Origin: Candidatus Moraniibacteriota bacterium
GTDB taxonomy: Bacteria > Patescibacteriota > Minisyncoccia > Moranbacterales > UBA1568
NCBI GenBank assembly: GCA_016699385.1
Contig: CP064974.1
Span: forward strand, 532,466-596,465
Length of the DNA: 64,000 nucleotides
Direction of reading: 5' to 3'
Shown here: positions 1-64,000 of the stretch, one piece after another
Layout: every line of letters begins with the position of its first letter
How positions within the stretch are numbered: the stretch's first letter is position 1
The notes under the pieces: model-generated
Seen by the model: only the letters and a program-made list of their open reading frames with translations
Databases searched by the model: none
Told to the model about the DNA's origin: nothing
Translations under genes and position numbers: made by a program

Positions 1-1682
1 ATATCGGGGCGCTTTCGCTTTGGCGCAATGAGGAAGGGGTATTTCTCTGCCCACGAGCCAACCAAGACATCAAGCAGTGTCCGTGTAAGCACAATTGCCG
101 TAAACATCGAAAACAAAACGCCAAGCAAAAGAATAAGAGCAAATCCCTTCACAAAACCCGTCCCAAGCCATATAAGGATAAGACACGTCAGCAATGTCGA
201 ATAATTACCATCACGTATCGATGGCCATGCTCGTCGAAATCCCTCCTCAATCGCTTTTGAGAGATGTTTGCCCTGCTTCATTTCTTCCCATGTCCGTTCA
301 AAGATGAGGATATTCGCATCGACCGCCATACCGATTGACAATACAAAACCGGCGATACCCGCAAGCGAAAGTGTGATAGGAAATGGCGTGAGACTCGAGA
401 GTTTGAATACCGCAAAGAGAAGTCCTGCATAGAGCGAAAGCGTAAACGCAGCAACCAAGCCGAAGAATCGGTAATAGAGAATGACAAACAACATCACAGC
501 GCCAATGCCAATCATGCCGGCAAAAAGACTCTGTCGAAGTGAAAGTTCACCCAAAGATGCCGACACGGTTTGCTGTCCGATGAGCGTAATCGGTGCCGGA
601 AGCGCCCCCTCATTGAGTCGCGAGACAAGTGCCTTTGCTTCCGCAAGCGTGTAGTTTCCAGTGATAACCGCCTGTCCATTCGGAATCTCCGCCTGCACTG
701 TCGGTGCACTGATAATCTGCCCGTCCAAGAGAATCGCGATTTGCTTGCCAATATCGCGTTTTGTCAGCTCAGCAAAGAGCTTTGCTCCCTCGGCATCAAA
801 CTGAAGCGAGACCTGAGGAAGACCGAGCCCCTGCCCCCCACCATAGTCCACAAATGCGTTCTTGAGATTTTTCCCAGAAAGCCCCGTTGATTTGAATCTC
901 GCCGTCTCAGGAAGTCTCTCAAGAGTTTGTTTTGGGAAGAGAATATGCGAAGCGCGAACTCTATAGTCATCACCCTCGCCTTTTTCATCGGTCTTCTTGA
1001 TAATGTGCCAGCCAAAAGGCGACTCTACCAAATCCGGCCATACGGTGCCAACTTTGAAATCAGGGTTGAAGAGTACATCATCGAATTCCTTCACAAATTG
1101 CCCCTTCGCCACAAAGTCCAAATCTCCGCCCTTGTCAGCAGAACCAGGATCTTTACTCTCTGTCTTTGCCAATTCCGCAAAATCCTCCCCTTTCTTGACG
1201 CGCTCAAGCACCACGTCCGCCTGCTTCTTCGAAGCATCGTTCAAAACATCAAGCTGTTTCTGAACTTCCTCGGTGTTGTCCTCTTGGAATTCGAGATACG
1301 GCGTTTCTTTGAGCATTTTCTTTGCCTCGTCCACATCCTTGACGCCCGGCAACTCCACGATAATACGGTCTTCGCTCCCCGCACGCGAAAGTTGTACCAA
1401 AGGCTCCCCTACACCAAAAGCATTCACTCGTCGCTCTATCACGGCGAGCGCCGCCTGAAGCGCATCGGCGCGCTTCTCTTCGGGAATCTGCGAAGTGTCT
1501 ACTGCGTATTCGAGGTGAATACCACCCTGCAAATCAAGCCCGAGATTGATACGCAATCCCGAGACTGCCGACCCAAGCCACGGCACGCGCGACACAGCAC
1601 GCGGATAGGCAATGACTCCCGCAAAAACCGTCAGAAGAATAACTCCGAACAACCGGAGTCGAAGTGAACGTCGTCTATTCAT
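1..1682 (-). CDS. secD: Protein-export membrane protein SecD (partial, runs off window) with embedded PpiC/parvulin-like domain
   Basis: Minus-strand ATG at 1682. I verified by hand MNRRRSLRLRLFGVILLTVFAGVIAYPRAVSRVPWLGSAVSGLRINLGLDLQGGIHLEY (LGLDLQGG SecD signature). Further downstream I read VIERRVNAFGVGEPLVQLSRAG, then a PpiC-like stretch KGGDLDF...FGWHIIKK...RASHILF (around 900-1200), then a TM-rich C-terminus. The frame is open to position 1; it is absent from the ORF track because no stop falls inside the window. Confidence 0.8.
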   Translation of the reverse strand, partial: MNRRRSLRLRLFGVILLTVFAGVIAYPRAVSRVPWLGSAVSGLRINLGLDLQGGIHLEYAVDTSQIPEEKRADALQAALAVIERRVNAFGVGEPLVQLSRAGSEDRIIVELPGVKDVDEAKKMLKETPYLEFQEDNTEEVQKQLDVLNDASKKQADVVLERVKKGEDFAELAKTESKDPGSADKGGDLDFVAKGQFVKEFDDVLFNPDFKVGTVWPDLVESPFGWHIIKKTDEKGEGDDYRVRASHILFPKQTLERLPETARFKSTGLSGKNLKNAFVDYGGGQGLGLPQVSLQFDAEGAKLFAELTKRDIGKQIAILLDGQIISAPTVQAEIPNGQAVITGNYTLAEAKALVSRLNEGALPAPITLIGQQTVSASLGELSLRQSLFAGMIGIGAVMLFVILYYRFFGLVAAFTLSLYAGLLFAVFKLSSLTPFPITLSLAGIAGFVLSIGMAVDANILIFERTWEEMKQGKHLSKAIEEGFRRAWPSIRDGNYSTLLTCLILIWLGTGFVKGFALILLLGVLFSMFTAIVLTRTLLDVLVGSWAEKYPFLIAPKRKRPD

Positions 1683-1810
1683 AATACGCCCAGTATACGA
1701 AGTTCCTCGACTCCCTGCAACCCTTGACGTTTTTCCAAGTATATGAAAAGGCGGGTGTATTGCTACAACCCGCCTCACTGTTAAACTCTCCTCCTATCCT
1801 AGTCCATCTC

Positions 1811-1927
1811 CTAACTGTAGAGACGAAGCACTATGTCGAGAAGGAGAGAAACGAACGCGACTACAAGGAGAGTCGCTATCAGCTGCTCTTCCGTGAAACG
1901 TCTAATAAACTTTTCAAAGATTTTCAT
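1811..1927 (-). CDS. small hydrophobic protein (38 aa)
   Basis: ATG at 1927. MKIFEKFIRRFTEEQLIATLLVVAFVSLLLDIVLRLYS, a single predicted TM helix, directly upstream of secD. Length alone makes it uncertain. Confidence 0.3.
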   Translation of the reverse strand: MKIFEKFIRRFTEEQLIATLLVVAFVSLLLDIVLRLYS

Positions 1928-2156
1928 CTTACCCTCCAATTAGGAACGATACGAAATCGCTGCTGGCAATCGATGTAGGCACTCAGTGGATACTGCATGG
2001 ACCATTTCCAACAGTGCAAGTTGGTCAAACGCGTATCAACGAGAGACTCGCCGCTCATGGGCATAATCATTCTTGAAAAAAGATGCCATCCAAAAATGAT
2101 GAGCAAAACCACCAGAGCGAGCCACCAAAGAAACTTGTCCTCCGATCGAGATCGCA

Positions 2157-2609
2157 TCACCTCGGCGCCTTTCTTGCCTTTGCCGTATTTGTCCGATACC
2201 GCTGACTCGCAACGCGATTTTCCCGATTATCGCGATCGTGACGTAACGATACAGCGTGATTCACTTCGGGACGAAGCGCTTCAGCCTCTTGACAAGCGCG
2301 ATATTCAAGAAATTTCGCTGTTCTCCTTCGGTATACAGCGCGGCATTTTGGAAAAGTTTTTCCAAAATAAAGCGCATCACGCTCCCGATGAGATAGATTT
2401 TTCCTCATCTCATCACCAAGGCACTTCCTATACACGAGCAGTGAATTGTCATCTGGCGCATAGAACCGTTCACATACTTCCTTAGGCATTCCATGAGCTT
2501 GATAAGGGGAAATTGCCCCCTGAATATCTTGTTTCAATCCATTGAGCGTTCCACAGCCCGAAACTACCACAGCAAAGAAGAACACCACGAGGGACCGGAA
2601 AAGACTCAT
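2157..2609 (-). CDS. putative lipoprotein (entericidin-like N-terminus, Arg-rich tail)
   Basis: Signal peptide plus lipobox-like VVSGCG, then GTLNGLKQDIQGA, which resembles the EcnA/B family. The C-terminal 100 aa are low complexity, so the true gene may be shorter. Confidence 0.35.
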   Translation of the reverse strand: MSLFRSLVVFFFAVVVSGCGTLNGLKQDIQGAISPYQAHGMPKEVCERFYAPDDNSLLVYRKCLGDEMRKNLSHRERDALYFGKTFPKCRAVYRRRTAKFLEYRACQEAEALRPEVNHAVSLRHDRDNRENRVASQRYRTNTAKARKAPR

Positions 2610-2678
2610 TTTTAAATTACTCCTTTTTGACCGAAATTGGTCCTCTCTTTTTTAGCACAATTCACTTATAAAGTCAAG

Positions 2679-3200
2679 CTATCTTGACAGAATACGTTGT
2701 GCCAGACGGAGGAGCTCTTTGGCATTTTCGAATGTTGCACGTTCAACTGCTGTTTCAAAAGGAAGCCATGCAAAATCAAGATGCTCATCGGACAGTCGGA
2801 CCGATGTCGAGTCCATACTCTCCGCCAAGAAAAAATGTACGGTTTTGAATATCCACAGTGCGCGACCCTCCTGAAGACGGCGTTTGCGTTCACTCCCCTT
2901 CGCGGTGTAGAAGAAATGCACTCTCCGGTGAAAGGGCGCGACCAAGCGCAAGCGCGTCAGACCAGTTTCCTCTTCGGTTTCCCGACGCGCCGCTTCTTCC
3001 AATGTTTCGCCCAACTCCACATGTCCCTTGGCAAAGTCCCAGTGCCGATGACGATATTGCAAAAGAAGAAAACGCCGTGTGCTGTCCGACTCGCGCCGAA
3101 ACACTACTGCTCCCGCCGACACCTCATAGGCAATCGGGAGGCCAAGTACATGATCTATCCCCGGTTTATTGTTGAATAATTTCATACCACTCAAGTACAT
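2679..3200 (-). CDS. NUDIX hydrolase
   Basis: Nudix box GHVELGETLEEAARRETEEETGL (GX5EX7REUXEEXGU). The true start is probably MKLFNN at about 3185. Confidence 0.85.
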   Translation of the reverse strand: MYLSGMKLFNNKPGIDHVLGLPIAYEVSAGAVVFRRESDSTRRFLLLQYRHRHWDFAKGHVELGETLEEAARRETEEETGLTRLRLVAPFHRRVHFFYTAKGSERKRRLQEGRALWIFKTVHFFLAESMDSTSVRLSDEHLDFAWLPFETAVERATFENAKELLRLAQRILSR

Positions 3201-3201
3201 T

Positions 3202-3999
3202 TCAAAAAAGAACGGGCTTCTTCGCCACCTTGTCTATTAGAACAGGCTCTCGATGAAGGAAACTCAGATGCTCACGAACAGCCATACTGGCGAGCCTCGC
3301 AAAAACATGGTGTTCGCCAAAGCGATCAATGCGCGATTCTTCCACAAGCTTGCCACTATGCCACACGCAAAAAGATTCGCCAGTCGCCACTCGTTTCACA
3401 TCTCGGGCTTGCCAATCACACGCGAGCGAAAGTCCAAAAGATACACGCTTCCCCGGAAACGACTCGGCAATCTTTCGAAGCCGCATTGAATCACCGTTAA
3501 ACACGAGAAGACCATCCCGCTTCATGCTTCGCACCAAAAGTCCATATTCTTTCATCATAGCATTGATGTCAGAAAAATGCTCCGCGTATCGCTGTGTCAC
3601 CCCTGTCAACACGACGATATCTGGATGAACGATGGAGAGAAGATACCGCATATCACCCCGATTCGACATACCAAATTCAAGAACAAGCACCTCGGGGAAT
3701 GGCCAGTGGAACACGCTACGAATCGATTGAGAGAGGATGGGGAGCCAGGCACGATAGTCGCCATACCCACTCGGAAGTCCGAGTATCGAGAGAGGGAGTC
3801 CGACATCTGTATTGAAGTTTCTCGGTGTCACACGCACCGAAAACGGCGCATTTCTCAATACTGCCTGCACCTCGTCTTTTACAAAAGATTTATTCGTCGA
3901 ACCCGCAAGAGCAATCACTCGAGGACGATGAAGAAAGAGCGTGAGTTTTGCTGCACATTTGAGAAAAGACCGCAAGAAAAATTTCAGAAGAGAACGCAT
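3202..3999 (-). CDS. Mur ligase family protein, truncated MurF paralog with degenerate P-loop
   Basis: Block-wise similarity to the murF at 34220..35596: RVIALAGSTNKS vs IVLGITGSVGKSS; NFNTDVGLPLSIL vs NFNNEIGIPLTII; LVLEFGMSNRGDMRYLL vs LILELGIDRIGDMEYLL. It lacks the C-terminal domain (265 aa). The Gly to Asn change in the P-loop means it may be a pseudoenzyme or pseudogene. Confidence 0.7.
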   Translation of the reverse strand: MRSLLKFFLRSFLKCAAKLTLFLHRPRVIALAGSTNKSFVKDEVQAVLRNAPFSVRVTPRNFNTDVGLPLSILGLPSGYGDYRAWLPILSQSIRSVFHWPFPEVLVLEFGMSNRGDMRYLLSIVHPDIVVLTGVTQRYAEHFSDINAMMKEYGLLVRSMKRDGLLVFNGDSMRLRKIAESFPGKRVSFGLSLACDWQARDVKRVATGESFCVWHSGKLVEESRIDRFGEHHVFARLASMAVREHLSFLHREPVLIDKVAKKPVLF

Positions 4000-4161
4000 A
4001 GAAAAAATGCTTCAACGGAAGAAATGACTCGATTGAAAAAATATCAAAAAGATACACCACTCTCATTGTCTTTCAGAAAAAATCATTTTTTACTTGTCTC
4101 CACCTGTTCCAAAAGCCACAAAAAATAATTCTTCCTGAAAAACAATCCTTGCCAACAGACT

Positions 4162-5397
4162 CTAAAAAGAGCGCGGTCGACATATGGTCTCGATGCGATC
4201 GAAAGCACGATTGATTTCTTCTTCTGTCTTACCAAAACTTAACCGGATATGCCCTTCGCCATTGCGACCAAAGGCAACACCTGGCACTGTGACGACCTGC
4301 ACCGACGCAAGAAGTCCAAGCGCCGTGCGCCACGAGAGACTCTCTGGGAATTCACCACTCTCTTCAAAAAGATCTGCACGCAATACTTTTGGGAACACGT
4401 AGTAGGCGCTCGTTGGCTTTTGGTACTGGAAGAATTCCGAGAGCGCATCCAATCGAGAACAGAGAAGATCTCGTCGTGACCGATAGCATTCATTGAACCG
4501 AGCCACGTCATCCTCTGCTGTCTCAAGTGCACCCATTGCTGCATATTGTGACACAACCGGTGCGCACGTGACGAGCGAGTCATGCACTTTGAGAATTTCC
4601 GCAACGATTGATTGGTCGCTATGCAAATAACCAACCCGCCACCCCGTCATGGCATAGGTCTTGGAAAAGCTAAACAATCGAATCACTCGCTTGCGAAGCG
4701 CGGGAATCTCGGCAAGACTAAACAACTTTTCAGCCTCATCAAAAACCAAATCTTTGTACACTTCGTCGGAAATGAGAAAGAGATTGTGCTTTTCGGCGAG
4801 ACGTGCCAATCCCAAAAGCTGCTCTTTGGTATAGGTCGTACCCGTCGGATTATTGGGATTACAATAGAAAATTGCTTTGGTCTTTGGCGTAATCGCCTGC
4901 TCATATTTCTCCAATTCAAACGCCCAACCATTCTCCTCATGAAGCGGAACAAATACCGGGACGCATCCAGCAAGTACGATGACTTCGCGATACGAAGTAT
5001 AGGTCGGTTCAGGAATAATCACTTCGTCTCCCGGATTTGTGATGGCAAGAATCGTCGCCGTAATACCCTCAATAGACCCGGCTGTCACGACGATTTCTTT
5101 CTGCCAATCATAGAACATATTCTCGCGCGCCAGACACACCTCGATAAGCTCACGAAGCTCCGGTAATCCTGGCGAGAGCGAATAGCGCGCGACCACGCCA
5201 TCACGAAGCGCTCGCTCCACTCGCCGCTTGATACACGAAGGCGTGTCAAAACTCGGCACTCCCTGCGCAAGCGAAATCGCATCCGGAAATTTCGACGCCC
5301 GAAGTTCCATTTGCTTGATCACCGAAAGTCGAAGATCTTTGGTTCGTTCAAACACACGCTCTACACAAATAAAATGAAATTCTCGAAAAGCACACAC
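4162..5397 (-). CDS. PLP-dependent aminotransferase class I/II (aspartate aminotransferase-like)
   Basis: NPNNPTGTTYTKEQL, SFSKTYAMTGWRVGY (PLP-lysine region) and the GVPSFDTP N-terminal motif. The true start may lie downstream (MELRASK at about 5313). Confidence 0.85.
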   Translation of the reverse strand: MCAFREFHFICVERVFERTKDLRLSVIKQMELRASKFPDAISLAQGVPSFDTPSCIKRRVERALRDGVVARYSLSPGLPELRELIEVCLARENMFYDWQKEIVVTAGSIEGITATILAITNPGDEVIIPEPTYTSYREVIVLAGCVPVFVPLHEENGWAFELEKYEQAITPKTKAIFYCNPNNPTGTTYTKEQLLGLARLAEKHNLFLISDEVYKDLVFDEAEKLFSLAEIPALRKRVIRLFSFSKTYAMTGWRVGYLHSDQSIVAEILKVHDSLVTCAPVVSQYAAMGALETAEDDVARFNECYRSRRDLLCSRLDALSEFFQYQKPTSAYYVFPKVLRADLFEESGEFPESLSWRTALGLLASVQVVTVPGVAFGRNGEGHIRLSFGKTEEEINRAFDRIETICRPRSF

Positions 5398-5400
5398 CTG

Positions 5401-6654
5401 CTATTCCCCGCGTATCGCTCGTATCGGATCTATCTTCGACGCCTTCCATGCCGGATAGGTTCCAAAGACAATACCCGAAAGAAAGGCAAACGCAATGGCA
5501 AAAAGGAGATTCCGAAGCGAGAATACGAATGCAAGCGGAAAGCCAAGTGCCGCAATTGCTGAGAAAGCAAAGAAGATAATCACAAACGACAGCACGATGC
5601 CAATCACACCACCCGCAATCGCTACCAAGACTGCCTCGACCAAAAACTGCCGCAAAATATCCCGCGGTCGTGCCCCAACCGCCTTGCGCAATCCAATCTC
5701 CGGCGTCCGCTCCGCAACCGAAACAAACATCACATTCATAATACCCACCCCGCCAACGACGAGCGATATCGAAGCAAGTGCCACCAAGAGAATCCGTACC
5801 GCTCCAAACACCGACTGCACAAGTGTCTGTGCTTCCTTGATCGTCGTCACTGCATAGTCTTCTTGCCCTGCCTTCCGAATATCGTGCCGATCCCGCAAGA
5901 GATCATTTATTTCTCGAGCCGTCTCATCGACACGCGACCCATCCTGCGTCGCCACCGTAATGAAGCTCACGTAGTCAACGCCGAGAATTTTCTTCTGCAT
6001 GGTACGAATCGGAATATACGCGAAATCGTCGAAATTGACAAACCCCGTCGAACCCCGCTCCTTGATCACTCCTGCAACGCGGTATCGCTGACCCTTAATT
6101 GTAATCGACTGCCCCACCGCCGAACTCTCTCCGAAAAAAGTTTTCTTCACTCCCGCACCAAGTACAACTGTCTGCGCAATACCCCGATCATCGGCTGTTG
6201 AATAGAAACTTCCTTCAGTCAATACGATGTTTTTGTCTATCTGTGGTGCACCTGCCGTCGCCCCAAGGAGAAAAACTTGCTTATTTGTTTCCTGTCGACT
6301 CGCGAGCGCCTGTCCAATAATGCCTGCATAGTACCCCAACACATTCGGCAAACGAGCAATGGCATCCGCATCATCGAGCGTAAGTGTCGTCACTTGTATA
6401 CCCTGTGCAATACCCGCCGCATTCCCCGATGAATTTCGCCCCGCCGAGGGAACTTTTACCTCAACCTGAATACTATTGTCCCCAAAGCTTTTCACCTGAT
6501 CAAGGACAAATCCTTCAACTGCATCCCCCGCCGACGCCACCGTCATGATGGCGATAGTACCGATAATAACACCAGAGAGTGTGAGAAGCGTCCTTCCGGC
6601 ATTCGCCGTAAGACTCTTGACCGCAAAAGAAAGCGAAAGAAGAAGCTCATGCAT
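5401..6654 (-). CDS. ABC transporter permease, MacB/FtsX family
   Basis: N-terminal TM, MacB-type periplasmic domain, and C-terminal FtsX 4-TM region (GLRKAVGARPRDILRQFLVEA...). Confidence 0.85.
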   Translation of the reverse strand: MHELLLSLSFAVKSLTANAGRTLLTLSGVIIGTIAIMTVASAGDAVEGFVLDQVKSFGDNSIQVEVKVPSAGRNSSGNAAGIAQGIQVTTLTLDDADAIARLPNVLGYYAGIIGQALASRQETNKQVFLLGATAGAPQIDKNIVLTEGSFYSTADDRGIAQTVVLGAGVKKTFFGESSAVGQSITIKGQRYRVAGVIKERGSTGFVNFDDFAYIPIRTMQKKILGVDYVSFITVATQDGSRVDETAREINDLLRDRHDIRKAGQEDYAVTTIKEAQTLVQSVFGAVRILLVALASISLVVGGVGIMNVMFVSVAERTPEIGLRKAVGARPRDILRQFLVEAVLVAIAGGVIGIVLSFVIIFFAFSAIAALGFPLAFVFSLRNLLFAIAFAFLSGIVFGTYPAWKASKIDPIRAIRGE

Positions 6655-6783
6655 ATGTAATCAGAACCAGTAAAAAGCACGCTAACACTCGTATTATACC
6701 AGACGAAGAAGTGCTCCCTCCGAACATTTCACTACGAAGTTTTTCTAGGGTACTAGAAAAGAGGTTCTACATTCTTGACGTCA

Positions 6784-8031
6784 CTATTCATACCGAAGTG
6801 CTTCCATGGGGGATACTTTGGCGGCGCGGCGAGCGGGGTAGAGTCCGAAGATGATGCCAATGAGAAGTGAGACAATGAAAGCAATGCCCGCAGCTTGGAA
6901 AGTAAGAAGAAATGTCCATTCATAGCCTGCCGCACGAATACCGACCGCCGAGAGATAGGTAAGCACCACACCGAGGACGAAGCCAAAGAATCCGCCAAGG
7001 AGAGAGAGAAACACTGCCTCGGTGAGAAATTGCACAAGGATATCCGCATCGCGCGCTCCAACTGCCTTGCGCAACCCCACCTCACGGATACGTTGCTTGA
7101 GAGCGATGAGCATGATATTCATAATGCCAATACCGCCAACAAAAAGTGAGATACCGGCAACGAAAGAGAGGAAGTATTTGAGCACATCGGTAATCGATCC
7201 CAGTATCGAGATAGCATCTGCCGTATTGCGAATCGAAAAATCATCCGGCGATGTAGATTTGATACTGTGTCGATCGCGAAGGAGTGTACGTATCGTAGCA
7301 ACTGTATACGGAATGTTTTTCTCTTCATCCACCTTGAGTCGCGCGAAGTTCAGATAGTCGATGCCGAGCAAAATTTTCTGCGCCGTTTCGAGTGGGATAT
7401 ATATAGTCGTGTCCGTATTCGAAAAACTTGAGCTTCCTTTCGATTCCAAAACACCGACCACAGTGAAACTCACATCACCCAAAGAAAATCGTTTTCCAAT
7501 CGGGTCTTCGGTTGAAAATAAATCCGTCGCACGGGTCGATCCCAAAACCGCGACGCGACCAAGTCCGGACGCTTCTTCAACGGAAAAGAAACGCCCCTTT
7601 GAAACCGGCAGGTTTTCTACCTGAGGAAGCGCTGCGGATGCCCCCTGATACGACACGGACATCGACTCCCCCTGAAAAGTCGCTATGGCCGATCCCGTCA
7701 CATACCCCGATCCGGCAACTATGTGCGGCACGCGACTTTTCTGCAAAATCGCATCGAGATCTTTGTTGGTAAATGTCGTCGTAACAACGCCGAAAACACT
7801 CGCGGGCGGCCCCTTTGGATCGGACGCACCCGGCAAAACGGCAATGAGGTTTGACCCGACACTACGAATCTGTCCCAAGATGAAATCTTGCGCCGACGCA
7901 CCGATAGACATGACGAGAAACACCGCGGCGATGCCGATTACCATGCCAAGCACGGTGAGAAATGTGCGCCCCTTCGCCGCAGAAAGATTCCGCACAGCAA
8001 CACGAATAGATTGGAATATTCTCCGAAACAT
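6784..8031 (-). CDS. ABC transporter permease, MacB/FtsX family (tandem paralog)
   Basis: Same architecture as the 5401..6654 permease (GLRKAVGARDADILVQFLTEA...). No ATPase gene is adjacent in this window. Confidence 0.85.
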   Translation of the reverse strand: MFRRIFQSIRVAVRNLSAAKGRTFLTVLGMVIGIAAVFLVMSIGASAQDFILGQIRSVGSNLIAVLPGASDPKGPPASVFGVVTTTFTNKDLDAILQKSRVPHIVAGSGYVTGSAIATFQGESMSVSYQGASAALPQVENLPVSKGRFFSVEEASGLGRVAVLGSTRATDLFSTEDPIGKRFSLGDVSFTVVGVLESKGSSSFSNTDTTIYIPLETAQKILLGIDYLNFARLKVDEEKNIPYTVATIRTLLRDRHSIKSTSPDDFSIRNTADAISILGSITDVLKYFLSFVAGISLFVGGIGIMNIMLIALKQRIREVGLRKAVGARDADILVQFLTEAVFLSLLGGFFGFVLGVVLTYLSAVGIRAAGYEWTFLLTFQAAGIAFIVSLLIGIIFGLYPARRAAKVSPMEALRYE

Positions 8032-8054
8032 GCTCCCAGTATAGCACTTCTCAT

Positions 8055-9800
8055 TTATCCAAACGTAAAGGCGTACACATCGGCATTGCCATCCTCAAAT
8101 TCAAGCCGAAGAAGATGCCGACCCGGAATGGAAAGATGGATCAAATGGTACAACCGATCGGCATTGACCGTTATAATTCCATCTTGATTGTCCGCTCCAA
8201 AGTCTTGTGCCATACCGTCAAGCAACACGCGAACACGCGCCGGACTCCCTGCAGTCTTCGGTCGCATCACCAAGAAAACATCTTGAGCGTCCACGCTGAA
8301 GAGAAGTGCCGAACCCGCCGACGGTGTCGCGTATTCTCCCGACACATTCCACTCCCCGGAGAAAGCAAGTTTGTCGGAAGGAATTTTTGCTGGTGCCGTA
8401 TAGGTAGATGCCGCATCGTGGCGAACAGGCTCGGGAGAGATGAAACGATCGAGTCGCGCATAGCCCACATAACTCTCCGGTGTTTTTGCTGAAACGGTAT
8501 AGGAAGGATTATCCGTCGACTCCGGCACATTTTGCTCCCCCGCTTCCCGCAGCAGTTCTTGGATAACATGCTCGCTTTCGTCATAACCACCCTCGCCGAA
8601 ATGGTGATAGCGGATATTGCCTCCCGCATCAATGAAGTACTTCGCCGGCCAATAGTGATTGCCATACGCTTGCCACGTTGCAAAGTCATTGTCCTGCACG
8701 ACTGGATAGGTGAGACCAAAATCGGCAACCGCTTTGCGAACATTGTCAGCATTTTTCTCAAATTCAAATTCTGGCGCGTGCACACCGATAATCACAAGTC
8801 CCTTGTCGGCATACTTCTCATTCCAGGCGCGCAGATACGGAAGCGTCCGCTGACAATTGATACACGAATAGGTCCAGAAATCGACAAGCACGACCTTACC
8901 GCGAAGCTCTTTGAGTGAGAGCGGCTTACTATTTATCCAGACGCCTCCAGGGATAATCTCCGGCGCCGGGACACCCTTTGGCTGCAAATCAAAGAGTGGT
9001 TTCCCTGTCATATTTGTACTCGAATTTTCTTCCGTTGATTGGTCACCGCGAAGTTTTCCCAATTCACTTTGAATGAATCCTTTGTCCTCAAACGACGTCA
9101 AACCAGAACCGTAATTGGGAAAAACGGTCAGGATAAATGTCTGAAATTTCCGATCCGCATTCACCAATATCGCAAAGGCTGTAAGCACCATAATAACGCC
9201 AAATGCTCGCTGAATGGTCGCGCCATGAGACAAGAGCCATGGCACACGTTGAAGAAGTGCTCGACCGCCCCACATTACAAGAAACATCGGAAGCGCCGCC
9301 CCTGCCGAATATGCGAGGGTGAGAATAAAAGCGGAAAACGACACTGCTCCAGTCACTGCAAGCGTGATCACCGATGCAAGGATTGGTCCGACACAGGGCG
9401 TCCAGAGAAGTCCGAGTGAAAAGCCAATCAACAAACCAGACAGAAATCCACTTTCGGAAGAAGCGGTCGGAACGAATCGAGTAAACTTGGAAGTAAGTCC
9501 CTCCAGGAAGAGTTGCACGCGCGGCACCAAGAGCGAAAATCCAAACCCGGCAATCACAATCACCGAGAGAAGCCGCAGCGTATCAGCGGACACTCCAAGT
9601 GCATTCACAATCGCCGAGAGAAACAACGTAAAGAGCGTGAAACTCGAAACAAATCCAACGACAACGCCGATTGGTCGCGATTTCCCCACCGACACACCGC
9701 CGATACCGGACGACAAAATAATTGGCAAAACAGGAAGAATACACGGCGAAAGTACCGTCACAACGCCTGCCGCAAAAGCAAAAAGAACGAGCAATATCAT
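8055..9800 (-). CDS. DipZ-like cytochrome c biogenesis protein: CcdA/DsbD TM domain fused to TlpA/ResA-type thioredoxin plus C-terminal domain
   Basis: N-terminal VLSPCILPVLP (CcdA Cys motif) with multi-TM. Middle VDFWTYSCINCQ thioredoxin CxxC. An extra C-terminal domain of about 150 aa, as in mycobacterial DipZ. Confidence 0.8.
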   Translation of the reverse strand: MILLVLFAFAAGVVTVLSPCILPVLPIILSSGIGGVSVGKSRPIGVVVGFVSSFTLFTLFLSAIVNALGVSADTLRLLSVIVIAGFGFSLLVPRVQLFLEGLTSKFTRFVPTASSESGFLSGLLIGFSLGLLWTPCVGPILASVITLAVTGAVSFSAFILTLAYSAGAALPMFLVMWGGRALLQRVPWLLSHGATIQRAFGVIMVLTAFAILVNADRKFQTFILTVFPNYGSGLTSFEDKGFIQSELGKLRGDQSTEENSSTNMTGKPLFDLQPKGVPAPEIIPGGVWINSKPLSLKELRGKVVLVDFWTYSCINCQRTLPYLRAWNEKYADKGLVIIGVHAPEFEFEKNADNVRKAVADFGLTYPVVQDNDFATWQAYGNHYWPAKYFIDAGGNIRYHHFGEGGYDESEHVIQELLREAGEQNVPESTDNPSYTVSAKTPESYVGYARLDRFISPEPVRHDAASTYTAPAKIPSDKLAFSGEWNVSGEYATPSAGSALLFSVDAQDVFLVMRPKTAGSPARVRVLLDGMAQDFGADNQDGIITVNADRLYHLIHLSIPGRHLLRLEFEDGNADVYAFTFG

Positions 9801-9805
9801 AGGAG

Positions 9806-10402
9806 CTATTTTATGTTATTGAGCAATTCCGCCATCTTTCCACCATTCCATTTGGTGACAACATTGCCATCACTATCAATCTGGACAAATGTATGTTGGT
9901 ATGTAACGCCGTATTCTTTGGCAAGTGCTTTCTCATCGCTATCGGTATCAGTATCATTGTAGTTTACACGAAGAACCGCGACATCCGCCGGCAACTTTGC
10001 GACATTCGCTCGAATATCGCTATCCGCAGGGCGACATATCGGACACCAATTCGCATAGAAGAAAAGAACACGTCGCTTCCCCACTGCCTGATCAAATGCG
10101 CTTTTGGTATAGTCTTCATACTGCCCAGCGTTTTCCGCATCAGGCATCATCGCATCCTCTTTCTCTGGCATCAGAGCATCATCTCCAGATGAAGCATCCT
10201 CATTCATCATAGTATCATCTGACTTCGCATTGTCGCCTTCCATCATTTCACCATCTTCTGCCATAGCGCCTTCTTCTTGTAACTGATCTGTTATCGACGA
10301 CATCATTGACTGGTCATCACCGCTCTTTTGCAGGAGTGCCCACGCCCCGATTCCCAAGGCAACAATCACTCCACCAATAAACAATACTCTTTGACTCTTC
10401 AT
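9806..10402 (-). CDS. membrane-anchored thioredoxin-like protein
   Basis: N-terminal TM, an acidic Met/Asp/Glu-rich linker, then FFYANWCPICRP (WCxxC thioredoxin motif). Confidence 0.75.
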   Translation of the reverse strand: MKSQRVLFIGGVIVALGIGAWALLQKSGDDQSMMSSITDQLQEEGAMAEDGEMMEGDNAKSDDTMMNEDASSGDDALMPEKEDAMMPDAENAGQYEDYTKSAFDQAVGKRRVLFFYANWCPICRPADSDIRANVAKLPADVAVLRVNYNDTDTDSDEKALAKEYGVTYQHTFVQIDSDGNVVTKWNGGKMAELLNNIK

Positions 10403-10637
10403 ATCCTTGTATATTACAAATTATTTTTGAAAATATATCTTCTAAAAAATTTGATTCCATCGTGATTTCACAGCACACAAAATGAAACATTTTTTGTCAT
10501 CGCTTCCGAAAAGTTGAGATTCCTCGACTTCACTCGGATTGACAGGGCTGAATTTTGTTCTGTGTTCCAGATACAGCATTTTCACTATTCTGGGTAAGGT
10601 GAGCTACGATTACTCAAGTGGAGTATCATCAAAAATA

Positions 10638-11009
10638 CTAGCACTGCCGTCTCGCAAAGAATCGCCCAGCAATTTTTGCAAATACCATGCCCGCCAATAT
10701 GGAAGGAATCCATGGATCAATCTTGTGAGAGAACGCCTGAACAACCGTTCCAAGGAGGAGGAGTGTCGCGCCGGCAATATAGGCAAATCGAGCAGCAATA
10801 AACCGATGAAGTTGTTCCCGTTCATCTATCGCGCGTTCTTTCCAGAGAAGCACCGCAAACGCAGCAAATACTGCGACAATGCCTCCGAGAATCGTCATGT
10901 GAACCGCGTCCGTCATCCAGAAATCAAATGGATTCACGAAACAAATCAAGAGAAATACCAAAATACCAACGACAACCTTTTCAGAGAACAAACGTGTAAG
11001 AAACTGCAT
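10638..11009 (-). CDS. hypothetical 4-TM membrane protein (DUF2975-like partner of XRE regulator)
   Basis: Four hydrophobic helices, located immediately downstream of a small HTH gene. That is the classic YozG-like regulator plus membrane protein pairing; the family assignment is by context only. Confidence 0.5.
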   Translation of the reverse strand: MQFLTRLFSEKVVVGILVFLLICFVNPFDFWMTDAVHMTILGGIVAVFAAFAVLLWKERAIDEREQLHRFIAARFAYIAGATLLLLGTVVQAFSHKIDPWIPSILAGMVFAKIAGRFFARRQC

Positions 11010-11026
11010 ACAAGAGAAACTTAAAA

Positions 11027-11230
11027 TTATCTCAGCAAAAAAAGTGTTTCAATGGATTCATCGAAAAACCGAGCGATTTTCAAAGCGAGCACAAGCGATG
11101 GTCCATAGTGTCCTTTTTCAAGAGCAATAATCGTCTGTCGTGTTACACCAACATGCTTCGCCAGCTGTTCCTGCGTTATGCCACGCTGTTTCCGAACACA
11201 CTCCAAGCTATTTTCCAGTATATCGCCCAT
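11027..11230 (-). CDS. XRE-family helix-turn-helix transcriptional regulator
   Basis: [23 protein letters not shown] is a canonical Cro/C1 HTH. The start is set at MGDILENS (the ORF track extends to 11281). Confidence 0.75.
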
Positions 11231-11411
11231 ACGTTTCTCACACAGAAGAATGCTCACCACATGACAAAAGCTTTTCTCCACTCTTCAGTGTCTCCAGTAT
11301 AAATCAACATATTCCAATGTCAAGTTTACCTTACATTGAAATGTGCAAAAAAAAGACGCCCCGAGAAGGGTCGCCGAGAAAACAACTTAGCCTGCATTTT
11401 TCACTCATCAC

Positions 11412-12131
11412 CTATTTCCCAAACCGCCGCGATCGCCGCGCGTATTCTTCAATCGACTCAGCAAATGCCTGCTCATCAAAATCAGGATAGAGTTTTTCGG
11501 AAAAGTAGAGTTGAGCATCAGCGATATCCCACATCATAAATCCAGCAGAAAGATGTGGCTCCCCACCGGTACGAATAAGGTAGTCGACCGGCGGTAAATC
11601 CCGCGTCATCAACGCGCTTTTCAAACGCTCCGACGAAACCGCCCGCGCCTCAACACCTGACGCAAGTAATGATCGGACAGCCTCAAGCATTTCGTCATTC
11701 CCACTGTAGGCAAGGAAAAAATTGAGCGAGTAGTCATCATAGTTTTTCGTTTCCTCTTCACATCGAAGCAATATCTTCTTGAGACCTTCGGGAAATTGCT
11801 CACGCCAATGACCAATCATGCGAATCCTTGCTCGATCCCGATGCACCGCCTCATTCTCAATCATTCTCGTAAAGTACTCTTCGTACAAACGAAGAAGCTC
11901 GCGCTTCTCCTCAAAAGGACGCTTCGTGAGATTCTCCATAGACGAACCCCAAAACGAAAACGAACGAATACCAAGCTCGCGAGCTTTCTCGATAATTTTC
12001 TCTGTATTTTTGGCACCCGCTTCATGCCCGTCCCAGGGGTCAAGTCCACGCGCCTTTGCCCATCGGCGATTGCCATCTGGGATAAGCGCTACATGAGCAG
12101 GAACAGAAGAAATCGGTCGAGACATACGCAC
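11412..12131 (-). CDS. uppS: isoprenyl transferase (undecaprenyl diphosphate synthase)
   Basis: HVALIPDGNRRWA (consensus H-V-A-I-I-M-D-G-N-G-R-W-A) and the FSFWGSSMEN region. Confidence 0.85.
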   Translation of the reverse strand: MRMSRPISSVPAHVALIPDGNRRWAKARGLDPWDGHEAGAKNTEKIIEKARELGIRSFSFWGSSMENLTKRPFEEKRELLRLYEEYFTRMIENEAVHRDRARIRMIGHWREQFPEGLKKILLRCEEETKNYDDYSLNFFLAYSGNDEMLEAVRSLLASGVEARAVSSERLKSALMTRDLPPVDYLIRTGGEPHLSAGFMMWDIADAQLYFSEKLYPDFDEQAFAESIEEYARRSRRFGK

Positions 12132-12145
12132 AAAAGAAGAGTAGA

Positions 12146-13216
12146 TTAATATTCCCGATTCATCATATAGTCCGCGATACCAACGAGGAAGTTCTTTGCC
12201 TCTCTGGGAAATTCAATCGGAAGAATCTCTTGTTTTCCAGATTCGATACAAGCTCGAGCCGTTTCCTGTGAAGAAGAAAGTGCACCGGACTCCGTGAGAA
12301 TCTCGCGAAACCGATCGATATCAATTCTCGAAAGCGCCTTGCCTTTTCGCAATATCACGGAAAGTTCACTTCGTGAATCTTTTGAAGCAAGCATAAGTGC
12401 TCGCGAAACCAATATCGATATTTTTCCTTCTTCGATATCAGAACCGATTGGCTTCCCTACTTTTTCCTCCGATCCAAACACACCAAGAATATCGTCTTGA
12501 ATCTGAAAGGCAATTCCAAGAGGAACGGCGTATCCTCCAAAGGCAGTTGCAAGTTCCTCGGAACCCCCTGCCAATATCACCCCAAGCTGAAGCGGACCAT
12601 CGATGGTATAGCGCGCCGTCTTATGCTCATACATAGAGAGGATTTCCTTTTCCGTTGCCTTTCCAGCATATTCTATCAAAATATCTTTTGCTTGACCCAC
12701 AACGGTAAACGAGATAATATCCTGCAACTTCGAAAGCGCCCGAAGAATACGCTCAGGAGGAAATCCGGACTCAAAAATAATCTGGTTTCCGAGAGCTCCA
12801 ACCATATCACCCACAATAATCGCCATCGAATTGCCGAAATGTGCCGAATTAGCATGAGGAAACATCATGTCAGCAATTGATCGGAAATGCTCATGCGCCG
12901 TCACCACACCATGCCTCTTCTCGTCGCGATCGATAATATCATCGTGAATGAGAAGGAAGATATGTACCAATTCTATTGAAACAGCTGCGCGAAGCATTCG
13001 TTCCCGATCAGTCCCACCAGCGGCAATATATCCATAGTACATAAACGCCGCCCGCAATCGTTTTCCCCCAGACAAAACTAGCGTCTTCACATATCGAAGC
13101 GACTCGGCCATGAATGGATCATATTTTTCCGTTTCCTTGATGGTTCGATCGAGATAGCGAGCGATTTCCTGATCGACTCGAACCTTGAAATCGGCGAGTT
13201 CTGCATGTACATCCAT
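12146..13216 (-). CDS. polyprenyl diphosphate synthase (IspA/GGPPS family)
   Basis: First DDxxD motif LIHDDIIDRD and second FQIQDDILG. Confidence 0.85.
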   Translation of the reverse strand: MDVHAELADFKVRVDQEIARYLDRTIKETEKYDPFMAESLRYVKTLVLSGGKRLRAAFMYYGYIAAGGTDRERMLRAAVSIELVHIFLLIHDDIIDRDEKRHGVVTAHEHFRSIADMMFPHANSAHFGNSMAIIVGDMVGALGNQIIFESGFPPERILRALSKLQDIISFTVVGQAKDILIEYAGKATEKEILSMYEHKTARYTIDGPLQLGVILAGGSEELATAFGGYAVPLGIAFQIQDDILGVFGSEEKVGKPIGSDIEEGKISILVSRALMLASKDSRSELSVILRKGKALSRIDIDRFREILTESGALSSSQETARACIESGKQEILPIEFPREAKNFLVGIADYMMNREY

Positions 13217-13458
13217 AGTGAAGCAATACCATCAAATACCAAGGCTACAAAGAATCCAGGCGAACCAAAATCACAGCAGACTATGGAGTTTTTGGACAGA
13301 CTCCCAGAGTCACTACAAAAAATCGAAATACAGAGCGATTGTAGCATCGGATACATCGAAAAACAAGAAAAATACGAAGCAAAAATTCCTTCTGTACCAA
13401 GGATACAGTGCATACCTGCCCTACGAGATATTAAACTATAAAGCCAACATATTGTCTA

Positions 13459-13487
13459 GTTGACGCCAAAAATAGCGCACCGTACAA
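13459..13487 (+). promoter_or_regulatory. sigma70-like promoter (TTGACG-17-TACAAT)
   Basis: TTGACG at 13459-13464, a 17-nt spacer, TACAAT at 13482-13487, upstream of the plus-strand gene at 13579. Confidence 0.45.
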
Positions 13488-13578
13488 TAAAAAAGACGGT
13501 CGATCCGACTTCAACGCAAGCGGCATGTTCAGTGATTGCTGTTAATGATTGAATACTAGAAAGGCAGGTGACACACAT

Positions 13579-14229
13579 ATGCAAGACGAACACCAAGAAG
13601 AAGACTACCAGGAAGAAGAGGGTGGATTCAAAGTATGGCTCGAAGACAACCTCCGCATTATCCTGAGCATACTCGTTGTGTTTGCAATAGCTGGCGGTAT
13701 CTATTCGTATTCCCAACGTTCTCAGACTCCTGCATTGACCGAAGAGACCACCACGACAAGCGACGAAGCTGATCAGGCAACCAAGCCAGATGACCAAATC
13801 GCTGAGGGTGAAACCAAAGCGGCACCGGAAGTCAAGAAAGATGACAGTACAACGAAACCAGATACAACGAAGGTGGCAGAGGTTAAGCCCACTGAAACGA
13901 CGCCAGAGCCAACCATGACGGAAAGCAAAGAAACAGAAACCACTTTCGTCGAAACGGCAGCCCGCGGCGACAGCGCCACGCTCCTCGCGCGACAAGCAGT
14001 TGCTAACTTCCTCGAGAAAAATCCCGACTCGGCAATTTCCAGAGAGCACAAAGTGTACATCGAAGATTACCTCAGAAAACACACTGTCTCTGGGCCTATC
14101 CATGTCGGCACCAGCATAGAATTTTCCAAGAGTCTCATACAAGAGGCTATCGGGAAGTCGAAGCAGTTGAACGATCGACAGCTCACGAATCTCAAGAAAT
14201 ATTCTAGCCGAGCCCCCTCTCTTCGCTAG
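13579..14229 (+). CDS. hypothetical membrane-anchored protein with Thr/Glu/Lys-rich linker
   Basis: ATG at 13579, preceded by the extended SD tactagaaaggcaggtg. One TM helix, a low-complexity linker, and a C-terminal globular domain. The overlapping minus-strand ORF is Cys/Phe/Arg-rich and was rejected. Confidence 0.5.
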   Translation: MQDEHQEEDYQEEEGGFKVWLEDNLRIILSILVVFAIAGGIYSYSQRSQTPALTEETTTTSDEADQATKPDDQIAEGETKAAPEVKKDDSTTKPDTTKVAEVKPTETTPEPTMTESKETETTFVETAARGDSATLLARQAVANFLEKNPDSAISREHKVYIEDYLRKHTVSGPIHVGTSIEFSKSLIQEAIGKSKQLNDRQLTNLKKYSSRAPSLR

Positions 14230-14450
14230 ACATTCTCGACAAGCTTCGTCTCCTTTGGAAACAAGTTTTCGGAGAACTCTCGCGTAAGAATCCGATTGAC
14301 ATTGATAGGCAGGATTGATCGATAGATAGAAAAGAATGGAATGACATTTTGAATTTCATTTTCTCCATTTTCGACTTTTCGTTCTTTATTTGCATTCCAA
14401 AGCCCCGCAACGCGGGGTTTTGTGTTTTTTCTCGCAACGCGAGAAATTGC

Positions 14451-14918
14451 CTATTGCTCAAACGCCACCATGTCCCCTTCTTGTATGCCCCACTGTGTAC
14501 AAATGCCGGCATTTACCTCAAGGACACGGTCAGCGGGCTGTTCGGAGTGATACACTTTGTACTGATTACGAAAGTCAACATTTCGTTCAATATGTACGAT
14601 TTTTCCATCACGAATCCAGAGTATGTCGAGTGGAAATCGCATATCTTTCATCCAAAAAGCATATTTACCAGAAGAATCAAAAAGAAACAACATACCACAT
14701 GTATCGCACAACGCATCTCTATTTCCAAGACCACGTTCCCGTTGCTGCTCCGTATCAGCCATTTCAACCGAAAACAAAGCACTGCCAATACGTACATGCG
14801 GACCACCTAGATCAGGCGCATTGTAGAAAAATTTAAAAACGAAAAAAGCAATCAACAGAAAGAATAATACAAGAAAGAAAACGTATTTTTTCATACTTTT
14901 TGAAATTACACGTGACAC
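14451..14918 (-). CDS. DUF192 domain protein, membrane anchored
   Basis: N-terminal TM, FPLDILWI and LEVNAG motifs typical of DUF192/COG1430. Confidence 0.65.
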   Translation of the reverse strand: MSRVISKSMKKYVFFLVLFFLLIAFFVFKFFYNAPDLGGPHVRIGSALFSVEMADTEQQRERGLGNRDALCDTCGMLFLFDSSGKYAFWMKDMRFPLDILWIRDGKIVHIERNVDFRNQYKVYHSEQPADRVLEVNAGICTQWGIQEGDMVAFEQ

Positions 14919-15925
14919 ATAGACAACGCCCTCTTTCGAACCCAGAAAAGAAACATCGTAATAATGATGCCGAGGAAAAGAAGCACTACTGTTTTTCCGA
15001 GAGAGCCCGTTGAAAGAGCAATCACACCAACAATACCCGTATATATCGTATACCCCGCAACAATGTGTCGATCCGACCAGCCAATCTCACGAAGGCGATA
15101 GTGCAGATGGCGGGAATCACCACCATGGAAAGGAGAGAGTCCTAATTGGAGACGCTCGGTAAATACCCACAGTGCGTCAAGTATAGGCAGAGAGAGCACA
15201 AGAATAGCCGTTGCTATCTTGGCGCCCGACAATACCGAAAGTGACGCCAATGAAAAACCGATGAAAAACGATCCACTCGTCCCGGCAAAGAAACGTGACG
15301 GTGGCATATTAAAGAGGAGGAGTCCCAATACGGCGCCAGCAAGCGCCACCGAAAGAATACCGAGCGGTGGCTGATTCACCTGGGGAGAAATCGAGAGAAA
15401 AAGCAAAGCAAGAAATGCCAGCGTGGCAATACTTGGAAGAAGTCCGTCAATACCATCAACCCAATTAAGCACATTCATCACAAAAACAATCCAAAGAATG
15501 AGAACTATGCAACCAATCATTACTCCACCTGGCAACGTATTCACAAATACTTGTCCAACGAAGGGCATTGGTAAGGAAAAAATCCGCATACCAGAGACAA
15601 AAAGCAAAACTCCAAGGAAAAGCTGAAACATCAACTGCGCTTTCCAGCCAAACGTTACCACATCATCCCATATCCCAAAGAGAAGAATCGCTCCAGATCC
15701 CACAATCATACCAGCGATTACTGGCGTCACAATCAATTGCGGGTTCAAAAAAATTGCAAAGAGAAAAGCGATGATAACTGCTCCGCCGCCAAATCGTCGA
15801 ACAGGAAGAGTTCTACACAGCGCGGAGCGCGTTGCATATGTCAGCATCTCCCGAAGCAGGAGGAGAAGAACAACTACTACAGAGAAGCTCACGAGAAACG
15901 GTTGAAAATAGAGTGATACATCCAT
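14906..15925 (-). CDS. glycosyltransferase family 4 polyprenyl-phosphate sugar-1-phosphate transferase (WecA/MraY-like)
   Basis: NVLNWVDGIDGLLPS (the N-x-x-D-G-I-D-G-L motif of the MraY/WecA family), 10-11 TM helices. The ATG at 15925 follows directly the stop of the upstream ORF at 15928. Confidence 0.8.
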   Translation of the reverse strand: MDVSLYFQPFLVSFSVVVVLLLLLREMLTYATRSALCRTLPVRRFGGGAVIIAFLFAIFLNPQLIVTPVIAGMIVGSGAILLFGIWDDVVTFGWKAQLMFQLFLGVLLFVSGMRIFSLPMPFVGQVFVNTLPGGVMIGCIVLILWIVFVMNVLNWVDGIDGLLPSIATLAFLALLFLSISPQVNQPPLGILSVALAGAVLGLLLFNMPPSRFFAGTSGSFFIGFSLASLSVLSGAKIATAILVLSLPILDALWVFTERLQLGLSPFHGGDSRHLHYRLREIGWSDRHIVAGYTIYTGIVGVIALSTGSLGKTVVLLFLGIIITMFLFWVRKRALSMCHV

Positions 15926-15927
15926 GA

Positions 15928-16341
15928 TTAATTCACGAGAATAAGCGCACTTACAACAACAATCGCCGCCACATGAAGGAAAAAAGAGGCAACCATGAGA
16001 ATTGTCCCAGGAGCAAATATTCGATTCCGAATAAATACGAAAGCAAGACTCGTATTTACCAAGAAAAAGAAAGTTGTTACCAATGGAACAAGGAGCGTCT
16101 GCCACAAAGCACCGGTCAGATCAACACCAAAGTACGAATTGTATCGAAGCACCGCCGTGCCATTCCCTATACCAATGAAAAATATTGGCAATCCCCAGAG
16201 TATAACCGTCAGCACGAGCGATACATAGAAGAACGCTGCTGCTGCGCCGCGCCGAAAAAGAGAGGGTGTCTGAAAAACAGACGAGGCTTTCGAAGTATCA
16301 GATATCATAGTGTTCTTGCTCGCCTCTCGCACAACTCCCAC
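15928..16341 (-). CDS. hypothetical multi-TM membrane protein
   Basis: Three to four hydrophobic helices, in an apparent operon with the WecA-like transferase. Confidence 0.45.
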   Translation of the reverse strand: MGVVREASKNTMISDTSKASSVFQTPSLFRRGAAAAFFYVSLVLTVILWGLPIFFIGIGNGTAVLRYNSYFGVDLTGALWQTLLVPLVTTFFFLVNTSLAFVFIRNRIFAPGTILMVASFFLHVAAIVVVSALILVN

Positions 16342-16406
16342 GGAGGAATGTCCTCAGGATATTTTCACAAACTCCGAACTCATTCCCGCACAGAGAAATA
16401 CATCCC

Positions 16407-17540
16407 TCATGAATTCGACTCGGGAGGAATGGCTAGTGACTCAATCGAGTCTGCATCATCTTCAATCCGAGTCCTTGCAATCTGATCTTCTACTTTTCCG
16501 AGACGCTTATCCGCTTCCTCATATTTCTTCGCCGCATTGGTGATATGTCCACCAAGCGTCTCGAATTCCTTGGAGAAACGATCATATTCCCTGCCAAGTC
16601 GATTCAGATTCCCCATGATTTCCTTTGCGCGCTTCTCAATCTGCATGCCCTGAAGCCCCAAAAGAAGTGTCCGCATATACGCATAGAACGAATTGGGCGA
16701 AACCGGAACAATCTTCTTCGAAAAGAGGTACTCCGCCAAACCATCCCCCTCATTGTCTTTCACAACAATCTCATAGTAAACATTTTCTGCCGGAATATAC
16801 ATGAGTGCAAAATCAAGCGTCCCCTCTTCAGGAACAATATACTTTCGCGCAATGGCATCGACATGCTTCCGAACATCGGATGAGAAGAGTTTCCGATATT
16901 GTTTTCGGTCTTCGTCTGAATTTGCTTCAACAAGTTTGCGAAAATTTTCGAGCGGGAATTTCGAGTCCACACTAATAATACCTCCTTTCAAGTGTATTGC
17001 CGCATCAACAACATCTCCACTCTTAAAAGCATACTGAATCGAGTAGTATTCGCGCGGCAACATTTGAGAGAGCATATCTTCGAGCAAGAGCTCTCCGAAT
17101 CCGCCACGAAGCTTGGGGGATCGCAAGATATCCTGGAGTGACCGGACATCCTTCCCTACCTCGAGAATACGATTGCTCGAATGCTTCACTTCTTCGAGTG
17201 CAACTCCAACTTCGGTCCGCACTCGACCCATTTCCGTTCGAACCTCAGTAAACGATCGCGCTGCACCATCGAGTCGACTGTCAAGCCGTGTCGTATTGTC
17301 TTCGAGACGGTGACTCACATTCGCCTGGAAGTTTCCCATCTGTTGCAAAAACGATGACGAAAATCGATGCATATCCTCTACCACATTCCGATGCATCTCT
17401 TCCATTCGCTGCGCCATATCTTCACGCAAAGCATCTGCCTCCGTCATCTCAACTCGTTTTACATTGCGGACCTTATCATATACCAAAAACACAACCGCCC
17501 CCGCAAGAAGAAATGAAATTGAGAAAAAGAGACCCTCCAT
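16407..17540 (-). CDS. rmuC: DNA recombination protein RmuC
   Basis: N-terminal TM, a long coiled coil, LRSPKLRGGFGELLLEDML, VDSKFPLE, ALMYIPAENVYYE. Confidence 0.85.
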   Translation of the reverse strand: MEGLFFSISFLLAGAVVFLVYDKVRNVKRVEMTEADALREDMAQRMEEMHRNVVEDMHRFSSSFLQQMGNFQANVSHRLEDNTTRLDSRLDGAARSFTEVRTEMGRVRTEVGVALEEVKHSSNRILEVGKDVRSLQDILRSPKLRGGFGELLLEDMLSQMLPREYYSIQYAFKSGDVVDAAIHLKGGIISVDSKFPLENFRKLVEANSDEDRKQYRKLFSSDVRKHVDAIARKYIVPEEGTLDFALMYIPAENVYYEIVVKDNEGDGLAEYLFSKKIVPVSPNSFYAYMRTLLLGLQGMQIEKRAKEIMGNLNRLGREYDRFSKEFETLGGHITNAAKKYEEADKRLGKVEDQIARTRIEDDADSIESLAIPPESNS

Positions 17541-17550
17541 ACAAGCAATA

Positions 17551-18153
17551 TTATCGACGAAGTCCAGCAACAAAACGCCTCAGCTCAGGAACCTTATTCA
17601 CTATTTCACGCATCGGATTTTCGAGAAACTCCATCAAAAATCTATCCATCATATTGAGACGATACTGCAATTCTTCACCATTCATAAGGACAAAACGAAT
17701 TTCACGCCCAATCTCCGCTTCAATATATCCCATAGCACTCTTCAATTTCGCACGACTTGGATTGTTGACAACGAGAATCATATCCGCCTTACTCTTTTGA
17801 TAATTCAGGAAAATACCCGATACGAGAAGCAATCGCACATCACCAACTGCCTGCAACTTCTTAAACATACTGTCATATACGCTCGAGTCAGGACGAACAA
17901 AGAGAAGCTGCAACTCATTAAAAAACGGGAAGTTTGGATTTACTGAAAAGATCGGTTTTCCGGCTTTTGTCCGCTCAATGACAAACTTTATTTTTGCCAG
18001 CTGGCGCGCTTCTCGGAGCAGGGGGCTTCGCAGAAGAATCGCTTTTTCAGCAAGTTCTTCAGTAGTGTAGGCTTTCTCGGGATTTAAAATAAAAAGCCGC
18101 AAGAGCCGCGCTCGCGTCTTGGAACCAAACAGCGTTTCAAACATGTCGGACAT
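17551..18153 (-). CDS. hypothetical protein with N-terminal winged-helix-like segment
   Basis: FGSKTRARLLRLFILNPEKAYTTEELAEKA resembles an ArsR-like HTH. The rest is unrecognised. Confidence 0.45.
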   Translation of the reverse strand: MSDMFETLFGSKTRARLLRLFILNPEKAYTTEELAEKAILLRSPLLREARQLAKIKFVIERTKAGKPIFSVNPNFPFFNELQLLFVRPDSSVYDSMFKKLQAVGDVRLLLVSGIFLNYQKSKADMILVVNNPSRAKLKSAMGYIEAEIGREIRFVLMNGEELQYRLNMMDRFLMEFLENPMREIVNKVPELRRFVAGLRR

Positions 18154-18269
18154 ATCGGTAAAGTAAAGAGAACCTACGCCACCTTCCCTTGATTATACGA
18201 ATCGCTCCGAGGAAAGTCAAAGTCCCCACAAAAACCTTCTGAAGATGCTCGTGGTATTGAAGCGAAATA

Positions 18270-18290
18270 CCTCCATTCTGTGATATAATA
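18270..18290 (+). promoter_or_regulatory. extended -10 promoter (TGATATAAT) giving near-leaderless mRNA
   Basis: TGnTATAAT at 18280-18288, only 12 nt upstream of the ATG at 18301. No SD is present. Confidence 0.45.
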
Positions 18291-18300
18291 GATTTCATCT

Positions 18301-20691
18301 ATGGTAAGAAAGATTGCTTCGCCAAAAGCGCCAGAAAAAATCGCGCCGACGGCCACTGAAATATCCGTTGCCCGAAACGGTCTCTTGAAGCCGTATGCGG
18401 TGTGTTTTCAGCACCTTCCGGATAACATTGCCCGCGAACCATTAGGAATGCTCGCTGGTGTCATGACAATCAATGATCGAAGTGAGCATTCCGCATATAT
18501 TGTCAATTTCCTTTCTTCACTCGCAAAGAAAGAATATTACGGAAATCCCAGACGAGGTGCCATCGAAAGTTTCGAAGCAGCGCTCCACAAGGTAAATATC
18601 GGACTTGCTGAGCTTGCCAAAGAAGGGAATACCGAATGGATTGGAACACTTGACGCGGCAATCTGCATCATCGAACGAAACAATCTTCACTTCTCGGTCG
18701 CTGGGAACGCAAAAGTTCTTCTCTTTCGCGATCACCATCTTTCCGACATCAGTGAGGGACTCGCCGATTCCGACAACGATCACCCAATGAAAACTTTCAC
18801 TGACGTGGCAAGTGGGAAGATTTCGCCCAGTGACCGCATACTGATTACTACACCGGAGATTTTTTCTATACTCTCAGAAGCCGAGCTCGAGCGATCAGCA
18901 AATAGACTCCCCAGTGACCAATTTGAGCAACTTCTCCAGACAGCGACTATCAATCAACTTGACCTCTCCGCAAGCATACTCATCACCATTGGGACAGTAG
19001 CGGAATATGAGCGAAAACCAGCACCAAAACGCACGCTCGCCACAATTGACTCCGTACCAAACGCCTGGAGTCATGCCATTTTCGAATCTTCGAAACAACA
19101 AGGAAACAGTGTCGAAGACGGTCTCAGAGAAAAAGAAAGGCATGAACAAGATCGCATAGACAACAAAACCGGGCATATTTATGTAACCGGTGAGACTCCG
19201 GGCGAAGAGACGAATGAAACATGGGAACGCGCCCGAATATTTTTTGGAGATGCTCGCGCATCCCTCCAACACACCGGAGCGCACCTTGGAAAAAGATTCC
19301 TCTTCATTCTCATTTCCGGATCCCACAATCTTTGGATTTTTTCTGTAAAGATTGCTTCGAACGCACTCGATGCACTTCGTTCCTGGAACGAAAAAAGACA
19401 CTTATCAAAACTCCCTCAAACAGAAACCGAGCAAACGACTCCAGAAGAACGCCTGTCGAAGAATATCCCCCTTGCCGAGACAAACATTACTTTTACCAAA
19501 GAATTGGGGCGATGGACAGTGTTATCTTCCTCTATTTCAATAAAAACCCGACAAGCCCTCCAAAAATTCCCTCGCCTTTCACTTTTGAAACGAAATACCG
19601 TTCGTATCCCCGTGCAGGGCGAATCAAAAATAGCCCTATTCTTCAAAGCATTCCTTCAAACAGGGACAGTAATATTCTCAAGGAGCGCAAGAGCCTTCTT
19701 CTTCCCCAGAACTTTTTTTAACAACCTCCCTCTTCAAAAACAAAAGATTGCAAAAATAACAGCACTCACACTTCTCTGCATTGTCACATTCTTGCTCTTT
19801 TGGACATTCTTCGCCAAAGACGATTTGACGAAAACAACTGCCGAAGAATCCGCCAACGCTGTAAACGCAACACCTGAAACACCACGAGCGCTTTCTGATG
19901 ATGTCCACATACACTTCATAGAAAATACACCAGTCATTGCCACATTCTCTGATATTGTCAGCATCACACACCTTCAGGAAACCATATTCTTCATAACGAG
20001 AGACGCACTCTATAGCACCGGATCAGACGGAGGAAATGCCATACAAGTCGCCTATCCTCAGGGAGAAACCGCGAGAATGGGAACGGTAATGCCAGCCCTC
20101 AATGCAATCCTCATCCTTACTGAAAGCGGAAACATACTCTTTTTCACACCGTCAACAAACACGTTTGCCGATGAACACTTCACTCTCCCAGACGCTGCCA
20201 ATATTATCAGCATTGCTGCCTCATCCACCTATCTCTACGCCTTAAACCAAACGCAGAATATGCTCTTGCGATATCCACGGACCGAGGGAGGATTTGGCGT
20301 GGCGACAGAGTGGTTCCGGGAACCCATTTCAATACAACCCGAAGCAACACTCGCTGTCAGCGATTCCGTATTCATTGCTGATAGATTGGGAATCCACACG
20401 TATTTCCAAGGTACCGAAAAAACCGAAAACTTTGAGTCTTCAACAACACCAATACTCCCGACAGATATACTTATCATCTCTTCCAAAGAAGGTTCCTCTC
20501 AGATATTCATACTCGATGGCGCTGCAGGACGCATTGTCCGCTACGATGCTTCTACTGGCTCAATTGGAGTGCAATATGCAAGTGACTCTCTTAAAGGAGC
20601 GACTCATTTCACTATCAATCCAACAACACAAACTGCATTTGTATCAGTCGGGAATTCTATCATCATGGTCGACATGGAGATGGCACAGTAA
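18301..20691 (+). CDS. large hypothetical membrane protein (796 aa)
   Basis: Long ORF with a central TM helix (ALTLLCIVTFLLFWTFF). The N-terminal 240 aa are cytoplasmic, followed by a C-terminal extracytoplasmic domain of about 300 aa. No recognisable catalytic motifs. Confidence 0.6.
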   Translation: MVRKIASPKAPEKIAPTATEISVARNGLLKPYAVCFQHLPDNIAREPLGMLAGVMTINDRSEHSAYIVNFLSSLAKKEYYGNPRRGAIESFEAALHKVNIGLAELAKEGNTEWIGTLDAAICIIERNNLHFSVAGNAKVLLFRDHHLSDISEGLADSDNDHPMKTFTDVASGKISPSDRILITTPEIFSILSEAELERSANRLPSDQFEQLLQTATINQLDLSASILITIGTVAEYERKPAPKRTLATIDSVPNAWSHAIFESSKQQGNSVEDGLREKERHEQDRIDNKTGHIYVTGETPGEETNETWERARIFFGDARASLQHTGAHLGKRFLFILISGSHNLWIFSVKIASNALDALRSWNEKRHLSKLPQTETEQTTPEERLSKNIPLAETNITFTKELGRWTVLSSSISIKTRQALQKFPRLSLLKRNTVRIPVQGESKIALFFKAFLQTGTVIFSRSARAFFFPRTFFNNLPLQKQKIAKITALTLLCIVTFLLFWTFFAKDDLTKTTAEESANAVNATPETPRALSDDVHIHFIENTPVIATFSDIVSITHLQETIFFITRDALYSTGSDGGNAIQVAYPQGETARMGTVMPALNAILILTESGNILFFTPSTNTFADEHFTLPDAANIISIAASSTYLYALNQTQNMLLRYPRTEGGFGVATEWFREPISIQPEATLAVSDSVFIADRLGIHTYFQGTEKTENFESSTTPILPTDILIISSKEGSSQIFILDGAAGRIVRYDASTGSIGVQYASDSLKGATHFTINPTTQTAFVSVGNSIIMVDMEMAQ

Positions 20692-20775
20692 AGACCATCA
20701 AAAAAACCGCAACAATTGTATCCTCTCTCGAAAACACGGTGTTGTTATTGTGCGTATATGCAGGAAGAACTGGAA

Positions 20776-21876
20776 TTAAATCTTGCGTCCAGCACAAACA
20801 CGGTCAAGATACAAACGAATCTTTTCCCGAAATAATGAACGGTCAAAGGCAAGTGCCTTCTGACGAATGACATTGGCATCATAATCGGCGTCACGGAATT
20901 TTCGAACCGCTGATACAACGTCGCCAACCGTTTGTTGATTAAAGAACATACCCATTTTCCCTTCCTCGAGATGCTCTGGGATATCCCCGCCGCGAAAAGC
21001 AATAAGAGGTCTCCCAGAAGCAAACGCCTCAAATGCGACGATACCAAAATCTTCTTCCTGAGGGAAAATGAATGCCCGACACGCACTATAATAGCGGGGC
21101 AAATCGGCATCCGACACACGTCCCAAAAACTCAATTGTCGGTCCGGAAAGCTTCCTCAACCGATTATACTCCGGACCGCGCCCAATAATCTTCAGTGGAA
21201 GACGAAGCTCATTGAACGCCCGAATAGCAATGTCGTGCCGCTTATAAGCAATGAGTCTCCCTACCATGAGGAAATAGTCTGATCGCTCAGATAGAGGCAG
21301 TAGACCAAATGCATGTACATCAACTGGTGGATGAATAACTTCTGCCGAACGGCGATAGTACTTCGCTATCCGGGTAGCGACAAAGCGAGAATTCGCAATG
21401 ATGTGATCCGGTCTACTCGCACTCACCTGATCCCACAAACGGACAGGACTCATAAAAAACGGCACCGTCCGCTTCACAATACGAGGGAAACCGAAGTCTT
21501 CGACATACTTATGGCAGTCATCCCACGCATAGCGCATTGGTGTATGCATATAGCACACATGCAGCGTATTGGGACCCGTAATAATACCCTTGGCATAGCT
21601 CGATGAATCAGAAATGACCAAATCAAAATCCCGAAAATCGAACTGCTCAATGGCAAGTGGCATAAGCATAGGGAAAAGCCGATGATTCCGCTTTGCCCAA
21701 GGAACTCTCTGAAGAAATGATGTTTGGATATCGTGATCTTCAAAGGCACCGTGCATCGCCTCCCTATCATGAATGAGCGTAAAAATCGGTGCCTCCGGAA
21801 ACATATCCGCAAACACCTCGAGCACTCGCTCAGCTCCTCCATGCTGAACCAAATAATCATGCACCAACGCCACTTT
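20776..21876 (-). CDS. glycosyltransferase family 1 (GT4)
   Basis: N-terminal MKVALVHDYLVQHGGAERV and the C-terminal EEDFGIVAFEAFASGRPLIA (E-x7-E motif). Confidence 0.85.
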   Translation of the reverse strand, partial: KVALVHDYLVQHGGAERVLEVFADMFPEAPIFTLIHDREAMHGAFEDHDIQTSFLQRVPWAKRNHRLFPMLMPLAIEQFDFRDFDLVISDSSSYAKGIITGPNTLHVCYMHTPMRYAWDDCHKYVEDFGFPRIVKRTVPFFMSPVRLWDQVSASRPDHIIANSRFVATRIAKYYRRSAEVIHPPVDVHAFGLLPLSERSDYFLMVGRLIAYKRHDIAIRAFNELRLPLKIIGRGPEYNRLRKLSGPTIEFLGRVSDADLPRYYSACRAFIFPQEEDFGIVAFEAFASGRPLIAFRGGDIPEHLEEGKMGMFFNQQTVGDVVSAVRKFRDADYDANVIRQKALAFDRSLFREKIRLYLDRVCAGRKI

Positions 21877-21903
21877 CATACAGCAAATATTCTCACGCAT
21901 CCA

Positions 21904-22254
21904 TCACAATTCATCCTGTCTCCGAAATGCTCGACCAAACACCCATCCAAGAAGAGAAAAAAGAAATGCTCCTAAAAGCGCGGCACCAAACGATGTCACC
22001 TGAAATCCCGACACCATTTGAGAAAGCAGCCAGAAGAGAAAACCGTTCACAACAAATGTAAAGAGTCCCAAAGTAAGAATCGTCACTGGAAGCGTAAGGA
22101 GAAGGAGAATCGGTCGAATCGTAATACCGATACACCCCCACAAAAGCGCCAACCACAATGCTGTCCCAAAATCGCGAACCCCGATACCCGGCACAATATT
22201 TGCAATCATCAAAAACAACACAGCATTCACAATCCACAATGCAAAAAGGCGCAT
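21904..22254 (-). CDS. YvlD/DUF360 family 4-TM membrane protein (phage holin 4_2-like)
   Basis: WIVNAVLFLMIANIVPGIGVRDFGTALWLALLWGCIGITIRPILLLLTLPVTILTLGLF matches the YvlD family consensus. Confidence 0.75.
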   Translation of the reverse strand: MRLFALWIVNAVLFLMIANIVPGIGVRDFGTALWLALLWGCIGITIRPILLLLTLPVTILTLGLFTFVVNGFLFWLLSQMVSGFQVTSFGAALLGAFLFSLLGWVFGRAFRRQDEL

Positions 22255-22330
22255 AAGGAAAATGTAAAAAAGAAATATACGTCTCTAGTATAAACGAAAA
22301 ATCCAGTACCTCAAAGAAACTAAGAGAAAA

Positions 22331-22360
22331 CAAAAAAACCGCCCAATGTATGTCTGGACG
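22331..22360 (-). terminator. intrinsic terminator downstream of rplU
   Basis: Minus-sense CCGUCCA-9nt-UGGGCGG stem followed by U7. Confidence 0.55.
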
Positions 22361-22391
22361 GCTTTATGAAAGACAGGCGAGATAAAAAACG

Positions 22392-22706
22392 TTATGAAGT
22401 AGCAATCTTCGTCACTTCGACTTCCGTATAAGACTGACGATGACCAAACTTCATCTTGTATCGTTTCTTCGGCTTATGTTTGATACCCCACACTTTGTCA
22501 GCACGTCCCTGCTCCGCAATTTTGGCAGACACAGAGGCTTTCGAGACAAAAGGAGTCCCCACCTGTACCGATTCTTCATCCCCCACCAAGAGTACCTCGG
22601 AAAAGGTAATCACATCGCCCGCACTACCCTCAAGCTTCTCCACGCGAAGCTTTTCGCCTTCGAGCGCTCGATACTGCTTCCCTCCCGTTTTGATAATAGC
22701 AATCAT
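22392..22706 (-). CDS. rplU: 50S ribosomal protein L21
   Basis: MIAIIKTGGKQYRALEGEKLRVEKL...GHRQSYTEVEVTKI matches the L21 consensus along its full length. Confidence 0.9.
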   Translation of the reverse strand: MIAIIKTGGKQYRALEGEKLRVEKLEGSAGDVITFSEVLLVGDEESVQVGTPFVSKASVSAKIAEQGRADKVWGIKHKPKKRYKMKFGHRQSYTEVEVTKIATS

Positions 22707-22759
22707 AGTATGTTCCTAAGACAAAGCAAGATTCACTTTACTCAAGAATGCGCAATTTG

Positions 22760-24640
22760 TCAAACGGCATCCTCCAAAATCGCTTTCACTCGACGAACAC
22801 CCGCCGAAGAGGCTTCTTCCTTGATAATCCGGAAATGCCCCATATCACTCGTATTACCAACATGCGGGCCACCACACAACTCCGCAGAATACACCGTGCC
22901 ACCCACACTTTTCACGCGATAAACCGTCACTCTTTCCGGATATTTCTCCCAGAAGCTTCCCTCAACACCCGCCGCGCGTGCCGCCTCTTTATCCATGATA
23001 TCTGTTCCAACGGTACATTTCGCCCGTATCGCCTCGTTCACATAGACTTCAACCTGGTCAAGCACCTCGCGCGAAACCTTCTCCGGATAGGTAAAGTCAA
23101 ATCGCGCCCGCTCCTCGGTAATATTCGATCCCGCCTGATGTACACCGTCTCCCAAGAATTTCCGCAGTCCCGCAAGCATCAAGTGCGTCGCTGTGTGCAG
23201 TTTCGTCGTCTTCTCGCTTGTATCAGCAAGCCCGCCCTTGAATTTCCCTGCCGATGCCGTTCGAGACAAATCCTGATGCCGCTTGAATTCTTTGCGAAAT
23301 TCCACTTCATCAACCTTCAATCCGCGTTCCTCGAGCATCTCTTGCGTCATCTCAAGTGGAAATCCATACGTCGAGAAGAGCTCAAAGGCGTCTTTCCCCG
23401 AAATACTCCCTTCCGCAGACCGTTTCTCAAGTTCCTTCATGCCCTGCTCCAAAGTTCTCCGAAACTTCTGTTCCTCCTGTTCACATTCACGCAAAATCAT
23501 CTCCTGCTTCTCTTTCAAGGCGACATACGATTCTCCATAGGTTTCGACATATGCTGCTGCCACATCTTTTACAAAAGACTCGCAAATGCCGATATTTTTT
23601 GCAAATCGCACCGCGCGACGAATCAATCGTCGCACAAAGTATCCTTGATCCTTATTCGACGGCACGACACCATCGGTAATGAGAAACGTTGCTGCTCGCA
23701 CATGATCAAGGATAACACGAAACGCATAGGTATCCTTTTCATCTTCTCCATACCGCTTCCCAGAGAGTTTTTCAAGAATACTGCGCGCACCATCAAAGAT
23801 GTCGATGAGAAACACGTCCGGATTGTCATTAACCGCTGCTGCCATCCTCTCAAGTCCGCCGCCGAAGTCCACATTGGGCTTAGGAAGTTTCTGAAATCCG
23901 CTATCTGTCTTCACATATTCCATGAAGACATTGTTGCCAATCTCGACAAATCGTCCGCAGTCACAGTTCACATGGCACGGCATATCTTTCCACAAAGATG
24001 CTTCATGCAGATGAAGTTGCTCACCAAAATCCCAGAACATTTCTGTGTCCGGTCCGCCTGGCTCGCCCGTAGGCATATTTTCCGGCGCACCAACACGTGA
24101 CCACCAGTTCTTTTTGTCGCCATAGTAGAAGATTCTCCCCTCCTGGAGACCATGCTCCTCCGCATTGTCAATAATACTCACCGAGACACCCGACTGTTCG
24201 AGCAACTCTTTCCATATATATGCTGCTTCCTCATCCCGAGGAATACCAAGTTGCGCATTGCCACCGTGACACGTAAAGGAGAGCCGTGCCGGATCAAGCC
24301 CAAGTTCTTCCGTCAAAAATTCCCACATCCAGGCAATTTGTTCCCGCTTAAAATAGTCACCAAATGACCAATTGCCGAGCATCTCAAAAAATGTCGTGTG
24401 ACGATTATCGCCCACTTCCTCGATATCTTGACTCCGGAAACACTTCTGCGAATCAGTAAGTCGTGCCCCCAAAGAATGCCGCTCTCCAAGAAGGTATGGC
24501 ACCATAGGTTGCATGCCGCTCCCTGTAAAGAGTGTTGTCGGATCGTTTTCCGGGACAAGCGACGAAGAAGGCACGATAGCGTGCCCCCTCTTCTCAAAAA
24601 ACCGAAGATACTTTTCACGTATTTCTTGCGTAGTCATCAT
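22760..24640 (-). CDS. alaS: alanine--tRNA ligase (short form, lacks C-terminal C-Ala domain)
   Basis: N-terminal FFEKRGHAIVPSSSLVPENDPTTLFTGSGMQ (class II motifs), HxxxH...CGGPH editing-domain motifs. At 626 aa it is about 250 aa shorter than canonical AlaRS. Confidence 0.9.
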   Translation of the reverse strand: MMTTQEIREKYLRFFEKRGHAIVPSSSLVPENDPTTLFTGSGMQPMVPYLLGERHSLGARLTDSQKCFRSQDIEEVGDNRHTTFFEMLGNWSFGDYFKREQIAWMWEFLTEELGLDPARLSFTCHGGNAQLGIPRDEEAAYIWKELLEQSGVSVSIIDNAEEHGLQEGRIFYYGDKKNWWSRVGAPENMPTGEPGGPDTEMFWDFGEQLHLHEASLWKDMPCHVNCDCGRFVEIGNNVFMEYVKTDSGFQKLPKPNVDFGGGLERMAAAVNDNPDVFLIDIFDGARSILEKLSGKRYGEDEKDTYAFRVILDHVRAATFLITDGVVPSNKDQGYFVRRLIRRAVRFAKNIGICESFVKDVAAAYVETYGESYVALKEKQEMILRECEQEEQKFRRTLEQGMKELEKRSAEGSISGKDAFELFSTYGFPLEMTQEMLEERGLKVDEVEFRKEFKRHQDLSRTASAGKFKGGLADTSEKTTKLHTATHLMLAGLRKFLGDGVHQAGSNITEERARFDFTYPEKVSREVLDQVEVYVNEAIRAKCTVGTDIMDKEAARAAGVEGSFWEKYPERVTVYRVKSVGGTVYSAELCGGPHVGNTSDMGHFRIIKEEASSAGVRRVKAILEDAV

Positions 24641-24667
24641 AAAAACGAAAGGTGAAAGTAAGAGGGG

Positions 24668-24919
24668 TTAAGCATAATCAATTTTCTTCTGCAAATTTCT
24701 AACCTCAGCAGGACTCAAATAAATTTTGAACTGCTTAAGAATATCTGCTATATTCTGTCCTAAATTTTCCCGCTGTATATCTTTTTTCTCAAAAGAAGAG
24801 CCGAGAGTAAACATTTTCCCATCAAAAAAACTACAAGCATCCTCGATATTTTTCCTCTGATCAGGCGTAAGAAATTCCTCTGTGATACTTTGAATTTTTC
24901 TTCGATCGATATAGCCCAT
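24668..24919 (-). CDS. hypothetical small protein (83 aa)
   Basis: ORF only. Hydrophilic, no recognised motif. Confidence 0.35.
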   Translation of the reverse strand: MGYIDRRKIQSITEEFLTPDQRKNIEDACSFFDGKMFTLGSSFEKKDIQRENLGQNIADILKQFKIYLSPAEVRNLQKKIDYA

Positions 24920-25011
24920 AAAAACAATCCAAGGAGTTACTATTACAAACTATACAAACTAAACTGGAGAGCTACCAAGGGAGAAAGATTTGGAATCAGA
25001 CAGTTTCTCCA

Positions 25012-25461
25012 TCAGATACCTACCAATCGCTTCTTTGCGAGACGGATATTTTCTTCCAGCGTGCGAAGCTCCACTTCATCCTTCTTCGCCTGTATTTCAG
25101 CACGCTCAATCTCTACCTGGATACGACGAAGTTCCGTCCGAAGCTTGCGAAGAGCGAGATCTCGATCCGTCTTCTGACGATTGAGCTTGAGCCGGTCACT
25201 GTAAAAAAGAGACAAATCGGACTCAACACGACGAATAGCCGCCTTCCGTTCATCGGGAGAAAGCGCCTTCCCATGTATATCCGGTCGAGCGGTAATCCGT
25301 GGTCCAAAGAGCGACATAATACCCAGAAAATCAAGAGAAAACAAGAGACCAATCGACACTTCCCAACTTCCCAATAGAATATCGGGAATTCCCATGAAAT
25401 GCAAGCAAACATCACATCCCACCCGTCGCCGTTTCCACGTGCACCGATACTTGCGAAGCAC
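25012..25461 (-). CDS. hypothetical protein with TM segment and C-terminal coiled coil
   Basis: ORF only. LRKLRTELRRIQVEIERAEIQAKKDEVELRTLEENIRLAKK is a heptad-rich coiled coil. Confidence 0.35.
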   Translation of the reverse strand: MLRKYRCTWKRRRVGCDVCLHFMGIPDILLGSWEVSIGLLFSLDFLGIMSLFGPRITARPDIHGKALSPDERKAAIRRVESDLSLFYSDRLKLNRQKTDRDLALRKLRTELRRIQVEIERAEIQAKKDEVELRTLEENIRLAKKRLVGI

Positions 25462-27574
25462 GACTCGGAATACGACTTGTCATAAACTTTGGCCAGAAAA
25501 CCACTTCGATTTTCTGAATATTGGGATAGTCAGCAAAAACAGCCTGCACATCACCCACGCTTTTACCAAGAATATTTTCTTTAATACGTTCAATATCCAT
25601 CTTCTGACCTTTTTCAAATGAAACCCGAGCTTTTATACCAAGCAGCTTCGCAGTGAAATCAGGATGTGGGATTGTATATTCCACATGGACGTCCTCAGGC
25701 TTCGCCCCCTCACCCAAGAGCGCTGCCGCAACGGTACGGACATCGGATTCCGAAAAAACCAAAGCACGTGCAGACACATGTATGCGAAAGTCGAAACTCG
25801 ACGCGACTGCCCCCACACTCGGAAAGGCATCCGAAGAAAGCGTTTCCGAAAGTATCGCATCATCTAAAAGCTTTTCTCCTGGCTGAAGATCTTTTTCCAA
25901 TTCATTGCGAAGCGACTCTGGAAGCGCTTTGAGTGCCGCATCCTTCGCACGAGCGACATCGTCTGCTGAAACAGAAGCAACTGCCCCCTCACCCTCGCCT
26001 CCACCCGAAAAGGCATGCACAGACGATGCCGATATTTTCTCATACTTTGGACCCCCCTTTAAGCCAGGAATGGTGAATGTCGTTGAATCAATATTGTATT
26101 CCTTGCCCGAAGCATCAGCAACTACTTCCGCATCGATCGTCCCGGGAATTATTTTCCCGTCAACTTCTTTCGTACCGGGAATAGTCACACCCTTGGCAAG
26201 ACGGAAAATTTTCCCATCAGGAGACTCAAATCGCGTCGTCGCCACGAGAGATTGCGGACTGCTTCCAAATGTATTTGAAATGGTAATCATACCTCGAGCG
26301 CGCTTATCAGACACCGATGCCTGTCCGGTACTTGGAAACGACTGAACGATGTCCTTCTCCGCTTCCACAACGCGAAGCGGTATATATTTCCCTGAGACGT
26401 CAACACTTTCTTGATCCGCTCGTGCTGATATTTCCACATCAAGAGAAGTGGAAAGCTCTTTCGCAATGACGGTCACATCCGCACGCGGAACAAAAATAAC
26501 AATTGCCACACCAAGTGCCGCCAACAAAGAAAGCGCCCCTCCTCCAAGTAAAATCCATCGAAAGGCATGTGAGTCAGAGTGTCTCTGGGAAGAAGCATCA
26601 GCAGACTCAGTCGCTCCTACCGACTGAGTCGGCGTATCCTTCCGATAGAAACGCGAGAGCGCTCCCTGATCAGGAGATGATGTCTGCTGAGGCAGAACAG
26701 AACCCGGAGAAGGCGAGAATTGTTCATTATTCAAAGGCTGTGGAACAGACTGCAAAGGCGACGGCGAAAGTGGCGTGGTCGGCGCTGGGAAAGTAAACGA
26801 TACTCTTGAGGCAGCATCCGAAGCTGGCTTTGAGGAAAGCGTTCTTTCCGGCATCCGATTCACTCCGCCCGGCTTCTGAGAAATATTGGAACGAGAAGGA
26901 GGTTCCACAGGAGGTAGTTCCGGCGAGGGCGAAGGGGGAGCACTCGACACAGAATTCAGCGCCGTTAATCGCTTCGGAGTCCGATCGCGAACAGGAACTG
27001 ATCGAGGTATCGGCGTTGCAGCTATCGTATTTGAATCCGGCAAACGCAGGGGAACAACCGGCCGAGGAAGAGGCGTGGGATTCTCATCGACCGGACGAGG
27101 AGCAACATCAGCTCTCGGTCCATTTACAGCAAAAAAACTCGATGACCCGATAGATTCAGAATGGAGCCGCGATCCACCCGGAGGAGATACAAGCTGCTCA
27201 GAAGCCGGAAATTGTCCCGACTGAGATTGAGGAAGTCGCGCTGGAAGCGATGGTTTCGCCGACTGATTAATACCCGGAATTCCCTCAAGAGAACCTCTTG
27301 ATTCAATACCAGCCTTCTGAGCAAGCGATCGTCCCTCTTCATCTGGAGTCACAAGACAGAGACGTTTTCCAAGTTTCTTCGCTTCACGCTCGAGAAGACG
27401 AAGGTTGACGAGACTTCGCACAAACAAAGCACGCTTCGGCACAACAAAGAACACATCCGCTTCCGAGGCTTTCCGGAGCCGACTAATCACGGAGATAATC
27501 TCTTCATCCGGATCAATGTAAGCGAGATGTGACATAAAATTATTGTGAGAATTTTGTTTTTGAGAACCTTTCAT
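25412..27574 (-). CDS. large hypothetical membrane protein (720 aa) with cytoplasmic N-domain, Pro/Ser-rich linker, TM, and extracytoplasmic C-domain
   Basis: Long ORF with a central TM (WILLGGGALSLLAALGVAIVIFVP) and a Pro/Ser-rich low-complexity region of about 200 aa before it. No known domain recognised. Confidence 0.6.
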   Translation of the reverse strand: MKGSQKQNSHNNFMSHLAYIDPDEEIISVISRLRKASEADVFFVVPKRALFVRSLVNLRLLEREAKKLGKRLCLVTPDEEGRSLAQKAGIESRGSLEGIPGINQSAKPSLPARLPQSQSGQFPASEQLVSPPGGSRLHSESIGSSSFFAVNGPRADVAPRPVDENPTPLPRPVVPLRLPDSNTIAATPIPRSVPVRDRTPKRLTALNSVSSAPPSPSPELPPVEPPSRSNISQKPGGVNRMPERTLSSKPASDAASRVSFTFPAPTTPLSPSPLQSVPQPLNNEQFSPSPGSVLPQQTSSPDQGALSRFYRKDTPTQSVGATESADASSQRHSDSHAFRWILLGGGALSLLAALGVAIVIFVPRADVTVIAKELSTSLDVEISARADQESVDVSGKYIPLRVVEAEKDIVQSFPSTGQASVSDKRARGMITISNTFGSSPQSLVATTRFESPDGKIFRLAKGVTIPGTKEVDGKIIPGTIDAEVVADASGKEYNIDSTTFTIPGLKGGPKYEKISASSVHAFSGGGEGEGAVASVSADDVARAKDAALKALPESLRNELEKDLQPGEKLLDDAILSETLSSDAFPSVGAVASSFDFRIHVSARALVFSESDVRTVAAALLGEGAKPEDVHVEYTIPHPDFTAKLLGIKARVSFEKGQKMDIERIKENILGKSVGDVQAVFADYPNIQKIEVVFWPKFMTSRIPSRASQVSVHVETATGGM

Positions 27575-27608
27575 CAGACTCTTTCCGACGTATCACCAAA
27601 GAAAGCGA

Positions 27609-28865
27609 TTATTTCTGAACCGTATCCATCGCTCGACGCAACATTCCTGCAAGAGATTTCTCTTCATCAGCCAAGTGCAAAGCAAGATTTGCAAGACCCA
27701 TCGGCGTAATATCCTGAGGATTTGAAAGAACTCCCGTCGAATCGCTCATACGAACAATGTCGTGCGGCTGAAGAAAGCTCACTTGGGGCGATTTCGAGAA
27801 CGGCAAATTACCACTCCATTCTTCCGAAAGAAGTGCCTCCCGAATACCCGGAAGTCCAGACCCACCGCCACAGAGGAATATCTTAGTCGGAAGCAAATCA
27901 GTATCGGAAAACTCGGCAAGCGAAAGCTCGATACCACCCTGCCACACGCGACAGTCTTCGTGAAAAAATTCATGAAGCGCCTCGGTCGCCTCTTTGTCGA
28001 GCTTGCCAAGAGAATAGTTAATCTTGAGTTTTTCTGCTTCTTCGAAGCTCATACCCGACTCCTGTGCAAGGCGCTTTGTAAAGGCGCGTCCACCCAAAGC
28101 AAACATTTTCGTTCCCTCGAGTCCACCATTTCGCACAACCGCGATATCCGTCGTTCCACCACCTATATCAATGAAGATAGCGCTGAAGTCAAGCATATCT
28201 TCCACTTCGACCGAACGAGCAACAGCATAGGGCTCCGCAGCAATATTGATGAGGTCGAGATGAAGCTCAGACGCGATACTCTCAATCGCGCCCAAGTGAA
28301 TCATCGGCGCATACGCATTGAAGATACTCATCGAAACATCACGCCCCTGAAAATTGAGCGGGTTGGTGACGCGATACCCATCGATCCGCACATCCACCAC
28401 GGCAGCATTAATCAGTTTCACATCAATTTCGGATTGATTTGTTTCCCACGCGAGTTGTTTATGAATACGCTCATAGGCCTTCTCTTGAACCTTCTCGACA
28501 ATCATACGGAGTTCTGAGAGGCCGATTTTTACCTCCGGATTCACTCGTTCATAGTGCACCGTCGTTGTTGTCCCTTTTACAAGTTCCCCAGCAATTCCCA
28601 CGATACTTTTCCGAACATTTTTTGCCTTTGCTTGTTCTTCTGCAAGGAGTATTGATTCACGACACGAATCAATGACGCCCGCGATATCCGAAACGGCGCC
28701 ACTTTGCATATTGCCCGACTTCTGACGAACCCATCCAACGCCCTTGACAATACCCAAACCGCCCTCGATGCGAAACACTAAGGCTTTTACGATTTCCGTC
28801 CCAATATCGAGCGCAAGAAAATGTTCGCCCGACCCCTGTCCCAAAACTTTTGAGAAAAAACCCAT
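27609..28865 (-). CDS. ftsA: cell division protein FtsA (actin-like ATPase)
   Basis: LALDIGTEIVKALVF (phosphate-1), DIGGGTTDIAVV (phosphate-2), and GGR...LAQ. The ATG is at MGFFSKV. Confidence 0.85.
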   Translation of the reverse strand: MGFFSKVLGQGSGEHFLALDIGTEIVKALVFRIEGGLGIVKGVGWVRQKSGNMQSGAVSDIAGVIDSCRESILLAEEQAKAKNVRKSIVGIAGELVKGTTTTVHYERVNPEVKIGLSELRMIVEKVQEKAYERIHKQLAWETNQSEIDVKLINAAVVDVRIDGYRVTNPLNFQGRDVSMSIFNAYAPMIHLGAIESIASELHLDLINIAAEPYAVARSVEVEDMLDFSAIFIDIGGGTTDIAVVRNGGLEGTKMFALGGRAFTKRLAQESGMSFEEAEKLKINYSLGKLDKEATEALHEFFHEDCRVWQGGIELSLAEFSDTDLLPTKIFLCGGGSGLPGIREALLSEEWSGNLPFSKSPQVSFLQPHDIVRMSDSTGVLSNPQDITPMGLANLALHLADEEKSLAGMLRRAMDTVQK

Positions 28866-28941
28866 AGAAAGAAACAGCAAGAGAATGTCACAAAACACCC
28901 ACCGAAACACTCTAGTATTTTATAGAATCACTATGCGTTTA

Positions 28942-29967
28942 TTATACCACAAGAGCGCCAGGTTCCTTCACAAGACTCACTGCAATATCAGAGATTCGTT
29001 CTTCAATATCCTCTCGTCGAAGCAACCCTTCAATGGCACCGTAGTGTTGCACAACATGCGCACCATTCACCATACCCCACTGTAGTGCTTCCGCAAGAGA
29101 TTTCCCAGAAATTTCCGCCGCTAAGAAAGCACTTCCAAATGCATCGCCCGCACCGGTCGTATCAATGCCTCGTTCTGTCTGTTTCGAAACCGCGCGAAAA
29201 AATTCCGTCCCGTCGTACCCCCACGCGCCCCGCACGCCATCCGTCATCGCAATTTTTTTCGCGCCATGCGCGAAGAGCGTACGAACAAGGAAGTCCTCAT
29301 TATTGAGAAGCGAGGCATCATGTAGAAGATGCGACACCAGTTCAATCGCCTCATCTTTGTTCAAAAGAAGAATATCCGCTTGTCCAACAGCTTCAAGCAC
29401 ACCGAGAGGATTATCTTTCATGTTCTTTTGTCCGGGATTAACGGCGAGCTTCGCGCCCACATTCTTGGCACCTGCTATCGTCTGCCGCATATTCTCTTCC
29501 CACGCGCCATTTAAGGCACTCATCATCACCCACGACGCGCCCTCAAATTTTGATACATCAACATGAAGTCGCTCAGCAGAGTCGCGATTATAAAAAATAG
29601 TCCGTTCGCCATCTTTGGTAAAGACAAGAATCGCCGAAAGATCACTCTTCACTTTCTCGTATTCTTCAAGCAGATTCACATCAACACCCTCTCGTTCAAA
29701 CTCACGCCGAATCCAGGCGCCGATATCATCGGCACCCATAGCGCCGTAGCACGACACCGGAAGACCGAGCCGTGCAAGTCCCACCGACGTATTCGCCGCC
29801 ACGCCACCGAGAGATTCAAATCGATCCTCAATCTGATACTTCGCGCCTACCTCAAACGCCACCTTCTTCTGCGCTGCAAGATCCTCCGGCGTATCCAAAA
29901 ACATTCCTTCCTCCGTCGGAAAAAAAATATCTTTTGCTACCGACCCAACACAGATAATATGAGGCAT
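28942..29967 (-). CDS. PfkB-family carbohydrate kinase
   Basis: N-terminal GG motif region, C-terminal DTTGAGDAFGSAFLA (PfkB signature 2). Confidence 0.85.
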   Translation of the reverse strand: MPHIICVGSVAKDIFFPTEEGMFLDTPEDLAAQKKVAFEVGAKYQIEDRFESLGGVAANTSVGLARLGLPVSCYGAMGADDIGAWIRREFEREGVDVNLLEEYEKVKSDLSAILVFTKDGERTIFYNRDSAERLHVDVSKFEGASWVMMSALNGAWEENMRQTIAGAKNVGAKLAVNPGQKNMKDNPLGVLEAVGQADILLLNKDEAIELVSHLLHDASLLNNEDFLVRTLFAHGAKKIAMTDGVRGAWGYDGTEFFRAVSKQTERGIDTTGAGDAFGSAFLAAEISGKSLAEALQWGMVNGAHVVQHYGAIEGLLRREDIEERISDIAVSLVKEPGALVV

Positions 29968-30014
29968 AAACTATGGAGACAGAAACGAATCAAAAAAAGG
30001 AATAGGACGAGTTT

Positions 30015-31310
30015 TTATTTCCCTAATTCTTCCGCAATGGCGAGCAAACGATTGTATTTCACCAAGCGTTCGCCACGGGAAAGTGACCCCGTCTTGATAC
30101 AATCGGCGCCAGCGCCTACTGCGAGGTCGGCGATGAAGTCGTCTGTTGTTTCACCAGAGCGGTGCGATACCACCGTCTTCAAGTTGTTTTTCTTGGCAAG
30201 ATGCATCGTATCGAGCGTCTCCGAGAGCGTGCCAATTTGGTTCGGCTTAATGAGAACGGCATTGCACGCCTTCTTCTCGATAGCAATCTCGACACGCTTC
30301 GGATTGGTCACGAGTAAATCATCGCCGATTGTCATAATACTCTTCCCTTTTCCAAATCGTTCTTCATGAATTGTCCACCCCTCCCAATCTCCCTCATGAA
30401 GTGCATCTTCAATTGAAACAAGAAAGTATTTCTCAACCCACTCCATATAGACATTGAGCAATTGGTCACGTGTCAAGCGAGCATGTTCGGGCTCGAGCGC
30501 ATACACATTTTCCGATGGAACATAAAAAGAATTCGCCGCCGCATCGATGCCAAAGAAAACATCTTTCCCTGGTGTATAGCCCGCTTTTTCGATTGCCTGA
30601 ATCAACATCTCAAATGCCTGAGCATGACTTTCGAGACGCGGCGCAAATCCGCCTTCATCCCCGACACTTGTCGAATATCCTGCCTTCGAAAGAATACCCT
30701 TCAGTGAGTGAAAAATCTCACTCCCCGCTCGAAGCCGCTCAGCATAGCCTTCGATTCCTTTTGGAAAAAGTTTAAACTCCTGCACTGACAAGCCAGAATC
30801 GCTATGATCCCCACCATTCAAAACATTGAACATCGGAATAGGAAAAGCATCGTCAGGTACCAATATATCACCTCTACCTTTCACGAAAAGCGTGCGAATA
30901 TACCGATGAAGTGAAACGCCCTCGCTCATCGACGCCGCGCGCGCCACTGCAAGCGAAATGCCGAGGAGAGCATTCGCACCCAACCGCGCTTTATTCTCCG
31001 TTCCATCAAGTGCACATATCGCAGAGTCGATACCTGTCTGATTAAGCACATCCATACCGACCACTTTCTCTCGAAGTTCACCATTTACATTCGCAACGGC
31101 ATTGAGCACACCCTTCCCACCATAGCGCTTGGCATCATTATCTCGCAACTCAATCGCCTCGAGTGACCCAGTCGACGCTCCACTCGGCACACCGGCAATT
31201 GCTGACATACCATTTTCAAGCGTCACTTTCACCTCAACCGTCGGATTTCCTCGCGAATCCAGAATCTCTCGCCCATGAATATCAGTAATTTTCGTCATAC
31301 AGAATAGCAT
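30015..31310 (-). CDS. eno: enolase
   Basis: MTKITDIHGREILDSRGNPTVEV plus full-length enolase motifs (SHRSGETED, IKPNQIGT). Two ATGs are possible, at 31310 and 31298. Confidence 0.95.
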   Translation of the reverse strand: MLFCMTKITDIHGREILDSRGNPTVEVKVTLENGMSAIAGVPSGASTGSLEAIELRDNDAKRYGGKGVLNAVANVNGELREKVVGMDVLNQTGIDSAICALDGTENKARLGANALLGISLAVARAASMSEGVSLHRYIRTLFVKGRGDILVPDDAFPIPMFNVLNGGDHSDSGLSVQEFKLFPKGIEGYAERLRAGSEIFHSLKGILSKAGYSTSVGDEGGFAPRLESHAQAFEMLIQAIEKAGYTPGKDVFFGIDAAANSFYVPSENVYALEPEHARLTRDQLLNVYMEWVEKYFLVSIEDALHEGDWEGWTIHEERFGKGKSIMTIGDDLLVTNPKRVEIAIEKKACNAVLIKPNQIGTLSETLDTMHLAKKNNLKTVVSHRSGETTDDFIADLAVGAGADCIKTGSLSRGERLVKYNRLLAIAEELGK

Positions 31311-31343
31311 TAAAAATCAGCCTTTCGGTGAAAAATCAGATTT

Positions 31344-32957
31344 CTAGGGTGCCACCTCGATAAAATGTCCATCACATTGTTTTGAACCCTCACACAAACG
31401 TCCACAACTATTCTTATAAGTACCCCTGCACTGTGTCGAATTTTCTCCGCTATCGCACACGCACGAAGCAATAGGAATACATGTTGTACCACTTCGGGTA
31501 TATCCTGACTTACACGTATATTCGCATTTCGGTTCAGAACCAAGTGGTGAACTACAAGAGTCTACCAAAGTATTTTGAACATCAGAAGTAAGACCGCTCA
31601 TATCTCCCGAGCATGATACTGCATTTGTCAGAGTAATCGAAGTATTTGATTGACAAGAAAACGTTGGGGAAGGACTTCCAGACACATTCACCGTCACCGC
31701 GCTAAAACTTGGCAAACCGATGTACAACGCTTGAATATTCGCCAGTGATGTCGAAGCAGGACTTCCTGCCGTCACCACACCCTTCGTTCCGGATATGTTC
31801 CCTACTGTTGCAACGGACGGAACTGAAGATGACCACGCTGCACTCGGAGTGACCATTGAATACCCTGTTGTCGAACACGATGGGATACTCGCAAGATTTG
31901 CCCAGTATCGCGCTTCGAGCTGTTGTGTTTGTGTCGGATTCAGAGTAACCGCAGCAGGACAAACCTTGAGGCGAGGAGTTGGACAAACCATCGTCCCATA
32001 CCCACACGAACCTCCACATCCATCACTGCCGAGGTAATGCGTCGTGCAATATGACGCCGGATTTAGAGAACAACTTGGCGTACATGACACTGTCTTACTT
32101 GCACTGCAGGCTGTTCCGGTACAACTCCAGCTCCAGGGGCCCGAACCGGAAACAGCACTCGAGACACCGGCACTACAGCGTTCCGCTACAGTCGATGGAG
32201 CTGTTGCGCGTGTTGTTCCGTTAGCAGTTCCACAAATACCAGGGGAAAGATTCGCACTGCAAGAAGCTGTGCCACAATTCCATGTCCATCCATTCCAATA
32301 GGAACCAGAGTAACGGAAGGCGAAATTCGTCTGCGTTGTGTTGACACAACGGTCAGCCGAAGGAGGTCCTGAGGTTGGATATGTTTTCCCATTTGCCGTG
32401 CCACAGGTGATAGCAGGGGCAGCATCTCGACTTGCGGAGCATGTCACTGTTGGAGATGAGCTATTGAAACATGACCACGTGACTGTCTTCCCTGGCGCAG
32501 GAAATGGAACCGCTCCATTTCCTACAGTGGGAGATGAACCTGATACACAAAGATTACTGGGAGAATATGCTGTATCTGTATACGCATAGTTTTTTGCCGC
32601 TGAACTACAGAGGGAACCACCTCCACTGCTGCCACTATTTTCACATTGCGCAGTTTTACTCAGCATGCACCGCGGAATACTATAGGCACAATCACAGCTC
32701 CCACAAGCTCGTTGCTCACCAACCGTAGAACAGCTCGAACCGGCACTCGGACAACTTACACTGCTTGTTGGCGACCAATTTCCAGAACCTGACGGACTCT
32801 CAACTCCACAAGATTGAGTCAGTAAATTGTTTACAACCCATGTGCTAGCAGCATGTGCCCTTTGTCCGATAAGAAAAAACGAACCAGCAAGAAAAAGAAA
32901 CATGAAAACACTCCGTGATATGTGCAATTTTTTCATTGTAAGTAAAACGCTCTTCAT
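31344..32957 (-). CDS. secreted Cys/Ser/Thr-rich repeat protein with Big_2 (bacterial Ig-like) domain
   Basis: Signal peptide (FMFLFLAGSFFLIGQRAHA), repeated WxWxC...CSAS and CGTANGxT...RC modules, and a Big_2-like stretch VTLNPTQTQQLEARYW...GNISGTKGVVTAGSPASTSLANIQALY. Confidence 0.7.
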   Translation of the reverse strand: MKSVLLTMKKLHISRSVFMFLFLAGSFFLIGQRAHAASTWVVNNLLTQSCGVESPSGSGNWSPTSSVSCPSAGSSCSTVGEQRACGSCDCAYSIPRCMLSKTAQCENSGSSGGGSLCSSAAKNYAYTDTAYSPSNLCVSGSSPTVGNGAVPFPAPGKTVTWSCFNSSSPTVTCSASRDAAPAITCGTANGKTYPTSGPPSADRCVNTTQTNFAFRYSGSYWNGWTWNCGTASCSANLSPGICGTANGTTRATAPSTVAERCSAGVSSAVSGSGPWSWSCTGTACSASKTVSCTPSCSLNPASYCTTHYLGSDGCGGSCGYGTMVCPTPRLKVCPAAVTLNPTQTQQLEARYWANLASIPSCSTTGYSMVTPSAAWSSSVPSVATVGNISGTKGVVTAGSPASTSLANIQALYIGLPSFSAVTVNVSGSPSPTFSCQSNTSITLTNAVSCSGDMSGLTSDVQNTLVDSCSSPLGSEPKCEYTCKSGYTRSGTTCIPIASCVCDSGENSTQCRGTYKNSCGRLCEGSKQCDGHFIEVAP

Positions 32958-33002
32958 AATTTCAGTTTTTATATGTTTTTCTCTTGAAAATAAAGAAATT
33001 GC

Positions 33003-33566
33003 CTACTGCCCCGATTTCATCATTCCCTCACCAGTCTTTTCTGCACTCATCACGCCCAGCTCTTTCCCCACCTTCTCCCCAATAACATACGCGTCTTCCG
33101 TTGGGTTCGCCTGTGACGTCACTGTCACGGTATCCCCTACTTTGAAGGATTCGGAGAATCCTTCTTTCGTATCTCGTTCGGAAAGAAAGAAGCGATAGAG
33201 TTTGTCGGGGGCCGGATAGAGCAGAGAATCAATGATTGGACTCACTTTGAGATCAAGCTCCATGCCTTTCACATCTTTTTGCTCGGGTACAGCACGAACA
33301 CCTAGTACCTCTCCGGTGACAGAGATATGATTTTGTTCATCTCGCTTCCATCCCATGAGGACTTCTTCGGTCATGACTTCAGAGGGAGGAACATCTTTCA
33401 CATCGTCTTTGGACATATTCGGAGAGTTTGAAAGAGAACTATCCTTATCCATTTCTCGATTAAACCCGCGGAGAGCAAAAGCAACCGCGAGTATCATGGC
33501 GATAGCAAGTGCAACAAGAGACCAAAACAAAACTTTGTTTGATCCTGAGGAAGACTGAAATGGCAT
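33003..33566 (-). CDS. hypothetical membrane-anchored protein
   Basis: N-terminal TM (VLFWSLVALAIAMILAVAFAL) and an extracytoplasmic domain of about 150 aa. No motif recognised. Confidence 0.5.
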   Translation of the reverse strand: MPFQSSSGSNKVLFWSLVALAIAMILAVAFALRGFNREMDKDSSLSNSPNMSKDDVKDVPPSEVMTEEVLMGWKRDEQNHISVTGEVLGVRAVPEQKDVKGMELDLKVSPIIDSLLYPAPDKLYRFFLSERDTKEGFSESFKVGDTVTVTSQANPTEDAYVIGEKVGKELGVMSAEKTGEGMMKSGQ

Positions 33567-33738
33567 GACGTTTTTGTTTTACTGATTATGCATTTGTTTC
33601 GAAAGGAAACAAATGAAAGAAGATACTGTGAGAAGTATAGCATGGAAACTTCTTGTGGGGGAAATTTTCGATACAGAGTAAATAAAAACTGCCCTAAAAA
33701 ATTTAGAGCAGCTTTACTGTAAGAAAATTCTCCCCTCT

Positions 33739-34119
33739 CTATATCCGGATATCATTCATAACGTCATCGAGACTCCGCTTCTCGGATTGTTCAGCAACTT
33801 CTTCATGCCGTTCTTCGTGGGAATTACGAGAAGAGGGTATACTTTCGCGATTGCCACGGGTTGAACCGACCGGCTCATTAATTTTGAGATTCACACGAGC
33901 ATTGTTTCGCGCACCGATAACGCGCAGGAGCGTTCGAAGGGCTTTCGCTGTTACACCTTCCCGACCGATAACCATACCCATATCTTCCGGATTCACATCA
34001 AGCGTAATGAGCACGCCCATCTCATCAATCTTCCGCTCTACTTTCACATCATCCGGATGATCCACCAACATCTTTACGACATATTCAACAAACTCCCGAT
34101 CTTTTGCATTCTCAGTCAT
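33739..34119 (-). CDS. KH-domain RNA-binding protein (KhpA/YlqC-like)
   Basis: VIGREGVTAKALRTLL is the GxxG KH motif of the UPF0109 family. It has a C-terminal acidic extension. Confidence 0.8.
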   Translation of the reverse strand: MTENAKDREFVEYVVKMLVDHPDDVKVERKIDEMGVLITLDVNPEDMGMVIGREGVTAKALRTLLRVIGARNNARVNLKINEPVGSTRGNRESIPSSRNSHEERHEEVAEQSEKRSLDDVMNDIRI

Positions 34120-34219
34120 ACACGTTCATAAAGGATTACGGCTTATGCGCGAGCTTTTACCCACATGCCCGCTTTCACACTCATTATACCGCACCCCGCA
34201 TCAGCAAACAAGAACCAAG

Positions 34220-35596
34220 TCAAGCAAGCAAAGATGATGATGGGGGAAGAAAAGGTGTATTTCTCCATTCATTTGACTGACGACACAAAAGCGTACGCGC
34301 AGAAGAAGGTTCAAGCAATACCATCTCAACCGTCTTCTCAAGCCGCATACCTTGCGAGCCTTTGAGAAGCACTACATCTCCTTCTCGAAGAGATGCGACG
34401 AGTTGATCTCCAAGTGACTCAGGATCAGAAAACCAATGGAGATGATTCGAAGGAAACTCCATACGCTCGAGCTCTTCCTTTGCAAGAAGCATACCGGTGC
34501 CAAGGAGAAATACCTCGTGAATACCGTGTTTGCAAATCCACTCTGCGACACCCCGATGTGCTCGATCAGAATCGGCGCCAAGTTCAAGCATATCGCCAAG
34601 CACAACAACTCGCCGAGAACATTCTAATGTCTCAATCGTTTTCAGTGCTGCCAAGAGCGACTTGGGTGACGAATTGTAGGTATCGTCTATAAGCAGTGTG
34701 CGATGCACACCTTCAAACAATCTCATCCTCCCCGGAAGTGACTGGAATTTCCGAAGCGTTTCCGCCACTTCAAGCGGATTCATCTTGAAAAATATCCCAA
34801 CTGCCGCTGCCGCAAGCGCTGCCGAAATATGATGCTCTGCAATAATGTTCGGGAGACGGACCGGTATACTCTTCCCATCATATTCCAACTTAAAACTCGA
34901 CCCAATCGGAAGCGCTGCGGTATCCCGAAAGAACGCGACGTGCGTTCCGCGAACATCAGCTGCCTCGTCAAATCCATAAGAGAGTACTGCCGCCTTTGTC
35001 TTGTCTCGAAATTTCATCACGCATGGCTCATCAGCATTTAAAACAGCGAGACCATTCTTCGGAAGAGAGAGGATTAATTTCCCCTTTTCTCGAGATACAA
35101 CTGAGAGCGATTTGAAAAATTCGAGATGACTCGTCGAAATAGTTGTGAGTACACCGACAACAGGCGACAGAAATTCCAAGAGATATTCCATATCTCCGAT
35201 GCGATCAATGCCAAGCTCAAGAATCAATATCTCAGGATATCGACTATGAGGAAGACAGAGTGTCAAAAAAAATCGAAATGGCGCAACAACAAGACGGAAT
35301 CGTGACCGTTTCGTATCAAGAGACCCGATAATAGTAAGCGGAATACCAATTTCATTGTTGAAATTCCCCGGACTCTGCCGCACACGAAAACGCGCAGAGA
35401 GCACCGTCGCAATTGCTTCCTTTGTCGAACTCTTCCCAACCGATCCAGTAATGCCAAGAACAATCGGTCGATGTCGTTTCAAGACGACAATCGCCATGAT
35501 ACGCAGCATTGATTCCACACAACGAAGAAGAAATGATTTCATAAGAAATATGTTACTTCCCAAGAGATTCTGTTGGCTCGATATTGGAAGATTCAA
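34220..35596 (-). CDS. murF: UDP-N-acetylmuramoyl-tripeptide--D-alanyl-D-alanine ligase
   Basis: GITGSVGKSSTKE P-loop, NFNNEIGIPLTIIG, ELGIDRIGDM, LIDDTYNSSPKS, GDMLELG. The N-terminal domain looks short, and the start overlaps the ftsI stop. Confidence 0.85.
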   Translation of the reverse strand: MNLPISSQQNLLGSNIFLMKSFLLRCVESMLRIMAIVVLKRHRPIVLGITGSVGKSSTKEAIATVLSARFRVRQSPGNFNNEIGIPLTIIGSLDTKRSRFRLVVAPFRFFLTLCLPHSRYPEILILELGIDRIGDMEYLLEFLSPVVGVLTTISTSHLEFFKSLSVVSREKGKLILSLPKNGLAVLNADEPCVMKFRDKTKAAVLSYGFDEAADVRGTHVAFFRDTAALPIGSSFKLEYDGKSIPVRLPNIIAEHHISAALAAAAVGIFFKMNPLEVAETLRKFQSLPGRMRLFEGVHRTLLIDDTYNSSPKSLLAALKTIETLECSRRVVVLGDMLELGADSDRAHRGVAEWICKHGIHEVFLLGTGMLLAKEELERMEFPSNHLHWFSDPESLGDQLVASLREGDVVLLKGSQGMRLEKTVEMVLLEPSSARTLLCRQSNEWRNTPFLPPSSSLLA

Positions 35597-37307
35597 GGAG
35601 AAACTTCATCACCTTTTGAAATGTCGGTGCCGCACTCGATTCCGCCCACTCGACATTTTTTGGATTATCAATCTTCACCAAAACGACAAACTTCGGATCA
35701 TTGAGCGGAGCGTAGCCCGCAAAAGATCCAATGTTCATCCCGTCTGCATATCCTTTGGCATCCGATTTCGCAACCTGCGCCGTTCCGGTCTTCCCAACGA
35801 CGAGATAGCCCGGAACATCCGCGCGCTTCCCATGACCATTCACCACCACATCGCGAAGCATCATTCCTATCTCACGAGCAGTATCCTTACTTACCACTGA
35901 CCGAATTTCCTCCGGAGGAACCTCTTCTACGCGACCATCAGAAAAGAGTTTACGATCTATGATGCGTGGCTTCATAAGAATACCGCCATTGGCAAGCGCA
36001 GCATAGGCATTCGTCAGTTGCATCGGTGTCACAGTCACACCCTGACCAAACGACGCAGTGAAATATTCCGTCGATCGATTCACATTTTCCAGATTGCGAA
36101 TATTGCCAGCTGTTTCCGCAGGGAGCATGATACCGGTCTTTTCCCCAAAACCAAAACGCGTGAAATACTCACGGAAACGCTCATTTCCCACCAGACGCTC
36201 AACAAAGATAACGCCGGTATTTATAGACTCATCGAGCACCTGCATCATGGTAGACCGACCATATACTTTGCTCTCCGCATTTTTTATCACATATCCCCCC
36301 TCTTTTACAAATCCCGTATCGACATATTCCGTGTGCGCATTCACCTTCCCATCTTCGATACCAATAGCCATTGTGATTGGCTTCATAACTGACCCGGGCT
36401 CATACGCGAGACTCACCGCCGGATTGAGAAATGTCTCCGCATCCTCCGTCTTTGCATATTCATTTGGATTGAAATCAGGAAATGACGCAAGCCCCAAGAT
36501 ACTCCCTGTCTTCGGATCCATCACGACGATTGTTCCGCTATCCGCTTGAAAGTTTGTAATAGCATCTTTGAGAATCTTTTCAACCTCATACTGGACAACG
36601 CGTTCAATTGTCAAAATAAGACTCACTCCACTTTCGGGAGACGAAAACGCTTTCCCGCTTAGGGAAATCCAACGTCCACTTGCATCTTGTTTATTCGACA
36701 CAAAGCCAGCTTCCCCCCTCAAAGCATCCTCGAATGACGCTTCCACCCCATATCGCCCCTCATATTGATCGCCTTGCATGCCAACAAATCCCACTGTCTG
36801 CGAGGCGAGATCAAACCCCGGATAGTACCGAAATATTTCCGGAAGAAGAAAGACGCCTCCAATATGCAATGCTCGTACCCGATCCACTTCCTCATCCGAA
36901 AGTCGATGCTTAAGTATCTCAAAAGGATCATGTGTCTTTGCAAGTTTCTCTTCAAGCATTGAAGTATCGAGATCCAGCGCTTCCGAAAGGTCGCGCACTG
37001 CCCGAGCAGCGTCTTGCACTTCCCCGGGAACCACATAGGCAAGTAGGTATTGCCGATTAACCGCAATTGGATACAGCTCACCATGGTCACTCAAAAATAT
37101 TTCTCCACGCTCTGCCGGAAGCGCACGAGAAACACTTTGCTGCGCTTCCGCACGAGAAACATAGGCATCATGCTGAATCACCTGAAGTGTTGCCAGTCGA
37201 GCCACAAGCACCAAAGAGAGCCCGAAAACAAAAAGCACAAGAGCGGAAATCCTCCAGTGCTTCCGAGGGGGAGCTGTCGATAGACGTTTTCGAGAAGATT
37301 TCGGCAT
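35553..37307 (-). CDS. ftsI: penicillin-binding protein 2 / FtsI transpeptidase
   Basis: N-terminal TM, SVMKP (SxxK), SxN, KTGTAQ (KTG) motifs. Confidence 0.9.
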   Translation of the reverse strand: MPKSSRKRLSTAPPRKHWRISALVLFVFGLSLVLVARLATLQVIQHDAYVSRAEAQQSVSRALPAERGEIFLSDHGELYPIAVNRQYLLAYVVPGEVQDAARAVRDLSEALDLDTSMLEEKLAKTHDPFEILKHRLSDEEVDRVRALHIGGVFLLPEIFRYYPGFDLASQTVGFVGMQGDQYEGRYGVEASFEDALRGEAGFVSNKQDASGRWISLSGKAFSSPESGVSLILTIERVVQYEVEKILKDAITNFQADSGTIVVMDPKTGSILGLASFPDFNPNEYAKTEDAETFLNPAVSLAYEPGSVMKPITMAIGIEDGKVNAHTEYVDTGFVKEGGYVIKNAESKVYGRSTMMQVLDESINTGVIFVERLVGNERFREYFTRFGFGEKTGIMLPAETAGNIRNLENVNRSTEYFTASFGQGVTVTPMQLTNAYAALANGGILMKPRIIDRKLFSDGRVEEVPPEEIRSVVSKDTAREIGMMLRDVVVNGHGKRADVPGYLVVGKTGTAQVAKSDAKGYADGMNIGSFAGYAPLNDPKFVVLVKIDNPKNVEWAESSAAPTFQKVMKFLLESSNIEPTESLGK

Positions 37308-37383
37308 GAAAACACAGTTTCCAAATTCAGCATTTCAAACAAACGTGCGCACGTTCAAAGAATCATGGAGAATACGCTGGCTT

Positions 37384-37728
37384 CTATCTCCCATACGCAA
37401 CCGGACCAGGAACATCGAGCGACACCGCGTCTTCAATCGGACGCATGCCAAGTTGACTACTTGCATTCTCGAGTCCGTAGAGTGACCGAAGTTCCGCCTC
37501 TCGAATACGCAACTTTTGTGCTTCGGTAGAGAGCTCTGCCATACGCTTCTCAGCGACTCGCATGGAATAACCCGCCACCGCATTTCGATTCACCATAGAG
37601 AGGTATCCTACCATGGTAAGGAAAAGACTCACCATCGAGAGTATGCCAAGGACACGAAAACGCTTTCGAGGAAATTTTTCCTCCATAGCTATCTTACGCG
37701 ACACACGAATTTGAGAGTGATGAGACAT
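37384..37728 (-). CDS. ftsL: cell division protein FtsL/DivIC-like (septum formation initiator)
   Basis: Small bitopic protein with a TM followed by a coiled coil, located between rsmH and ftsI as in dcw clusters. Assignment is by position and architecture. Confidence 0.6.
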   Translation of the reverse strand: MSHHSQIRVSRKIAMEEKFPRKRFRVLGILSMVSLFLTMVGYLSMVNRNAVAGYSMRVAEKRMAELSTEAQKLRIREAELRSLYGLENASSQLGMRPIEDAVSLDVPGPVAYGR

Positions 37729-37857
37729 GATTCTGTTGTTTTTGTATTTTTGACAATTCTTCCCTCAGAAAACTCCGAGAAAATTCTGAAATCCGAGTCA
37801 TTCCACATTCTTCAAAGAAGCCGGGACTTTAAACGCGCACCACCATTTCGTATACGG

Positions 37858-38814
37858 TCAGATTCTTTCCGCAACGCGCAATTTTGCACTTCGTGCGCGC
37901 GGATTCCGAAGACATTCTTCGTTATGAGGCACAATCGCTCGCCTCGTAACAAGGCGAAGCCGCGCCTTCCTTCCGCACCGGCAGACCGGAAATTCCTTCG
38001 GACAGACACATCCCCTGGCGTCTTCCGCGAATATCCGCTTCACCGTCCGCTCCTCGCCGGAGTGGAACGAAAGCACCGCTATCCTGCCACCTTTTTTCAA
38101 AAGACCAATAGCATCTTTCAGAAACGTTTCGAGTGATTCTTGCTCTCGATTCACTGCCATGCGAAGTGCCTGAAACACTTTTGTTGCCGGATGAATCGAC
38201 GCGTGCCGATCCCGAGAAATATTTTTCACAAACTCCGCAAGCTCTATCGTCGTCTCAAACCGTCCCTCTCTACGGCGTCGAACAATCGCGCGCACTACTC
38301 TCTCCGCATCCCGAACATCGCCGTATTCACGAAATATTCGAGACAACTCCCGGTCATCCCAGCTATTCACGATATCGCCAGCCGTCTCACCACCATCGCG
38401 ATCAAATCGCATATCGAGTGGTCCTTCCCGAAGAAGGGAGAATCCGCGCTGAGCATCTTCTAGCTGATCCGATGAAAGCCCGAGATCGGCAAACACCGCC
38501 GATACTTGAGAGACACCTCGCTCTCGGAGCGCCTCCCCGATATCCGAGAACTTCCTATAAATGAACTCGATCCGACCATTTCGCATCAAATCGGTATATT
38601 CCGCATCTCGATCAAGACGAGAACGAAATCGCTCAATTGCCTCTCCATCTTGATCACAAGCAAAGAGCGTGCCGTTCGGAAGAATCTTCTCCAGAACGAG
38701 GAGGGCGTGCCCGCCTCCCCCCAGAGTGGCGTCCACAACCGTATCTCCTTCATGCACCTTCAACCCCTCAAGCACTTCCTTCGGCATCACTGGAATATGA
38801 ATCGTTTCAGACAT
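37858..38814 (-). CDS. rsmH: 16S rRNA (cytosine1402-N4)-methyltransferase
   Basis: HIPVMPKEVLEGL...VVDATLGGGGHA (SAM-binding) and other RsmH/MraW family blocks. Confidence 0.9.
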   Translation of the reverse strand: MSETIHIPVMPKEVLEGLKVHEGDTVVDATLGGGGHALLVLEKILPNGTLFACDQDGEAIERFRSRLDRDAEYTDLMRNGRIEFIYRKFSDIGEALRERGVSQVSAVFADLGLSSDQLEDAQRGFSLLREGPLDMRFDRDGGETAGDIVNSWDDRELSRIFREYGDVRDAERVVRAIVRRRREGRFETTIELAEFVKNISRDRHASIHPATKVFQALRMAVNREQESLETFLKDAIGLLKKGGRIAVLSFHSGEERTVKRIFAEDARGCVCPKEFPVCRCGRKARLRLVTRRAIVPHNEECLRNPRARSAKLRVAERI

Positions 38815-38858
38815 AACAGAAATCAGGGATTCAACGGAAAATGATATTTTGAAATTCT

Positions 38859-39293
38859 CTAGTACGCTCCCATCTTCCCCAATTCTTCTGCGATACGCTC
38901 CGAATTACTTTCTGCCTCCGTTTTGTAGTGTTTCCATTTCGATTCATCCCATACCTCGAGTCGATTCCAGAGTCCGGCGACGATCACGTCTTTTGAGAGT
39001 CCTGCATATTCCCTGAGATAGTCTGGTATCAGTATGCGCCCCTGGCTATCCACTTCCGTATCGACCGCTCCCGCGAGCATGAGTCGCACAAAGCTTCGCG
39101 TCCCCGCTTCCCCAATTGGCATCGAACCCAACTTCTCAGCAAGCGTTTCCCACGTTTTGACCGGATAGACAAAGAGACACTGATCAAGTCCGCGCGTCAC
39201 GACAATCCGCCCCCCAAGTTCGCTCCGCACCTTCGAAGGAAGAGAGAGTCGTTTCTTCGCATCAATACTGTGGGTATATTCGCCGATGAACAT
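38859..39293 (-). CDS. mraZ: transcriptional regulator MraZ
   Basis: MFIGEYTHSIDAKKRLSLPSKVR and the second DxxxR-containing repeat, at the head of the dcw cluster. Confidence 0.85.
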   Translation of the reverse strand: MFIGEYTHSIDAKKRLSLPSKVRSELGGRIVVTRGLDQCLFVYPVKTWETLAEKLGSMPIGEAGTRSFVRLMLAGAVDTEVDSQGRILIPDYLREYAGLSKDVIVAGLWNRLEVWDESKWKHYKTEAESNSERIAEELGKMGAY

Positions 39294-39346
39294 GCTCGTT
39301 TTTTCAAAACTTCCCACTCTTCCCCACTTCACTACACTTTGCCCTC

Positions 39347-39376
39347 ATTCTATTCCACTCACCTCCAGAGTGTCAA
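39347..39376 (-). promoter_or_regulatory. mraZ promoter (TTGACA-18-TAGAAT)
   Basis: Minus-sense TTGACA (39371-39376), an 18-nt spacer, TAGAAT (39347-39352). Direct repeats GTGGG-N5-GTGGG-N5-GTAG follow at 39312-39336 with 10-nt periodicity, a candidate MraZ operator. Confidence 0.5.
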
Positions 39377-39619
39377 GCTCCCCACAGAAGAAAACCGCCA
39401 CTTCCACTCATTTTTCACTCCACGGCAAGAAAATAATTCGTCAGTACTCAACCAAACCCATAAAAAAACGAGACGATTCCGCATCGTCCCGCTCTTTTTA
39501 TAAAAATGGGTCTTCTTCTGAATTCCATTTTCTTCCCCTCAGAACCCACCAAAGAAGGAGAGGAAAAGATATGCTTCTCGCACTGTTTTTCCTGAAAAAC
39601 AGTGTTTCTCAACAAATTC

Positions 39620-41041
39620 TCACATCTCTTCCACAATTTTAAGAAGAAGTCGCACAGGCGCGCCCGCCGCACCTTTGGCAAGGAATTCTCCTTCAATTGC
39701 CGTCATGCGAGGCGCCATGTCGATATGCGCCCAGCGATAACCGGTCGCAAACTGCGCAAGAAATGCTGCCGCCGTAATCGCTCCACCCCACTTCGTCCGC
39801 CCAAGATTCGCCACGTCACCAAATGTCCCCCTTATCTCCTCGTCGTATTCTTCCCACAGAGGCATCGGCCACACATAGTCTCCGGATGTCTCGCCAAATT
39901 CCCGGAGTTTCATTTCAAGCTCCTGATCGCGCGTAAAAACCGCCGATGCGCGTTCACCCAAGGCAACAAGCGCCGCGCCAGTCAATGTTGCCACATCGAT
40001 AACCAAGGATGGCTTATATCGCTTTGCATAATGAAGCGCATCAGCAAGAATAATGCGCCCCTCAGCATCGGTATTCAACACTTCGATAGTCTTGCCACTC
40101 ATCGAACGAAGAATATCTCCCGGTCGATAACTCGATCCCGACGGCATATTCTCAACTGCCGGAACCAATGCGACGATGTTCTTCCGAATACCCAGACGCG
40201 CCGCAAGTGCCAGCGAGTGGATAACTGCCGCGCCACCGGACATATCCATATTCATCCCCAATATAGATTCCGACGGCTTGAGATTGATACCACCCGTATC
40301 AAATGTGACTCCCTTCCCGACAAGTACTATAGGCGCTTCAGTTTTTTTGCCACCGCGATACTCCATGATGATAAACTTCGCCGGCACATCCGATCCTTTC
40401 CCAACGCCAAGTACACCACCCATTTTGAGTCGCACCATATCCTTCTCTTCCAAAATCTTTACCACAATGCCTTTTCCCTTTGCCACACGACGCGCCTCAT
40501 CAGCGAGCGTCTGCGGAGTCACATCACCACCAGGGAGATTAGCAAGTCGCCGGCAAGCATTCACCTCTTCCCCAATTATTGTGCCGCGAACAATGCTCTC
40601 TTGAAATGATTTCGACGCACCGACAATCGACACCTGCTCTACAAATGCAAAGCCCTCTTCCGGCTCAGTGAGAAATTCCGTAAACTGAAAATTCGCCATC
40701 TCCATATTCGTCGCGATCAGCTCTCCCAAGTCACGGTCGGAAATATCAAGGTGAAGAAAGTAAAAGTCCGCTGCAGAAAACACAACCCGCTTTGCATGCC
40801 TTGCCTTTGCAAGCATCACTCCCTTCCGCACCAAGAGCACAAGCTTCCGCCGGGTCATTTTTTCCGGCTCCGCGACACCCAGGAGAATATCCACTCGCCC
40901 CTCTCCACTCTGCACCACATCATCTTCTTTGGCAGACACCACACAGATGCGCACGACACCATCCACCAAACTCTCCTGTTTCGGAAATGAATACTTCATA
41001 AAAATATCGTTAGTACCAAAAAGAAAACCGTGAATATTCAC
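39620..41041 (-). CDS. pepA: leucyl aminopeptidase (M17 family)
   Basis: NTDAEGRIILADAL (M17 signature NTDAEGRL) and metal-ligand residues. Confidence 0.9.
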   Translation of the reverse strand: MNIHGFLFGTNDIFMKYSFPKQESLVDGVVRICVVSAKEDDVVQSGEGRVDILLGVAEPEKMTRRKLVLLVRKGVMLAKARHAKRVVFSAADFYFLHLDISDRDLGELIATNMEMANFQFTEFLTEPEEGFAFVEQVSIVGASKSFQESIVRGTIIGEEVNACRRLANLPGGDVTPQTLADEARRVAKGKGIVVKILEEKDMVRLKMGGVLGVGKGSDVPAKFIIMEYRGGKKTEAPIVLVGKGVTFDTGGINLKPSESILGMNMDMSGGAAVIHSLALAARLGIRKNIVALVPAVENMPSGSSYRPGDILRSMSGKTIEVLNTDAEGRIILADALHYAKRYKPSLVIDVATLTGAALVALGERASAVFTRDQELEMKLREFGETSGDYVWPMPLWEEYDEEIRGTFGDVANLGRTKWGGAITAAAFLAQFATGYRWAHIDMAPRMTAIEGEFLAKGAAGAPVRLLLKIVEEM

Positions 41042-41113
41042 AGTACCAAAAAGAAAGCAATTTTAAAAGCCCCGAGGATTACTCAGAGCTTTTTACATTC
41101 GCGACCTTTTAGG

Positions 41114-41491
41114 TCATTTTCTTGTTCTCATTTCTTTCGGCTGAGGTGCCGGAGAAGATGTAACAGAGGCAATTATTTCTCGAAATAGGTTCTTCTGCCA
41201 CTCTGGTAAACCACTCTCTTCGAGAGCTCGACGAAACATCCTTAGCCAAACACATGGGCGAGCAATACCGCCCAAAAACCGACTCACTCCATCTCGATCA
41301 TACTCAGTAGAGTGCTGCTCATAGGCAACAAGGAACTGCCCATCTTTCTTTGGAACTGAGGACAAAAGAATATTTACTTTGTCAATTTTAATTCTTATAG
41401 CAACCGGCTGCATTTGAGTCCCTCCGCCCATTAATTGGATTAAGGTTAAAAAAAACGTGGTAAAGAACTCCCTTCTTTCTATTCTCCTCAA
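41114..41491 (-). CDS. hypothetical protein
   Basis: ORF only. The likely start is at the internal MGGGTQMQP. Confidence 0.35.
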   Translation of the reverse strand: MRRIERREFFTTFFLTLIQLMGGGTQMQPVAIRIKIDKVNILLSSVPKKDGQFLVAYEQHSTEYDRDGVSRFLGGIARPCVWLRMFRRALEESGLPEWQKNLFREIIASVTSSPAPQPKEMRTRK

Positions 41492-41521
41492 TATGAATTC
41501 TCCCTCAAAATGAGGAAAATG

Positions 41522-42781
41522 TCAATACTTTTTGCCATTGATGCGGATATAGCACTTCCCACGAAGTCGTTCTGGGAAATATTCCTGCTCGGCGTCTTCG
41601 GGAGTGTTGAAGTCAGGCGTATACTTGTAATCCTTTCCATATGCCAAATCTTTCATGAGTTTCGTCGGCGCATTGCGCAAATGAAGTGGCACTGGCTCAC
41701 GAGGAAAATTCTGTGCATCATCGCGCGCCTTCTCATATCCCACATAGAGTGCATTGCTTTTCTTGGAAAGCGCAAGATAGACGACTGTTTGCGCGAGATT
41801 CACGGCACACTCCGGCATACCGATCATCCGACACGCTTCAAATGCCGCAACCGCCTGCGGAAGCGCCTGAGAATTGGCGATACCGACGTCTTCAGACGCG
41901 AAGCGCACGAGTCGCCGAGCAACATAGAGCGGATCCTCACCCGCTTCGAGCATTCGCGCAAGCCAGTACAAACTCGCATTCGCATCATTGCCACGCATCG
42001 ATTTGTGCAGTGCGGAAATGATATGATAGTGCTCCTCGCCATCCTTGTCATAGGCAAAGTGCGGACGACTCGCAATCGCACGAATCCGCGCTGTATCAAC
42101 TGCTCCCGACGATGATGCGGCAGCCTCCAACAAATTGAGCGCCGCTCGCGCATCACCACCCGAAACATTCGCAATCGTCTGGAGAGCATCATCTCCAATC
42201 ATTACTTGGCGCGCGCCAAGTCCACATTCCACATCGCCAAGCGCGCGACGCAAAACATCCACGATGTGTTCCATACCCAGTGCCGCAAGCACCACCACCT
42301 GCACTCTCGAGAGAAGTGCGGCATTCACTTCGAAGCTCGGATTCTCCGTCGTCGCGCCAATGAGCGTAATCGTCCCGCGCTCCACATGCGGCAAGAGCGC
42401 ATCCTGTTGACTCTTGTTCCATCGATGCACTTCATCGACAAAGAGAATCGTTTTGCCTCCCGAACGCTTTCGCTCCTCTGCAGACAAGAACACCGCACGC
42501 AATTCCTTGACACCACTCCCCACTGCAGAAAGTTGCACAAACTCCGCATCAAATTCTCTCGCCAAGAGAAGAGCAAGCGTCGTCTTACCTGAACCGGGCG
42601 GACCCCACAAGATAAGTGAAGGGAGTGCTCGTCGCCCGATTGCCGAGCGGAGCAATGTCCCCTCGCCAAGCACCGCCTCTTGCCCAACAATATCCGCAAG
42701 CACCCGCGGCCGCATCCGATCTGCGAGCGGTATAGATGTATCGTGAGATTTCAGAGACTCGCTCATGTTTTTTGAAACCAT
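41522..42781 (-). CDS. rarA: replication-associated recombination protein A (AAA+ ATPase RarA/MgsA)
   Basis: LILWGPPGSGKTTLA Walker A, ILFVDEVHRWNKSQQDALLP Walker B/sensor, TTENPSFEVNAALLSR. Confidence 0.9.
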   Translation of the reverse strand: MVSKNMSESLKSHDTSIPLADRMRPRVLADIVGQEAVLGEGTLLRSAIGRRALPSLILWGPPGSGKTTLALLLAREFDAEFVQLSAVGSGVKELRAVFLSAEERKRSGGKTILFVDEVHRWNKSQQDALLPHVERGTITLIGATTENPSFEVNAALLSRVQVVVLAALGMEHIVDVLRRALGDVECGLGARQVMIGDDALQTIANVSGGDARAALNLLEAAASSSGAVDTARIRAIASRPHFAYDKDGEEHYHIISALHKSMRGNDANASLYWLARMLEAGEDPLYVARRLVRFASEDVGIANSQALPQAVAAFEACRMIGMPECAVNLAQTVVYLALSKKSNALYVGYEKARDDAQNFPREPVPLHLRNAPTKLMKDLAYGKDYKYTPDFNTPEDAEQEYFPERLRGKCYIRINGKKY

Positions 42782-42791
42782 ATCCTCATGC

Positions 42792-43409
42792 CTACAAACT
42801 CACAACTGATGACGGAATTTTCCTCGCTCCCTGCCGAAGCAATCTGCATTTTTCGCCTTCAATCCGCACAAGCGTCGAAGGCTCTCCAGAGAGTATCCCG
42901 CCATCAACGAAAAAATCTGCCGACCTTTCAAAATACCGCCGCGCTTCATCAATTGTTTTTGCCGGCTTCAAACCCTCCGGATTTGCCGACGGCGCGACAA
43001 CCGGTCCGGACTCACGAAGAAAATTCCGCAACTCGACGGAATCTGGAACACGAAACGCAAGCGTTTCTGTTCCTCGGTGAAGATACGAGAATCGCTCAGA
43101 GATATCTGGAAAAATAACACTCACTGCTCCCGGCCAGAAATTCTGCAGCATCAATTCAACCTGAGGAGAAAAAGAAACATCAAAGTACTCAACATCAACA
43201 AGTTGCTCAATAAGAACAATGCAAGGTTTTCGTTTATCTCGTCCACGCGCACGATAAAGCCGCTCGACAGCATGAGGAGATCGAGCTGATGCAACAAATC
43301 CATACAGCGTATCAGTCGGAAGAATACCGATATCGCCACGCGCAATCAAATGCGCAGCCTCCGAAAATGAAGCATTCATCATACGCGAAGTTCCAACATC
43401 ACCGGACAA
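42792..43409 (-). CDS. tsaC: L-threonylcarbamoyladenylate synthase (YrdC/TsaC)
   Basis: GDIGILPTDTLYGFVASA and the SANPEG region. Confidence 0.85.
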   Translation of the reverse strand: MSGDVGTSRMMNASFSEAAHLIARGDIGILPTDTLYGFVASARSPHAVERLYRARGRDKRKPCIVLIEQLVDVEYFDVSFSPQVELMLQNFWPGAVSVIFPDISERFSYLHRGTETLAFRVPDSVELRNFLRESGPVVAPSANPEGLKPAKTIDEARRYFERSADFFVDGGILSGEPSTLVRIEGEKCRLLRQGARKIPSSVVSL

Positions 43410-44161
43410 TGATCGGACCCAAGGACATCAGAGAGAATATTTGCATTCACAACTCGCTTCTGCAATTTCTCGTCGACAAAGAAATAATCCAAGCGCCAGC
43501 CGACATTTCGATCGCGCGCACGCGTCTTCATATCCCACCACGTATAGTATCCATTCCCTTCATGAAACATCCGAAATGTATCAATGAAACCACGTTCGAC
43601 AAGCTGATCAATCCACTCGCGCTCAACTGGCAAGAATCCAGATACACCAGCATTTTCCTTAGGACGAGCGAGGTCGTATTCAGTGTGCGCCGTATTCACA
43701 TCGCCACAGAAAATAACATTTTTCCCCAAGTCACGCAGTTCAAGCACATGCTGCAAAAATTCCCGATAAAATTCCAACTTATATCGCAGTCGCTCCTCGC
43801 CCGATCCGCCATTGGGGAAATAGATATTGAGAAGCGTAAAGGACGGATACTCGACTTCGATAATGCGACCTTCCTTCGAAAGGAGCGTCTTTCCAAAATC
43901 CGTCTTCACCTCAATAGGCGCCTCCTTCGAATACACCGCGACACCGCTATAACCTTTCTTCTCAGACGCCACATGCCAAAACGATTCGTATCCACGTGGC
44001 GTACGAAGCTTCTCAGACAACTGATCCGGATGCGAAACCTTCGTCTCCTGCACTAAGACAATATCGTATTCACCCTTCTCTATCCATTCGACAAATCCCT
44101 TCCGTTCCGCCGCCCGAATCCCGTTTACATTCCATGAAACAAGAGAGATAGTTTGCTTCAT
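43379..44161 (-). CDS. xth: exodeoxyribonuclease III (AP endonuclease)
   Basis: MKQTISLVSWNVNGIRA...VLVQETK, FCGDVNTAHTEYD, GSDHCPV. Confidence 0.9.
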   Translation of the reverse strand: MKQTISLVSWNVNGIRAAERKGFVEWIEKGEYDIVLVQETKVSHPDQLSEKLRTPRGYESFWHVASEKKGYSGVAVYSKEAPIEVKTDFGKTLLSKEGRIIEVEYPSFTLLNIYFPNGGSGEERLRYKLEFYREFLQHVLELRDLGKNVIFCGDVNTAHTEYDLARPKENAGVSGFLPVEREWIDQLVERGFIDTFRMFHEGNGYYTWWDMKTRARDRNVGWRLDYFFVDEKLQKRVVNANILSDVLGSDHCPVMLELRV

Positions 44162-44324
44162 ATGTTCTGAAGTGAGAAGTGAAAAATGAAAGGTAATGGT
44201 CAACTTCGCCCCTATCCTACCATGCCAAAAAGAAAAGAAAAAACGCCCCGGTTCAAATATTTTTATACATGAACTTGGGCGTTAACATGTGAAAGAGGGG
44301 TTTGAGACATCTTATTAACTTCTG

Positions 44325-44645
44325 TTAGTCCCAAGATGGTAAACGGTCAATCCCACCTTTCACCCACCGGAGTAGTGAGAAAAAACCGACTACTCCGAGA
44401 AAGAACAAGGAAATTCTCGGATTCTCGAAAGAGAAATTCACCAAAAACCCGATGAAAAAAATAAGGAGAAACAAAACTCCGAGAGCGCCAATCGCGCAAG
44501 CGATATCGGAAAAGAGATAGCTCCGTACCTCCACTTGCGAAACTTCATCGTCCGCAAGGGAGCCCGTTATTCCCTTCGATTCTTTAACCCTTGAAAGGGC
44601 AATCTTAAACGACAAGGACATCATAGTCAATCCCTCCACTTTCAT
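44325..44645 (-). CDS. hypothetical membrane protein
   Basis: ORF with two hydrophobic helices. No recognised family. Confidence 0.4.
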   Translation of the reverse strand: MKVEGLTMMSLSFKIALSRVKESKGITGSLADDEVSQVEVRSYLFSDIACAIGALGVLFLLIFFIGFLVNFSFENPRISLFFLGVVGFFSLLRWVKGGIDRLPSWD

Positions 44646-44723
44646 TGATAAATCGAGGTAATTATTCCCTCGAGGACTATCTCTCTTTTACCATAAAAAA
44701 TAGAATCAGTCAACACAAGTGTG

Positions 44724-45863
44724 TCACTTCTTATTAACAAGAGAATCAAGCTCTTTCCAACGACGTTTCTTTTCTTCGTACGGGACATCGTCCAGAAATT
44801 TTGACGCCGCCGTCCCCGGGCGTGGAGAGTACCGAGCGGTATAACTTTTCTCAAATCGAGCTCGCTTCGCAAGATCAAGTGTTGCCTCGAAGTCTTCGCG
44901 CGTTTCTCCTGGGAATCCCACGATAATATCCGTCGTAAAACGCGCCCCTGGAATACACTTGCGAATCCGATCAATCAATCCCAGGTATTCTTCTCGGGAA
45001 TACCAGCGATTCATCCGCTTCAAAACATCATCACTCCCCGACTGCACCGGCAGATGAAGCAGTCGATCGATATTTTCATTCCTCGCAATCACTGCGATGA
45101 GATCATCCGAAAAGTCCCACGGATTCGAGGAGACAAATGACACATTCGTAACGCCCGGAACCATCGCAACCTCCTCAAGCAATTGCGGGAAGAGCGTTGG
45201 AATCCGATGACGATTCAAATGCTTCACCATAGTCGGTTTCACCTCATCGCCATTTGGCAATCGAAACGATTCTGCCCTCCCACCCAGCGCGTCCATCAAA
45301 AGATCCGCGCCATAGGAATTGACATTTTGTCCGAGAAGCAAGATTTCATCTCGCCCGCATGCGACTGCCGCCCGCACTTCATCCACAATGTCTCCAAATG
45401 TTCGGGATCGTTCCCGCCCGCGCGAAAACGGAACAATGCAAAACGTGCAAAAATTATTACATCCGTTTGAAATAGGAATTGATGCAAGTCGTCCCATTGC
45501 ACGCTTCGGAGAATATTCAAAACCAACCTCTTCTAATGGCAAGAACTCCACATCCGGCAATCGCGCTCGAAGCGATTGCATCATCTTTCCCGACGGCTCG
45601 CGACTCGCCGCCCCAATAAGGCACCCGGTAATCACAAAGGCAAGATTTGGATTCTTTTCTTTGAGATGCGCGAGATTTCGGATCAGTCCAAACACTTTCT
45701 CCGCCGCCCTCTCACGAACAACGCAGGTATTGATTACAATTGTATCGGCGTCTTCTTCGGACTCTGCGGCTTCAAGTCCGCGTGATTCATAGAACGACGC
45801 AATCCGCTCACTGTCCGCAACATTTTGCTGACATCCAAAAGTTTTGAGAAAATATCGAGGCAT
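44724..45863 (-). CDS. radical SAM methylthiotransferase, MiaB/RimO family
   Basis: N-terminal MTTase domain (KTFGCQQNVADSE) and a radical SAM CNNFCTFC CxxxCxxC motif. At 379 aa the TRAM domain looks reduced. Confidence 0.85.
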   Translation of the reverse strand: MPRYFLKTFGCQQNVADSERIASFYESRGLEAAESEEDADTIVINTCVVRERAAEKVFGLIRNLAHLKEKNPNLAFVITGCLIGAASREPSGKMMQSLRARLPDVEFLPLEEVGFEYSPKRAMGRLASIPISNGCNNFCTFCIVPFSRGRERSRTFGDIVDEVRAAVACGRDEILLLGQNVNSYGADLLMDALGGRAESFRLPNGDEVKPTMVKHLNRHRIPTLFPQLLEEVAMVPGVTNVSFVSSNPWDFSDDLIAVIARNENIDRLLHLPVQSGSDDVLKRMNRWYSREEYLGLIDRIRKCIPGARFTTDIIVGFPGETREDFEATLDLAKRARFEKSYTARYSPRPGTAASKFLDDVPYEEKKRRWKELDSLVNKK

Positions 45864-45866
45864 AGT

Positions 45867-46922
45867 TTATTGTTTATTCCCCTCCACCACGAGCTGTCCG
45901 CAAGCGGCGGCAATATCATCCCCCATCGCCTTTCGCACCGTTGCCACGACACCCGATTGTTTGAGTTGCACAAGAAAGTCCGAGACTCGACTTTCTTCAC
46001 TCTCACGATGATCACTTGCTGTTTGATTGTACGGGATGAGATTTATTTTGACCTTGCCAACTCGACGAGAAAAGTCGATAAGTTTCTTTGCATCTTCCAC
46101 GCCATCATTCACACCACGGAGGAGAATGTATTCAAAGGTAAGGTGTCGTCGTCGCTCATCATGTTGTGCGAAATAGTCACTCGTCCACTGAGCCAAGTCA
46201 TCGAGAAACGAATCAAATGACGAGGGCATAAGACGCTTCCGCGTCGACGAATCAGCACTGTGAAGCGACACAGCAAGGCGAACCGGTAACCACAAAGGAT
46301 CCGCAAGGAGTCGCCGCATCGCCGGCAGAAGTCCCACCGTCGATACCGTAATCCTCGTTGTTCCGAGAGAGGTAGAAGCAAGTAATATGCGTACCGCCTC
46401 GCGCACCGAATCATAATTCGCCAGAGGTTCTCCCATTCCCATGAAGACTACATTCGAAATCAGTTTTGACTCCGCTTCCGAAGACACTTCTTCCTCGAGA
46501 ATATATAGCCAGAAACGAAACTGATCAATGATTTCATCCGTCGTGAGATTGCGCATCAAGCCCATACTCCCCGTCGCACAAAACGTGCACCCCATCGCAC
46601 ACCCCACCTGCGACGACACGCACACACTCCAGTGTCCGCGCGCATTCCGCATCAAGACCGTCTCGACTCGCGCGCCATCTATGCACTCAAGCACGGCCTT
46701 CTTCGTATCCCCACGCCGACTCTCCATAACTGCAACCGCTCGAACCGACATCCAAGGAATCTGCGCAGAGAGCTCATCCCGCATACTTTTCGAAAGCGTC
46801 GTCACACTCTCCCACCCTGTGAGAATAGGATTAAACAGCGCGCAAACAATTTGACGATACCGAAAAGACGGCTCGTGAGGGAAAAGTTGCTGAAAGAGAC
46901 TTTCTCGAGTTTTCAGTTCCAT
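45867..46922 (-). CDS. rlmN: 23S rRNA (adenine2503-C2)-methyltransferase RlmN (radical SAM)
   Basis: VSSQVGCAMGCTFCATG cluster, MGMGEPLAN, and the C-terminal Cys. Confidence 0.9.
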   Translation of the reverse strand: MELKTRESLFQQLFPHEPSFRYRQIVCALFNPILTGWESVTTLSKSMRDELSAQIPWMSVRAVAVMESRRGDTKKAVLECIDGARVETVLMRNARGHWSVCVSSQVGCAMGCTFCATGSMGLMRNLTTDEIIDQFRFWLYILEEEVSSEAESKLISNVVFMGMGEPLANYDSVREAVRILLASTSLGTTRITVSTVGLLPAMRRLLADPLWLPVRLAVSLHSADSSTRKRLMPSSFDSFLDDLAQWTSDYFAQHDERRRHLTFEYILLRGVNDGVEDAKKLIDFSRRVGKVKINLIPYNQTASDHRESEESRVSDFLVQLKQSGVVATVRKAMGDDIAAACGQLVVEGNKQ

Positions 46923-47157
46923 AGTTTCTCATACTAACCTATTCTTTCTTTTCGTCAAAATAAACCAAGATTCCGACAGAAATTATTGACAAAAACACAA
47001 ATTAGTACCATAATGCCCCCGCAAGGTAAGGAAAGTGCTGGTTATGATTCTTTGTATAGTTCACTGTCAAAATATATCTTAGAATCTCCAGTATCCTTCC
47101 CTGTTCGTTCAAAATTTTCTCAAGAAGTTTTCTCAAGAAAAAAGGGAGTACATACCA

Positions 47158-47813
47158 TGAATAACAGCGATTCCCTTCTACTTAAACAGAGAATTTTTCC
47201 AAGTATAGAGAAACAAGTTCTCACTTGGAATGAGCTGTTTCCAGGGATCGGAGATGTCGATAAACACACCTTGGAACGTCCTATCCCTGAGAAAACAATT
47301 CAGGTATGTTTTCCAAGAATGAGCTTTCTAGCTGAGGGTGGAGCGCAAATCTACGCCATCCTACGCATCAAGGAGGTGCTCGCTAAGCTTTGCAGAGAAA
47401 GTGGAATGCCCCTCCATGATGACTGCGATTTTTTCCATCCAGATACCCTCAAGAAAGAGGAAGGAAACATCAAAGACTTCGAGCGTCCTTTCGATTATCA
47501 AGGAAAGTCAAACCTCATTGTGACGTCTGTACAGTTCTGGTTGCTTCATCAAGAAGGCAATCGATTTCCAACCAATCAAATCCCAATGAGTGTTTCTCAT
47601 GCATCAGCACTCCTCTGCATAGTGCAAGGAGGGCCAAGGAAGCTTTGGGAAGGATGCAACCAAGACCATTGGTTTAGTTGTCCAGGAAGCCCCGCAGGCA
47701 GTGGCGGTATTCCCTGTTTCGATTTTTTCCAGGAGGCACTATGCCTGACACCTCTCGGCTATCTAGAAAAACCAAGAGAGATAGGCGGCGCCGCATCTCT
47801 CTTCATTAATTGA
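47158..47813 (+). CDS. hypothetical protein
   Basis: ATG at 47158 with the SD aaaagggag. The ORF-track start at 46986 is the TTG of the -35 box of a TTGACA-17-CATAAT promoter (46986-47014). No motif recognised. Confidence 0.5.
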
Positions 47814-47979
47814 AGGGAAAAATCATCAGAGAGACTATCTATCAAGATGGTCTCTTTTTCTTTATTTAACTTCATAGCCCCTTCCTCTTGATGGATGTGA
47901 AAAAGAGCTTCCTAATTGCGCAGCGAGAACAATGCGAAGAAATTACCGCTATCAAAATTCCCCTCCGATGCAGAGTTTC

Positions 47980-48285
47980 TCACTTCTTCAGACAAGGTGC
48001 GAAATCGCAGTAAGGAGCAACACGCTTCACTATCGAGCCGTCTGAACACACTTTCATATCCTTCGCACAACTGCCAGTTAGTGACGACTGAGTATCAAGC
48101 TGGTCCGGAGCGCTATTTACGCGATTTTCGATATGAAACGCTGGTGAATATTGCGCCATATCAATAATGTTCTGTGCGGTACGCAAGGTAAGGAGCGCAA
48201 CCAACACACTCAAGAGAAGAATAAGTACTATCGAAAGTGTACTCGAAATCCTCTGCCCCAATTCGAAGGAAATAGTAATGCGCGT
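47980..48285 (-). CDS. small membrane-anchored protein with 4-Cys C-terminal domain
   Basis: MTRITISF... with TM LSIVLILLLSVLVALLTL, then SCAKDMKVCSDGS...YCDFAPC. It lies directly downstream of lexA on the same strand. Confidence 0.45.
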   Translation of the reverse strand, partial: TRITISFELGQRISSTLSIVLILLLSVLVALLTLRTAQNIIDMAQYSPAFHIENRVNSAPDQLDTQSSLTGSCAKDMKVCSDGSIVKRVAPYCDFAPCLKK

Positions 48286-48348
48286 CATGAAAACAGTATA
48301 CCATGTTTCATGATGAAAACATGCGTTCTGTATATTCAATAACGCGTA

Positions 48349-48999
48349 TCAATTCAATTTGAGTACGTCAATTACCTTCCCATTCAAGACAAAATTGTCA
48401 TCTTCAGTGAGAAATATCGCCTTGTGTTGTGAATCGGTCGATTCGGGGAGAAGAACAATATTCTTTCCATCAACTGTCCGAAATGTTTTGACTGTCGCCA
48501 ATCCGTCAATCACGACGAGCACCCTATCCCCCGTCTTGTATTCCTTTGTATCGCCGTTGACCAAGACAAAGTCACCATCTTCAATTGTCTTCCCTTCTAT
48601 TTGTGCTTTGTTCATACTTGTCCCCGATATCTGTACCGCAAAAACATTTTTGCTACTCTTCACAATCTTGCGTGACACCTTGAGATACCCTTCGACATAT
48701 TCATCCGCAAAGGAAAGTGCCATTCCTGCATTCGCTGTTCCGAGTATGGGAATATTTACAAACATATTTCCGGTGAGTTCCTTGAGCTTTATACCGCGAT
48801 CCTCATGCGTCCGCTCGATATATCCCTTATCCTCAAGTTCATTGAGATAGACGAAAAAACTTCGCAAACTTTTGAGACGAAGTCCCTGGCGACCCGACTC
48901 TTCTTGAAGCTCGCGCACGGTTGGCATCTTCCCTCTTTCGGAGAAAAACTGTCGAATCGCTTGCAAAACTATTTTCTGCTTCGGCGTGAGAATATTCAT
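48349..48999 (-). CDS. lexA: LexA repressor (S24 peptidase)
   Basis: N-terminal winged HTH, ISGTSM (catalytic Ser), and the Lys-containing VKTFRTVDG C-terminal domain. A TATAAT -10 sits at 49017-49022. Confidence 0.85.
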   Translation of the reverse strand: MNILTPKQKIVLQAIRQFFSERGKMPTVRELQEESGRQGLRLKSLRSFFVYLNELEDKGYIERTHEDRGIKLKELTGNMFVNIPILGTANAGMALSFADEYVEGYLKVSRKIVKSSKNVFAVQISGTSMNKAQIEGKTIEDGDFVLVNGDTKEYKTGDRVLVVIDGLATVKTFRTVDGKNIVLLPESTDSQHKAIFLTEDDNFVLNGKVIDVLKLN

Positions 49000-49139
49000 A
49001 CACTTTGTGTTTACTTATTATACATATACAAGTATACTCTCAAAAAGAATCCGGTCAAATAACGCCTCTATGAAGCATAAATGATAAACCAGTCCTCAGT
49101 ACACTTTCCGAAAACAGAACAGATTTTGAGATAGACTCA

Positions 49140-49173
49140 AAGCAAAACCCTCCTTGAATCTCCAAGGAGGGTT
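49140..49173 (-). terminator. intrinsic terminator (bidirectional hairpin) after the Fn3 surface protein gene
   Basis: CCCUCCUUG-6nt-CAAGGAGGG 9-bp stem followed by a U-rich tract on the minus sense. Confidence 0.5.
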
Positions 49174-49203
49174 TGCGATTTCGGCTTTCCGAAGAAGTAG
49201 AGG

Positions 49204-51387
49204 CTACTGCCAACTACTCATCATGATACCGATATCCCTCGTATTCACAACACCGTCACTATTCACATCCGACGGATTATTCGTCACACTCTGGAGCCAG
49301 ACAGACACCAGGGCAGTGAAGTCCGAGAGAGAATACGTTTTGGCAAGCGTCTTCACAGATACACCACTCGTCTGCGCTGATGAATTGCCATCGGCATCAT
49401 AGGCAAGCACCGTGTATGAGTAGCTTGTATTCTGCGTGAGACCCGTGTCGGAATACGTCGTACCTGTCGTCACATCCGCAATCTGTGTTCCATTACGGAA
49501 GACCTTATAGCCCGTCACTGCGATATTGTCAGTCGAAGCAGTCCAGGAGAGATCAATAGCCGTCATGGAAACAGCTGTACCAGAGAGTCCAGTTGGAACA
49601 GAAGGTGCACTCGTATCACTGAGCGTCGTCACTGAGACAGGAGCTGTCTGTGCCGATGGATTCCCTGCGGCATCATAGGCAAGCACACTGTAAGAATACG
49701 CGGTTGATTTCGTCAGACCCGTATCAGAGTAGGACACCGCAGAGGTCGTCCCAACCTGTACTCCGTCACGGAACACTCGATAGCCAGCTACACCAACATT
49801 GTCAGTCGAAGCAGTCCATGAGAGATCGACAGTCGTCATAGACGTCGCTGTGCCAGAGAGTCCCGTTGGGACAGAGGGGGCAGATGTGTCGGAATTGGTC
49901 GCCGACGAAACAGCTGATGATTGAGACGATTCATTTTCTCGTGCATCAAGCGCCGTCACTCGGTATCGATAGGTTGTACTCGTAGTCAAACCTGTATCAT
50001 TGTAGGTGGTCCCGCTTGGCGTTCCTATTTGGGTATAGTTCGAACAACCCGATCCGGTACAACGGTAGACCTTGTATCCTGTCACCGCAATATTGTCAGT
50101 CGAAGCGGTCCAAGAAAGATTAATCTGGGAAATAGATACTGCTGTTGCGGAAACTCCCGTTGGCGTGGTCGGCGCCACTGTGTCTTGCCCGGTCGTTGCC
50201 GACACCTGTGTCCCTTGTGCCGAAGCATTTCCTGCCGCATCAACCGCCACAATGCGATACCGATACGTCGTCTCAGCAGTCAATCCCGTATCGCCATAGG
50301 TCGTCCCGCTTGGCGTCCCTATTTGGGTATAATTCGAACAGCTCGCTCCAGTACAACGGTAGACCTGATACTCCGTCACAGCAACATCATCTGTCGATGC
50401 CGTCCAAGCAAGATCCACTTTATCCATGCCGTTTGCTATCGCTGAGAGATCCGTAGGAACAGAGGGTGCCGTTGTATCAGCCAGTGTCGTCGCTGAAACC
50501 TGGCTCGATTGAGCCGACTCAACCCCACTCCCATTCACGCCACTCACGCGATAAGCATAGGCGGTAAGAGGAGCGAGTCCGGTATCTGTATACGATGGCG
50601 TCGCGCTCGTTCCAACTTGCGTGCCATTTCGATAGATTTTATAACTCACAATCGTTGAATTCGCCGAGGCCGCCGTCCAGGTGAGACCAACAGTTGTCGC
50701 AGTCTTCATCGGCGCGGCAAGTCCTGCAGGAACTTCGAGAGATGCTGTCACAGTGGTATTCGTCACACTATTCAAAATATCTGTTCCAAGCTTATCATCA
50801 AAAATGACGTCCGAATCGGTATAATTCCCATAGGCAACATACTGAATGGTGATGTTTGCCGAAGAAGGAACAATTGGCTGCAATGCACGGAATTGAAGCG
50901 TCGCAATCTTTCCTGATGCCGTATTCACCCCTGGCGTTGGCTTTGCAAGTGTAATAATTGCCTTGCCATTTGCCGCATCCTGCACGACAATCTCACACGG
51001 CTTGCTATTGTAGACACACGTATTCCCCGAAGAAAACGCGGAGGTCGACGTATCTATGTTGAGAAGCGAGAAATTTGCCGGGTTATACTCCACTACCGCC
51101 TTTACTGCCACCACATTATTGTTGTGCGTATCAACACTCATATCCACATTGAACGGCGTCCCTACGGTCGCCGAAGTCGATGATGGAGACAAGTGCAAAT
51201 CCGCCACTTCCCCCGATGTCTTTGCTGCGATAAACCACACAAGCACAATGAGTGCAACCGCCAGGAACACAATCGTAAACACGGTCATGCGATGCTCCGG
51301 TGCAGAGAGAAAACGAAAAAACCGGGAGAGCACACCTGCTCTTCCTGGCGAAACGCCACCTCCTTGCCCATAGGAAACTTCATCCAT
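49204..51387 (-). CDS. surface protein: cohesin-like domain, 5 fibronectin type III repeats, C-terminal dockerin-like repeat
   Basis: N-terminal TM/signal. Cohesin-like block VVAVKAVVEYNPANFSLLNID...GKIATLQFRAL. Five repeats of about 90 aa, each WTASTDN..Y.V(Y/F)R...Y.DTGLT..T.Y.Y.V.A.D..GN.S. C-terminal SDVNSDGVVNTRDIGIMMSSW (D-x-N-x-D-G-x-V-N dockerin repeat). Confidence 0.75.
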   Translation of the reverse strand: MDEVSYGQGGGVSPGRAGVLSRFFRFLSAPEHRMTVFTIVFLAVALIVLVWFIAAKTSGEVADLHLSPSSTSATVGTPFNVDMSVDTHNNNVVAVKAVVEYNPANFSLLNIDTSTSAFSSGNTCVYNSKPCEIVVQDAANGKAIITLAKPTPGVNTASGKIATLQFRALQPIVPSSANITIQYVAYGNYTDSDVIFDDKLGTDILNSVTNTTVTASLEVPAGLAAPMKTATTVGLTWTAASANSTIVSYKIYRNGTQVGTSATPSYTDTGLAPLTAYAYRVSGVNGSGVESAQSSQVSATTLADTTAPSVPTDLSAIANGMDKVDLAWTASTDDVAVTEYQVYRCTGASCSNYTQIGTPSGTTYGDTGLTAETTYRYRIVAVDAAGNASAQGTQVSATTGQDTVAPTTPTGVSATAVSISQINLSWTASTDNIAVTGYKVYRCTGSGCSNYTQIGTPSGTTYNDTGLTTSTTYRYRVTALDARENESSQSSAVSSATNSDTSAPSVPTGLSGTATSMTTVDLSWTASTDNVGVAGYRVFRDGVQVGTTSAVSYSDTGLTKSTAYSYSVLAYDAAGNPSAQTAPVSVTTLSDTSAPSVPTGLSGTAVSMTAIDLSWTASTDNIAVTGYKVFRNGTQIADVTTGTTYSDTGLTQNTSYSYTVLAYDADGNSSAQTSGVSVKTLAKTYSLSDFTALVSVWLQSVTNNPSDVNSDGVVNTRDIGIMMSSWQ
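49400..50710. repeat. nucleotide-level tandem repeats (~270 nt) encoding Fn3 modules
   Basis: attgtcagtcgaagcagtcca recurs at about 49531, 49798 and 50089. cgcttggcgt(c/t)cctatttgggtata(g/a)ttcgaaca recurs at about 50010 and 50300. The blocks are near-identical. Confidence 0.8.
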
Positions 51388-51515
51388 AAGACACTTTTAA
51401 TATTATTATTCCTACTTGTTTTAAAAATATTTGCCTCTTCGACAGGAGACATCCACAGTCAGTATACCATATCGAGAGATATCAGAAAATCATTGTCAAC
51501 CCCCGAACAATAATG

Positions 51516-51878
51516 CTAGCGTGATCGATCAAGATACTGCATGAGTTCAATCAAGAGGTACCCTATAAATACGTATACAAAAAGCGCCAGAAGCGTCGAA
51601 AAATCAAATACGAACCCAACCACGTGCCCGCTCCGAAACACATCCGCAAACGGTGCAAGAAGCGGCGCGCTCGTCTCAGAAACAAATCGCACAAACGACG
51701 CCTCCGGATTCGCCCCAAAGAGCCGCAGGATAAAATGCATCCCGAGAAAAAATTCTATCGCGCCAAGCAACAACATGAGGAAGCTTTTAACAATACCCGG
51801 GAGAGACATAGGTACAGAAGTTTGAATTATTCTTTCTACAAATATACCACAAAACACCGCATTCCCTTGTATCGACAC
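51516..51878 (-). CDS. YggT family membrane protein
   Basis: FILRLFGANPEASFVRFVSETSAPLLAPFADVF fits the YggT/Ycf19 consensus. Two TM helices. Confidence 0.7.
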   Translation of the reverse strand: MSIQGNAVFCGIFVERIIQTSVPMSLPGIVKSFLMLLLGAIEFFLGMHFILRLFGANPEASFVRFVSETSAPLLAPFADVFRSGHVVGFVFDFSTLLALFVYVFIGYLLIELMQYLDRSR

Positions 51879-51939
51879 ATCGCTTCTTCCAGAGCCCGGT
51901 CAGAGCACCTTCGTGGAGAAAAAGTAAGTGTCTCTAGAA

Positions 51940-51981
51940 TAGAAATGAAAAGGCTGGAAAATACTCAAAAGTATCCCCAGC
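51940..51981 (-). terminator. putative intrinsic terminator closing the RT-containing transcription unit
   Basis: Minus-sense GGCUGGGGAUACU-loop-AGUAUUUUCCAGCC compound hairpin followed by UUUUCAUUUCU, about 90 nt downstream of the 52070 stop. Confidence 0.45.
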
Positions 51982-52069
51982 CTTGTTGTTTTGGCACCCA
52001 CTTATTCAAGTGGCCGTTTTAGGCAATTCCCAGATATGCGCGCGTTTTTCGCGAGCATGTCTTTTTGAA

Positions 52070-52537
52070 TCAGTCATAGCTCGCCCAAAATACCTTACAG
52101 CGATACTCCCATTCCTCCTGATCGCAGTGAATCTCTTCGGCTGTCATGCCCTGTTCTCTTACTCGAAATACGAGCTCTTTCTTCGTAGAGTTCCGCGCCA
52201 TATCGCCATAGAATTCATACACCAATGCTCGCATCTCTTCGATAAAGCCCTCCGGAAGAGGGATACAGCGTTCCGCTTCGTGGGTAATCTTCCGAAGAAG
52301 AGTGAAGCGATACATATTGTTCACGTTGAGTTCCTTCTTCAAATCCGCTTTACCCACCAAGTCGTATTTGCGAAGGAGGTCATCAAACGATTCAGAGAAA
52401 TCTTTGCTCCTTGGTTCCTCCCTGCCTTTAGAAGAAAATAAGAGGCAAACAAGAATCATAACTCCCAGAACGACTCCTGTACTAAAAAGGGTAAGTACGC
52501 CTGATACCATACCTGCTGTCAAAGAACTTTCATTCAT
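52070..52537 (-). CDS. small single-TM protein, candidate retron effector
   Basis: ATG at 52537 with SD ggaggt at 8-nt spacing; the ORF-track start at 52546 is a TTG. TM GVLTLFSTGVVLGVMILVCLLF, then a cytoplasmic domain of about 110 aa. The next gene on the same strand after the RT, 124 nt downstream. Confidence 0.5.
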   Translation of the reverse strand: MNESSLTAGMVSGVLTLFSTGVVLGVMILVCLLFSSKGREEPRSKDFSESFDDLLRKYDLVGKADLKKELNVNNMYRFTLLRKITHEAERCIPLPEGFIEEMRALVYEFYGDMARNSTKKELVFRVREQGMTAEEIHCDQEEWEYRCKVFWASYD

Positions 52538-52669
52538 GATGACCAACCTCCATATACGTTGCGATCCTCTTCTTTATGGTCTTTCCAAAAGAGCCTGTCA
52601 AGCTTGCCGTATTTCTTCCAAAGCCCTGACACAGTACCTTCGTGGAGAAGGAAGTCAAATGTCCATTTG

Positions 52670-53560
52670 CTAAAGAAATCTCTCCATGGTCACATTGTAA
52701 AAATTTTCCAACATCAGACCAGCCTCCCTATTGATGCTTTTTACAAAGCTAACCTTCCCTTGTACGCTAAGACGGTGTTCTGGCACAAAGTAACACAAGC
52801 CTTCCTCGATTTCACATTTTACGCTCTCAATGAAGAAGTCACTCAAATCAATTTTATCATTTACAACCAAGCCAGTAACATGTTGCGTTTCTGTACGATG
52901 AGCGATATGTTTCTTCTCCATGTTGAGCAAAAACCCTTCATGCCGAATAATTCCATCAACCATCCCTTTTCGGTAAGCACCTTCCACTTCCCTTCCGCCA
53001 GAAATAGTTATATCATCGAAGAAACGTGTATACCCAGCATTGATCCCCTTGCAAAGATCCCACAGTTTTGTGTCCAAATCCAACGCAACTACATTCGAAA
53101 GAAAGGGGCTAGTAGGCGCCCCTTGCGGAAGCTGATTTTCATATGTAGCTATTCTGACAATCCAACCCAGAGACTTCTGCGAGATATTAAGCCTTCTTCT
53201 TAAAGCTTTCAGCACTCTTGTGTTATGAATACTGGGGAAAAAGTCTTTTATGTCATAATTCAAAACAAACTCTTTGCCAACATGGGGCTTGGCATTTGTA
53301 ACAATTGAACGTCTGTCAACACCACCGTGAACGCACGGTAACAAAGAAATGCTTTTCTTCAGAAAAGTAAGAATTTTCTTTTGCAACAACCGCAAGTCTT
53401 TTCTTGGAATATTCAAAATCCTCTCGCTCATCCCTCCACTGCTTTTTTTCTTTGGAATTTTAATCTCGATATATAACCGTTTAATATTCGAGTAGAAAAA
53501 ACTTGCTTGTTTTTCGTCCAAGCCTAAGTTAAGCAAAAATTGTCTGTGTTCCGGATACAT
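52670..53560 (-). CDS. retron-type reverse transcriptase
   Basis: 296 aa. Block similarity to the Ec86 RT: IPKKKSSGGMSERILNIP (motif 0), NAKPHVGKEFVLNYDIKDFFPSI vs Ec86 NATPHIGANFILNIDLEDFFPSL, LPQGAPTSPFLSNV (motif 4), YTRFFDDITIS (YxDD-type, here FFDD), and TQHVTGLVVN (the retron VTG motif). No maturase/X or endonuclease domain. Confidence 0.85.
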   Translation of the reverse strand: MYPEHRQFLLNLGLDEKQASFFYSNIKRLYIEIKIPKKKSSGGMSERILNIPRKDLRLLQKKILTFLKKSISLLPCVHGGVDRRSIVTNAKPHVGKEFVLNYDIKDFFPSIHNTRVLKALRRRLNISQKSLGWIVRIATYENQLPQGAPTSPFLSNVVALDLDTKLWDLCKGINAGYTRFFDDITISGGREVEGAYRKGMVDGIIRHEGFLLNMEKKHIAHRTETQHVTGLVVNDKIDLSDFFIESVKCEIEEGLCYFVPEHRLSVQGKVSFVKSINREAGLMLENFYNVTMERFL

Positions 53561-53756
53561 GCGTTAAAAAGAAAACTGTCGCACAAGCAACAGTTTTAAG
53601 ATAGTAGGAAAATAAGTTCCGCAGAAACTCAAAAAGAGTTCTAACCTCCTGAACAATGTCTTTCAAAGACACCTGAAATGAGAATCGACACTTTCTTTCT
53701 TTGCTTTTCCTTGTAACTTTTGTGTACGTTTCTATTTCCGTTTTCAGTGTTGCCAT
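53529..53756 (-). CDS. small ORF (75 aa) with perfect 14-nt Shine-Dalgarno, upstream of and overlapping RT start
   Basis: ATG at 53756, preceded at 2-nt spacing by CUAGAAAGGAGGUG, which is fully complementary to the 16S 3' tail CACCUCCUUUCUAG. Encodes MATLKTEIETYTKVTRKSKERKCRF... It may instead be non-coding msr/msd sequence. Confidence 0.35.
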   Translation of the reverse strand: MATLKTEIETYTKVTRKSKERKCRFSFQVSLKDIVQEVRTLFEFLRNLFSYYLKTVACATVFFLTHVSGTQTIFA

Positions 53757-53810
53757 ACGCCACCTCCTTTCTAGTAAAATGCGGCGCGGAACTAAACCTA
53801 AACTTCTATC
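53600..53810 (-). ncRNA. candidate retron msr-msd region (tentative a1/a2 inverted repeats)
   Basis: Minus-sense a1 at 53810-53786 (GAUAGAAGUUUAGGUUUAGUUCCGC, followed by G) and a2 at 53622-53600 (GCGGAACUUAUUUUCCUACUAUC) can pair over 8+4+5 bp about 165 nt apart. Internal small hairpins are present. An AU stem plus U-tract (53572-53597) sits just before the RT ATG. The statistical support is weak. Confidence 0.25.
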
Positions 53811-53927
53811 AGGAGGAGAAATATACTCTTTCATCTTTAAAATCCGCAACCAACATTCTCTCAAAAAAAGAAAACTGGAATATTTTTAGATTTCAGACTA
53901 AAAATAAGTATACACCCATCAAGAAGG

Positions 53928-53955
53928 AAAAAAGGGGTTATCTTTAAAACAACCC
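53928..53955 (-). terminator. intrinsic terminator about 150 nt downstream of 16S rRNA
   Basis: Minus-sense GGGUUGUUU-UAA-AGAUAACCC stem followed by CUUUUUU. Confidence 0.5.
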
Positions 53956-53971
53956 ATAGAAAGGAGAAAGG

Positions 53972-54004
53972 TTGCTTTTGCAATCCTCTGCGGTCAATCC
54001 AACG
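53972..54004 (-). promoter_or_regulatory. 16S trailer half of leader-trailer processing stem (RNase III-type)
   Basis: Trailer UUGGAUUGACCGCAGAGGAUUGCAA pairs with leader UUGCAAUUUUUUGCGGUCAAUCCAA (plus 56666-56692): 14 bp, a 4-nt internal loop, then 7 bp. Confidence 0.6.
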
Positions 54005-54241
54005 TCTCAAGATGCTTTGGTATCTCTTTGGCGAACCAAAGAAATAACGACCATATGTGTGTCATTGTCTGTCTTGCGACAAACAACTTGTTCACCATTA
54101 CTCCCTAGAAAGGAGGTGATTCATCCACAGCTTCCGCTACGGATGCCTTGTTACGACTTCACCCTTATTACCAACCCCACCGTCGTCCCCGATATAAAAC
54201 GGGGCCTTCTGGTATTGCCGGCTCTCTTGGTGTGACGGGCG

Positions 54242-55123
54242 ATTATCTTCGTAAAACTCCGAATTGATGTTCCCATCGTGCCTGCGGATTTCCCGCACAC
54301 GACGAGCTCTAATGCATCGTTTGCTTAAGTGCGTAGATACTACGCAATCCTTCATCTGTGAAATGGAGATTCTTGCGAATCATTTCGAAGATGACACAAA
54401 ACGTTTCAAAGTCACTTTTCTTTGAGCGTAACCTCAAAGCATTTCTTTTGAAGAATGGAATAATAACACGTTCCAGATGTTCTCTATTGGACACTTCATA
54501 GCGATAACATTGCTGATGATTGGCACGTCTATCTTTTTGAAAATACACATTGCCACATCCGAAATAGTCTTTCAGTTCATCGAGGACTTCTTTGTCTCGC
54601 TCGATCAACTTGAGAAAAAATCTCGGCTCAACTTTCGTCCGTCGCTTGACGCGCTTGTCCGAATCGGGATTTTTCACATATACTGTGAAGCTTCCCTCTC
54701 CATCCACAAGACCAACGATATATTCTGGTGTTATCTTTTCCATATGCATTGGAGTGAACCCTTCGTCCTGATAGAGATACCAGAAGTTACTATGATTCAG
54801 CTGACTTCTTACGCCGCGTAAGTTCCATTATTCAATGCTATTGTGATACAACATTGAAACAGCGTAAGATCTCCCGGGGTCATATATCTTTCTCTTCCTG
54901 ACATTCTGAAAACGCTTTGTATTGTATCTTCCCTCTGCTCACCACCTATCCAAAGGTCGATACCGTTTTCCGCCTTTCGACGGATAATCAGACTGCCATT
55001 TGCTTCCGAATCCTTCGCCATTTCCCTCGCGAGAAACGACTATTCTTCAGCTACGCCCCAGTTGACGAATCGGGGGGAGAGATTTGAACTCTCTAGAAAT
55101 ATATACTGCCCGGCGCTTTTATT
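54242..55123 (-). mobile_element. intron in 16S rRNA (probable group I) carrying LAGLIDADG homing endonuclease ORF
   Basis: Exon 1 ends CTTGTACTCAC (plus 55124-55134) and exon 2 resumes CGCCCGTCACACC (plus up to 54241). Joining them restores the universal CTTGTACACACCGCCCGTCACACC with a single A to T difference. The intron is 882 nt. Confidence 0.7.
54309..54749 (-). CDS. LAGLIDADG homing endonuclease (intron-encoded)
   Basis: YIVGLVDGEGSF is the LAGLIDADG motif. 146 aa, single-motif type, entirely inside the 16S intron. Confidence 0.85.
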   Translation of the reverse strand: MHMEKITPEYIVGLVDGEGSFTVYVKNPDSDKRVKRRTKVEPRFFLKLIERDKEVLDELKDYFGCGNVYFQKDRRANHQQCYRYEVSNREHLERVIIPFFKRNALRLRSKKSDFETFCVIFEMIRKNLHFTDEGLRSIYALKQTMH

Positions 55124-55189
55124 GTGAGTACAAGATCCGAGAACGTATTCACCGTGACTTGGCTGATTCACGATTACTAGTGATTCCGG

Positions 55190-55228
<39 letters not shown>

Positions 55229-56765
55229 GCCGGTTTTTTGGGATTAGCTCCGTCTCGCGACTTGGCAACCCTTTATACCGGCCATTGTAGCACGTGTGTC
55301 GCCCAGGGTGTCAGAGGGCCATGCTGATCTGACGTCATCCCCTCCTTCCTCCCCGCACCCTTTTCCCGATTATTTTCGGTAAACAGCAACAAAGAAATAC
55401 TGCCAAAGGCAACGTCTCTTCATTCTGCTCAGAAAAAAGGTGCGGGGCGGTCTCGCGTGATACGTGTAACACGCGACAGGGGTTGCGCTCGTTTCCCGAC
55501 TTAACGGAACATCTTACGACACGAGCTGACGACGACCATGCAGCACCTGGTCTAGCGGCCTCGAAGGACTTCTTATTTCTAAGATCTCCAGCTAGATTTC
55601 AAACCCTGGTGAGGTTCCTCGGTTATCGTCGAATTAAACCACATGCTCCACCACTTGTGCGGATCCCCGTCTATTCCTTTGAGTTTTAAGCTTGCGCTCG
55701 TACTTCCCAGGCGGCACACTTAACGCGTTAGCTACGGCACGGAAGGGGTCGATTCCTCCCATACCTAGTGTGCATCGTTTAGGGCGTGGACTACTGGGGT
55801 ATCTAATCCCATTCGCTCCCCACGCTTTCGTGGCTCAGTGTCAGATCGGTGCCAACCAGCTGCCTTCGCCTTTGGTGTTCTTCACGATATCAACGCATTT
55901 CACTACTACACCGTGAATTCCACTGGTCTCTCACCGCCTCAAGTCGTGCCGTTTCAAATGCAGTTCTTCGATTGAGTCGAAGGATTTGACATCTGACTAA
56001 CACGACCACCTACCCACCCTTTACGCCCAATAAATCCGGATAACGCTTGAGGTCTCTGTATTACCGCTACTGCTGGCACAGAGTTAGTAACCTCTTATTC
56101 TCCAGGTACCGTCATCGAAATTCTTCCCTGAAAAAAGTAGTTTACGACCCGAGGGCCTTCATCCTACACGCGGCATCGCTCGTTCAGGCTTTCGCCCATT
56201 GACGAATATTCTCGACTGCAGCCTCCCGTAGGAGTTTGGGCAGTGTCTCAGTCCCAATGTTGGGGGCCATGCTCTCACACCCCCTACCCGTCAGAGCCTT
56301 GGTAGGCTTTTACCCCACCAACTAGCTGATAGGACGCAGGCTGCTCCTCAAGCGATAAATCTTTACTCCGTAGAGCACATCGTGTATTAGCTTGTCTTTC
56401 GACAAATTATTCACGACTTGAGGGAACATTCCTACGTATTACTAACCCGTTTGCCGTGGGTCTAAACCCACTCGACTTGCATGCCTTATCCATGCCGCCA
56501 GCGTTCATCCTGAGCTAGGATCAAACTCTCAATAAAGATGATATTCCGAGAGCATCCGGTAAACCGAACTCCACCACTCATCTTATAATGGCAGATAAAC
56601 TCTCGAGAAGTTGCTTCCCTTCCCCTTGCGAAGATAAAGAAGACTTAAATAGATCCATGTAACTATTGGATTGACCGCAAAAAATTGCAATCATACTTTC
56701 GCAAATTGTTAAGGGGCTCTTGGCGATAAAAAAGAAGGCGGAAAGCTTTCTTCCTTCGCATGTGC

Positions 56766-56795
56766 AGTATAGAGGAACAAAAAGACTTCTGTCAA
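56766..56795 (-). promoter_or_regulatory. 16S rRNA promoter (TTGACA-18-TATACT)
   Basis: Minus-sense TTGACA (56790-56795), 18-nt spacer, TATACT (56766-56771), about 230 nt upstream of the mature 16S 5' end. Confidence 0.55.
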
Positions 56796-56887
56796 GCGTC
56801 CGACCCATTCCATGCTTTTTCCTCTATCGGACAGGTGTAATACCCTGCCGGAAAAGAGAGGAATGTGACTAGTACAAGCCAAAATCC

Positions 56888-57436
56888 CTATCTTCGGCGC
56901 TTATTGACGAAGAGGAGAAAGACAAGTGGCGCCGCCATCCAAACAAGACGCGCCCATGAGTCAGAAAAATAGCCATACACCGTCGGAGAGAGAAACCGCA
57001 AAGCAAATGATCTCGACACCAAGGAAAGTGCCATACTCATCGCAAGACCCGTCCCCAAGCACCCCATCACGAGCACTCGCGAGAAAAACGTCGATGTCGG
57101 ATTGGAGATATGAATATCGAGAATGTAGTCTCCCACCATAACCAAGAAAGCAAGAAGTACGACAAAGATAATAGCTCTTCCCTCTGGCGCAAAAGCAATC
57201 CACGATGCTGGAACAGTCAATACAAGAGCAAGCGCCACATAGGAAAACACGACGACACTGAGGAGTCGCGTGCGCCCCAACACAAATGATAACGCGAGAC
57301 TTCCCCCGATAAAGAGAAGGAGAAATGAAAGGTCTCCCGCAAACTTCCCCGGCACAAAGGAAAAAAAGGAGGTCAGGACATTCATATGATTCATCGAAAA
57401 AACATCGAATTTTGAGTACACACTCAAAGCGTACAC
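56888..57436 (-). CDS. hypothetical polytopic membrane protein
   Basis: Five to six hydrophobic helices. No motif recognised. Confidence 0.5.
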   Translation of the reverse strand: MYALSVYSKFDVFSMNHMNVLTSFFSFVPGKFAGDLSFLLLFIGGSLALSFVLGRTRLLSVVVFSYVALALVLTVPASWIAFAPEGRAIIFVVLLAFLVMVGDYILDIHISNPTSTFFSRVLVMGCLGTGLAMSMALSLVSRSFALRFLSPTVYGYFSDSWARLVWMAAPLVFLLFVNKRRR

Positions 57437-57517
57437 CGCGCCACTCTCCTGGTCAACGCTTGCGAAAAAGGCTCCGAATCGATACTATAAGGGCATTCAT
57501 CTCTATACTACTTTCCT

Positions 57518-59005
57518 ATGAGTCCGATTCGTCGGCGCGTGTTTTTTTGGGCACTCACACTCACCTTTCTCGTGACAACTCCCATTATCGTGCTCTTCCT
57601 CATGGGATACCGCTACAGTTTCGAGCGGGGCATTTTCATATACACGGGTTCCGTTTCCATCCAAGCAAACCCCGCACAAAACATCGATATACAAATAGAC
57701 GGCAAGCCTGTATCCGCCGACAGCAATCGCCTCAACAGCTCCTATCATATCGAAGGTATTCTTCCGGGGAAACACACGGTTTCTGTTTCCGCACCCGGAT
57801 TTAGCACCTGGTCCAAAGAAATCACCGTCCGAAGCGGTATCGCCACTGAATTCTGGAATATACTTCTTGCCCGAACTGAATACCCCCAGAAAGTACTCGC
57901 TTCTTTCAAAGATGGTCAGGCATTTTTTCCTCTCCCCCAGAAGAATCAAATTGCCATAGTATCAGAGAATGATCAAGAAACAACCGTCACCGTGCTCAAC
58001 ACAACAACCGGAAATCGAGAGCAAGTATTTAGCAGCACGGACTTTTTCCTCAGCAAGGACGCTCCAAGAAATGCTTTGCGGTGGTCTTCACGAGATGCAA
58101 CACATTTCCTCCTCTCCCTTCTCTCTCGAGAAACACAAGAGGAGCATACATTTCTTATCCAAACAGACATAGCAACCACAACTGATATCAAAGATATTGT
58201 AAACGTTCCACATCCACGAGAAGTACGATGGAATCCGAATGCCAACACGATTCTCTTCCTCTCGGGAGCAACGCTCTTCAGTCTCCCTATAGACACGCCC
58301 CTTCACGAGACAGCACTGTCCGACAATATCGAAAGCTACGACACCGTTGGAAACACACTCATCGCACTTGAACCAAAAACCGGCATACTCTACCAATTCC
58401 CACTGGGGGATCCCGCTCAAAAAAAGCAACTCACGACCGCTCCTCCGGAAGGATTCTCTCACAAATACACCACGCCATTCTCCCTCATCGCCTACGACGA
58501 AACGAGAATTACTCTTCTCAATAATGGCACAGGAGACCTCTTCCTCTTCAATAAAGGACAGGGAGGCGAATGGTTCAAAAGCCTCTCAAAAGACGCAAAA
58601 GGCGTGCAGTTTTCCGACGATGGAAAAAAAGTTCTCTACTGGACTGATTGGGAAATATTCACATTCTTCACGCGAAAATGGGAAGTACAGCCCGTCCGTC
58701 AAGAAAATGACCGTCTCGATATCGGACGATTTTCAAATACCATACATGATGTCCAATGGACCAAAGACTACGAGCACATCATCTTCTTCTCCGGGAATGA
58801 CATACGAGCAATCGAACTCGACGACCGTGGAAGTCGAGATATGGTCACGGTTCTCAATCTTCCCTCCGTGCCACTTCAGATATCGAGTATCGGCTCAAAA
58901 AACGAAATTCTCTTCCTTCTACCGGACACACAATCAACATCTCTTTCTACACTTTCTTCCATTACATTTCCAGAGCCCCTCGGCTTCTTCGGATTTGGAC
59001 AATAG
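57518..59005 (+). CDS. membrane-anchored PEGA-domain protein with C-terminal beta-rich domain
   Basis: N-terminal TM, PEGA-like stretch IEGILPGKHTVSVSAPGFSTWSKEITVRSG, followed by a domain of about 350 aa. Confidence 0.6.
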   Translation: MSPIRRRVFFWALTLTFLVTTPIIVLFLMGYRYSFERGIFIYTGSVSIQANPAQNIDIQIDGKPVSADSNRLNSSYHIEGILPGKHTVSVSAPGFSTWSKEITVRSGIATEFWNILLARTEYPQKVLASFKDGQAFFPLPQKNQIAIVSENDQETTVTVLNTTTGNREQVFSSTDFFLSKDAPRNALRWSSRDATHFLLSLLSRETQEEHTFLIQTDIATTTDIKDIVNVPHPREVRWNPNANTILFLSGATLFSLPIDTPLHETALSDNIESYDTVGNTLIALEPKTGILYQFPLGDPAQKKQLTTAPPEGFSHKYTTPFSLIAYDETRITLLNNGTGDLFLFNKGQGGEWFKSLSKDAKGVQFSDDGKKVLYWTDWEIFTFFTRKWEVQPVRQENDRLDIGRFSNTIHDVQWTKDYEHIIFFSGNDIRAIELDDRGSRDMVTVLNLPSVPLQISSIGSKNEILFLLPDTQSTSLSTLSSITFPEPLGFFGFGQ

Positions 59006-59044
59006 TCGCAGCAAACAAGATGCAAATTACATTTTCAGCCAGCC

Positions 59045-60088
59045 TCATCCTTCGAGGGCTACCAGTCCTGGAAGTGTCTCGCCACTTAAGAACTCAAGCA
59101 TAGCGCCGCCACCCGTTGAAACAAAAGAAATTTTCTGAAACACTCCTGCTTCCTCAAGAGCGATGATTGTTTCGCCGCCACCAACAATAGAAAACGCCCC
59201 GCTCTCGATAATACTCTCAAGTGTCATATTTGTTCCCGCAGCATATTCGGGATTCTCAAACTTTCCCAAAGGACCATTCCACACGACGGTCTTTGCTTTC
59301 AATATCTCTTCGCGAAAACGAAGCAAAGTTTTCCTACCAATATCTTGTCGATCAGGAGCATAATCCTCCGGAAGCAACACCTTATCAGAAAATGAAATTC
59401 CTTCATCCTCCGCTTCACACGCAACCTTTCCAGCAACAAGCACGCGATCGTAGTTCTCTTCGAACATACGAATAATCGGGAGCTTCGTCTCGATCTTCGC
59501 ACCACCAATCACGGCAACCGCCGGACGCGCCGGATGTTCGCGCGCATCTGTCAGATGTTTCACTTCATCCAAGAGATGAAGTCCGGCGAAACTCGGCAGA
59601 AATTTCGTGACACCGGTCACACTCGCCTGATCCCGATGACACACACTGAAGGCATCATTCACAAATACATCAAACGGCGCCGCAAGCGCTCGTGCAAATT
59701 CCGGATCATTCGATTCATCTCCAGGAGAGAACCGGACATTCTCCAGAAGAAGAATCTCCCCCTCCGGAAGAGTACTCAGCATAGCAACAACCTGGTCACC
59801 GACACAATCATCGACGAAATGAACCTTCCTTACAAGAATCCGCTCAACATCGTCTGCAATATACTTCACGGAAAACGCATCATCGCGCTTTCCCTCGGGT
59901 CGCCCCAAATGTGTCGCAAGTGCCACTTTGGCACCCTTTGAAAGCAAATACTCCACTGTATGCCGTGCAGCATCCACCTTATACTTCTCTTTCACATCCC
60001 GATTCTCATTGAGTTCAACATTGCAATCCACTCGAACCAACACCTTCTTCCCAGCTACATCCGCATCTCGCACACTTCGTAGAGTCAT
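59045..60088 (-). CDS. pgk: phosphoglycerate kinase
   Basis: KKVLVRVDCNVELN, ATHLGRPEG, GGGETIIALEEAG, STGGGAMLEFL. The start is set at MTLRSVRD; the ORF track extends to 60148. Confidence 0.9.
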   Translation of the reverse strand: MTLRSVRDADVAGKKVLVRVDCNVELNENRDVKEKYKVDAARHTVEYLLSKGAKVALATHLGRPEGKRDDAFSVKYIADDVERILVRKVHFVDDCVGDQVVAMLSTLPEGEILLLENVRFSPGDESNDPEFARALAAPFDVFVNDAFSVCHRDQASVTGVTKFLPSFAGLHLLDEVKHLTDAREHPARPAVAVIGGAKIETKLPIIRMFEENYDRVLVAGKVACEAEDEGISFSDKVLLPEDYAPDRQDIGRKTLLRFREEILKAKTVVWNGPLGKFENPEYAAGTNMTLESIIESGAFSIVGGGETIIALEEAGVFQKISFVSTGGGAMLEFLSGETLPGLVALEG

Positions 60089-60257
60089 ATATGAAACATT
60101 AAAAATTGATACAGCCACAGCATTGAAACACGGAAACTCAAAACACAAGCAACAAAAAAAATGAGTACTACTATCTTACATTAATTCTGGACATATCAAT
60201 TCCAAGAGAGTATTTTTGTAGAGACTTTCTTGAGAGTCAGAACTTTTGTAGGCAACA

Positions 60258-61385
60258 CTAGTGATACCTCCCCATGCCGAGAATAGCGATGATAGTGCCC
60301 AAAGTCGCAGTAATCACTGTGAAAATCCAGGCGCGCATCACCACTTTCGGTTCGGGCCAACCAAGCGCTTCGAAATGATGATGTATCGGTGCTGCCAAGA
60401 AAATCTTCCGATGGAACAATCGCTTACTCATAAGCTGAAGAGCGGCACTTCCCGATTCGAGTACGTAGATGAAGACGATAACAAAAAGCGCGAGCGCAGA
60501 GTTGGTGAGCATAGCGACCACACCAAGTGTGAGACCAAGCGACACTGCGCCCGTATCGCCCATAAAAAATCTCGCCGGATAAATATTGAACCAAAGAAAG
60601 GCAAGCAATGCGCCAGCAATCGCGGAACAAAATGCTGCAAGATCCATTTTGTTTTGAAAAAACGCAATAAGTGAAAAAGAACCAAATGCCATCAACAAGA
60701 CACCGCCATTGAGTCCGTCAAGTCCATCCGTTTCATTTGATGAAATTGCCGCAAAGAGAATCACCAGTATAAAAACGGGGATGTACCACCATCCAATCGA
60801 GAAATCTCCGACGGCTGGCACATGAATCCGGTCCCAGCCAAGTTTGGCATAGAACCACCATGCCCCCGTTCCGGCAATCGCAAAAAGCCACCAAAATCGC
60901 ATGAGAAATCTCATGCCACCACCCTTGTTCTTTCCAATACCTCGAACACTCATCCAGTCGTCAAGAAGACCAAGTAGCCCCCCTGCCGTGAGCGCAAAGA
61001 GCGGTAGCCACACCTGTGATCGACTGAAGAAGTCGAGCCGCGCAATGAAATTTTTCCCAAAAAAACCGGCGAGTGCCGGAAAGACGAAGTGAGAATAGAG
61101 TGCCAGGACAACAACAGAAAACCACACAATAACACCGCCCATTGTTGGTGTCCCCGCCTTCCTCGCATGAAGTGAATTCACGACAGTGAGTTTGTCGCCG
61201 GAGACGCCGCATTCCTTGATGCGAATCCCAATCTTGTTCCGATAGAGAATATGCGTCCACAGGGGCGTCAAGAAAAAAGCGAGACAAAAAGCAAGAAGTC
61301 CCGTCACTAAGACTTTGAGAACATGCACCACTTCCGGAATGGTTTGTATGTCAGAGAGCTGTACCATAAGTATGCTAAAAGTCAC
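60258..61385 (-). CDS. mraY: phospho-N-acetylmuramoyl-pentapeptide-transferase
   Basis: SNETDGLDGL (D-G-L-D-G-L), APIHHHFE (the MraY HHH motif), 10 TM helices. Confidence 0.9.
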   Translation of the reverse strand: MTFSILMVQLSDIQTIPEVVHVLKVLVTGLLAFCLAFFLTPLWTHILYRNKIGIRIKECGVSGDKLTVVNSLHARKAGTPTMGGVIVWFSVVVLALYSHFVFPALAGFFGKNFIARLDFFSRSQVWLPLFALTAGGLLGLLDDWMSVRGIGKNKGGGMRFLMRFWWLFAIAGTGAWWFYAKLGWDRIHVPAVGDFSIGWWYIPVFILVILFAAISSNETDGLDGLNGGVLLMAFGSFSLIAFFQNKMDLAAFCSAIAGALLAFLWFNIYPARFFMGDTGAVSLGLTLGVVAMLTNSALALFVIVFIYVLESGSAALQLMSKRLFHRKIFLAAPIHHHFEALGWPEPKVVMRAWIFTVITATLGTIIAILGMGRYH

Positions 61386-61424
61386 ATGGGCACTCGTTTA
61401 CACGAGAGCTTTTAGAAAAAAGTT

Positions 61425-62480
61425 TTAGCGCCAATAGTGTGACTGGAATGCCCAAGAGAACATCTTTTTGATACTCGACCACCGTTCCGGATCATTCAAT
61501 ACTACCGATACCACTTTGTGCTGACGATTTGGGTCAAATGAAATTGCAAGAAGTGAATATCCGGCAAGCGGGGTAAAGCCCGTCTTGGTACCGATAAGGC
61601 GAGAGTCTTCACCAAGCAACACATCCGTATTGAAAATATCATGTGCATATTTCCCATCTCTCGATACAATCGTCGTGCCAGGCGTTCGTGCCAACTCCCA
61701 AATGATATCATACTTCAGCGCTTGAGAGGCAATTCGCGCGATATCAAATGCCGAAGAATAGCAACTCGACTCATGACCATCTGGCTCCAACCCCGATGGT
61801 GTACAGAAATGCGTATCCAAAAGTCCCAGTGCATGAGCCCTGGCATTCATAAGATCGACAAATGCGCTCATTGACCCAGCTGTGTGCTTTGCAAGCGACT
61901 GCGCCGCGTCATTGGCACTATTCATCAGCATCGCCATAAGGAGACTCCTCACAGAGACTTCCTCTCCAACATGCAAACGCACTCCATTACAAAATCCTGA
62001 CCGAGGACAACCAACTCTTGTTCCTTCCGCAGTAATCATCTCCTCATCGATTTTCACAAACTCATCCAGATTTTTGATGCGTTCAACAACCAGTATCGCC
62101 GTCATGAGTTTGGTCAGAGAGGCAATTTGTCTCTCCTCATGCGAATTTTTTTCCTGAAGAACAATCCCCGACTCGGCATCCATCACCACACTTGCATGTG
62201 CTGAAGGAAGTGCCAAATCATATACACCTTCCTTCCGAATCGGTCGAAATTCCGCAGCATGATCCCGAGATTCAAATGAGATGGGAAAGTTTTCCTCATG
62301 AGCATCCGAAACACCCTCCACTTCCGGCACGAGCGCCTCAGCAATCTGAGGAGAAGTTTCATTACTAGAAAAAAGTTTTGTTTTTACGAAAAACACACCG
62401 CCGCAAAGAATTGCAACGAGCATTCCTACTCGAAAAGAGGTTCTCAAAAAAGTGGGTCGTGACAAATGCGCAGTGTTCAT
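61425..62480 (-). CDS. D-alanyl-D-alanine carboxypeptidase (S11, PBP5/DacA-like)
   Basis: Signal/TM, IASLTKLMT (SxxK), NSANDAA (SxN), KTGFT (KTG). Confidence 0.85.
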   Translation of the reverse strand: MNTAHLSRPTFLRTSFRVGMLVAILCGGVFFVKTKLFSSNETSPQIAEALVPEVEGVSDAHEENFPISFESRDHAAEFRPIRKEGVYDLALPSAHASVVMDAESGIVLQEKNSHEERQIASLTKLMTAILVVERIKNLDEFVKIDEEMITAEGTRVGCPRSGFCNGVRLHVGEEVSVRSLLMAMLMNSANDAAQSLAKHTAGSMSAFVDLMNARAHALGLLDTHFCTPSGLEPDGHESSCYSSAFDIARIASQALKYDIIWELARTPGTTIVSRDGKYAHDIFNTDVLLGEDSRLIGTKTGFTPLAGYSLLAISFDPNRQHKVVSVVLNDPERWSSIKKMFSWAFQSHYWR

Positions 62481-63067
62481 ATATTTTCAGACTCTTCATT
62501 ATTCTCCTTCTTTGGAGTATCCACATCCGGAACCAACGTCGAGAGACGTTCGTCTTTCGAAAGATGATCAAAATCAGGAAGCTCCGAGCAATTCGCAAGT
62601 CCGAGTGTTTCCAGAAATGCAAGCGACGGGCTATAGAGATAGCCCCGCGTGTCATCCAGATTCCCGCGTCGCTCGATGAGACCGCGCAAAAGAAGACTGC
62701 GCAGCGTCATAGTCGAGTTCACTCCGCGAATCGAATCGATATCAGCGCGCCCAATCGGCGAGCGGTAGGCAACTATCGAAAGCGTCTCCAGTGCTGCTCG
62801 AGAAAGCGCCCCTTCTCGTTCACTGCGGACAAATCGTTCGACAAAGAGAGCGCTATCCGGATGGCTCGTCAGCACGATATCGCCGTCTTTCCGAATCAGA
62901 AAAAGCCCTCGATTATCTTCCTCGTACGACTTCCCGAGCAATTCCAACGCCGCTTCCAATTCTTCCTCGGAAACGTCTATCACCTCAGCAAGTCGAGAAA
63001 CCGACACTGGGTCCCCCGAGACAAAAAGAAGCGCCTCCACAATTGATGCTATTTTCTGTATATCCAT
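62477..63067 (-). CDS. scpB: segregation and condensation protein B
   Basis: IVEALLFVSGDPVSVSRLAE... and the SIVAYRSPIGRADIDSIRGV tandem winged-helix pattern. Confidence 0.85.
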   Translation of the reverse strand: MDIQKIASIVEALLFVSGDPVSVSRLAEVIDVSEEELEAALELLGKSYEEDNRGLFLIRKDGDIVLTSHPDSALFVERFVRSEREGALSRAALETLSIVAYRSPIGRADIDSIRGVNSTMTLRSLLLRGLIERRGNLDDTRGYLYSPSLAFLETLGLANCSELPDFDHLSKDERLSTLVPDVDTPKKENNEESENI

Positions 63068-63074
63068 AAGAAAT

Positions 63075-63785
63075 CTATGCAGACACCATTACTCGACGAA
63101 ATCGTATTTCCCCGAAAAGTTCTCCCTGATTAACCTCAAATGTCCTCCGCCGTACCAATTCAAGAAGTGCCAAAAAAGAAACTACGACTTCCACTCGATC
63201 GCGTGATTCCGCCGCTATTTCAGAAAACGCCACTTCAAGACACCGCTCAATCCGAGTCTCCAAAAACGCCACGCGCTCCTCAAGCGTCACTACCTCTTCA
63301 ACGACATGCTCATCCAGAGAAACAGGCAATGGAATAGCTCCCAATACAGCAGAAAACGCCTCTCGAATATTCTCAGCACGAACATTGGATGGCGGCACAA
63401 ATACCTCCGGAACATTGACAAACGATTCTCGATGAAAACCTCGATGTCCCATCAAAAACAAGCTCCCGAGTTTCATCGATGCTTCCTTGTACCGCTTGTA
63501 TTCCCGTAGCCGCCACTCGAGATCTTCTATCTCGCCTTCTTCTTCCTCTGTGAATGAAAGTACTGGCAAGAGCGCTCGGGATTTGAGTAACAAAAGTCGC
63601 GAAGCAACCGCGAGAAACTGCGAGAGATGTGGGAGCGGGACATCATTCTCGTGTGCAATATGCTCGAGATACTGATCGGCGACAGTAGCAAGCGCAAGTC
63701 GCGTAATATCAAGTTTCTCCTTCTCAATAAGAGAAAGGAGAAGTGGCATCGGTCCCTCGAATTGCTCCAACCGCACGTGGTACAT
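63075..63785 (-). CDS. scpA: segregation and condensation protein A
   Basis: FEGPMPLLLSLIEKEKLDITRLALATVADQYLE is the ScpA N-terminal consensus. Adjacent to scpB. Confidence 0.85.
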   Translation of the reverse strand: MYHVRLEQFEGPMPLLLSLIEKEKLDITRLALATVADQYLEHIAHENDVPLPHLSQFLAVASRLLLLKSRALLPVLSFTEEEEGEIEDLEWRLREYKRYKEASMKLGSLFLMGHRGFHRESFVNVPEVFVPPSNVRAENIREAFSAVLGAIPLPVSLDEHVVEEVVTLEERVAFLETRIERCLEVAFSEIAAESRDRVEVVVSFLALLELVRRRTFEVNQGELFGEIRFRRVMVSA

Positions 63786-64000
63786 AAAATAGAAAAGGAA
63801 ACCTCAACAAAAGCCAACACAACAAGAAAAGCAAACAATTTATCAGTGCTATAAAGAAAATCCACACATCCACAAGTAGCTTCTATTGTACCACAAAGCC
63901 AAAATAGAAACCAAAAAGACTCGGGATTTACAGTAAGCAATCGATATACCAGTGCGACTGGAGAGATAAAGAAATACTCCTCAGAAAAGCACAGAAAATA

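Follow-up and report, generated by a model that had tools for sequence, protein, structure and literature searches.

Bacteria of the CPR/Patescibacteria presumably spend their lives fixed to host cells, and no side of this lifestyle is less well understood than their surface proteins. The locus described here, from a tiny and probably symbiotic CPR bacterium, raises this problem in a concrete form. What is the cysteine-rich product of an open reading frame (ORF) found in a window of 64,000 nucleotides (the whole stretch of DNA that was analysed) from a Candidatus Moraniibacteriota bacterium, what could it do, and does the repeat that it carries belong to a described domain? The ORF is a genuine gene that has been conserved within Candidatus Moraniibacteriota. 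A database search revealed an NCBI protein from a Candidatus Moraniibacteriota MAG that is 100% identical, as well as orthologs with 45-66% identity. The database matches go down to E = 1e-31 in a search of 5.8 billion sequences and are driven by the repeat region. The features of the gene and of its upstream neighbour are listed in Table 1.

Table 1. Features of the gene pair, in positions of the window, ordered along the direction of transcription
Feature	Residues	Position	Strand	Basis and remarks
Terminator-like hairpin between khpA and the partner gene		33685..33715	minus	Consensus scan only
Partner gene, 187-aa single-pass membrane protein		33003..33566	minus	Separated by 45 nt from the Cys-rich gene downstream
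Whole gene, 537-aa secreted Cys-rich modular protein	1-537	31344..32957	minus	ORF list; stop codon 31344-31346
Signal peptide	1-36	32850..32957	minus	Sequence and hydropathy scan; kept in full-length orthologs P0003, P0005, P0007 and P0008
N-terminal lineage-specific 8-Cys region	37-116	32610..32849	minus	Cys positions; close family only
Repeat unit 1	117-176	32430..32609	minus	HMM E = 4e-7; alignment with canonical units; degenerate, 10-aa insertion, four Cys
Repeat unit 2, CGTANGKTY...WTWNCGTASCSAN	185-238	32244..32405	minus	HMM E = 1e-6; alignment with canonical units
Repeat unit 3	242-290	32088..32234	minus	HMM E = 9e-14; near-canonical, without the usual NGG loop
Small 6-Cys module A, C..C...C...CGGSCGYGT..C	291-328	31974..32087	minus	Conserved Cys columns
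Divergent Big_2-type Ig-like domain	329-426	31680..31973	minus	Predicted fold and family profile
Variable cassette, 6 Cys, with EGF-like-looking CKSGYTRSGTTC stretch	427-497	31467..31679	minus	Family alignment
Small 6-Cys module B	498-530	31368..31466	minus	Family alignments; hhalign with module A
Extreme C-terminal tail, HFIEVAP	531-537	31347..31367	minus	E534 and P537 invariant in 11/11 family members

Gene, leader and module layout

Serine, threonine and cysteine account for 17.9%, 10.8% and 7.4% of the protein, respectively, and the number of cysteines counted from the sequence is 40 and not about 50, as given in an earlier note on this DNA. Both the composition and the leader agree with the description, in the same note, of a secreted Cys/Ser/Thr-rich modular protein. 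The signal peptide could be recognised by sequence and by a hydropathy scan, and consists of a basic n-region (MKKLHISR), a hydrophobic core (residues ~16-31) and a cleavage-type site between AHA and AS. A hydropathy and motif scan of the rest of the protein found no second hydrophobic or transmembrane (TM) segment, LPxTG motif, lipobox or pilin motif.

In NCBI, the identical sequence is entered as a protein of only 440 residues, which corresponds to residues 98-537 of the ORF. If this were the true product, it would start at M98 and lack a signal peptide, and the secreted reading would be spurious, produced by choosing the longest ORF; the fact that no clear Shine-Dalgarno sequence was seen ahead of M1 is consistent with this reading. 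However, the protein sequence of residues 16-97, with the hydrophobic leader and seven Cys positions, is conserved in the orthologs P0003, P0005, P0007 and P0008, and 33 cysteines arranged in four-Cys and six-Cys modules are implausible for a cytoplasmic protein. Moreover, the ORF starts 45 nt past the stop of the upstream gene and the long form of the ortholog in locus L008 starts 35 nt past its own upstream gene, which argues against a start at M98 and favours M1 (or M8). We consider the shorter product to be very improbable.

From the N to the C terminus, the modules following the leader contain 8, 4, 4, 4, 6, 2, 6 and 6 cysteines, every count being even. According to the family alignment, no module is lost in the orthologs, and the Cys columns of the repeats, the mini-modules and the Ig domain are conserved throughout. 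The N-terminal 8-Cys region has no match in Pfam or NCBIfam and its predicted model is of low confidence. The two 6-Cys mini-modules A and B align with each other by hhalign (probability 86%, E = 4.8e-6). The cassette between the Ig domain and module B is replaced by a Flg_new_2 (InlB B-repeat) domain in the in-genome paralog and in some orthologs, with Pfam matches to Flg_new_2 in this paralog (P0002) and in P0009. The C-terminal region that had been called 'Cys-knot-like' in the earlier note has no library match and a model of low confidence (pLDDT ~50-58, and 27-58 for residues 430-537). A cystine knot is defined by three disulfides, of which the third passes through the ring closed by the other two. 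For the full-length protein, a phmmer search against the PDB sequences returned noise only, and the Pfam and NCBIfam libraries contain no known adhesive domain, ligand-binding domain or anchor that matches it.

The predicted model of the full-length protein is of low confidence except for the central Ig-like domain (AF2 pLDDT 73-87 for residues 330-425). The top Foldseek matches of this domain are LigA (8gyr), LigB (2mog), a Big_2-CBM56 structure (7quz) and lambda gpV (2l04), with LigA aligning at E = 1.3e-6 and an rmsd of 1.7 A over 99 columns. Moreover, a profile of nine family sequences matches the LigB entry 2mog_A ('Bacterial Ig-like domain, group 2') with E = 1.7e-5 over profile positions 11-102. 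The alignment to LigB spans 92 positions, including the W-S-S...A-x-V...G-x-V-T-A motifs, a beta-sandwich is predicted, and the Lig proteins likewise house the domain in a secreted surface protein. The earlier assignment as a Big_2-like domain is thus supported by the predicted fold and the family profile, but the Pfam Big_2 HMM (PF02368) is silent, with no match to the query at E<=10 and none in the orthologs. Big_2 domains are known, among others, from LigA and LigB of Leptospira, from intimin/invasin and from the C-terminal domain of phage lambda gpV. Unlike the Big_2 domains of tandem arrays, the domain occurs here as a single copy, is too divergent for the PF02368 HMM and contains two cysteines (C333 and C361), which are invariant in the family and may form a disulfide.

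The 49-residue repeat

The repeat comprises 49 residues with four cysteines at profile positions 1, 18, 36 and 47 (C-x16-C-x17-C-x10-C) and a tryptophan at position 34, two residues ahead of the third cysteine, forming the motif W-x-W-x-C. W34 is 100% conserved, position 32 is aromatic (W 76%, Y 9%, F 8%), and a beta-strand is predicted on which the two residues are spaced as i and i+2; most of the conserved positions are Gly, Pro, Asn or Cys. Since all four cysteines are kept in 1434 of the 1436 complete units, their co-loss is uninformative on the disulfide pairing. The repeat HMM, built from the units of other proteins, detects 294 copies in 60 proteins and gives three significant matches in the Moraniibacteriota protein (Table 1). 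Each of these copies carries all four cysteines and the tryptophan, and the same columns are invariant across the orthologs. An AF2 model of unit 3, based on an alignment of 141 sequences, reached a mean pLDDT of 79.9. The recurring modules reported earlier are therefore genuine, and the strings quoted for them (VTWSC..., ITCGTANGKTYP...ADRC, WTWNCGTASCSAN, GICGTANGTTRA...AERC and WSWSCTGTACSAS) are all present in the protein, but the register was shifted: in canonical tandem arrays, the unit starts with CG.ANG and ends with C.A.

The earlier note did not recognise the repeat as a described domain, and our searches point in the same direction. Pfam-A (2025) returned no family for the query at E<=10 and NCBIfam (2026) returned none either. 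Scans of the orthologs and of canonical repeat proteins, some of which have five copies, left the repeat uncovered in both libraries. EGF models match neither the query nor the canonical proteins, and the unit has four cysteines, not six; the Pfam models of Sushi/CCP, TSP1 and fibronectin type I/II do not match them either. Models of CBM families and of hevein (Chitin_bind_1) gave no hits, with thresholds of E<=10 for the query and E<=1 for the canonical proteins. When all PDB sequences were searched with the repeat profile, the best match had an E-value of 1.3, and Foldseek of the repeat-unit model against the PDB gave no matches at E<=10. A clean mapping to an EGF-like domain or a known CBM, which would have spoken for a known family, was found in none of these three collections. 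Moreover, a literature search retrieved nothing relevant to the GPW.W / CG.ANG repeat or to the C-terminal tail. The repeat looks uncatalogued in Pfam, NCBIfam and the PDB, although the other InterPro member databases, CATH/ECOD/TED or the AlphaFold DB clusters may list it. In BFVD, Foldseek came up with one weak match (E = 2.2), an uncultured Caudovirales protein with 43% identity in 42 columns. This phage lead was abandoned, as a tblastn search against the INPHARED phages and a scan of IMG/VR contigs were both negative.

The profile search also revealed that the repeat is widespread, with at least 4,910 protein clusters (50% identity) at E<=1e-3, of which 641 pass E<=1e-30. The idea that the module is specific to CPR or to one lineage has to be given up because the carriers include CPR bacteria, OmpA-family proteins of Alphaproteobacteria, pilin-like proteins and others, among them proteins with RHS, RCC1, PKD or metalloprotease domains. 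The taxonomic range is bacterial, with the exception of one archaeal-binned fragment. Tandem arrays typically contain 5-8 copies and at most about 30, with a median linker of 8 residues and a period of 58 residues, and units of unrelated proteins are about 50% identical to one another. An OmpA domain co-occurs in 15 of 51 repeat proteins; further companions are RCC1, PKD, N_methyl pilin, Fib_succ_major, CBM60, GH16, PPC and a cellulose-binding C-terminal domain. CBM60 is a separate partner domain that is present in one other repeat protein only. The partner domains of the repeat are extracytoplasmic. As neither Pfam nor NCBIfam sees the repeat, thousands of proteins are currently 'hypothetical' over most of their length. 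The definition given here covers ~5,000 such clusters in CPR, Alphaproteobacteria and others, and a curated model would at once improve their annotation. It fills a gap in the catalogue and supplies hypotheses, and does not overturn the current understanding.

Several extracellular modules offer themselves for comparison. Sushi/CCP modules have four cysteines, an invariant tryptophan between Cys3 and Cys4 and a length of ~60 residues, TSP1 repeats have a WxxW motif and six cysteines, and EGF-like domains have six cysteines in ~40 residues. Like these and the fibronectin type I/II modules, the repeat is a small autonomous module with invariant cysteines, one tryptophan and many conserved Gly/Pro residues; it is also strictly extracytoplasmic, is joined by ~8-residue linkers in tandem arrays and enters many domain combinations. 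Unlike Sushi, TSP1 and EGF modules, it combines a length of 49 residues with four cysteines and a tryptophan two residues before Cys3 in W-x-W-x-C, and it differs from eukaryote-type modules in its bacterial distribution. By analogy with these beads-on-a-string modules, the most likely role of the repeat is that of a rigid spacer stapled by disulfides, or of an interaction module of this kind.

The partner gene and the C-terminal tail

The product of the gene directly upstream has a TM helix at residues ~12-32 and contains no cysteine. It has no Pfam or PDB match and no known domain, and its topology is ambiguous by the charges flanking the helix. Each of the orthologs examined has a homolog of this partner as its immediate upstream neighbour (six loci in three flanking contexts), and the partner family comprises 11 proteins. 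The hairpin found between khpA and the partner gene is likely to be the 5' boundary of a two-gene unit, and a consensus scan of the minus strand was negative for terminator-like sites between the two genes. The pair is flanked by PBP-MurF-KhpA on one side and by enolase-PfkB-FtsA on the other, and its placement is the same in the loci L005/L006 and L008. In the other contexts it lies beside RNase HII-L32-NusB or beside a carboxylesterase. The neighbourhood consists of housekeeping genes only, with no pilus, sortase or secretion genes. Each genome contains two paralogous pairs with swapped cassettes.

The placement beside cell-wall and division genes could suggest that the Cys-rich protein is a structural envelope component, for instance an S-layer-associated or cell-division wall protein, and not an adhesin. 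Its location in the dcw/ftsA-enolase block would then reflect a housekeeping role exercised together with the upstream membrane protein. The conservation of this placement in L005/L006 and L008 argues for such a role, as do the membrane nature of the partner and the likely co-transcription of the pair, given the short gaps and the lack of an intervening terminator. However, the pair is also found in two further, unrelated contexts and thus moves as a two-gene unit independently of the dcw genes. Moreover, the two paralogous pairs per genome with their swapped cassettes are more typical of variable surface proteins, and neither Pfam nor NCBIfam detects an S-layer (SLH) or wall-binding domain in the protein. 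A structural envelope component therefore appears improbable to us.

The family shares the tail consensus [HP][WFY]xE[VI][AR]P at the very C terminus. Outside the family, 9 of 191 repeat proteins end in a related W.E..[PNY] tail, compared with 0.035 expected (~250-fold enrichment), and those of the tail-bearing proteins that carry names are CPR. The NCBIfam sorting-domain models yielded no family for the query and eight tail-bearing proteins. The tail resembles the LPXTG/sortase, PEP-CTERM/exosortase and GlyGly-CTERM signals in being a short position-specific motif at the C terminus of secreted proteins and in being common to otherwise unrelated proteins, the named examples again belonging to CPR. 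Unlike the sortase and exosortase signals, it ends the protein (last 6-9 residues), with no TM helix or basic tail after it, and a cognate processing enzyme was not found. The tail is a candidate retention route for anchor-less CPR surface proteins, and the two-gene unit of a membrane protein and a secreted Cys-rich protein with swappable cassettes is a possible model for CPR surface display. A bolder proposal joins two claims, namely that the repeat is a new widespread domain family with a fold absent from the PDB and that the P-x-W-x-E-[VI]-x-P tail is an unrecognised, TM-less retention or sorting signal of CPR/Patescibacteria; taken together, we regard them as speculative and would give them only a small chance of being right. 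In Moraniibacteriota, the co-encoded single-pass membrane protein might read or dock the tail. The idea that the partner is a general receptor of the tail is weakened by tail-bearing Paceibacterota proteins without such a neighbour and by the tiny size of the partner family.

Possible function at the cell surface

We lean, with some reserve, towards the view that the product is a Sec-exported, fully disulfide-bonded modular cell-surface protein acting like a short fibrillar adhesin or stalk. We infer that the cysteines form disulfides, that the protein lies at the surface and that it acts as a stalk or adhesin; the C-terminal tail, the membrane protein encoded beside it, or both would hold it there. 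From the architecture, the adhesive or glycan-binding role suggested in the earlier note appears plausible. Cleavage of the signal peptide would release a mature chain of small, independently folding modules, each with an even number of cysteines. The 8-Cys N-terminal tip would be followed by the three repeats, a 6-Cys mini-module and the Big_2 Ig domain, and after the latter by the swappable cassette, the second 6-Cys mini-module and the invariant [WF]xE[VI]AP peptide. In other proteins, the repeat would be a promiscuous extracytoplasmic block between anchors (OmpA-like domains, pilin N-termini) and diverse distal domains. It would most likely serve as a rigid, protease-resistant, disulfide-stapled spacer, of which the W-x-W could possibly provide an aromatic ligand-binding face.

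The latter feature leads to another reading, in which the repeat is primarily a lectin-like module that binds carbohydrates or peptidoglycan and not a passive spacer. The exposed W-x-W would offer sugars a stacking surface like that of hevein and other CBM-type small disulfide domains, and the protein would bind glycans of a host or of its own cell wall multivalently. The aromatic residue at position 32 and the invariant W34 on the same predicted strand are consistent with such a face, the tandem multivalent layout is typical of lectins, and the sequence identity among units of unrelated proteins is tighter than usual for pure spacers. Moreover, the repeat co-occurs with peptidoglycan-binding OmpA-like domains and with CBM60, GH16, Fib_succ_major and the cellulose-binding C-terminal domain. 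However, the repeat matches no CBM or Chitin_bind_1 model and has no profile or fold match among the solved structures, a set that includes CBMs and hevein. At least one tryptophan is likely to be buried in the core of a 49-residue domain, the conserved Gly, Pro, Asn and Cys positions look structural, and the partner domains are as heterogeneous (RCC1, PKD, pilin, RHS, protease) as those of a generic spacer. On balance, a primarily lectin-like repeat seems to us unlikely, albeit worth keeping in mind.

The preferred reading, a short stalk or adhesin, can be compared with two groups of described proteins. In fibrillar adhesins, Flg_new and Big_2 have been treated as stalk domains (Monzon et al., PMC9210967). 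The Moraniibacteriota protein resembles these adhesins (PMC9210967) in its signal peptide, its three tandem 49-residue units combined with a Big_2-like domain and its Thr/Ser-rich composition; moreover, its paralog adds Flg_new_2, and the domain-free N-terminal tip could be the adhesive part. It differs from them in having a stalk unit that is disulfide-based and uncatalogued, in its length of 537 residues with three repeats and in the lack of an LPxTG-type anchor and a known adhesive domain. Some observations speak against the preferred reading: the protein and its repeat array are short for a fibrillar adhesin, no library found an adhesive domain, a ligand or an anchor, and the housekeeping neighbourhood gives no functional hint.

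Cys-rich extracellular proteins of CPR have been described before, and an attachment role was proposed for those of Peribacteria, which have a mean length of 1,655 residues, are encoded in a 14-gene block and were described as weakly similar to Myxococcus Cys-rich repeats (Anantharaman et al. 2016, PMC4736985). Disulfide-forming enzymes are commonly encoded in CPR genomes (10.1101/335083). The protein described here shares with the Peribacteria proteins a CPR origin, a signal peptide, ~7% Cys and the lack of a functional annotation. By description, it is set apart from them by its defined 49-residue unit and its pairing with a small membrane protein.

The Cys-rich gene and its product

An open reading frame of 537 aa is present at exactly the position that an earlier note had assigned to the Cys-rich gene (see the table), and every string quoted in that note was found in the translation. 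The product is rich in serine (17.9%), threonine (10.8%), glycine (9.7%) and cysteine (7.4%), although only 40 cysteines were counted where about 50 had been claimed. The first cysteine is residue 50 and the modules contain, from the N- to the C-terminus, 8, 4, 4, 4, 6, 2, 6 and 6 cysteines. These numbers are all even, which is the pattern expected of a fully disulfide-bonded exported protein. The signal peptide was also recovered because the N-terminus (MKSVLLTMKKLHISRSVFMFLFLAGSFFLIGQRAHA, with AS following the cleavage site) combines a basic n-region, the sole strongly hydrophobic stretch of the chain and an AXA-type site. Scanning the sequence and its hydropathy revealed no lipobox, pilin motif, LPxTG motif or second hydrophobic segment.

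NCBI lists an identical protein (IPJ67_02655) for a Candidatus Moraniibacteriota MAG, annotated with 440 aa and the start codon M98, which leaves out the signal peptide and seven cysteines. The 537-aa form is the better gene model because several orthologs show conserved protein sequence over residues 16-97, 45 nt separate the upstream gene from the start of the longer frame, and in the syntenic locus L008 the signal peptide of the ortholog begins 35 nt past the upstream gene. Thus, the N-terminal part is probably missing from the public record. In the syntenic metagenome locus L005/L006, the ortholog P0006 was called at merely 392 aa and is preceded by an Arg-rich call of 119 aa that looks spurious; here, a frameshift or an assembly error has probably disrupted the 5' part of the gene.

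Features of the Cys-rich protein, its gene neighbourhood and related loci
Feature	Sequence	Nucleotides	Strand	Residues	Remarks
Cys-rich gene	window	31344-32957	-	1-537	
Part left out in IPJ67_02655	window	32667-32957		1-97	
Repeat copy 1				117-175	degenerate, with insertion; repeat HMM E = 4e-7
Repeat copy 2				185-238	repeat HMM E = 1e-6
Repeat copy 3				242-293	repeat HMM E = 9e-14
6-Cys module A				291-328	C...C...CG..C.GT..C
Big_2-like region				~330-425	
Variable cassette				427-497	between Ig domain and last module
6-Cys module B				498-530	C...C...CG..C.GT..C
C-terminal tail	window	31347-31367		531-537	HFIEVAP; from family alignment
Partner gene	window	33003-33566	-		187 aa, one TM helix, no Cys; directly upstream of Cys-rich gene
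Partner homologs (170-190 aa)	L001	2725-3249			
	L003	7520-7948			
	L005	4930-5457			
	L007	1573-2106			
	L008	6001-6531			
P0006 locus	L005/L006	5573-7179			
720-aa ORF	window	25412-27574	-		directly downstream of ftsA
727-aa ORF	L005	10949-13132			position equivalent to 720-aa ORF

A widespread repeat

All distant database matches to the protein align at residues ~185-295 and are tandem arrays, for which the unit consensus CGSANGTTVSSAPSSNLCSAGTASAVSGSGPWTWTCSGSNGGTTASCSA was derived by inspection. Since these arrays place the start of the unit at CG.ANG and its end at C.A, the recurring W-x-W-x-C / CGTANG modules noticed earlier are real, but their register was off by half a unit. When an HMM derived from units of other proteins was run on the Cys-rich protein, three copies were identified. 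In a set of 200 proteins with 1,436 complete units, 1,434 units retain the four cysteines, Trp34 (unit numbering) is present in 100%, and 93% have an aromatic residue (W, Y or F) at position 32. The arrays usually comprise 5-8 copies with a median linker of 8 aa and a period of 58 aa, and units of unrelated proteins still share about 50% identity.

A profile of 39 diverse units matched 4,910 clusters at E<=1e-3 among 1.84 billion representative proteins (2,556 at E<=1e-10; 641 at E<=1e-30); a single protein may contain as many as ~30 copies. The named carriers, all labelled 'hypothetical protein' or after some other domain, stem from Paceibacterota, Moraniibacteriota, Staskawiczbacteria, Alphaproteobacteria and Acidobacteriota, besides one Pacearchaeota-binned fragment. 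This distribution, which reaches beyond the CPR, contradicts the lineage specificity that had been implied. In 51 sampled proteins, the repeat occurs beside an OmpA-like domain (15 cases) or RCC1 propellers, PKD, prepilin N_methyl, Fib_succ_major, CBM60, GH16, PPC, beta-helix and other domains; RHS repeats, an MXAN_6640 metalloprotease and DUF1566 were found in further matches. None of these partner-domain models covers the repeat region. The module is extracytoplasmic, widespread and promiscuous. The Pacearchaeota-binned protein P0061 has 18 copies, and the assignment of its 3,193-bp contig to 'Candidatus Pacearchaeota archaeon' (DPANN) leaves two options: the repeat occurs in episymbiotic archaea, too, or the short contig was mis-binned from a Paceibacterota genome.

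As suspected in the earlier note, the repeat does not correspond to any domain described in the libraries searched. Pfam-A (2025 copy) and NCBIfam (June 2026) gave nothing at E<=10 for the Cys-rich protein and left the repeats unmatched in proteins that have five canonical copies. The repeat profile matched none of the sequences of all PDB chains (best E = 1.3), Foldseek with the AF2 model of unit 3 (141 sequences; mean pLDDT 79.9) detected nothing in the PDB at E<=10, and literature searches for the motif strings returned nothing relevant. Given these negative results, the repeat does not map cleanly to EGF or to any known CBM. As far as the searched libraries and the PDB show, the repeat is an undescribed family and a useful gap to fill in domain catalogues; it may already be catalogued elsewhere. 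The sole fold-search match of the unit model was BFVD A0A6J5SE33 from an uncultured Caudovirales phage (E = 2.2; 43% identity over 42 columns). The repeat may thus be present in some phage proteins; searches of INPHARED and IMG/VR did not confirm this.

Ig-like domain, C-terminal tail and partner gene

The central Big_2-like Ig domain described previously is the sole confident part of the full-length model (pLDDT 73-87 versus a mean of 48.8). Its best structural matches are Leptospira LigA (8gyr; E = 1.3e-6, rmsd 1.7 A over 99 columns), LigB (2mog), Paenibacillus Big_2-CBM56 (7quz) and the C-terminal Ig domain of lambda gpV (2l04). Moreover, a nine-sequence family profile matched the LigB 'Bacterial Ig-like domain, group 2' (E = 1.7e-5, 92 positions). 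Although the Pfam Big_2 HMM is silent, the region was therefore accepted as a predicted divergent Big_2-type domain. It bears the Cys pair C333/C361, which is invariant in the family. The two small 6-Cys modules are probably related, as judged by hhalign (probability 86%, E = 4.8e-6). In the in-genome paralog P0002 and several orthologs, the variable cassette gives way to a Flg_new_2 / InlB B-repeat domain.

All 11 family members end with [HP][WFY]xE[VI][AR]P, in which E534 and P537 are invariant. Within the family, the tail reads HFIEVAP or HWKEVAP, and [LP]P.W.E[VI].P(F/Y) in other repeat proteins. Outside the family, W.E..[PNY] occurs in the last nine residues of 9 of 191 repeat-bearing proteins (P0043, P0045, P0077, P0089, P0128, P0149, P0154, P0170 and P0200), whereas 0.035 are expected from its internal frequency, a ~250-fold enrichment. 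Such ends are, for instance, ...SLPQWREVSPF, ...PLPKWTEIAP and ...PIPKWQELSPY, and the tail-bearing proteins of named origin are from Paceibacterota. The tail, which is often preceded by an acidic or Gly-rich linker or immediately by a repeat unit, has no TM segment past it and no match among NCBIfam sorting models. It may serve CPR proteins as a signal for sorting or for retention at the surface.

A homolog of the partner gene sits directly upstream in every ortholog locus examined (49-61% identity, E about 1e-52). The pair is conserved across three differing contexts, namely PBP-MurF-KhpA...enolase-PfkB-FtsA, ...RNase HII-L32-NusB and malic enzyme...carboxylesterase. There is a terminator-like hairpin ahead of the partner gene but none between the two genes. 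In the source genome, the Cys-rich protein occurs as two paralogs, and one MAG contains two such gene pairs. The partner protein is lineage-specific and has no Pfam or PDB match, and its family comprises only 11 proteins, all close relatives, among 5.8 billion. Like the partner gene, the tail is undescribed; the two are separable features because the tail-bearing Paceibacterota proteins lack such a partner gene. The contigs of L008 and L009 (CAYQPQ010000017.1, CAYQPQ010000015.1) belong to a MAG titled 'uncultured Bdellovibrionales bacterium'. Both loci are syntenic with the Moraniibacteriota window and their partner protein is 59-61% identical; the label or the binning is probably wrong.

Possible function and wider window

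The Cys-rich protein belongs to a known kind, the secreted Cys-rich surface proteins made of small tandem modules. The best-supported reading is that of a Sec-exported, disulfide-stabilised, modular surface protein acting like a short fibrillar-adhesin or stalk protein; the disulfide bonds, the location at the surface and the stalk or adhesive role are inferred. The small disulfide modules and the Big_2 domain would form a rigid stem, the Cys-rich, lineage-specific region the tip and the cassette a swappable part, while the conserved C-terminal peptide may mediate retention; an anchoring role is conceivable for the tail or the partner. This reading agrees with the fibrillar-adhesin framework, where Big_2 and Flg_new count as stalk domains and about half of the candidates have no known anchor (PMC9210967), with the Cys-rich extracellular proteins of CPR genomes that were proposed to act in attachment (PMC4736985), and with the disulfide-forming enzymes commonly encoded by these genomes (10.1101/335083). 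The main rival is that the repeat itself is a lectin-like, Trp-dependent binder of glycan or peptidoglycan, which would fit its W-x-W pair, its tightly conserved sequence and its occurrence beside OmpA-like and CBM domains; however, neither homology nor fold supports it. The locus provides a testable hypothesis on CPR surface display.

Elsewhere in the window, the 720-aa ORF and its 727-aa counterpart in the syntenic locus L005 are both without Pfam match and may represent an uncharacterised protein conserved beside ftsA. Furthermore, the GC skew stays below zero in all 2-kb bins across the window (1-64000) and all genes examined at 22.7-37.3 kb are on the minus strand, which fits a single replichore with strong gene co-orientation.

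Follow-up and report, generated by a model that had tools for sequence, protein, structure and literature searches.

The gene and its product

The 64-kb stretch of genome that we analyzed (the window) comes from a CPR bacterium, Candidatus Moraniibacteriota, and contains a gene for a protein of 727 amino acids. As the initial annotation had supposed, the host has a tiny genome (about 1.1 Mb). An exact-sequence look-up identified the protein as QQR77051.1, which NCBI names "fibronectin type III domain-containing protein." The identical 727-amino-acid protein also occurs on a Logan assembly that was made independently and on an NCBI contig of 1.11 Mb, which rules out an assembly artefact; furthermore, the repeats of the gene are too diverged to collapse. 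Its features are:

49204..51387, minus strand: coding sequence, complete, 727 amino acids plus stop codon (from the listing of open reading frames; NCBI QQR77051.1)
51289..51387, minus strand: N-terminal tail of about 33 amino acids (residues 1–33), presumably cytoplasmic (sequence)
51223..51288, minus strand: signal-anchor or transmembrane hydrophobic segment (residues 34–55; Kyte-Doolittle)
50734..51222, minus strand: divergent cohesin (residues 56–218; family profiles, AF2, Foldseek)
50479..50733, minus strand: Fn3 module 1 (residues 219–303; Pfam fn3), the most divergent, with 49–54% DNA identity to the others
50185..50478, minus strand: Fn3 module 2 (residues 304–401, 98 amino acids; Pfam fn3), with a CTGASC insert (Cys345 and Cys350)
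49891..50184, minus strand: Fn3 module 3 (residues 402–499, 98 amino acids; Pfam fn3), with a CTGSGC insert (Cys443 and Cys448)
49618..49890, minus strand: Fn3 module 4 (residues 500–590, 91 amino acids; Pfam fn3 and module alignment)
49345..49617, minus strand: Fn3 module 5 (residues 591–681, 91 amino acids; Pfam fn3 and module alignment)
49207..49344, minus strand: dockerin-like module (residues 682–727), with a helix (687–695), a linker, one intact EF-hand loop, and a second helix (716–724)
49234..49269, minus strand: intact 12-residue Ca2+-binding loop DVNSDGVVNTRD (residues 707–718; sequence)

The initial annotation had proposed this architecture. The anchor and the five fibronectin type III (Fn3) modules are there; the cohesin is recognized by family profiles and fold only, and the dockerin is a homologue but a degenerate one, with both of these modules below Pfam thresholds. 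We conclude that the open reading frame is real and that it encodes a strongly conserved surface protein with a divergent cohesin, a five-Fn3 stalk, and a one-Ca2+-loop dockerin. There are paired cysteines in the cohesin and in Fn3 modules 2 and 3.

The hydrophobic segment that had been described as a signal or transmembrane segment is N-terminal, and its best 19-residue window is residues 36–54 (mean Kyte-Doolittle score 3.06). The flank just ahead of the segment, RFFRFLSAPEHR, has a positive net charge (3 K+R versus 1 D+E). A similar hydrophobic segment is found in 128 of 150 family representatives, at a median of 8 residues ahead of the cohesin. The N-terminal tail is 81% and 65% identical to those of the two orthologues.

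The neighboring genes encode YggT, LexA, radical-SAM enzymes, and a retron-type reverse transcriptase. We considered that a diversity-generating retroelement might target the gene, but the reverse transcriptase matches models for retron enzymes, and no template/variable repeat pair connects its region with the gene, so we rejected this idea. Using Pfam and NCBIfam, we found neither a catalytic domain (all 727 residues are accounted for) nor a carbohydrate-binding-module or lectin signature in the protein. Nor is there another cohesin or dockerin open reading frame within the 64-kb window. The protein does not, on these grounds, qualify as a component of a cellulosome.

A divergent cohesin next to the membrane anchor

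The protein itself does not match Pfam's model for cohesins (PF00963), either across its whole length at E ≤ 1 or with residues 55–217 alone at E ≤ 10, and NCBIfam gives no cohesin match for the domain. Nevertheless, three kinds of evidence show that the cohesin-like block of the initial annotation was rightly named. An exhaustive search of representatives found 251 relatives of the domain (clusters of 50% identity). (A word-index search was sparse: the N-terminal domain found one fragment and the domain profile found 7 matches.) We compared 101 homologues of the domain, with E from 5e-58 to 4e-10, to PF00963, and 61 of them matched (best E = 4.6e-36), counting matches anywhere in the homologue, whether or not they overlap the aligned domain. 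Second, when family profiles were compared to PDB chains, the matches at E ≤ 0.01 were to cohesins only (E = 3.8e-4 to 1.6e-3), and the similarity spans the whole domain (positions 5–161 of 164). Finally, the AF2 model of the domain is all-beta (pLDDT 95.9, pTM 0.90), and the best 24 Foldseek matches in PDB are all cohesins (E = 3e-9 to 2e-4, TM up to 0.78). The predicted module has the flattened beta-sandwich (jelly-roll) of roughly 140–160 amino acids. By transitive homology, by comparison of family profiles to PDB, and by AlphaFold fold matches, the N-terminal block is a divergent but genuine cohesin.

The module has a Cys124-Cys131 loop and the conserved motifs AKPTPGVNT and DSDVIFDDxxGTDIL (also written DSDVIxDDGxGTDIL). 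Most of its relatives have an anchor and a cohesin as their base, with varied distal domains (Big_13, PKD, beta-helix/NosD, FG-GAP, or PG_binding_1). A few have two or three cohesins and are scaffoldin-like. In the literature that we searched, we found no paper describing cohesins in CPR.

A dockerin-like tail with one intact Ca2+ loop

The reported C-terminal motif, DVNSDGVVNTRDIGIMMSSW, lies at residues 707–726. Pfam's dockerin model (Dockerin_1, PF00404) gives 14.1 bits (E = 0.054) for the whole protein and 18.9 bits (E = 0.0017, profile positions 16–52 of 57) for the tail alone, and both scores miss the gathering cutoff of 22.9. However, the tail lines up column by column with the two-loop dockerins that are found elsewhere in this cohesin family. 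Its first Ca2+ loop has degenerated: it reads S-V-K-T-L-A-K-T-Y-S-L-S-D, versus D-L-N-L-D-G-x-V-N-S-x-D in relatives. One residue is inserted, and the ligand positions hold S (1), T (3), A (5), and S (9). A full dockerin has a tandem pair of segments, each about 22 residues long, with a 12-residue EF-hand-like Ca2+ loop and a helix after it; in this tail, only the second loop is intact, and both helices are kept. Because the ligands of the first loop are lost, canonical dockerin folding or binding may be impaired. Tail residues D31, D35, and D42 are invariant in 20 aligned tails, and each helix ends in tryptophan (..VSVW and ..MMSSW), which is a signature of this CPR group.

A tail profile built from a mixed set of sequences matches PDB dockerins with E = 8e-11. 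A profile from the strict subfamily matches them with E = 3.5e-7, over the second repeat (a single EF-hand) only, and the EF-hands of calmodulin rank close behind. The AF2 model of the tail (pLDDT 88) has two helices, and the best 12 Foldseek matches are all dockerins (TMq 0.56–0.72), with weak E-values of 0.085 or worse. This model is biased towards the dockerin fold because its alignment includes genuine two-loop dockerins. Taken together, the alignment, the profiles, and the predicted model show that the tail shares descent with two-repeat dockerins and has a dockerin-like two-helix fold. So, of the dockerin-type repeat that had been claimed, the homology and the fold stand, but the first loop is degenerate and the Pfam score is subthreshold.

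C-terminal dockerin-type Ca2+ loops are present in 27 of the 150 family representatives. The other 123 lack a dockerin-like tail, and the ligand of the cohesin base may therefore be a different one. (A word-index search with the tail profile returned 12 short fragments, too few to show other tail-bearing proteins.)

Old and stable Fn3 modules

Five stretches of the protein match Pfam's fn3 model (PF00041; 127.6 bits versus a cutoff of 25, E = 2.2e-37), which fully bears out the five modules of the initial annotation. The periods are 273, 294, and 294 nt, or 91 or 98 amino acids. PDB sequence matches of this region are Fn3 domains of chitinase A1, titin, and RPTPs; for module 5, the best is the Fn3 domain of chitinase A1 (1k85).

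The modules had also been described as near-identical DNA repeats of about 270 nt, arisen by recent duplication or gene conversion and able to vary in number. This is not what we found. Between modules, the DNA is 49–71% identical (modules 4 and 5 are the closest pair, at 71%) and third codon positions are 32–53% identical. Tandem Repeats Finder reported no Fn3 array in the gene. The best 100-nt window between repeats is 83% identical, and the longest exact word shared among modules is 21 nt. This 21-mer, ATTGTCAGTCGAAGCAGTCCA, encodes the conserved WTASTDN motif; it was said to occur three times, but only two copies are exact and the third has one mismatch. The 35-nt block that was said to occur twice does not: the best pair of 35-mers (at 50003 and 50297) matches at 33 of 35 positions. 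The similarity of the repeats is still far beyond chance. The chance expectation for the 21-mer is 0, and in codon-shuffled controls the longest exact repeat is about 10.6 nt (maximum 14), versus 21 nt in the gene.

Both orthologous MAG loci have five Fn3 modules, as do the three members of a 29-member cluster (90% identity) whose full-length sequences were read. The listed lengths in this cluster, 708–727 amino acids, fit differing start-codon calls. The one exception among the close relatives that we read is a 568-amino-acid form that is truncated inside module F4. When the window genome is compared to its relative L002, every Fn3 module finds its nearest counterpart in the orthologous module at the same position, although dS is above 1. 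We did see short patches that were homogenized in one lineage or another. The central patch of modules 2 and 3 is 88% identical over 60 nt in the window genome versus 46–54% in L003, and the 5' part of modules 4 and 5 is 90–95% identical in L003 versus 75–83% in the window genome. These patches suggest occasional gene conversion.

A protein whose near-identical Fn3-coding repeats recombine, with copy number shifting among strains, would be size- or phase-variable. The homogenized patches and the more distant relatives with 3 or 4 Fn3 modules could be taken to favor this. However, contingency loci have near-identical tandem repeats and strain-variable copy number, while here the modules are 49–71% identical with exact words of at most 21 nt, no array was detected, every full-length close relative that we read has five modules, and the modules track their positional orthologues even where dS exceeds 1. 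We consider phase variation to be very improbable. Judging from these comparisons, the Fn3 repeats are old and stable, and neither near-identical nor phase-variable. What remains of the earlier idea is some support for conversion of short tracts; the modules diverged anciently rather than being recently duplicated.

The two ends are the most conserved parts

Synonymous sites are saturated between the orthologues, and the architecture is unchanged. Across the whole gene, dN/dS is 0.04 and 0.11 in comparisons to the two orthologues. By part, it is 0.02 and 0.05 for the cohesin, 0.05 for the tail, and 0.18–0.21 for modules F2 and F3. Amino-acid identity to the two orthologues follows suit: the cohesin has 95% and 87%, the tail has 93% and 85%, and F2 and F3 have 62–90%. 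By these measures of sequence change, constraint is strongest on the cohesin and the tail, and the Fn3 modules behave like spacers.

Furthermore, there is a relative of just 228 amino acids (P0131) that has a signal peptide and a cohesin, then this same tail, and nothing else. Relatives with 3, 4, or 5 Fn3 modules retain both the cohesin and the tail.

The proposed role of the protein

We propose that the protein most likely works by cohesin-dockerin docking outside of any cellulosome, and that it is tethered to the membrane and builds or links assemblies at the cell surface, a prediction to which we give about even weight. It would be an extracytoplasmic structural and docking protein of the CPR bacterium that remains attached to the cytoplasmic membrane, its cohesin forming the base and its dockerin the tip. 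Fn3 modules are about 3.5 nm long, and the five modules would form a rod of roughly 17–20 nm. Docking of dockerin into cohesin would depend on Ca2+, probably with a single binding mode, as only one dockerin repeat is intact. The partners could be other copies of the protein, joined head-to-tail, or other cohesin- or dockerin-bearing proteins of the envelope. Such docking would build or cross-link a non-cellulosomal surface assembly, and it could also serve in contact with other cells or with a host. We take the cohesin and the dockerin to be the probable functional core because the minimal relative and those with 3–5 Fn3 modules keep both ends, because 27 of the 150 representatives have dockerin-type loops, and because a few relatives have two or three cohesins.

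A more specific version of our proposal is that copies of the protein are the units of a self-assembling surface structure, non-cellulosomal and specific to CPR, each inserting its distal one-loop dockerin, with Ca2+, into the membrane-proximal cohesin of another copy. We offer this version tentatively and think it unlikely.

We also considered that the protein might be an adhesin, whose Fn3 stalk or tip (or both) binds a polymer on the surface of a host, such as a glycan. There would be no pairing of cohesin with dockerin: the cohesin fold would be a structural base near the membrane, and the EF-hand tail would be a cap that is stabilized by Ca2+. This would account for the many relatives that combine an anchor-cohesin base with varied distal domains and no dockerin, and for the degenerate first loop of the dockerin. 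Also, the essential envelope proteins with dockerin or Fn3 modules in a cultivated saccharibacterium have been speculated to target host glycans (PMC10633639). However, an adhesin is disfavored by the greater constraint on the tail and the cohesin than on the Fn3 modules, by the minimal relative, which has nothing else to bind a host with, and by the absence of any lectin or carbohydrate-binding-module signature from our searches of the protein. An adhesin is possible, in our view, but doubtful.

Another reading keeps the docking but not the anchor. If the hydrophobic segment is a signal peptide that is cleaved, then the mature protein would be a soluble, bivalent linker that bridges cohesin- and dockerin-bearing partners, much like an adaptor scaffoldin. 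P0131 does have a textbook signal peptide (ending in ...ATARA|A), and cleavage at the AA|K that directly follows the hydrophobic segment (FIAA|K) would release the window protein. Across the family, the lower quartile of cohesin starts is near residue 31, in keeping with plain signal peptides. But in the window protein, a hydrophobic run of about 20 residues follows a conserved extension of 33 residues, an arrangement that is seen more typically in signal anchors that are not cleaved. We therefore think that a secreted linker is quite unlikely. As for an enzyme that degrades glycans, JGI's name for the orthologue cluster and for P0003 and P0005 is "chitodextrinase," and the top NCBIfam match is exoglucanase CbhB (E = 9e-108). 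But the CbhB match scores 361 bits versus a cutoff of 1950, and its best listed stretch is residues 396–590, which are Fn3 only. Matches to chitinases in PDB likewise fall on Fn3 domains, and there are no residues left for a catalytic domain. Since the checked matches are all to Fn3 modules, this accounting of domains refutes both enzymatic names, and we give an enzymatic role almost no credence.

Comparison to known cohesin-dockerin systems

The docking protein that we propose has counterparts in several systems. Among cellulosomal type I and type II cohesins, the best matches are from Clostridium acetobutylicum CipA (CohA2; 6kg8 and 6kgc-f), C. thermocellum SdbA (type II; 2bm3 and 2b59), and Bacteroides cellulosolvens (type II; 2y3n). 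These share with our cohesin the beta-sandwich (TM 0.6–0.78), the length of about 150–160 amino acids, and a dockerin-type module in the same system. However, they are only 12–19% identical to it. Our cohesin is missed by PF00963, has its own motifs and, in this subfamily, a two-cysteine loop, and comes from a CPR host with no cellulases linked to the gene. It also lies directly after a membrane anchor, while cellulosomal cohesins lie in multi-cohesin scaffoldins or beside SLH domains.

Like canonical dockerins (PF00404; C. thermocellum CelS 1daq, and 2y3n_B), the tail is C-terminal, and its second repeat has the pattern D-x-N-x-D-G-x-x-N-x-x-D followed by a helix. The two helices of its model are arranged as in the 2y3n_B dockerin (rmsd 0.8 Å over 41 columns). 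Unlike them, it has a degenerate first loop, helices that end in tryptophan, and a score below Pfam's threshold. Symmetric dockerins have a dual binding mode, where we would expect a single one here (dockerin binding modes are reviewed in PMC12484212).

Like the adaptor scaffoldins, the protein combines both partner modules in one polypeptide and so could form one link in a series of cohesin-dockerin contacts. The ScaA proteins of Acetivibrio cellulolyticus and of Ruminococcus flavefaciens carry one or more cohesins and a dockerin in a single chain, and 3ghp and 3l8q, cohesin structures of A. cellulolyticus ScaA, are among our fold matches. But adaptor scaffoldins are enzyme-recruiting proteins that have several cohesins and lack a membrane anchor. 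The protein described here has a single cohesin and a stalk of five Fn3 modules, is anchored in the membrane, and has no known cargo.

Cohesins and dockerins also work outside of cellulose degradation, as we propose for this protein. An example is the NagJ-NagH toxin complex of Clostridium perfringens (2ozn, 2jh2, and 2jnk), whose modules are among our weaker profile and fold matches. NagJ-NagH pairs link secreted glycoside hydrolases, while the protein here is anchored and lacks an enzyme. Peer et al. (FEMS Microbiol Lett, 2009) reportedly surveyed non-cellulosomal cohesin and dockerin modules across the three domains of life; the lineage of this protein was sequenced later than that.

Closer in phylogeny, the saccharibacterium Southlakia epibionticum has essential envelope proteins with a dockerin (SEML1_0315) or with Fn3 (SEML1_0890) (PMC10633639). 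Like our protein, these are patescibacterial, have dockerin or Fn3 modules, and have a proposed role at the cell surface or the host interface (PMC10633639). However, the dockerin and the Fn3 modules are on separate proteins there, and a cohesin is not mentioned (PMC10633639). As S. epibionticum belongs to Saccharibacteria and not to Moraniibacteriota, we liken the proteins by domain content and not by homology.

Significance

Little is known of how CPR/Patescibacteria build their envelopes and attach to hosts. In the one member that is amenable to genetics, dockerin- and Fn3-bearing proteins of the envelope are essential (PMC10633639). We have found a whole family of CPR proteins with an unannotated cohesin directly after a membrane anchor or signal peptide. 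These proteins are currently named "fibronectin type III domain-containing protein" or, wrongly, "chitodextrinase." Some members also have a matching dockerin-type tip, which makes them concrete candidate docking pairs for the surface biology of CPR. The attractive idea of a phase-variable repeat locus is corrected as unsupported.

If the protein does assemble by plugging its dockerin into another molecule's cohesin, then docking between molecules on the same cell would give a lattice or loops, and docking to a molecule on another cell would give a tether. The family with an anchor, a cohesin, and a variable distal domain (251 clusters) would then be a modular system of ultra-small bacteria for both envelope and attachment, and its dockerin-tipped members would be cross-linkers or host-contact tethers.

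A cohesin-dockerin-type protein

The initial annotation described a cohesin-like, dockerin-like surface protein with five fibronectin type III (Fn3) modules at 49204-51387. This was right: an ORF lies on the minus strand at exactly that span, and the architectural reading as a whole was essentially correct. The gene and its neighbors are:

48349-48999, minus strand: LexA-type repressor gene (LexA_DNA_bind and Peptidase_S24), directly downstream of the window-protein gene
49204-51387, minus strand: window-protein ORF, 727 aa (from the ORF listing)
51516-51878, minus strand: YggT-family gene, flanking the window-protein gene

This is a real, ordinary-looking gene. Its product is NCBI QQR77051.1, on a 1,111,322-bp contig of a Candidatus Moraniibacteriota MAG; the deposited record is named by its Fn3 domains only. 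An independent Logan assembly (SRR11674038) encodes an identical protein. The translation runs from a 33-residue N-terminus through a hydrophobic run (about 20 residues), a block (about 160 residues), and five repeats, each opening with a P-x-x-P motif, to a 46-residue C-terminal tail that includes DVNSDGVVNTRDIGIMMSSW. The top 19-residue Kyte-Doolittle window of the hydrophobic run is 36-54 (mean 3.06), and three of the 15 residues preceding the hydrophobic segment are lysine or arginine.

Pfam's Cohesin model does not match the N-terminal block even at E ≤ 10, which at face value speaks against the cohesin assignment, but family profiles, PDB matches, and the predicted fold all support it. 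We searched 1.84 billion representatives exhaustively with phmmer and obtained 251 relatives of the block, and PF00963 matched 61 of the 101 that we scanned (best E = 4.6e-36). When family profiles were compared to all PDB chains, only cohesins were found at E ≤ 0.01. The best match was CohA2 of C. acetobutylicum (6kg8; E = 3.8e-4, with positions 5-161 of 164 aligned), and the type II cohesins of C. thermocellum SdbA matched at E ~ 1e-3. An AlphaFold2 model of the block, built from a 30-sequence alignment, is all-beta (pLDDT 95.9, pTM 0.90). In a Foldseek search of PDB with this model, ranks 1-24 were all cohesins (E = 3e-9 to 2e-4, TM up to 0.78), and unrelated beta-sandwiches appeared only from rank 25 on. 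On the strength of these profile and model comparisons, we conclude that the block is a cohesin despite the Pfam miss. The family has conserved motifs of its own (AKPTPGVNT and DSDVIxDDGxGTDIL), and the cohesin of the window protein's subfamily has a two-cysteine loop.

The tail had been annotated as a dockerin-type repeat. We regard it as a module derived from a dockerin, with one predicted functional Ca2+ site, rather than as a full PF00404 member: both helices and the second loop are kept, but the first loop is degenerate, and the Dockerin_1 scores (14.1 bits for the whole protein, 18.9 bits for the tail alone) are below the cutoff of 22.9. Canonical two-loop dockerins (such as DLNLDGYVNSIDVGMLMSSWG...DINQDGIVNSVDAGIMMSQW) are found at the C-terminus of other proteins in this cohesin family, and they can be aligned to the tail column by column. 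Ligand positions 1, 3, 5, and 9 of the first loop are S, T, A, and S in the window protein, where most of this stretch belongs to the end of the final Fn3 strand. When the family's tails were combined in a mixed profile, it matched dockerins in PDB at E = 8e-11. A profile of the degenerate subfamily only also had dockerins as its top hits (E = 3.5e-7, over a single EF-hand only), with calmodulin next at around 1e-3. The AlphaFold2 model of residues 677-727 (pLDDT 88) has helices at 687-695 and 716-724, and its best 12 Foldseek hits are all dockerins, although the input alignment for this model contained true dockerins. The small size of the domain keeps the E-values weak (0.085 or worse); the model superimposes on 2y3n_B with TMq of 0.72 and rmsd of 0.8 A over 41 columns.

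As annotated, there are five Fn3 modules: Pfam's fn3 matches five stretches (E = 2.2e-37), and this part of the protein is similar to the Fn3 domains in PDB of chitinase A1, titin, and receptor phosphatases. We also considered that the protein might be an enzyme. NCBIfam's "exoglucanase CbhB" matches at 361 bits, versus a cutoff of 1950, and the best listed stretch covers Fn3 residues 396-590 only. Four relatives (P0003, P0005, P0168, and P0169) are named "chitodextrinase" in JGI/IMG, yet all lack a catalytic domain, so the name most likely stems from the similarity of their Fn3 modules to those of chitinases. The window protein has no enzyme domain, and this reading is essentially excluded.

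The Fn3 repeats are old

At the DNA level, the initial annotation was incorrect. It described near-identical repeats, but in a codon-aware alignment, the five modules are 49-71% identical to each other (32-53% at third codon positions, and 40-72% for amino acids). A repeat search gave periods of 273, 294, and 294 nt, only 61-77% identical to the reference copy, and Tandem Repeats Finder did not report the array (it requires about 70% similarity). The best 100-nt window between repeats is 83% identical. No exact repeat in the gene is longer than a 21-mer that encodes the most conserved peptide, WTASTDN. This 21-mer is present as claimed, but two of the three copies are exact and the third has one mismatch (zero expected). 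Similarly, modules 2 and 3 do share a "35-nt block," but with 33 of 35 positions matching. The repeats are real, as the longest exact repeat in codon-shuffled controls was about 10.6 nt (maximum 14). These comparisons indicate that the repeats are old.

The proposed copy-number phase variation was not supported either. Orthologs from two other MAGs (loci L002 and L003) have 726 and 724 amino acids, are 95% and 86% identical across the cohesin domain, and share the anchor, cohesin, five Fn3 modules, and tail. Among the 29 members of the 90%-identity cluster, the listed lengths are 708-727 aa; we read the sequences of three, and their differences in length reflect start-codon calls. Between the window genome and L002, every module is closest to its positional ortholog (78-82% DNA identity, versus at most 71% to any paralog). 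Synonymous divergence is saturated (dS ~1.3-1.6), and dN/dS for the whole gene is 0.04 and 0.11 for the two orthologs. Constraint is strongest in the two terminal modules (dN/dS = 0.02-0.05) and weakest in F2 and F3 (0.18-0.21). Thus, the five-module architecture is older than these lineages and is under purifying selection. Given this stability and the divergence of the modules, phase variation is essentially excluded. Copy number changes only across long evolutionary distances, with three or four Fn3 modules in the more distant relatives.

In sliding windows, the center of F2-F3 is 88% identical in the window genome, 82% in L002, and 46-54% in L003, while the 5' part of F4-F5 is 90-95% identical in L003 and 75-83% in the window genome. 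Such lineage-specific patches are the pattern expected of occasional short-tract gene conversion. (One member of the L003 ortholog's cluster, P0169, on a 108-kb JGI contig, has just 568 aa: its frame is lost within Fn3 module 4 (...RSTRLLVHGARL), so that module 5 and the dockerin tail are missing. This may be a natural truncated or frameshifted allele or a sequencing error.)

Family and genomic context

A hydrophobic segment precedes the cohesin in 128 of 150 family representatives, at a median distance of 8 residues. Nearly all representatives (145/150) have a single cohesin; the other five have two (four proteins) or three (one protein). The distal parts vary (Fn3, Big_13, PKD, beta-helix/NosD, FG-GAP, PG_binding_1, or PEGA), with one or two dockerin-type loops at the end in 27 of the 150. 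P0003, P0005, and P0009, the closest relatives, have the same tail and three to five Fn3 modules. Another relative, P0131 (228 aa), consists of a signal peptide, cohesin, and tail, and nothing else. The named genomic relatives are from Moraniibacteriota, Moranbacteria, Parcubacteria, or "Patescibacteria group," and tail fragments were found in Berkelbacteria, Moranbacteria, and Portnoybacteria. L002 (CAYQPQ010000017.1) is the only relative titled "uncultured Bdellovibrionales bacterium"; because of its cohesin identity and shared LexA neighbor, it is probably a mislabelled or mis-binned contig.

Searching the 64 kb with local HMMs from the cohesin and tail alignments identified no other cohesin or dockerin ORF. 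The LexA-type neighbor keeps its position in L002 but not in L003, where synteny is lost, so no conserved neighbor indicates a partner.

Other features of the window are:

51884-51920 and 52613-52649: 37-nt direct repeat, 86% identical (TTCTTCCAGAGCCCGGTCAGAGCACCTTCGTGGAGAA), with self-complementary ends
52070-52546, minus strand: ORF of 158 aa, without a family match; its N-terminal part includes a hydrophobic segment
52670-53560, minus strand: reverse transcriptase (RT), 296 aa, with a QGAPTSP motif
55077-56536, minus strand: complete bacterial 16S rRNA gene (1301 bits)
57518-59005, plus strand: ORF of 495 aa, with PEGA and CarboxypepD_reg-like domains

The RT, 1.3 kb from the window-protein gene, strongly matches retron RT models: PADLOC's RT-Protease_XI and RT_III-A (E = 1e-66 to 1e-63) and NCBIfam's retron St85 (E = 3.5e-53, below that model's cutoff). 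The 158-aa ORF comes after it and could be an effector; by sequence, the two together resemble a defence module of the retron type, here in a CPR genome. One copy of the 37-nt repeat is just past the RT gene and the other is just past the 158-aa ORF, so that the pair flanks this ORF. Candidate explanations for the pair are terminators, the boundary of a cassette, or a retron-related element. The 64-kb window contains no 23S rRNA, 5S rRNA, or tRNA genes, which suggests that the rRNA genes are unlinked. The 495-aa ORF near the rRNA gene is a probable envelope protein. (Two relatives in the cohesin family also have PEGA domains.)

Proposed role

The anchor-like N-terminus and the paired cysteines fit an extracytoplasmic location. 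We propose that the window protein would stay tethered, with its cohesin at the membrane, and that the five Fn3 modules, at about 3.5 nm each, would form a rod of roughly 17-20 nm. The distal one-loop dockerin would then dock, in the presence of Ca2+ and probably in one orientation only, into a cohesin. The receiving cohesin could belong to another copy of the protein (head-to-tail, on the same cell or a different one) or to another envelope protein; if docking occurs, these are about equally likely. Our confidence that docking is the working principle is evenly balanced.

The main alternative is that the protein is an adhesin, with the cohesin fold merely as its base and the EF-hand tail merely as a cap. 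We find this doubtful, but worth keeping in view. A variant in which the protein is a secreted linker hinges on cleavage of a signal peptide, and seems quite improbable. Returning to docking, the more specific idea of a self-assembling cohesin-dockerin surface or tether system in ultra-small bacteria is an unlikely one.

Docking would have precedents. Adaptor scaffoldins are chains that bear both cohesin and dockerin modules, and the window protein likewise has both types on one chain. Cohesin-dockerin pairs are established outside of cellulosomes, as with NagJ-NagH of C. perfringens, which are among the profile and fold matches of the cohesin and the tail. Peer et al. (2009) reportedly surveyed non-cellulosomal cohesin and dockerin modules in all three domains of life. 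Our literature search found no paper describing cohesins in CPR. Dockerins with a single binding mode are known (reviewed in PMC12484212), and a member of the Saccharibacteria has essential envelope proteins that carry dockerin and Fn3 domains, with speculation that they target host glycans (PMC10633639). The window protein is a new and divergent, CPR-specific protein of the already known cohesin-dockerin type.

What the first reader, a model, noticed from the sequence alone, without database searches (positions are those of the whole stretch)
51940..53960. Retron-type reverse transcriptase module immediately downstream of the 16S rRNA gene
The ORF at 52670..53560 is an unmistakable retron-family RT. 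Several of its blocks align with the Ec86 RT: NAKPHVGKEFVLNYDIKDFFPSI, LPQGAPTSPFLSNV, YTRFFDDITIS, and the retron-diagnostic VTG block QHVTGLVVN. It is 296 aa with no maturase or endonuclease domain, which excludes a group II intron.

The RT sits inside a transcription unit that begins after a terminator following the 16S gene. A 124-nt gap then separates it from a small single-TM protein (52070..52537) with its own SD, and a terminator closes the unit before yggT.

For comparison, known retron effector families include NDT fusions, ATPase/HNH, TIR, cold-shock, 2TM, SLATT and protease types. A 155-aa bitopic protein with a ~110-aa cytoplasmic domain that I do not recognise, together with a 75-aa upstream ORF, would be an unusual combination. 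The apparent CPR-like host also makes the presence of a retron worth noting. The motif C variant FFDD in place of YADD is atypical.

This could be an undescribed retron type, or a domesticated or degenerate one.
Basis: partly seen in the sequence, partly recalled or inferred. Interest (0 to 1): 0.85.

Follow-up and report, generated by a model that had tools for sequence, protein, structure and literature searches.

The report
Retron cassette behind the 16S gene
A real, intact retron-type reverse transcriptase sits just behind the 16S rRNA gene of a tiny CPR bacterium as a 1.3-kb swappable cassette with a folded leader RNA and a small helical protein; it belongs to no described retron type, and the membrane protein proposed as its partner is only a neighbour.

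Summary
The RT ORF (53560..52670, minus strand) is real and intact. It matches retron RT models at 1e-66, against 1e-12 for group II. It has the NAxxH and VTG motifs, and dN/dS is about 0.15.

A near-identical relative (L177) delimits the unit. Its flanks are collinear with the window, but it carries a CBASS system where the window has 53978..52660. The cassette is therefore leader + small ORF + RT only.

The 155-aa membrane protein occurs without any RT in relatives. It is a resident flanking gene, not an effector.

Three features are conserved across the RT clade (39-100% identity):
- a ~200-nt leader closed by a helix between a copy of the 16S 3' end (CTCCTTTCTA) and a 13-nt Shine-Dalgarno sequence;
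- a 44-79-aa helical ORF (dN/dS 0.11) overlapping or abutting the RT start codon;
- a hairpin plus U-run just before the RT ATG.

Nearly all clade members lie directly after the 16S processing stem. One locus has flanking direct repeats and two carry integrases. The neighbouring genes are defence-type.

Best reading: an unclassified retron lineage sitting as mobile defence cargo in a 16S-flank hotspot. The msDNA template and the effector are inferred, not shown. This is a new variant of a known kind, of moderate-to-high interest.

The parts
52660..53978 (-). The whole cassette: leader RNA + small ORF + RT. It is the variable segment relative to a near-identical relative.
   Evidence: L177 is 98.9% identical to window 55200..53979 and collinear again from 52659 downwards, but carries a terminator plus CBASS in between. 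The left edge coincides with the last base of the 16S processing-stem inverted repeat.
53957..53966 (-). CTCCTTTCTA, an exact copy of the last 10 nt of the 16S rRNA (an 'anti-SD mimic'). It is the 5' strand of the leader's closing helix and the candidate retron a1.
   Evidence: A related copy (7-12 nt, variant sequence) is present in the leaders of every locus read that has enough upstream DNA (win, L004-6, L008, L012, L013, L015, L016, L019, L181, L182). It pairs with the SD in the MFE fold of all 9 leaders folded and in the RNAalifold consensus.
53935..53955 (-). Hairpin P1 (GGGTTGTTTTAAAGATAACCC), starting with a G 1-3 nt after the mimic (4 nt in L012). It is a candidate msr hairpin and candidate position of the branching G. 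In the window it is followed by a U-run.
   Evidence: The hairpin is present in all loci with different stem sequences. The U-run is absent in L006, L008, L012 and L013, so termination is not its conserved role.
53774..53934 (-). Variable middle of the leader, the candidate msd/template region. It includes the subclade-conserved GTTCCGCGCC (53792..53783).
   Evidence: About 100 nt are deleted here in L004/L005, and identity is only 0.04-0.68 per 50-nt bin against 0.86-0.96 on either side. No alignable internal structure was found.
53761..53773 (-). TAGAAAGGAGGTG, a 13-nt perfect complement of the 16S 3' end. It is the Shine-Dalgarno of the small ORF, the 3' strand of the closing helix and the candidate a2.
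   Evidence: It is the longest anti-SD complement in the 64-kb window; the next longest is 10 nt. It is conserved across the clade with covarying variants: GGGGG with CCC in L008/L012, and AAGGGAGGTG with CACCTTCCTT in L019.
53529..53756 (-). Small ORF: 75 aa here, with a conserved core of 62 aa ending at 53571. It is a predicted single long helix and overlaps the RT start by 32 nt.
   Evidence: An ORF of 44-79 aa with a conserved SD+ATG is present in all clade loci. dN/dS is 0.11, and substitutions by codon position are 5/4/14. AF2 gives one helix at pLDDT 73.6. No family match was found.
53572..53597 (-). Hairpin plus U-run (AAAACTGTTGC-TTGT-GCGACAGTTTT) ending 11 nt before the RT ATG. It resembles a terminator but lies inside the small ORF.
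   Evidence: It was found by the terminator scan. It is conserved in all clade loci with compensatory changes (CTGTTGC/GCGACAG versus CTGCCGC/GCGGCAG). The same arrangement occurs in more distant CPR retron-RT loci.
52670..53560 (-). Retron-type reverse transcriptase, 296 aa, with no Shine-Dalgarno of its own.
54106..56536 (-). 16S rRNA gene, including the 882-nt insertion at about 55123..54242. It forms the left flank of the cassette site.
   Evidence: Rfam SSU, 1301 bits. The 3' exon was read. blastn against the intron-less L008 16S defines the insertion. The rrn promoter-like site TTGACA-18-TATACT lies at 56795..56766.
53978..54105 (-). 16S 3' trailer, with the 3' strand of the processing stem at 54002..53978. 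It is native to the host, not part of the cassette.
   Evidence: It forms a 25-nt, 88% complementary inverted repeat with 56666..56690 upstream of the 16S. It is present in the cassette-less L177, where a terminator follows it.
52070..52537 (-). 155-aa protein with one TM helix. It is a resident neighbour, not part of the retron.
   Evidence: The AF2 model is low-confidence: pLDDT 58, a TM helix plus an all-alpha domain.

Best explanation
The window carries a 1.3-kb self-contained retron-family cassette (53978..52660, minus strand). It is inserted directly after the 16S rRNA processing stem, at a site that holds other anti-phage systems in close relatives.

The cassette has three parts:
1. A ~200-nt structured leader. 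Its ends pair: a copy of the 16S 3' terminus pairs with the very long Shine-Dalgarno of the next gene.
2. A small helical protein of about 62 aa.
3. A retron-type RT that has no ribosome-binding site of its own, so its translation is coupled to that of the small ORF.

Shown:
- the RT family assignment;
- the cassette limits;
- purifying selection on both proteins;
- conservation and covariation of the closing helix and of the hairpin before the RT;
- clade-wide linkage to the 16S flank;
- exclusion of the 155-aa protein.

Inferred:
- The leader is the retron ncRNA. The closing helix would be a1/a2, a G at the foot of hairpin P1 would be the 2'-OH primer, and the variable middle would be the template for msDNA.
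- The window shows no promoter between the rrn promoter and the cassette, and no rRNA terminator in the position where cassette-less alleles have one. In this genome the RNA is therefore probably made as the tail of the pre-16S transcript and released by processing-stem cleavage.
- The small protein is the effector or an RT co-factor. It may be membrane-active, because homologous positions in other CPR retron loci encode clearly hydrophobic peptides.
- The system acts as abortive-infection-type phage defence, and moves between genomes by recombination anchored on the conserved 16S 3' end.
For: RT family:
- Retron models score 1e-66, against 1e-12 for group II.
- All 10 named retron RTs in the PDB list match, led by Ec86.
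- NAxxH and VTG are invariant in the clade. These are the defining motifs per Mestre 2020 (PMC7736814).
- dN/dS is 0.14-0.21.

Cassette limits:
- The L177/L178 comparison defines them.

Leader helix:
- It closes the MFE fold in 9 of 9 leaders.
- It is the only helix in the RNAalifold consensus, with one doubly compensated pair plus G-U changes.
- A third variant of the pair is kept in L019, away from any 16S.
- The 226-nt window leader folds with z = -2.3.
- Leader length varies in the middle, as msd stems do.

Small ORF:
- It is present in all clade loci.
- dN/dS is 0.11.
- It overlaps or abuts the RT ATG, which lacks an SD.
- Hydrophobic small ORFs sit in the same position in L020, L025, L027 and L040.

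Defence and mobility:
- The same slot holds CBASS in L177 (cyclase, 507 bits).
- The RT's neighbours in other loci hit PDC-S07, PDC-S23, SoFic and a mad2-like MTase.
- L006 has ~190-nt direct repeats of the 16S end plus trailer flanking a 4.7-kb segment.
- L013 carries the cassette with the last ~15 nt of the 16S plus the trailer at a non-rRNA site, next to an integrase.
- None of about 160 more distant retron-RT loci has a 16S nearby.

Co-transcription:
- The only promoter-like site on the strand is upstream of the 16S.
- Cassette-less alleles have a terminator right after the processing stem, and the window does not.
Against: - No msDNA, branching G or template can be demonstrated in silico.
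- The leader interior has no long, stable msd-like stem and no alignable conserved structure.
- Complementarity between the mimic and the SD is partly automatic, since one copies and the other complements the 16S tail. Covariation rests on only two or three independent events, and the helix is only about 6 bp in L182.
- An SD-sequestering helix is also what a plain translational riboregulator looks like.
- The small protein has no detectable family. In the window's own subclade it is amphipathic rather than clearly transmembrane.
- No phage-defence test exists for any member.
- The window itself has no integrase and no flanking direct repeat.
- Some loci have promoter-like -10 boxes just upstream of the leader (L008, L012, L016), so co-transcription with rRNA is not general.
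Confidence: 0.6

Rival explanations
1. Stand-alone RT with a purely regulatory leader. On this reading, the mimic/SD helix is only a translational riboregulator. The small ORF is a leader peptide whose translation melts the hairpin/U-run and allows read-through and re-initiation at the RT. The RT's template and function lie elsewhere or are unknown, possibly a domesticated non-defence role tied to rRNA.
For: - SD sequestration geometry.
- A terminator-like hairpin lies inside the 3' end of the small ORF, with the RT ATG 0-25 nt after it and no SD.
- Stand-alone (msr-msd)-RT cassettes without effectors exist in retron clades 2 and 11 (PMC7736814).
- Linkage to the 16S persists over 76-84% 16S identity.
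Against: - The small ORF is under stronger protein-level constraint than the RT (dN/dS 0.11 against about 0.15), which is not expected of a mere leader peptide.
- The cassette is dispensable and is replaced by CBASS in a 98.9%-identical background.
- The cassette also exists away from the 16S (L019, L013).
- Retron RTs studied so far use an adjacent ncRNA, and the leader is the only conserved non-coding part of the cassette.
Confidence: 0.2
2. The RT module is primarily a component of an integrative mobile element that uses the 16S 3' end and trailer as its attachment site. It would serve the element (maintenance, exclusion, or use of the strong rRNA read-through), and the window copy would be a stranded remnant.
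For: - Tyrosine integrases lie right after the RT in L013 and L015.
- L013 carries a 16S-tail remnant plus trailer at a non-rRNA site.
- L006 has ~190-nt direct repeats flanking the cassette plus cargo.
- The cargo downstream of the RT is variable.
Against: - Most loci, including the window, have no integrase within 4-5 kb and no second att copy.
- Between L013 and L015 the integrase DNA is 69% identical while the cassette is 90% identical, so they have different histories.
- In the window the polymorphic unit is exactly leader + small ORF + RT.
- This reading concerns how the cassette moves, and is compatible with the best explanation of what it does.
Confidence: 0.1
3. One reading: a tripartite retron whose effector is the downstream 155-aa bitopic protein, co-transcribed with the RT.
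For: It lies on the same strand, 124 nt downstream, with a terminator after it. 2TM and other membrane effectors are known in retrons (own knowledge, Ec48 type IV).
Against: - Homologues occur without an RT, behind CBASS (L177/178) or beside enolase (L179/180). In L005 the homologue is two genes away from the RT.
- It is absent from all other clade loci.
- A recombination breakpoint and a separate conserved upstream region lie between the RT and this gene.
- It has no PADLOC, Pfam or NCBIfam hit.
Confidence: 0.03
4. The RT acts on the ribosome. The 13-nt SD-like element would anneal to the free 3' end of 16S rRNA, and the RT would extend that 3'-OH using the leader as template. This would tag or inactivate ribosomes or pre-16S RNA. 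It would be a retron-derived enzyme with an rRNA primer.
For: - A perfect 13-nt complement of the 16S terminus is conserved across the clade and is far longer than any other SD in the window.
- There is constant physical linkage to the 16S gene.
Against: - The L008/L012 SD variant (GGGGG) keeps Watson-Crick pairing with the cis mimic but only G-U pairing with the 16S. The L019 variant likewise follows the mimic.
- Retron RTs prime from an internal 2'-OH.
- The element functions as the SD of a selected ORF.
Confidence: 0.03
5. It is not a retron but a DGR, a group II intron RT or an Abi/DRT-type RT.
For: About 80% of the RTs reported in CPR bacteria are DGR RTs (PMC8632793). A weak group-II D1-D4 Rfam hit lies 1.2 kb upstream.
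Against: - There is no TR/VR repeat within 10 kb.
- It has the QGxxxSP-type motif rather than the DGR type (motif distinction from own knowledge).
- Group II RT scores 1e-12 against 1e-66 for retron models, there is no maturase domain, and no ribozyme lies at the RT.
- The Rfam hit lies inside the separate 16S insertion.
- DRT and Abi models score 1e-10 or worse.
Confidence: 0.02

Closest known systems
Retron RTs with solved structures (Ec86/Eco1 type II-A; also Kva2, Ec67, Ec83, Ec78)
   Same: - Same RT fold family by sequence (E = 3e-29 to Ec86).
- NAxxH and VTG regions are present.
- Size is about 300 aa with no extra domains.
- A structured RNA lies immediately upstream.
   Different: - Only about 30% identity.
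- No NDT, ATPase or other known effector gene is present.
- A small ORF sits between the leader and the RT.
- The RT is translationally coupled.
- The ncRNA has not been demonstrated.
Retron type XI and the protease-less 'type XI-like' lineages (Mestre 2020, PMC7736814; Toro 2026, bioRxiv 10.64898/2026.05.14.725207)
   Same: - It is the best-scoring PADLOC model for the window RT (RT-Protease_XI, 224 bits, RT part only).
- The protease-less XI-like lineages are likewise stand-alone RTs with lineage-specific accessory genes and de novo predicted upstream ncRNAs.
   Different: - The score is far below that of a true XI relative (375 bits) and is tied with III-A, XII, VI and II-A.
- The described XI-like lineages are in Bacteroidota and Bacillota. 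That paper does not mention Patescibacteria, the 16S or a small upstream ORF.
Retron type IV (Ec48, 2TM effector) and other membrane-effector retrons
   Same: The possible logic is the same: an RT/ncRNA guarding a small membrane-active protein. Small ORFs in the same position in other CPR retron loci are clearly hydrophobic.
   Different: - The protein is a 44-79-aa single helix, placed upstream and overlapping the RT. It is not a 2TM protein placed downstream.
- No sequence similarity was detected (one search gives no PADLOC hit).
- The function has not been tested.
Stand-alone (msr-msd)-RT cassettes of retron clades 2 and 11 (Mestre 2020)
   Same: It is a minimal cassette without a recognisable effector domain.
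   Different: The RT lineage is different, and here a conserved small protein is part of the cassette.
Genomic islands and defence hotspots at the 3' ends of tRNA/tmRNA genes
   Same: - A conserved RNA gene serves as the left anchor.
- The RNA gene's 3' end is duplicated at the far end of the insert (L006).
- Integrases are present in some copies.
- Different defence systems alternate at one site: retron versus CBASS.
   Different: The anchor is the 16S rRNA 3' end and trailer, for which the paper searches found no report. The cassette reads in the rRNA direction with no intervening terminator.

Membership tests
Retron (RT component) | The RT belongs to the retron clade rather than to the group II, DGR, Abi/UG or CRISPR-associated RTs. 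| tested here: met
   The best 25 of 71 PADLOC matches are all retron RT models (1e-66). NCBIfam retron models score 1e-50 to 1e-53, against 1e-12 for group II and 1e-10 to 1e-11 for DRT. All 10 named retron RTs in the PDB list match. No tree with reference sequences was built.
Retron (RT component) | Region X NAxxH motif and region Y VTG triplet (Mestre 2020). | tested here: met
   NAKPH and QHVTG are present. N89, A90, H93, T229 and G230 are invariant in the 11-member clade alignment.
Retron (ncRNA component) | An adjacent msr-msd ncRNA whose ends pair (a1/a2 inverted repeats). | tested here: inconclusive
   A ~200-nt leader with a conserved, covarying 9-12-bp closing helix and a hairpin right after its 5' strand is present in clade loci. 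However, the helix is also an anti-SD/SD pair, there is no long msd stem, and no Rfam family matches.
Retron (ncRNA component) | A conserved branching G next to a1 that primes cDNA synthesis through its 2'-OH. | tested here: inconclusive
   A G begins hairpin P1 1-3 nt after the mimic in every locus (4 nt in L012). Its role cannot be tested in silico.
Retron (product) | Production of msDNA (branched RNA-DNA). | not testable with these tools
   This needs expression and gel or sequencing assays.
Retron (tripartite defence system) | An effector gene that co-occurs and co-evolves with the RT. | tested here: inconclusive
   The downstream 155-aa gene fails this test. The upstream small ORF co-occurs in all clade members and is under purifying selection, but it has no known effector domain.
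Any of retron types I-XIII (PADLOC/Mestre models) | A high-scoring, unambiguous match to one type-specific RT model, plus that type's accessory gene. | tested here: not met
   Clade members score 210-235 bits on XI, III-A, XII, VI and II-A alike. True members score 310-470 bits on their own type. The NCBIfam retron_St85 score of 181 is below the cutoff of 235. No accessory model hits were found.
Diversity-generating retroelement | A template repeat / variable repeat pair near the RT, and a DGR-type RT. | tested here: not met
   No such repeats occur in 47000..57000. The RT matches retron models.
Group II intron | RT with a maturase (X) domain inside a ribozyme with domains I-VI. | tested here: not met
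   The protein is 296 aa with no extra domain. TIGR04416 scores 48 bits against a cutoff of 300. No intron RNA match lies at the RT.
Integrative element at an RNA-gene 3' end | An integrase, plus direct repeats of the target's 3' end flanking the insert. | tested here: inconclusive
   The feature is met in relatives: L006 has the repeats, and L013/L015 have integrases. It is not met in the window, which has no second copy in 64 kb and no integrase nearby.

The most novel reading that the evidence does not exclude
This would be a new retron type with three unusual properties.
- Its a1/a2 stem is built from a copy of the 16S rRNA 3' terminus and the Shine-Dalgarno of its own small-protein/RT operon.
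- In genomes like this one, it is transcribed as the 3' tail of the pre-16S rRNA and released by processing-stem cleavage.
- Retron RNA supply, msDNA synthesis and translation of a small helical toxin-like peptide would therefore be wired directly to rRNA transcription and to competition between the cis mimic and ribosomal anti-SD. That would give a defence switch that reads the state of ribosome synthesis, which phages commonly shut off.

A more extreme variant, much less likely, is that the RT extends the 16S 3' end itself.
Probability: 0.15. Interest if true: 0.85.

Novelty: new variant of a known kind. Interest (0 to 1): 0.62.

Why it matters
- Among the RTs so far reported in CPR/Patescibacteria, about 80% are DGR enzymes. 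A conserved, selected retron lineage in these minimal-genome bacteria adds a defence-type retroelement to that group.
- It would also extend retron architecture to a very small cassette of RNA, a ~60-aa helical protein and an RT. That size could interest retron-based DNA-production tools.
- The anti-SD-copy/SD closing helix and the constant position behind the 16S processing stem suggest a link between a retron and rRNA transcription or translation that has not been described. They also show that the 16S 3' flank can act as a recombination anchor and defence hotspot, with retron and CBASS alternating at it.
- The result corrects an attractive but wrong effector assignment.

Tried and rejected
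1. The 155-aa protein as effector was rejected by comparative context. Its AF2 model was too poor (pLDDT 58) for fold searching.
2. The small upstream "ORF" as a mis-called msr/msd was rejected. Third-position bias and dN/dS of 0.11 show it is coding. Its synonymous rate is about half that of the RT, so some RNA-level constraint is not excluded.
3. P1 plus U-run as the conserved rRNA terminator was rejected. The U-run is missing in most clade members.
4. DGR and group II readings were rejected.
5. The 35-nt repeat at 52647..52613 and 51918..51884 as a general cassette-junction site was rejected. It occurs only upstream of the 155-aa family and of yggT.
6. The genome contigs and metagenome-contig scans with the clade alignment mostly returned generic retron RTs (33-40% identity).
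7. RNAalifold on the full leaders recovered only the closing helix.
9. Literature searches for retrons in Patescibacteria/CPR, retrons at rRNA operons and islands at the 16S 3' end found nothing relevant.
10. No attempt was made to place the RT in a reference phylogeny, because no labelled reference set was available.

Full report
**1. The observation**

The ORF at 53560..52670 (minus strand, 296 aa) is present. Its database matches are as follows.
- Pfam RVT_1: 8e-16.
- PADLOC: the best 25 of 71 matches are all retron RT models. The best is RT-Protease_XI at 1.2e-66, matching the RT part only. Close behind are RT_III-A, RT-TIR_XII and RT_II-A.
- NCBIfam: retron models score 1e-50 to 1e-53. 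Group II RT/maturase scores 1e-12, DRT2/3 score 1e-10 to 1e-11, and AbiA scores 0.01.
- PDB: 13 chains match at E<=1e-5, all RTs. Ten are named retron RTs, with Ec86 best at 3e-29.

The two motifs that Mestre et al. 2020 use to define retron RTs are NAxxH and VTG (PMC7736814). Both are present, as NAKPH and QHVTG, and both are invariant in the clade alignment.

FFDD is a Y-to-F change shared only with the two closest relatives. The clade consensus is RYFDD. The peptide R[YF]FDDITI recurs in hundreds of retron-like RTs.

The gene is under purifying selection, with dN/dS of 0.14-0.21 against relatives of 75-77% identity. The protein is identical to an NCBI entry from a Candidatus Moraniibacteriota MAG, on a 1.11-Mb contig.

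**2. The 16S gene**

Rfam places the 16S at 56536..55077. Reading the sequence shows that the conserved 3' domain (…CGCCCGTCACACC…GGATGAATCACCTCCTTTCTA) resumes at 54241 and ends at 54106. Comparison with an intron-less relative (L008) shows an 882-nt insertion at about 55123..54242. This insertion holds the LAGLIDADG ORF at 54749..54309.

The RT therefore starts 545 nt after the true 16S 3' end. The 16S trailer contains the 3' strand of the processing stem. Window 54002..53978 is 88% complementary over 25 nt to 56666..56690, upstream of the 16S.

**3. What the unit is**

L177/L178 come from a very close relative, 98.9% identical over the 16S insertion, 3' exon and trailer. They are collinear with the window down to 53979 and again from 52659 onwards, covering the 155-aa gene and yggT. 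Between these points they carry a terminator, a CD-NTase (PADLOC cyclase, 507 bits) and a 174-aa protein, which is a CBASS-like operon.

The polymorphic segment in the window is therefore 53978..52660, 1319 nt. It starts at the last base of the processing stem and ends 10 nt after the RT stop codon. It contains only a non-coding leader, a small ORF and the RT.

**4. The 155-aa protein is not a partner**

- It has just five homologues, all 66-91% identical.
- These lie behind CBASS (L177/178), next to enolase/PfkB without an RT (L179/180), or two genes away from the RT (L005).
- The gene immediately after the RT differs in every subclade:

| Locus | Gene(s) after the RT |
|---|---|
| L001 | UCP014422 |
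| L005 | UCP032817-like + methyltransferase |
| L006 | unrelated 168-aa protein (BLASTP E = 1.4 to the 155-aa protein) |
| L008 | NUDIX + RhuM/Fic |
| L011 | nothing |
| L013, L015 | tyrosine integrase |
| L016 | Fic |

- Its AF2 model is poor, at pLDDT 58: a TM helix plus an all-alpha domain.

**5. What is conserved instead**

Eleven RT clusters at 39-100% identity form the clade, and L019 adds a twelfth. In every locus with enough upstream DNA, the same order is seen:

a. A copy of the 16S 3' terminus. In the window this is CTCCTTTCTA at 53966..53957.

b. One to three nucleotides (four in L012), then a G-initiated hairpin. In the window this is 53955..53935.

c. A variable stretch of 100-190 nt.

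d. TAGAAAGGAGGTG (53773..53761), followed 4-9 nt later by an ATG.

e. An ORF of 44-79 aa. In the window it runs 53756..53529, with a conserved core of 62 aa.

f. A GC-rich hairpin plus U-run inside the end of that ORF. In the window this is 53597..53572.

g. The RT ATG, 0-25 nt further on, with no Shine-Dalgarno of its own.

*The closing helix.*
- The 13-nt element (d) is a perfect complement of the 16S tail. It is the longest such match in the 64-kb window; the next longest is 10 nt.
- Elements (a) and (d) pair in the minimum-free-energy fold of all nine leaders tested.
- They form the only helix in the RNAalifold consensus.
- The window leader folds with z = -2.3.
- Variants covary. L008/L012 have GGGGG with CCC. 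L019 has AAGGGAGGTG with CACCTTCCTT. These changes preserve pairing with the cis copy better than with the real 16S.
- In L182 the helix is only about 6 bp.

*The hairpin before the RT.* It keeps CTG..GC/GC..CAG with compensatory T-A to C-G changes.

*The small ORF.*
- It is coding. Window versus L004 differences fall 5/4/14 by codon position.
- dN/dS is 0.11. dS is 0.46, against 0.85 for the RT.
- AF2 predicts one long helix at pLDDT 73.6.
- It has no Pfam, PHROG or PADLOC match, and only two database clusters.
- More distant CPR retron-RT loci (L020, L024, L025, L027, L040, L071) also have a 59-83-aa ORF ending at a hairpin plus U-run just before the RT. Several of these are strongly hydrophobic.

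**6. Linkage to the 16S, and mobility**

- The cassette follows a 16S gene on the same strand in the window and in L001/4, L005, L006, L008-10, L011/12, L015, L016 and L182. L181 starts inside the trailer.
- The 16S genes concerned are only 76-84% identical to the window's.
- None of about 160 more distant retron-RT loci has a 16S nearby.
- There are two exceptions. L019 has a promoter-like site of its own and no rRNA. L013/L014 show homology with the 16S-linked L015 beginning exactly at the last ~15 nt of the 16S (AATCACCTCCTTTCTAGGGAG…) and running through trailer, leader, small ORF and RT, with a tyrosine integrase next.
- In L006, a ~190-nt direct repeat (16S tail plus trailer up to the processing stem) flanks 4.7 kb holding the cassette and two cargo genes. 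The distal copy is followed by a terminator.
- Cassette-less alleles (L177, and the distal copy in L006) have a terminator right after the processing stem. The window has none there, and the only promoter-like site on the strand is the rrn promoter at 56795..56766.
- Genes found next to the RT in other loci hit defence or defence-candidate models: PDC-S07, PDC-S23, SoFic and a mad2-like MTase.
- The window's wider flanks are housekeeping genes: fn3 protein, LexA, radical-SAM enzymes, PGK and MraY.

**7. Interpretation**

The simplest account of all this is a compact retron-family cassette that acts as exchangeable defence cargo in a hotspot anchored on the 16S 3' flank.

By homology, the RT should bind an adjacent structured RNA and prime from an internal G. 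The only conserved non-coding part of the cassette is the leader. Its geometry matches a retron ncRNA: a terminal helix, a G-initiated hairpin next to the 5' strand, and a length-variable middle.

The small protein is the only other product, and RT translation is coupled to it. It is therefore the best candidate for an effector or co-factor.

These last steps are inferences. The closing helix is also exactly what an SD-sequestering riboregulator looks like. No long msd stem is seen, and nothing can be said in silico about msDNA.

**8. Comparison with what is known**

- The RT meets the retron RT criteria.
- It does not belong to any PADLOC/Mestre type. Clade members score 210-235 bits on five types alike, while genuine members of III-A, XI and XIII among the database hits score 471, 375 and 310 bits on their own model.
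- Protease-less "type XI-like" lineages with de novo ncRNAs were recently described in Bacteroidota and Bacillota (bioRxiv 10.64898/2026.05.14.725207). That paper does not mention Patescibacteria, the 16S or a small upstream ORF.
- A review states that DGRs make up about 80% of CPR RTs (PMC8632793).
- Searches found no report of retrons at rRNA operons or of islands at the 16S 3' end.

I therefore rate it a new variant of a known kind. The RT family is known. The lineage, the cassette architecture, the anti-SD/SD helix and the 16S linkage appear to be undescribed.

**9. Verdict**

- Interest is 0.62.
- The most novel reading still open is a retron wired to rRNA transcription and ribosome status through its anti-SD/SD stem and its pre-16S co-transcription, at about 15% probability.

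Noticed in passing
window 55123..54242 (minus strand), inside the 16S gene: An 882-nt insertion near E. coli position ~1400 of the 16S carries a 146-aa LAGLIDADG homing endonuclease ORF (54749..54309). Because of it, Rfam ends the 16S at 55077 instead of 54106. The homologous insertions in L015 and L016 give above-threshold hits to Rfam group-II-D1D4-1 (36 and 40 bits); the window gives 21.8 bits at 54843..54758. The intron class was not determined.
   Followed up: partly
L177 1462..3501 and L178 (homologous to the window slot 53978..52660): A near-identical relative carries a CBASS-like operon (CD-NTase, 507 bits on a PADLOC cyclase model, plus a 174-aa protein with no match) exactly where the window has the retron cassette. 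The 16S 3' flank therefore behaves as a defence hotspot.
   Followed up: yes
L006 1082..~1270 and 5794..~5975: A ~190-nt direct repeat of the 16S last 15 nt plus trailer up to the processing stem flanks 4.7 kb (cassette + 168-aa + 743-aa CARDB protein). The distal copy is followed by a terminator. It looks like a Campbell-type or integrase-mediated insertion at the 16S 3' end.
   Followed up: partly
L013 3490..5839 and L014; L015 1700..4400: The same cassette, with a remnant of the last ~15 nt of the 16S plus the trailer, lies at a non-rRNA site and is followed by a tyrosine integrase. L015 has it at a 16S, with two integrases downstream. The L013 MAG is labelled Bathyarchaeia and the L015 MAG Anaerolineaceae, which may be binning errors or signs of mobility.
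   Followed up: partly
window 52647..52613 and 51918..51884 (minus strand): A 35-nt direct repeat (CTCCACGAAGGTnCTnTGnCnGGGCTnTGGAAGAA) lies upstream of the 155-aa gene and of yggT. It is also found upstream of the 155-aa homologues in L005 and L177-L180, and half of it remains after the RT in L001, where the downstream gene was swapped. It may be a shared 5' regulatory element or a recombination-prone junction.
   Followed up: partly
L020, L024, L025, L027, L040, L071 (about 250 nt before each RT start): More distant CPR retron-type RTs (33-37% identity) also have a 59-83-aa, often strongly hydrophobic ORF that ends at a GC-rich hairpin plus U-run just before the RT ATG. Several share a GGTCGATTATTA-like leader motif. 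A wider 'small ORF + RT' family in Patescibacteria seems to exist.
   Followed up: partly
window 53756..53571: The synonymous rate in the small ORF (dS 0.46) is about half that of the adjacent RT (0.85) against the same relatives. This hints at an additional RNA-level constraint on this coding stretch. The sample is small, at 62 codons.
   Followed up: no
window 54105..51400 and the whole window: No 23S rRNA, 5S rRNA or tRNA gene follows the 16S anywhere in the 64-kb window, so the 16S is unlinked from the rest of the rRNA operon.
   Followed up: no
window 49346..50470: Tandem repeats with a period of about 273-294 nt lie inside the 727-aa gene. They correspond to its five fibronectin type III domains and are ordinary domain repeats.
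   Followed up: yes
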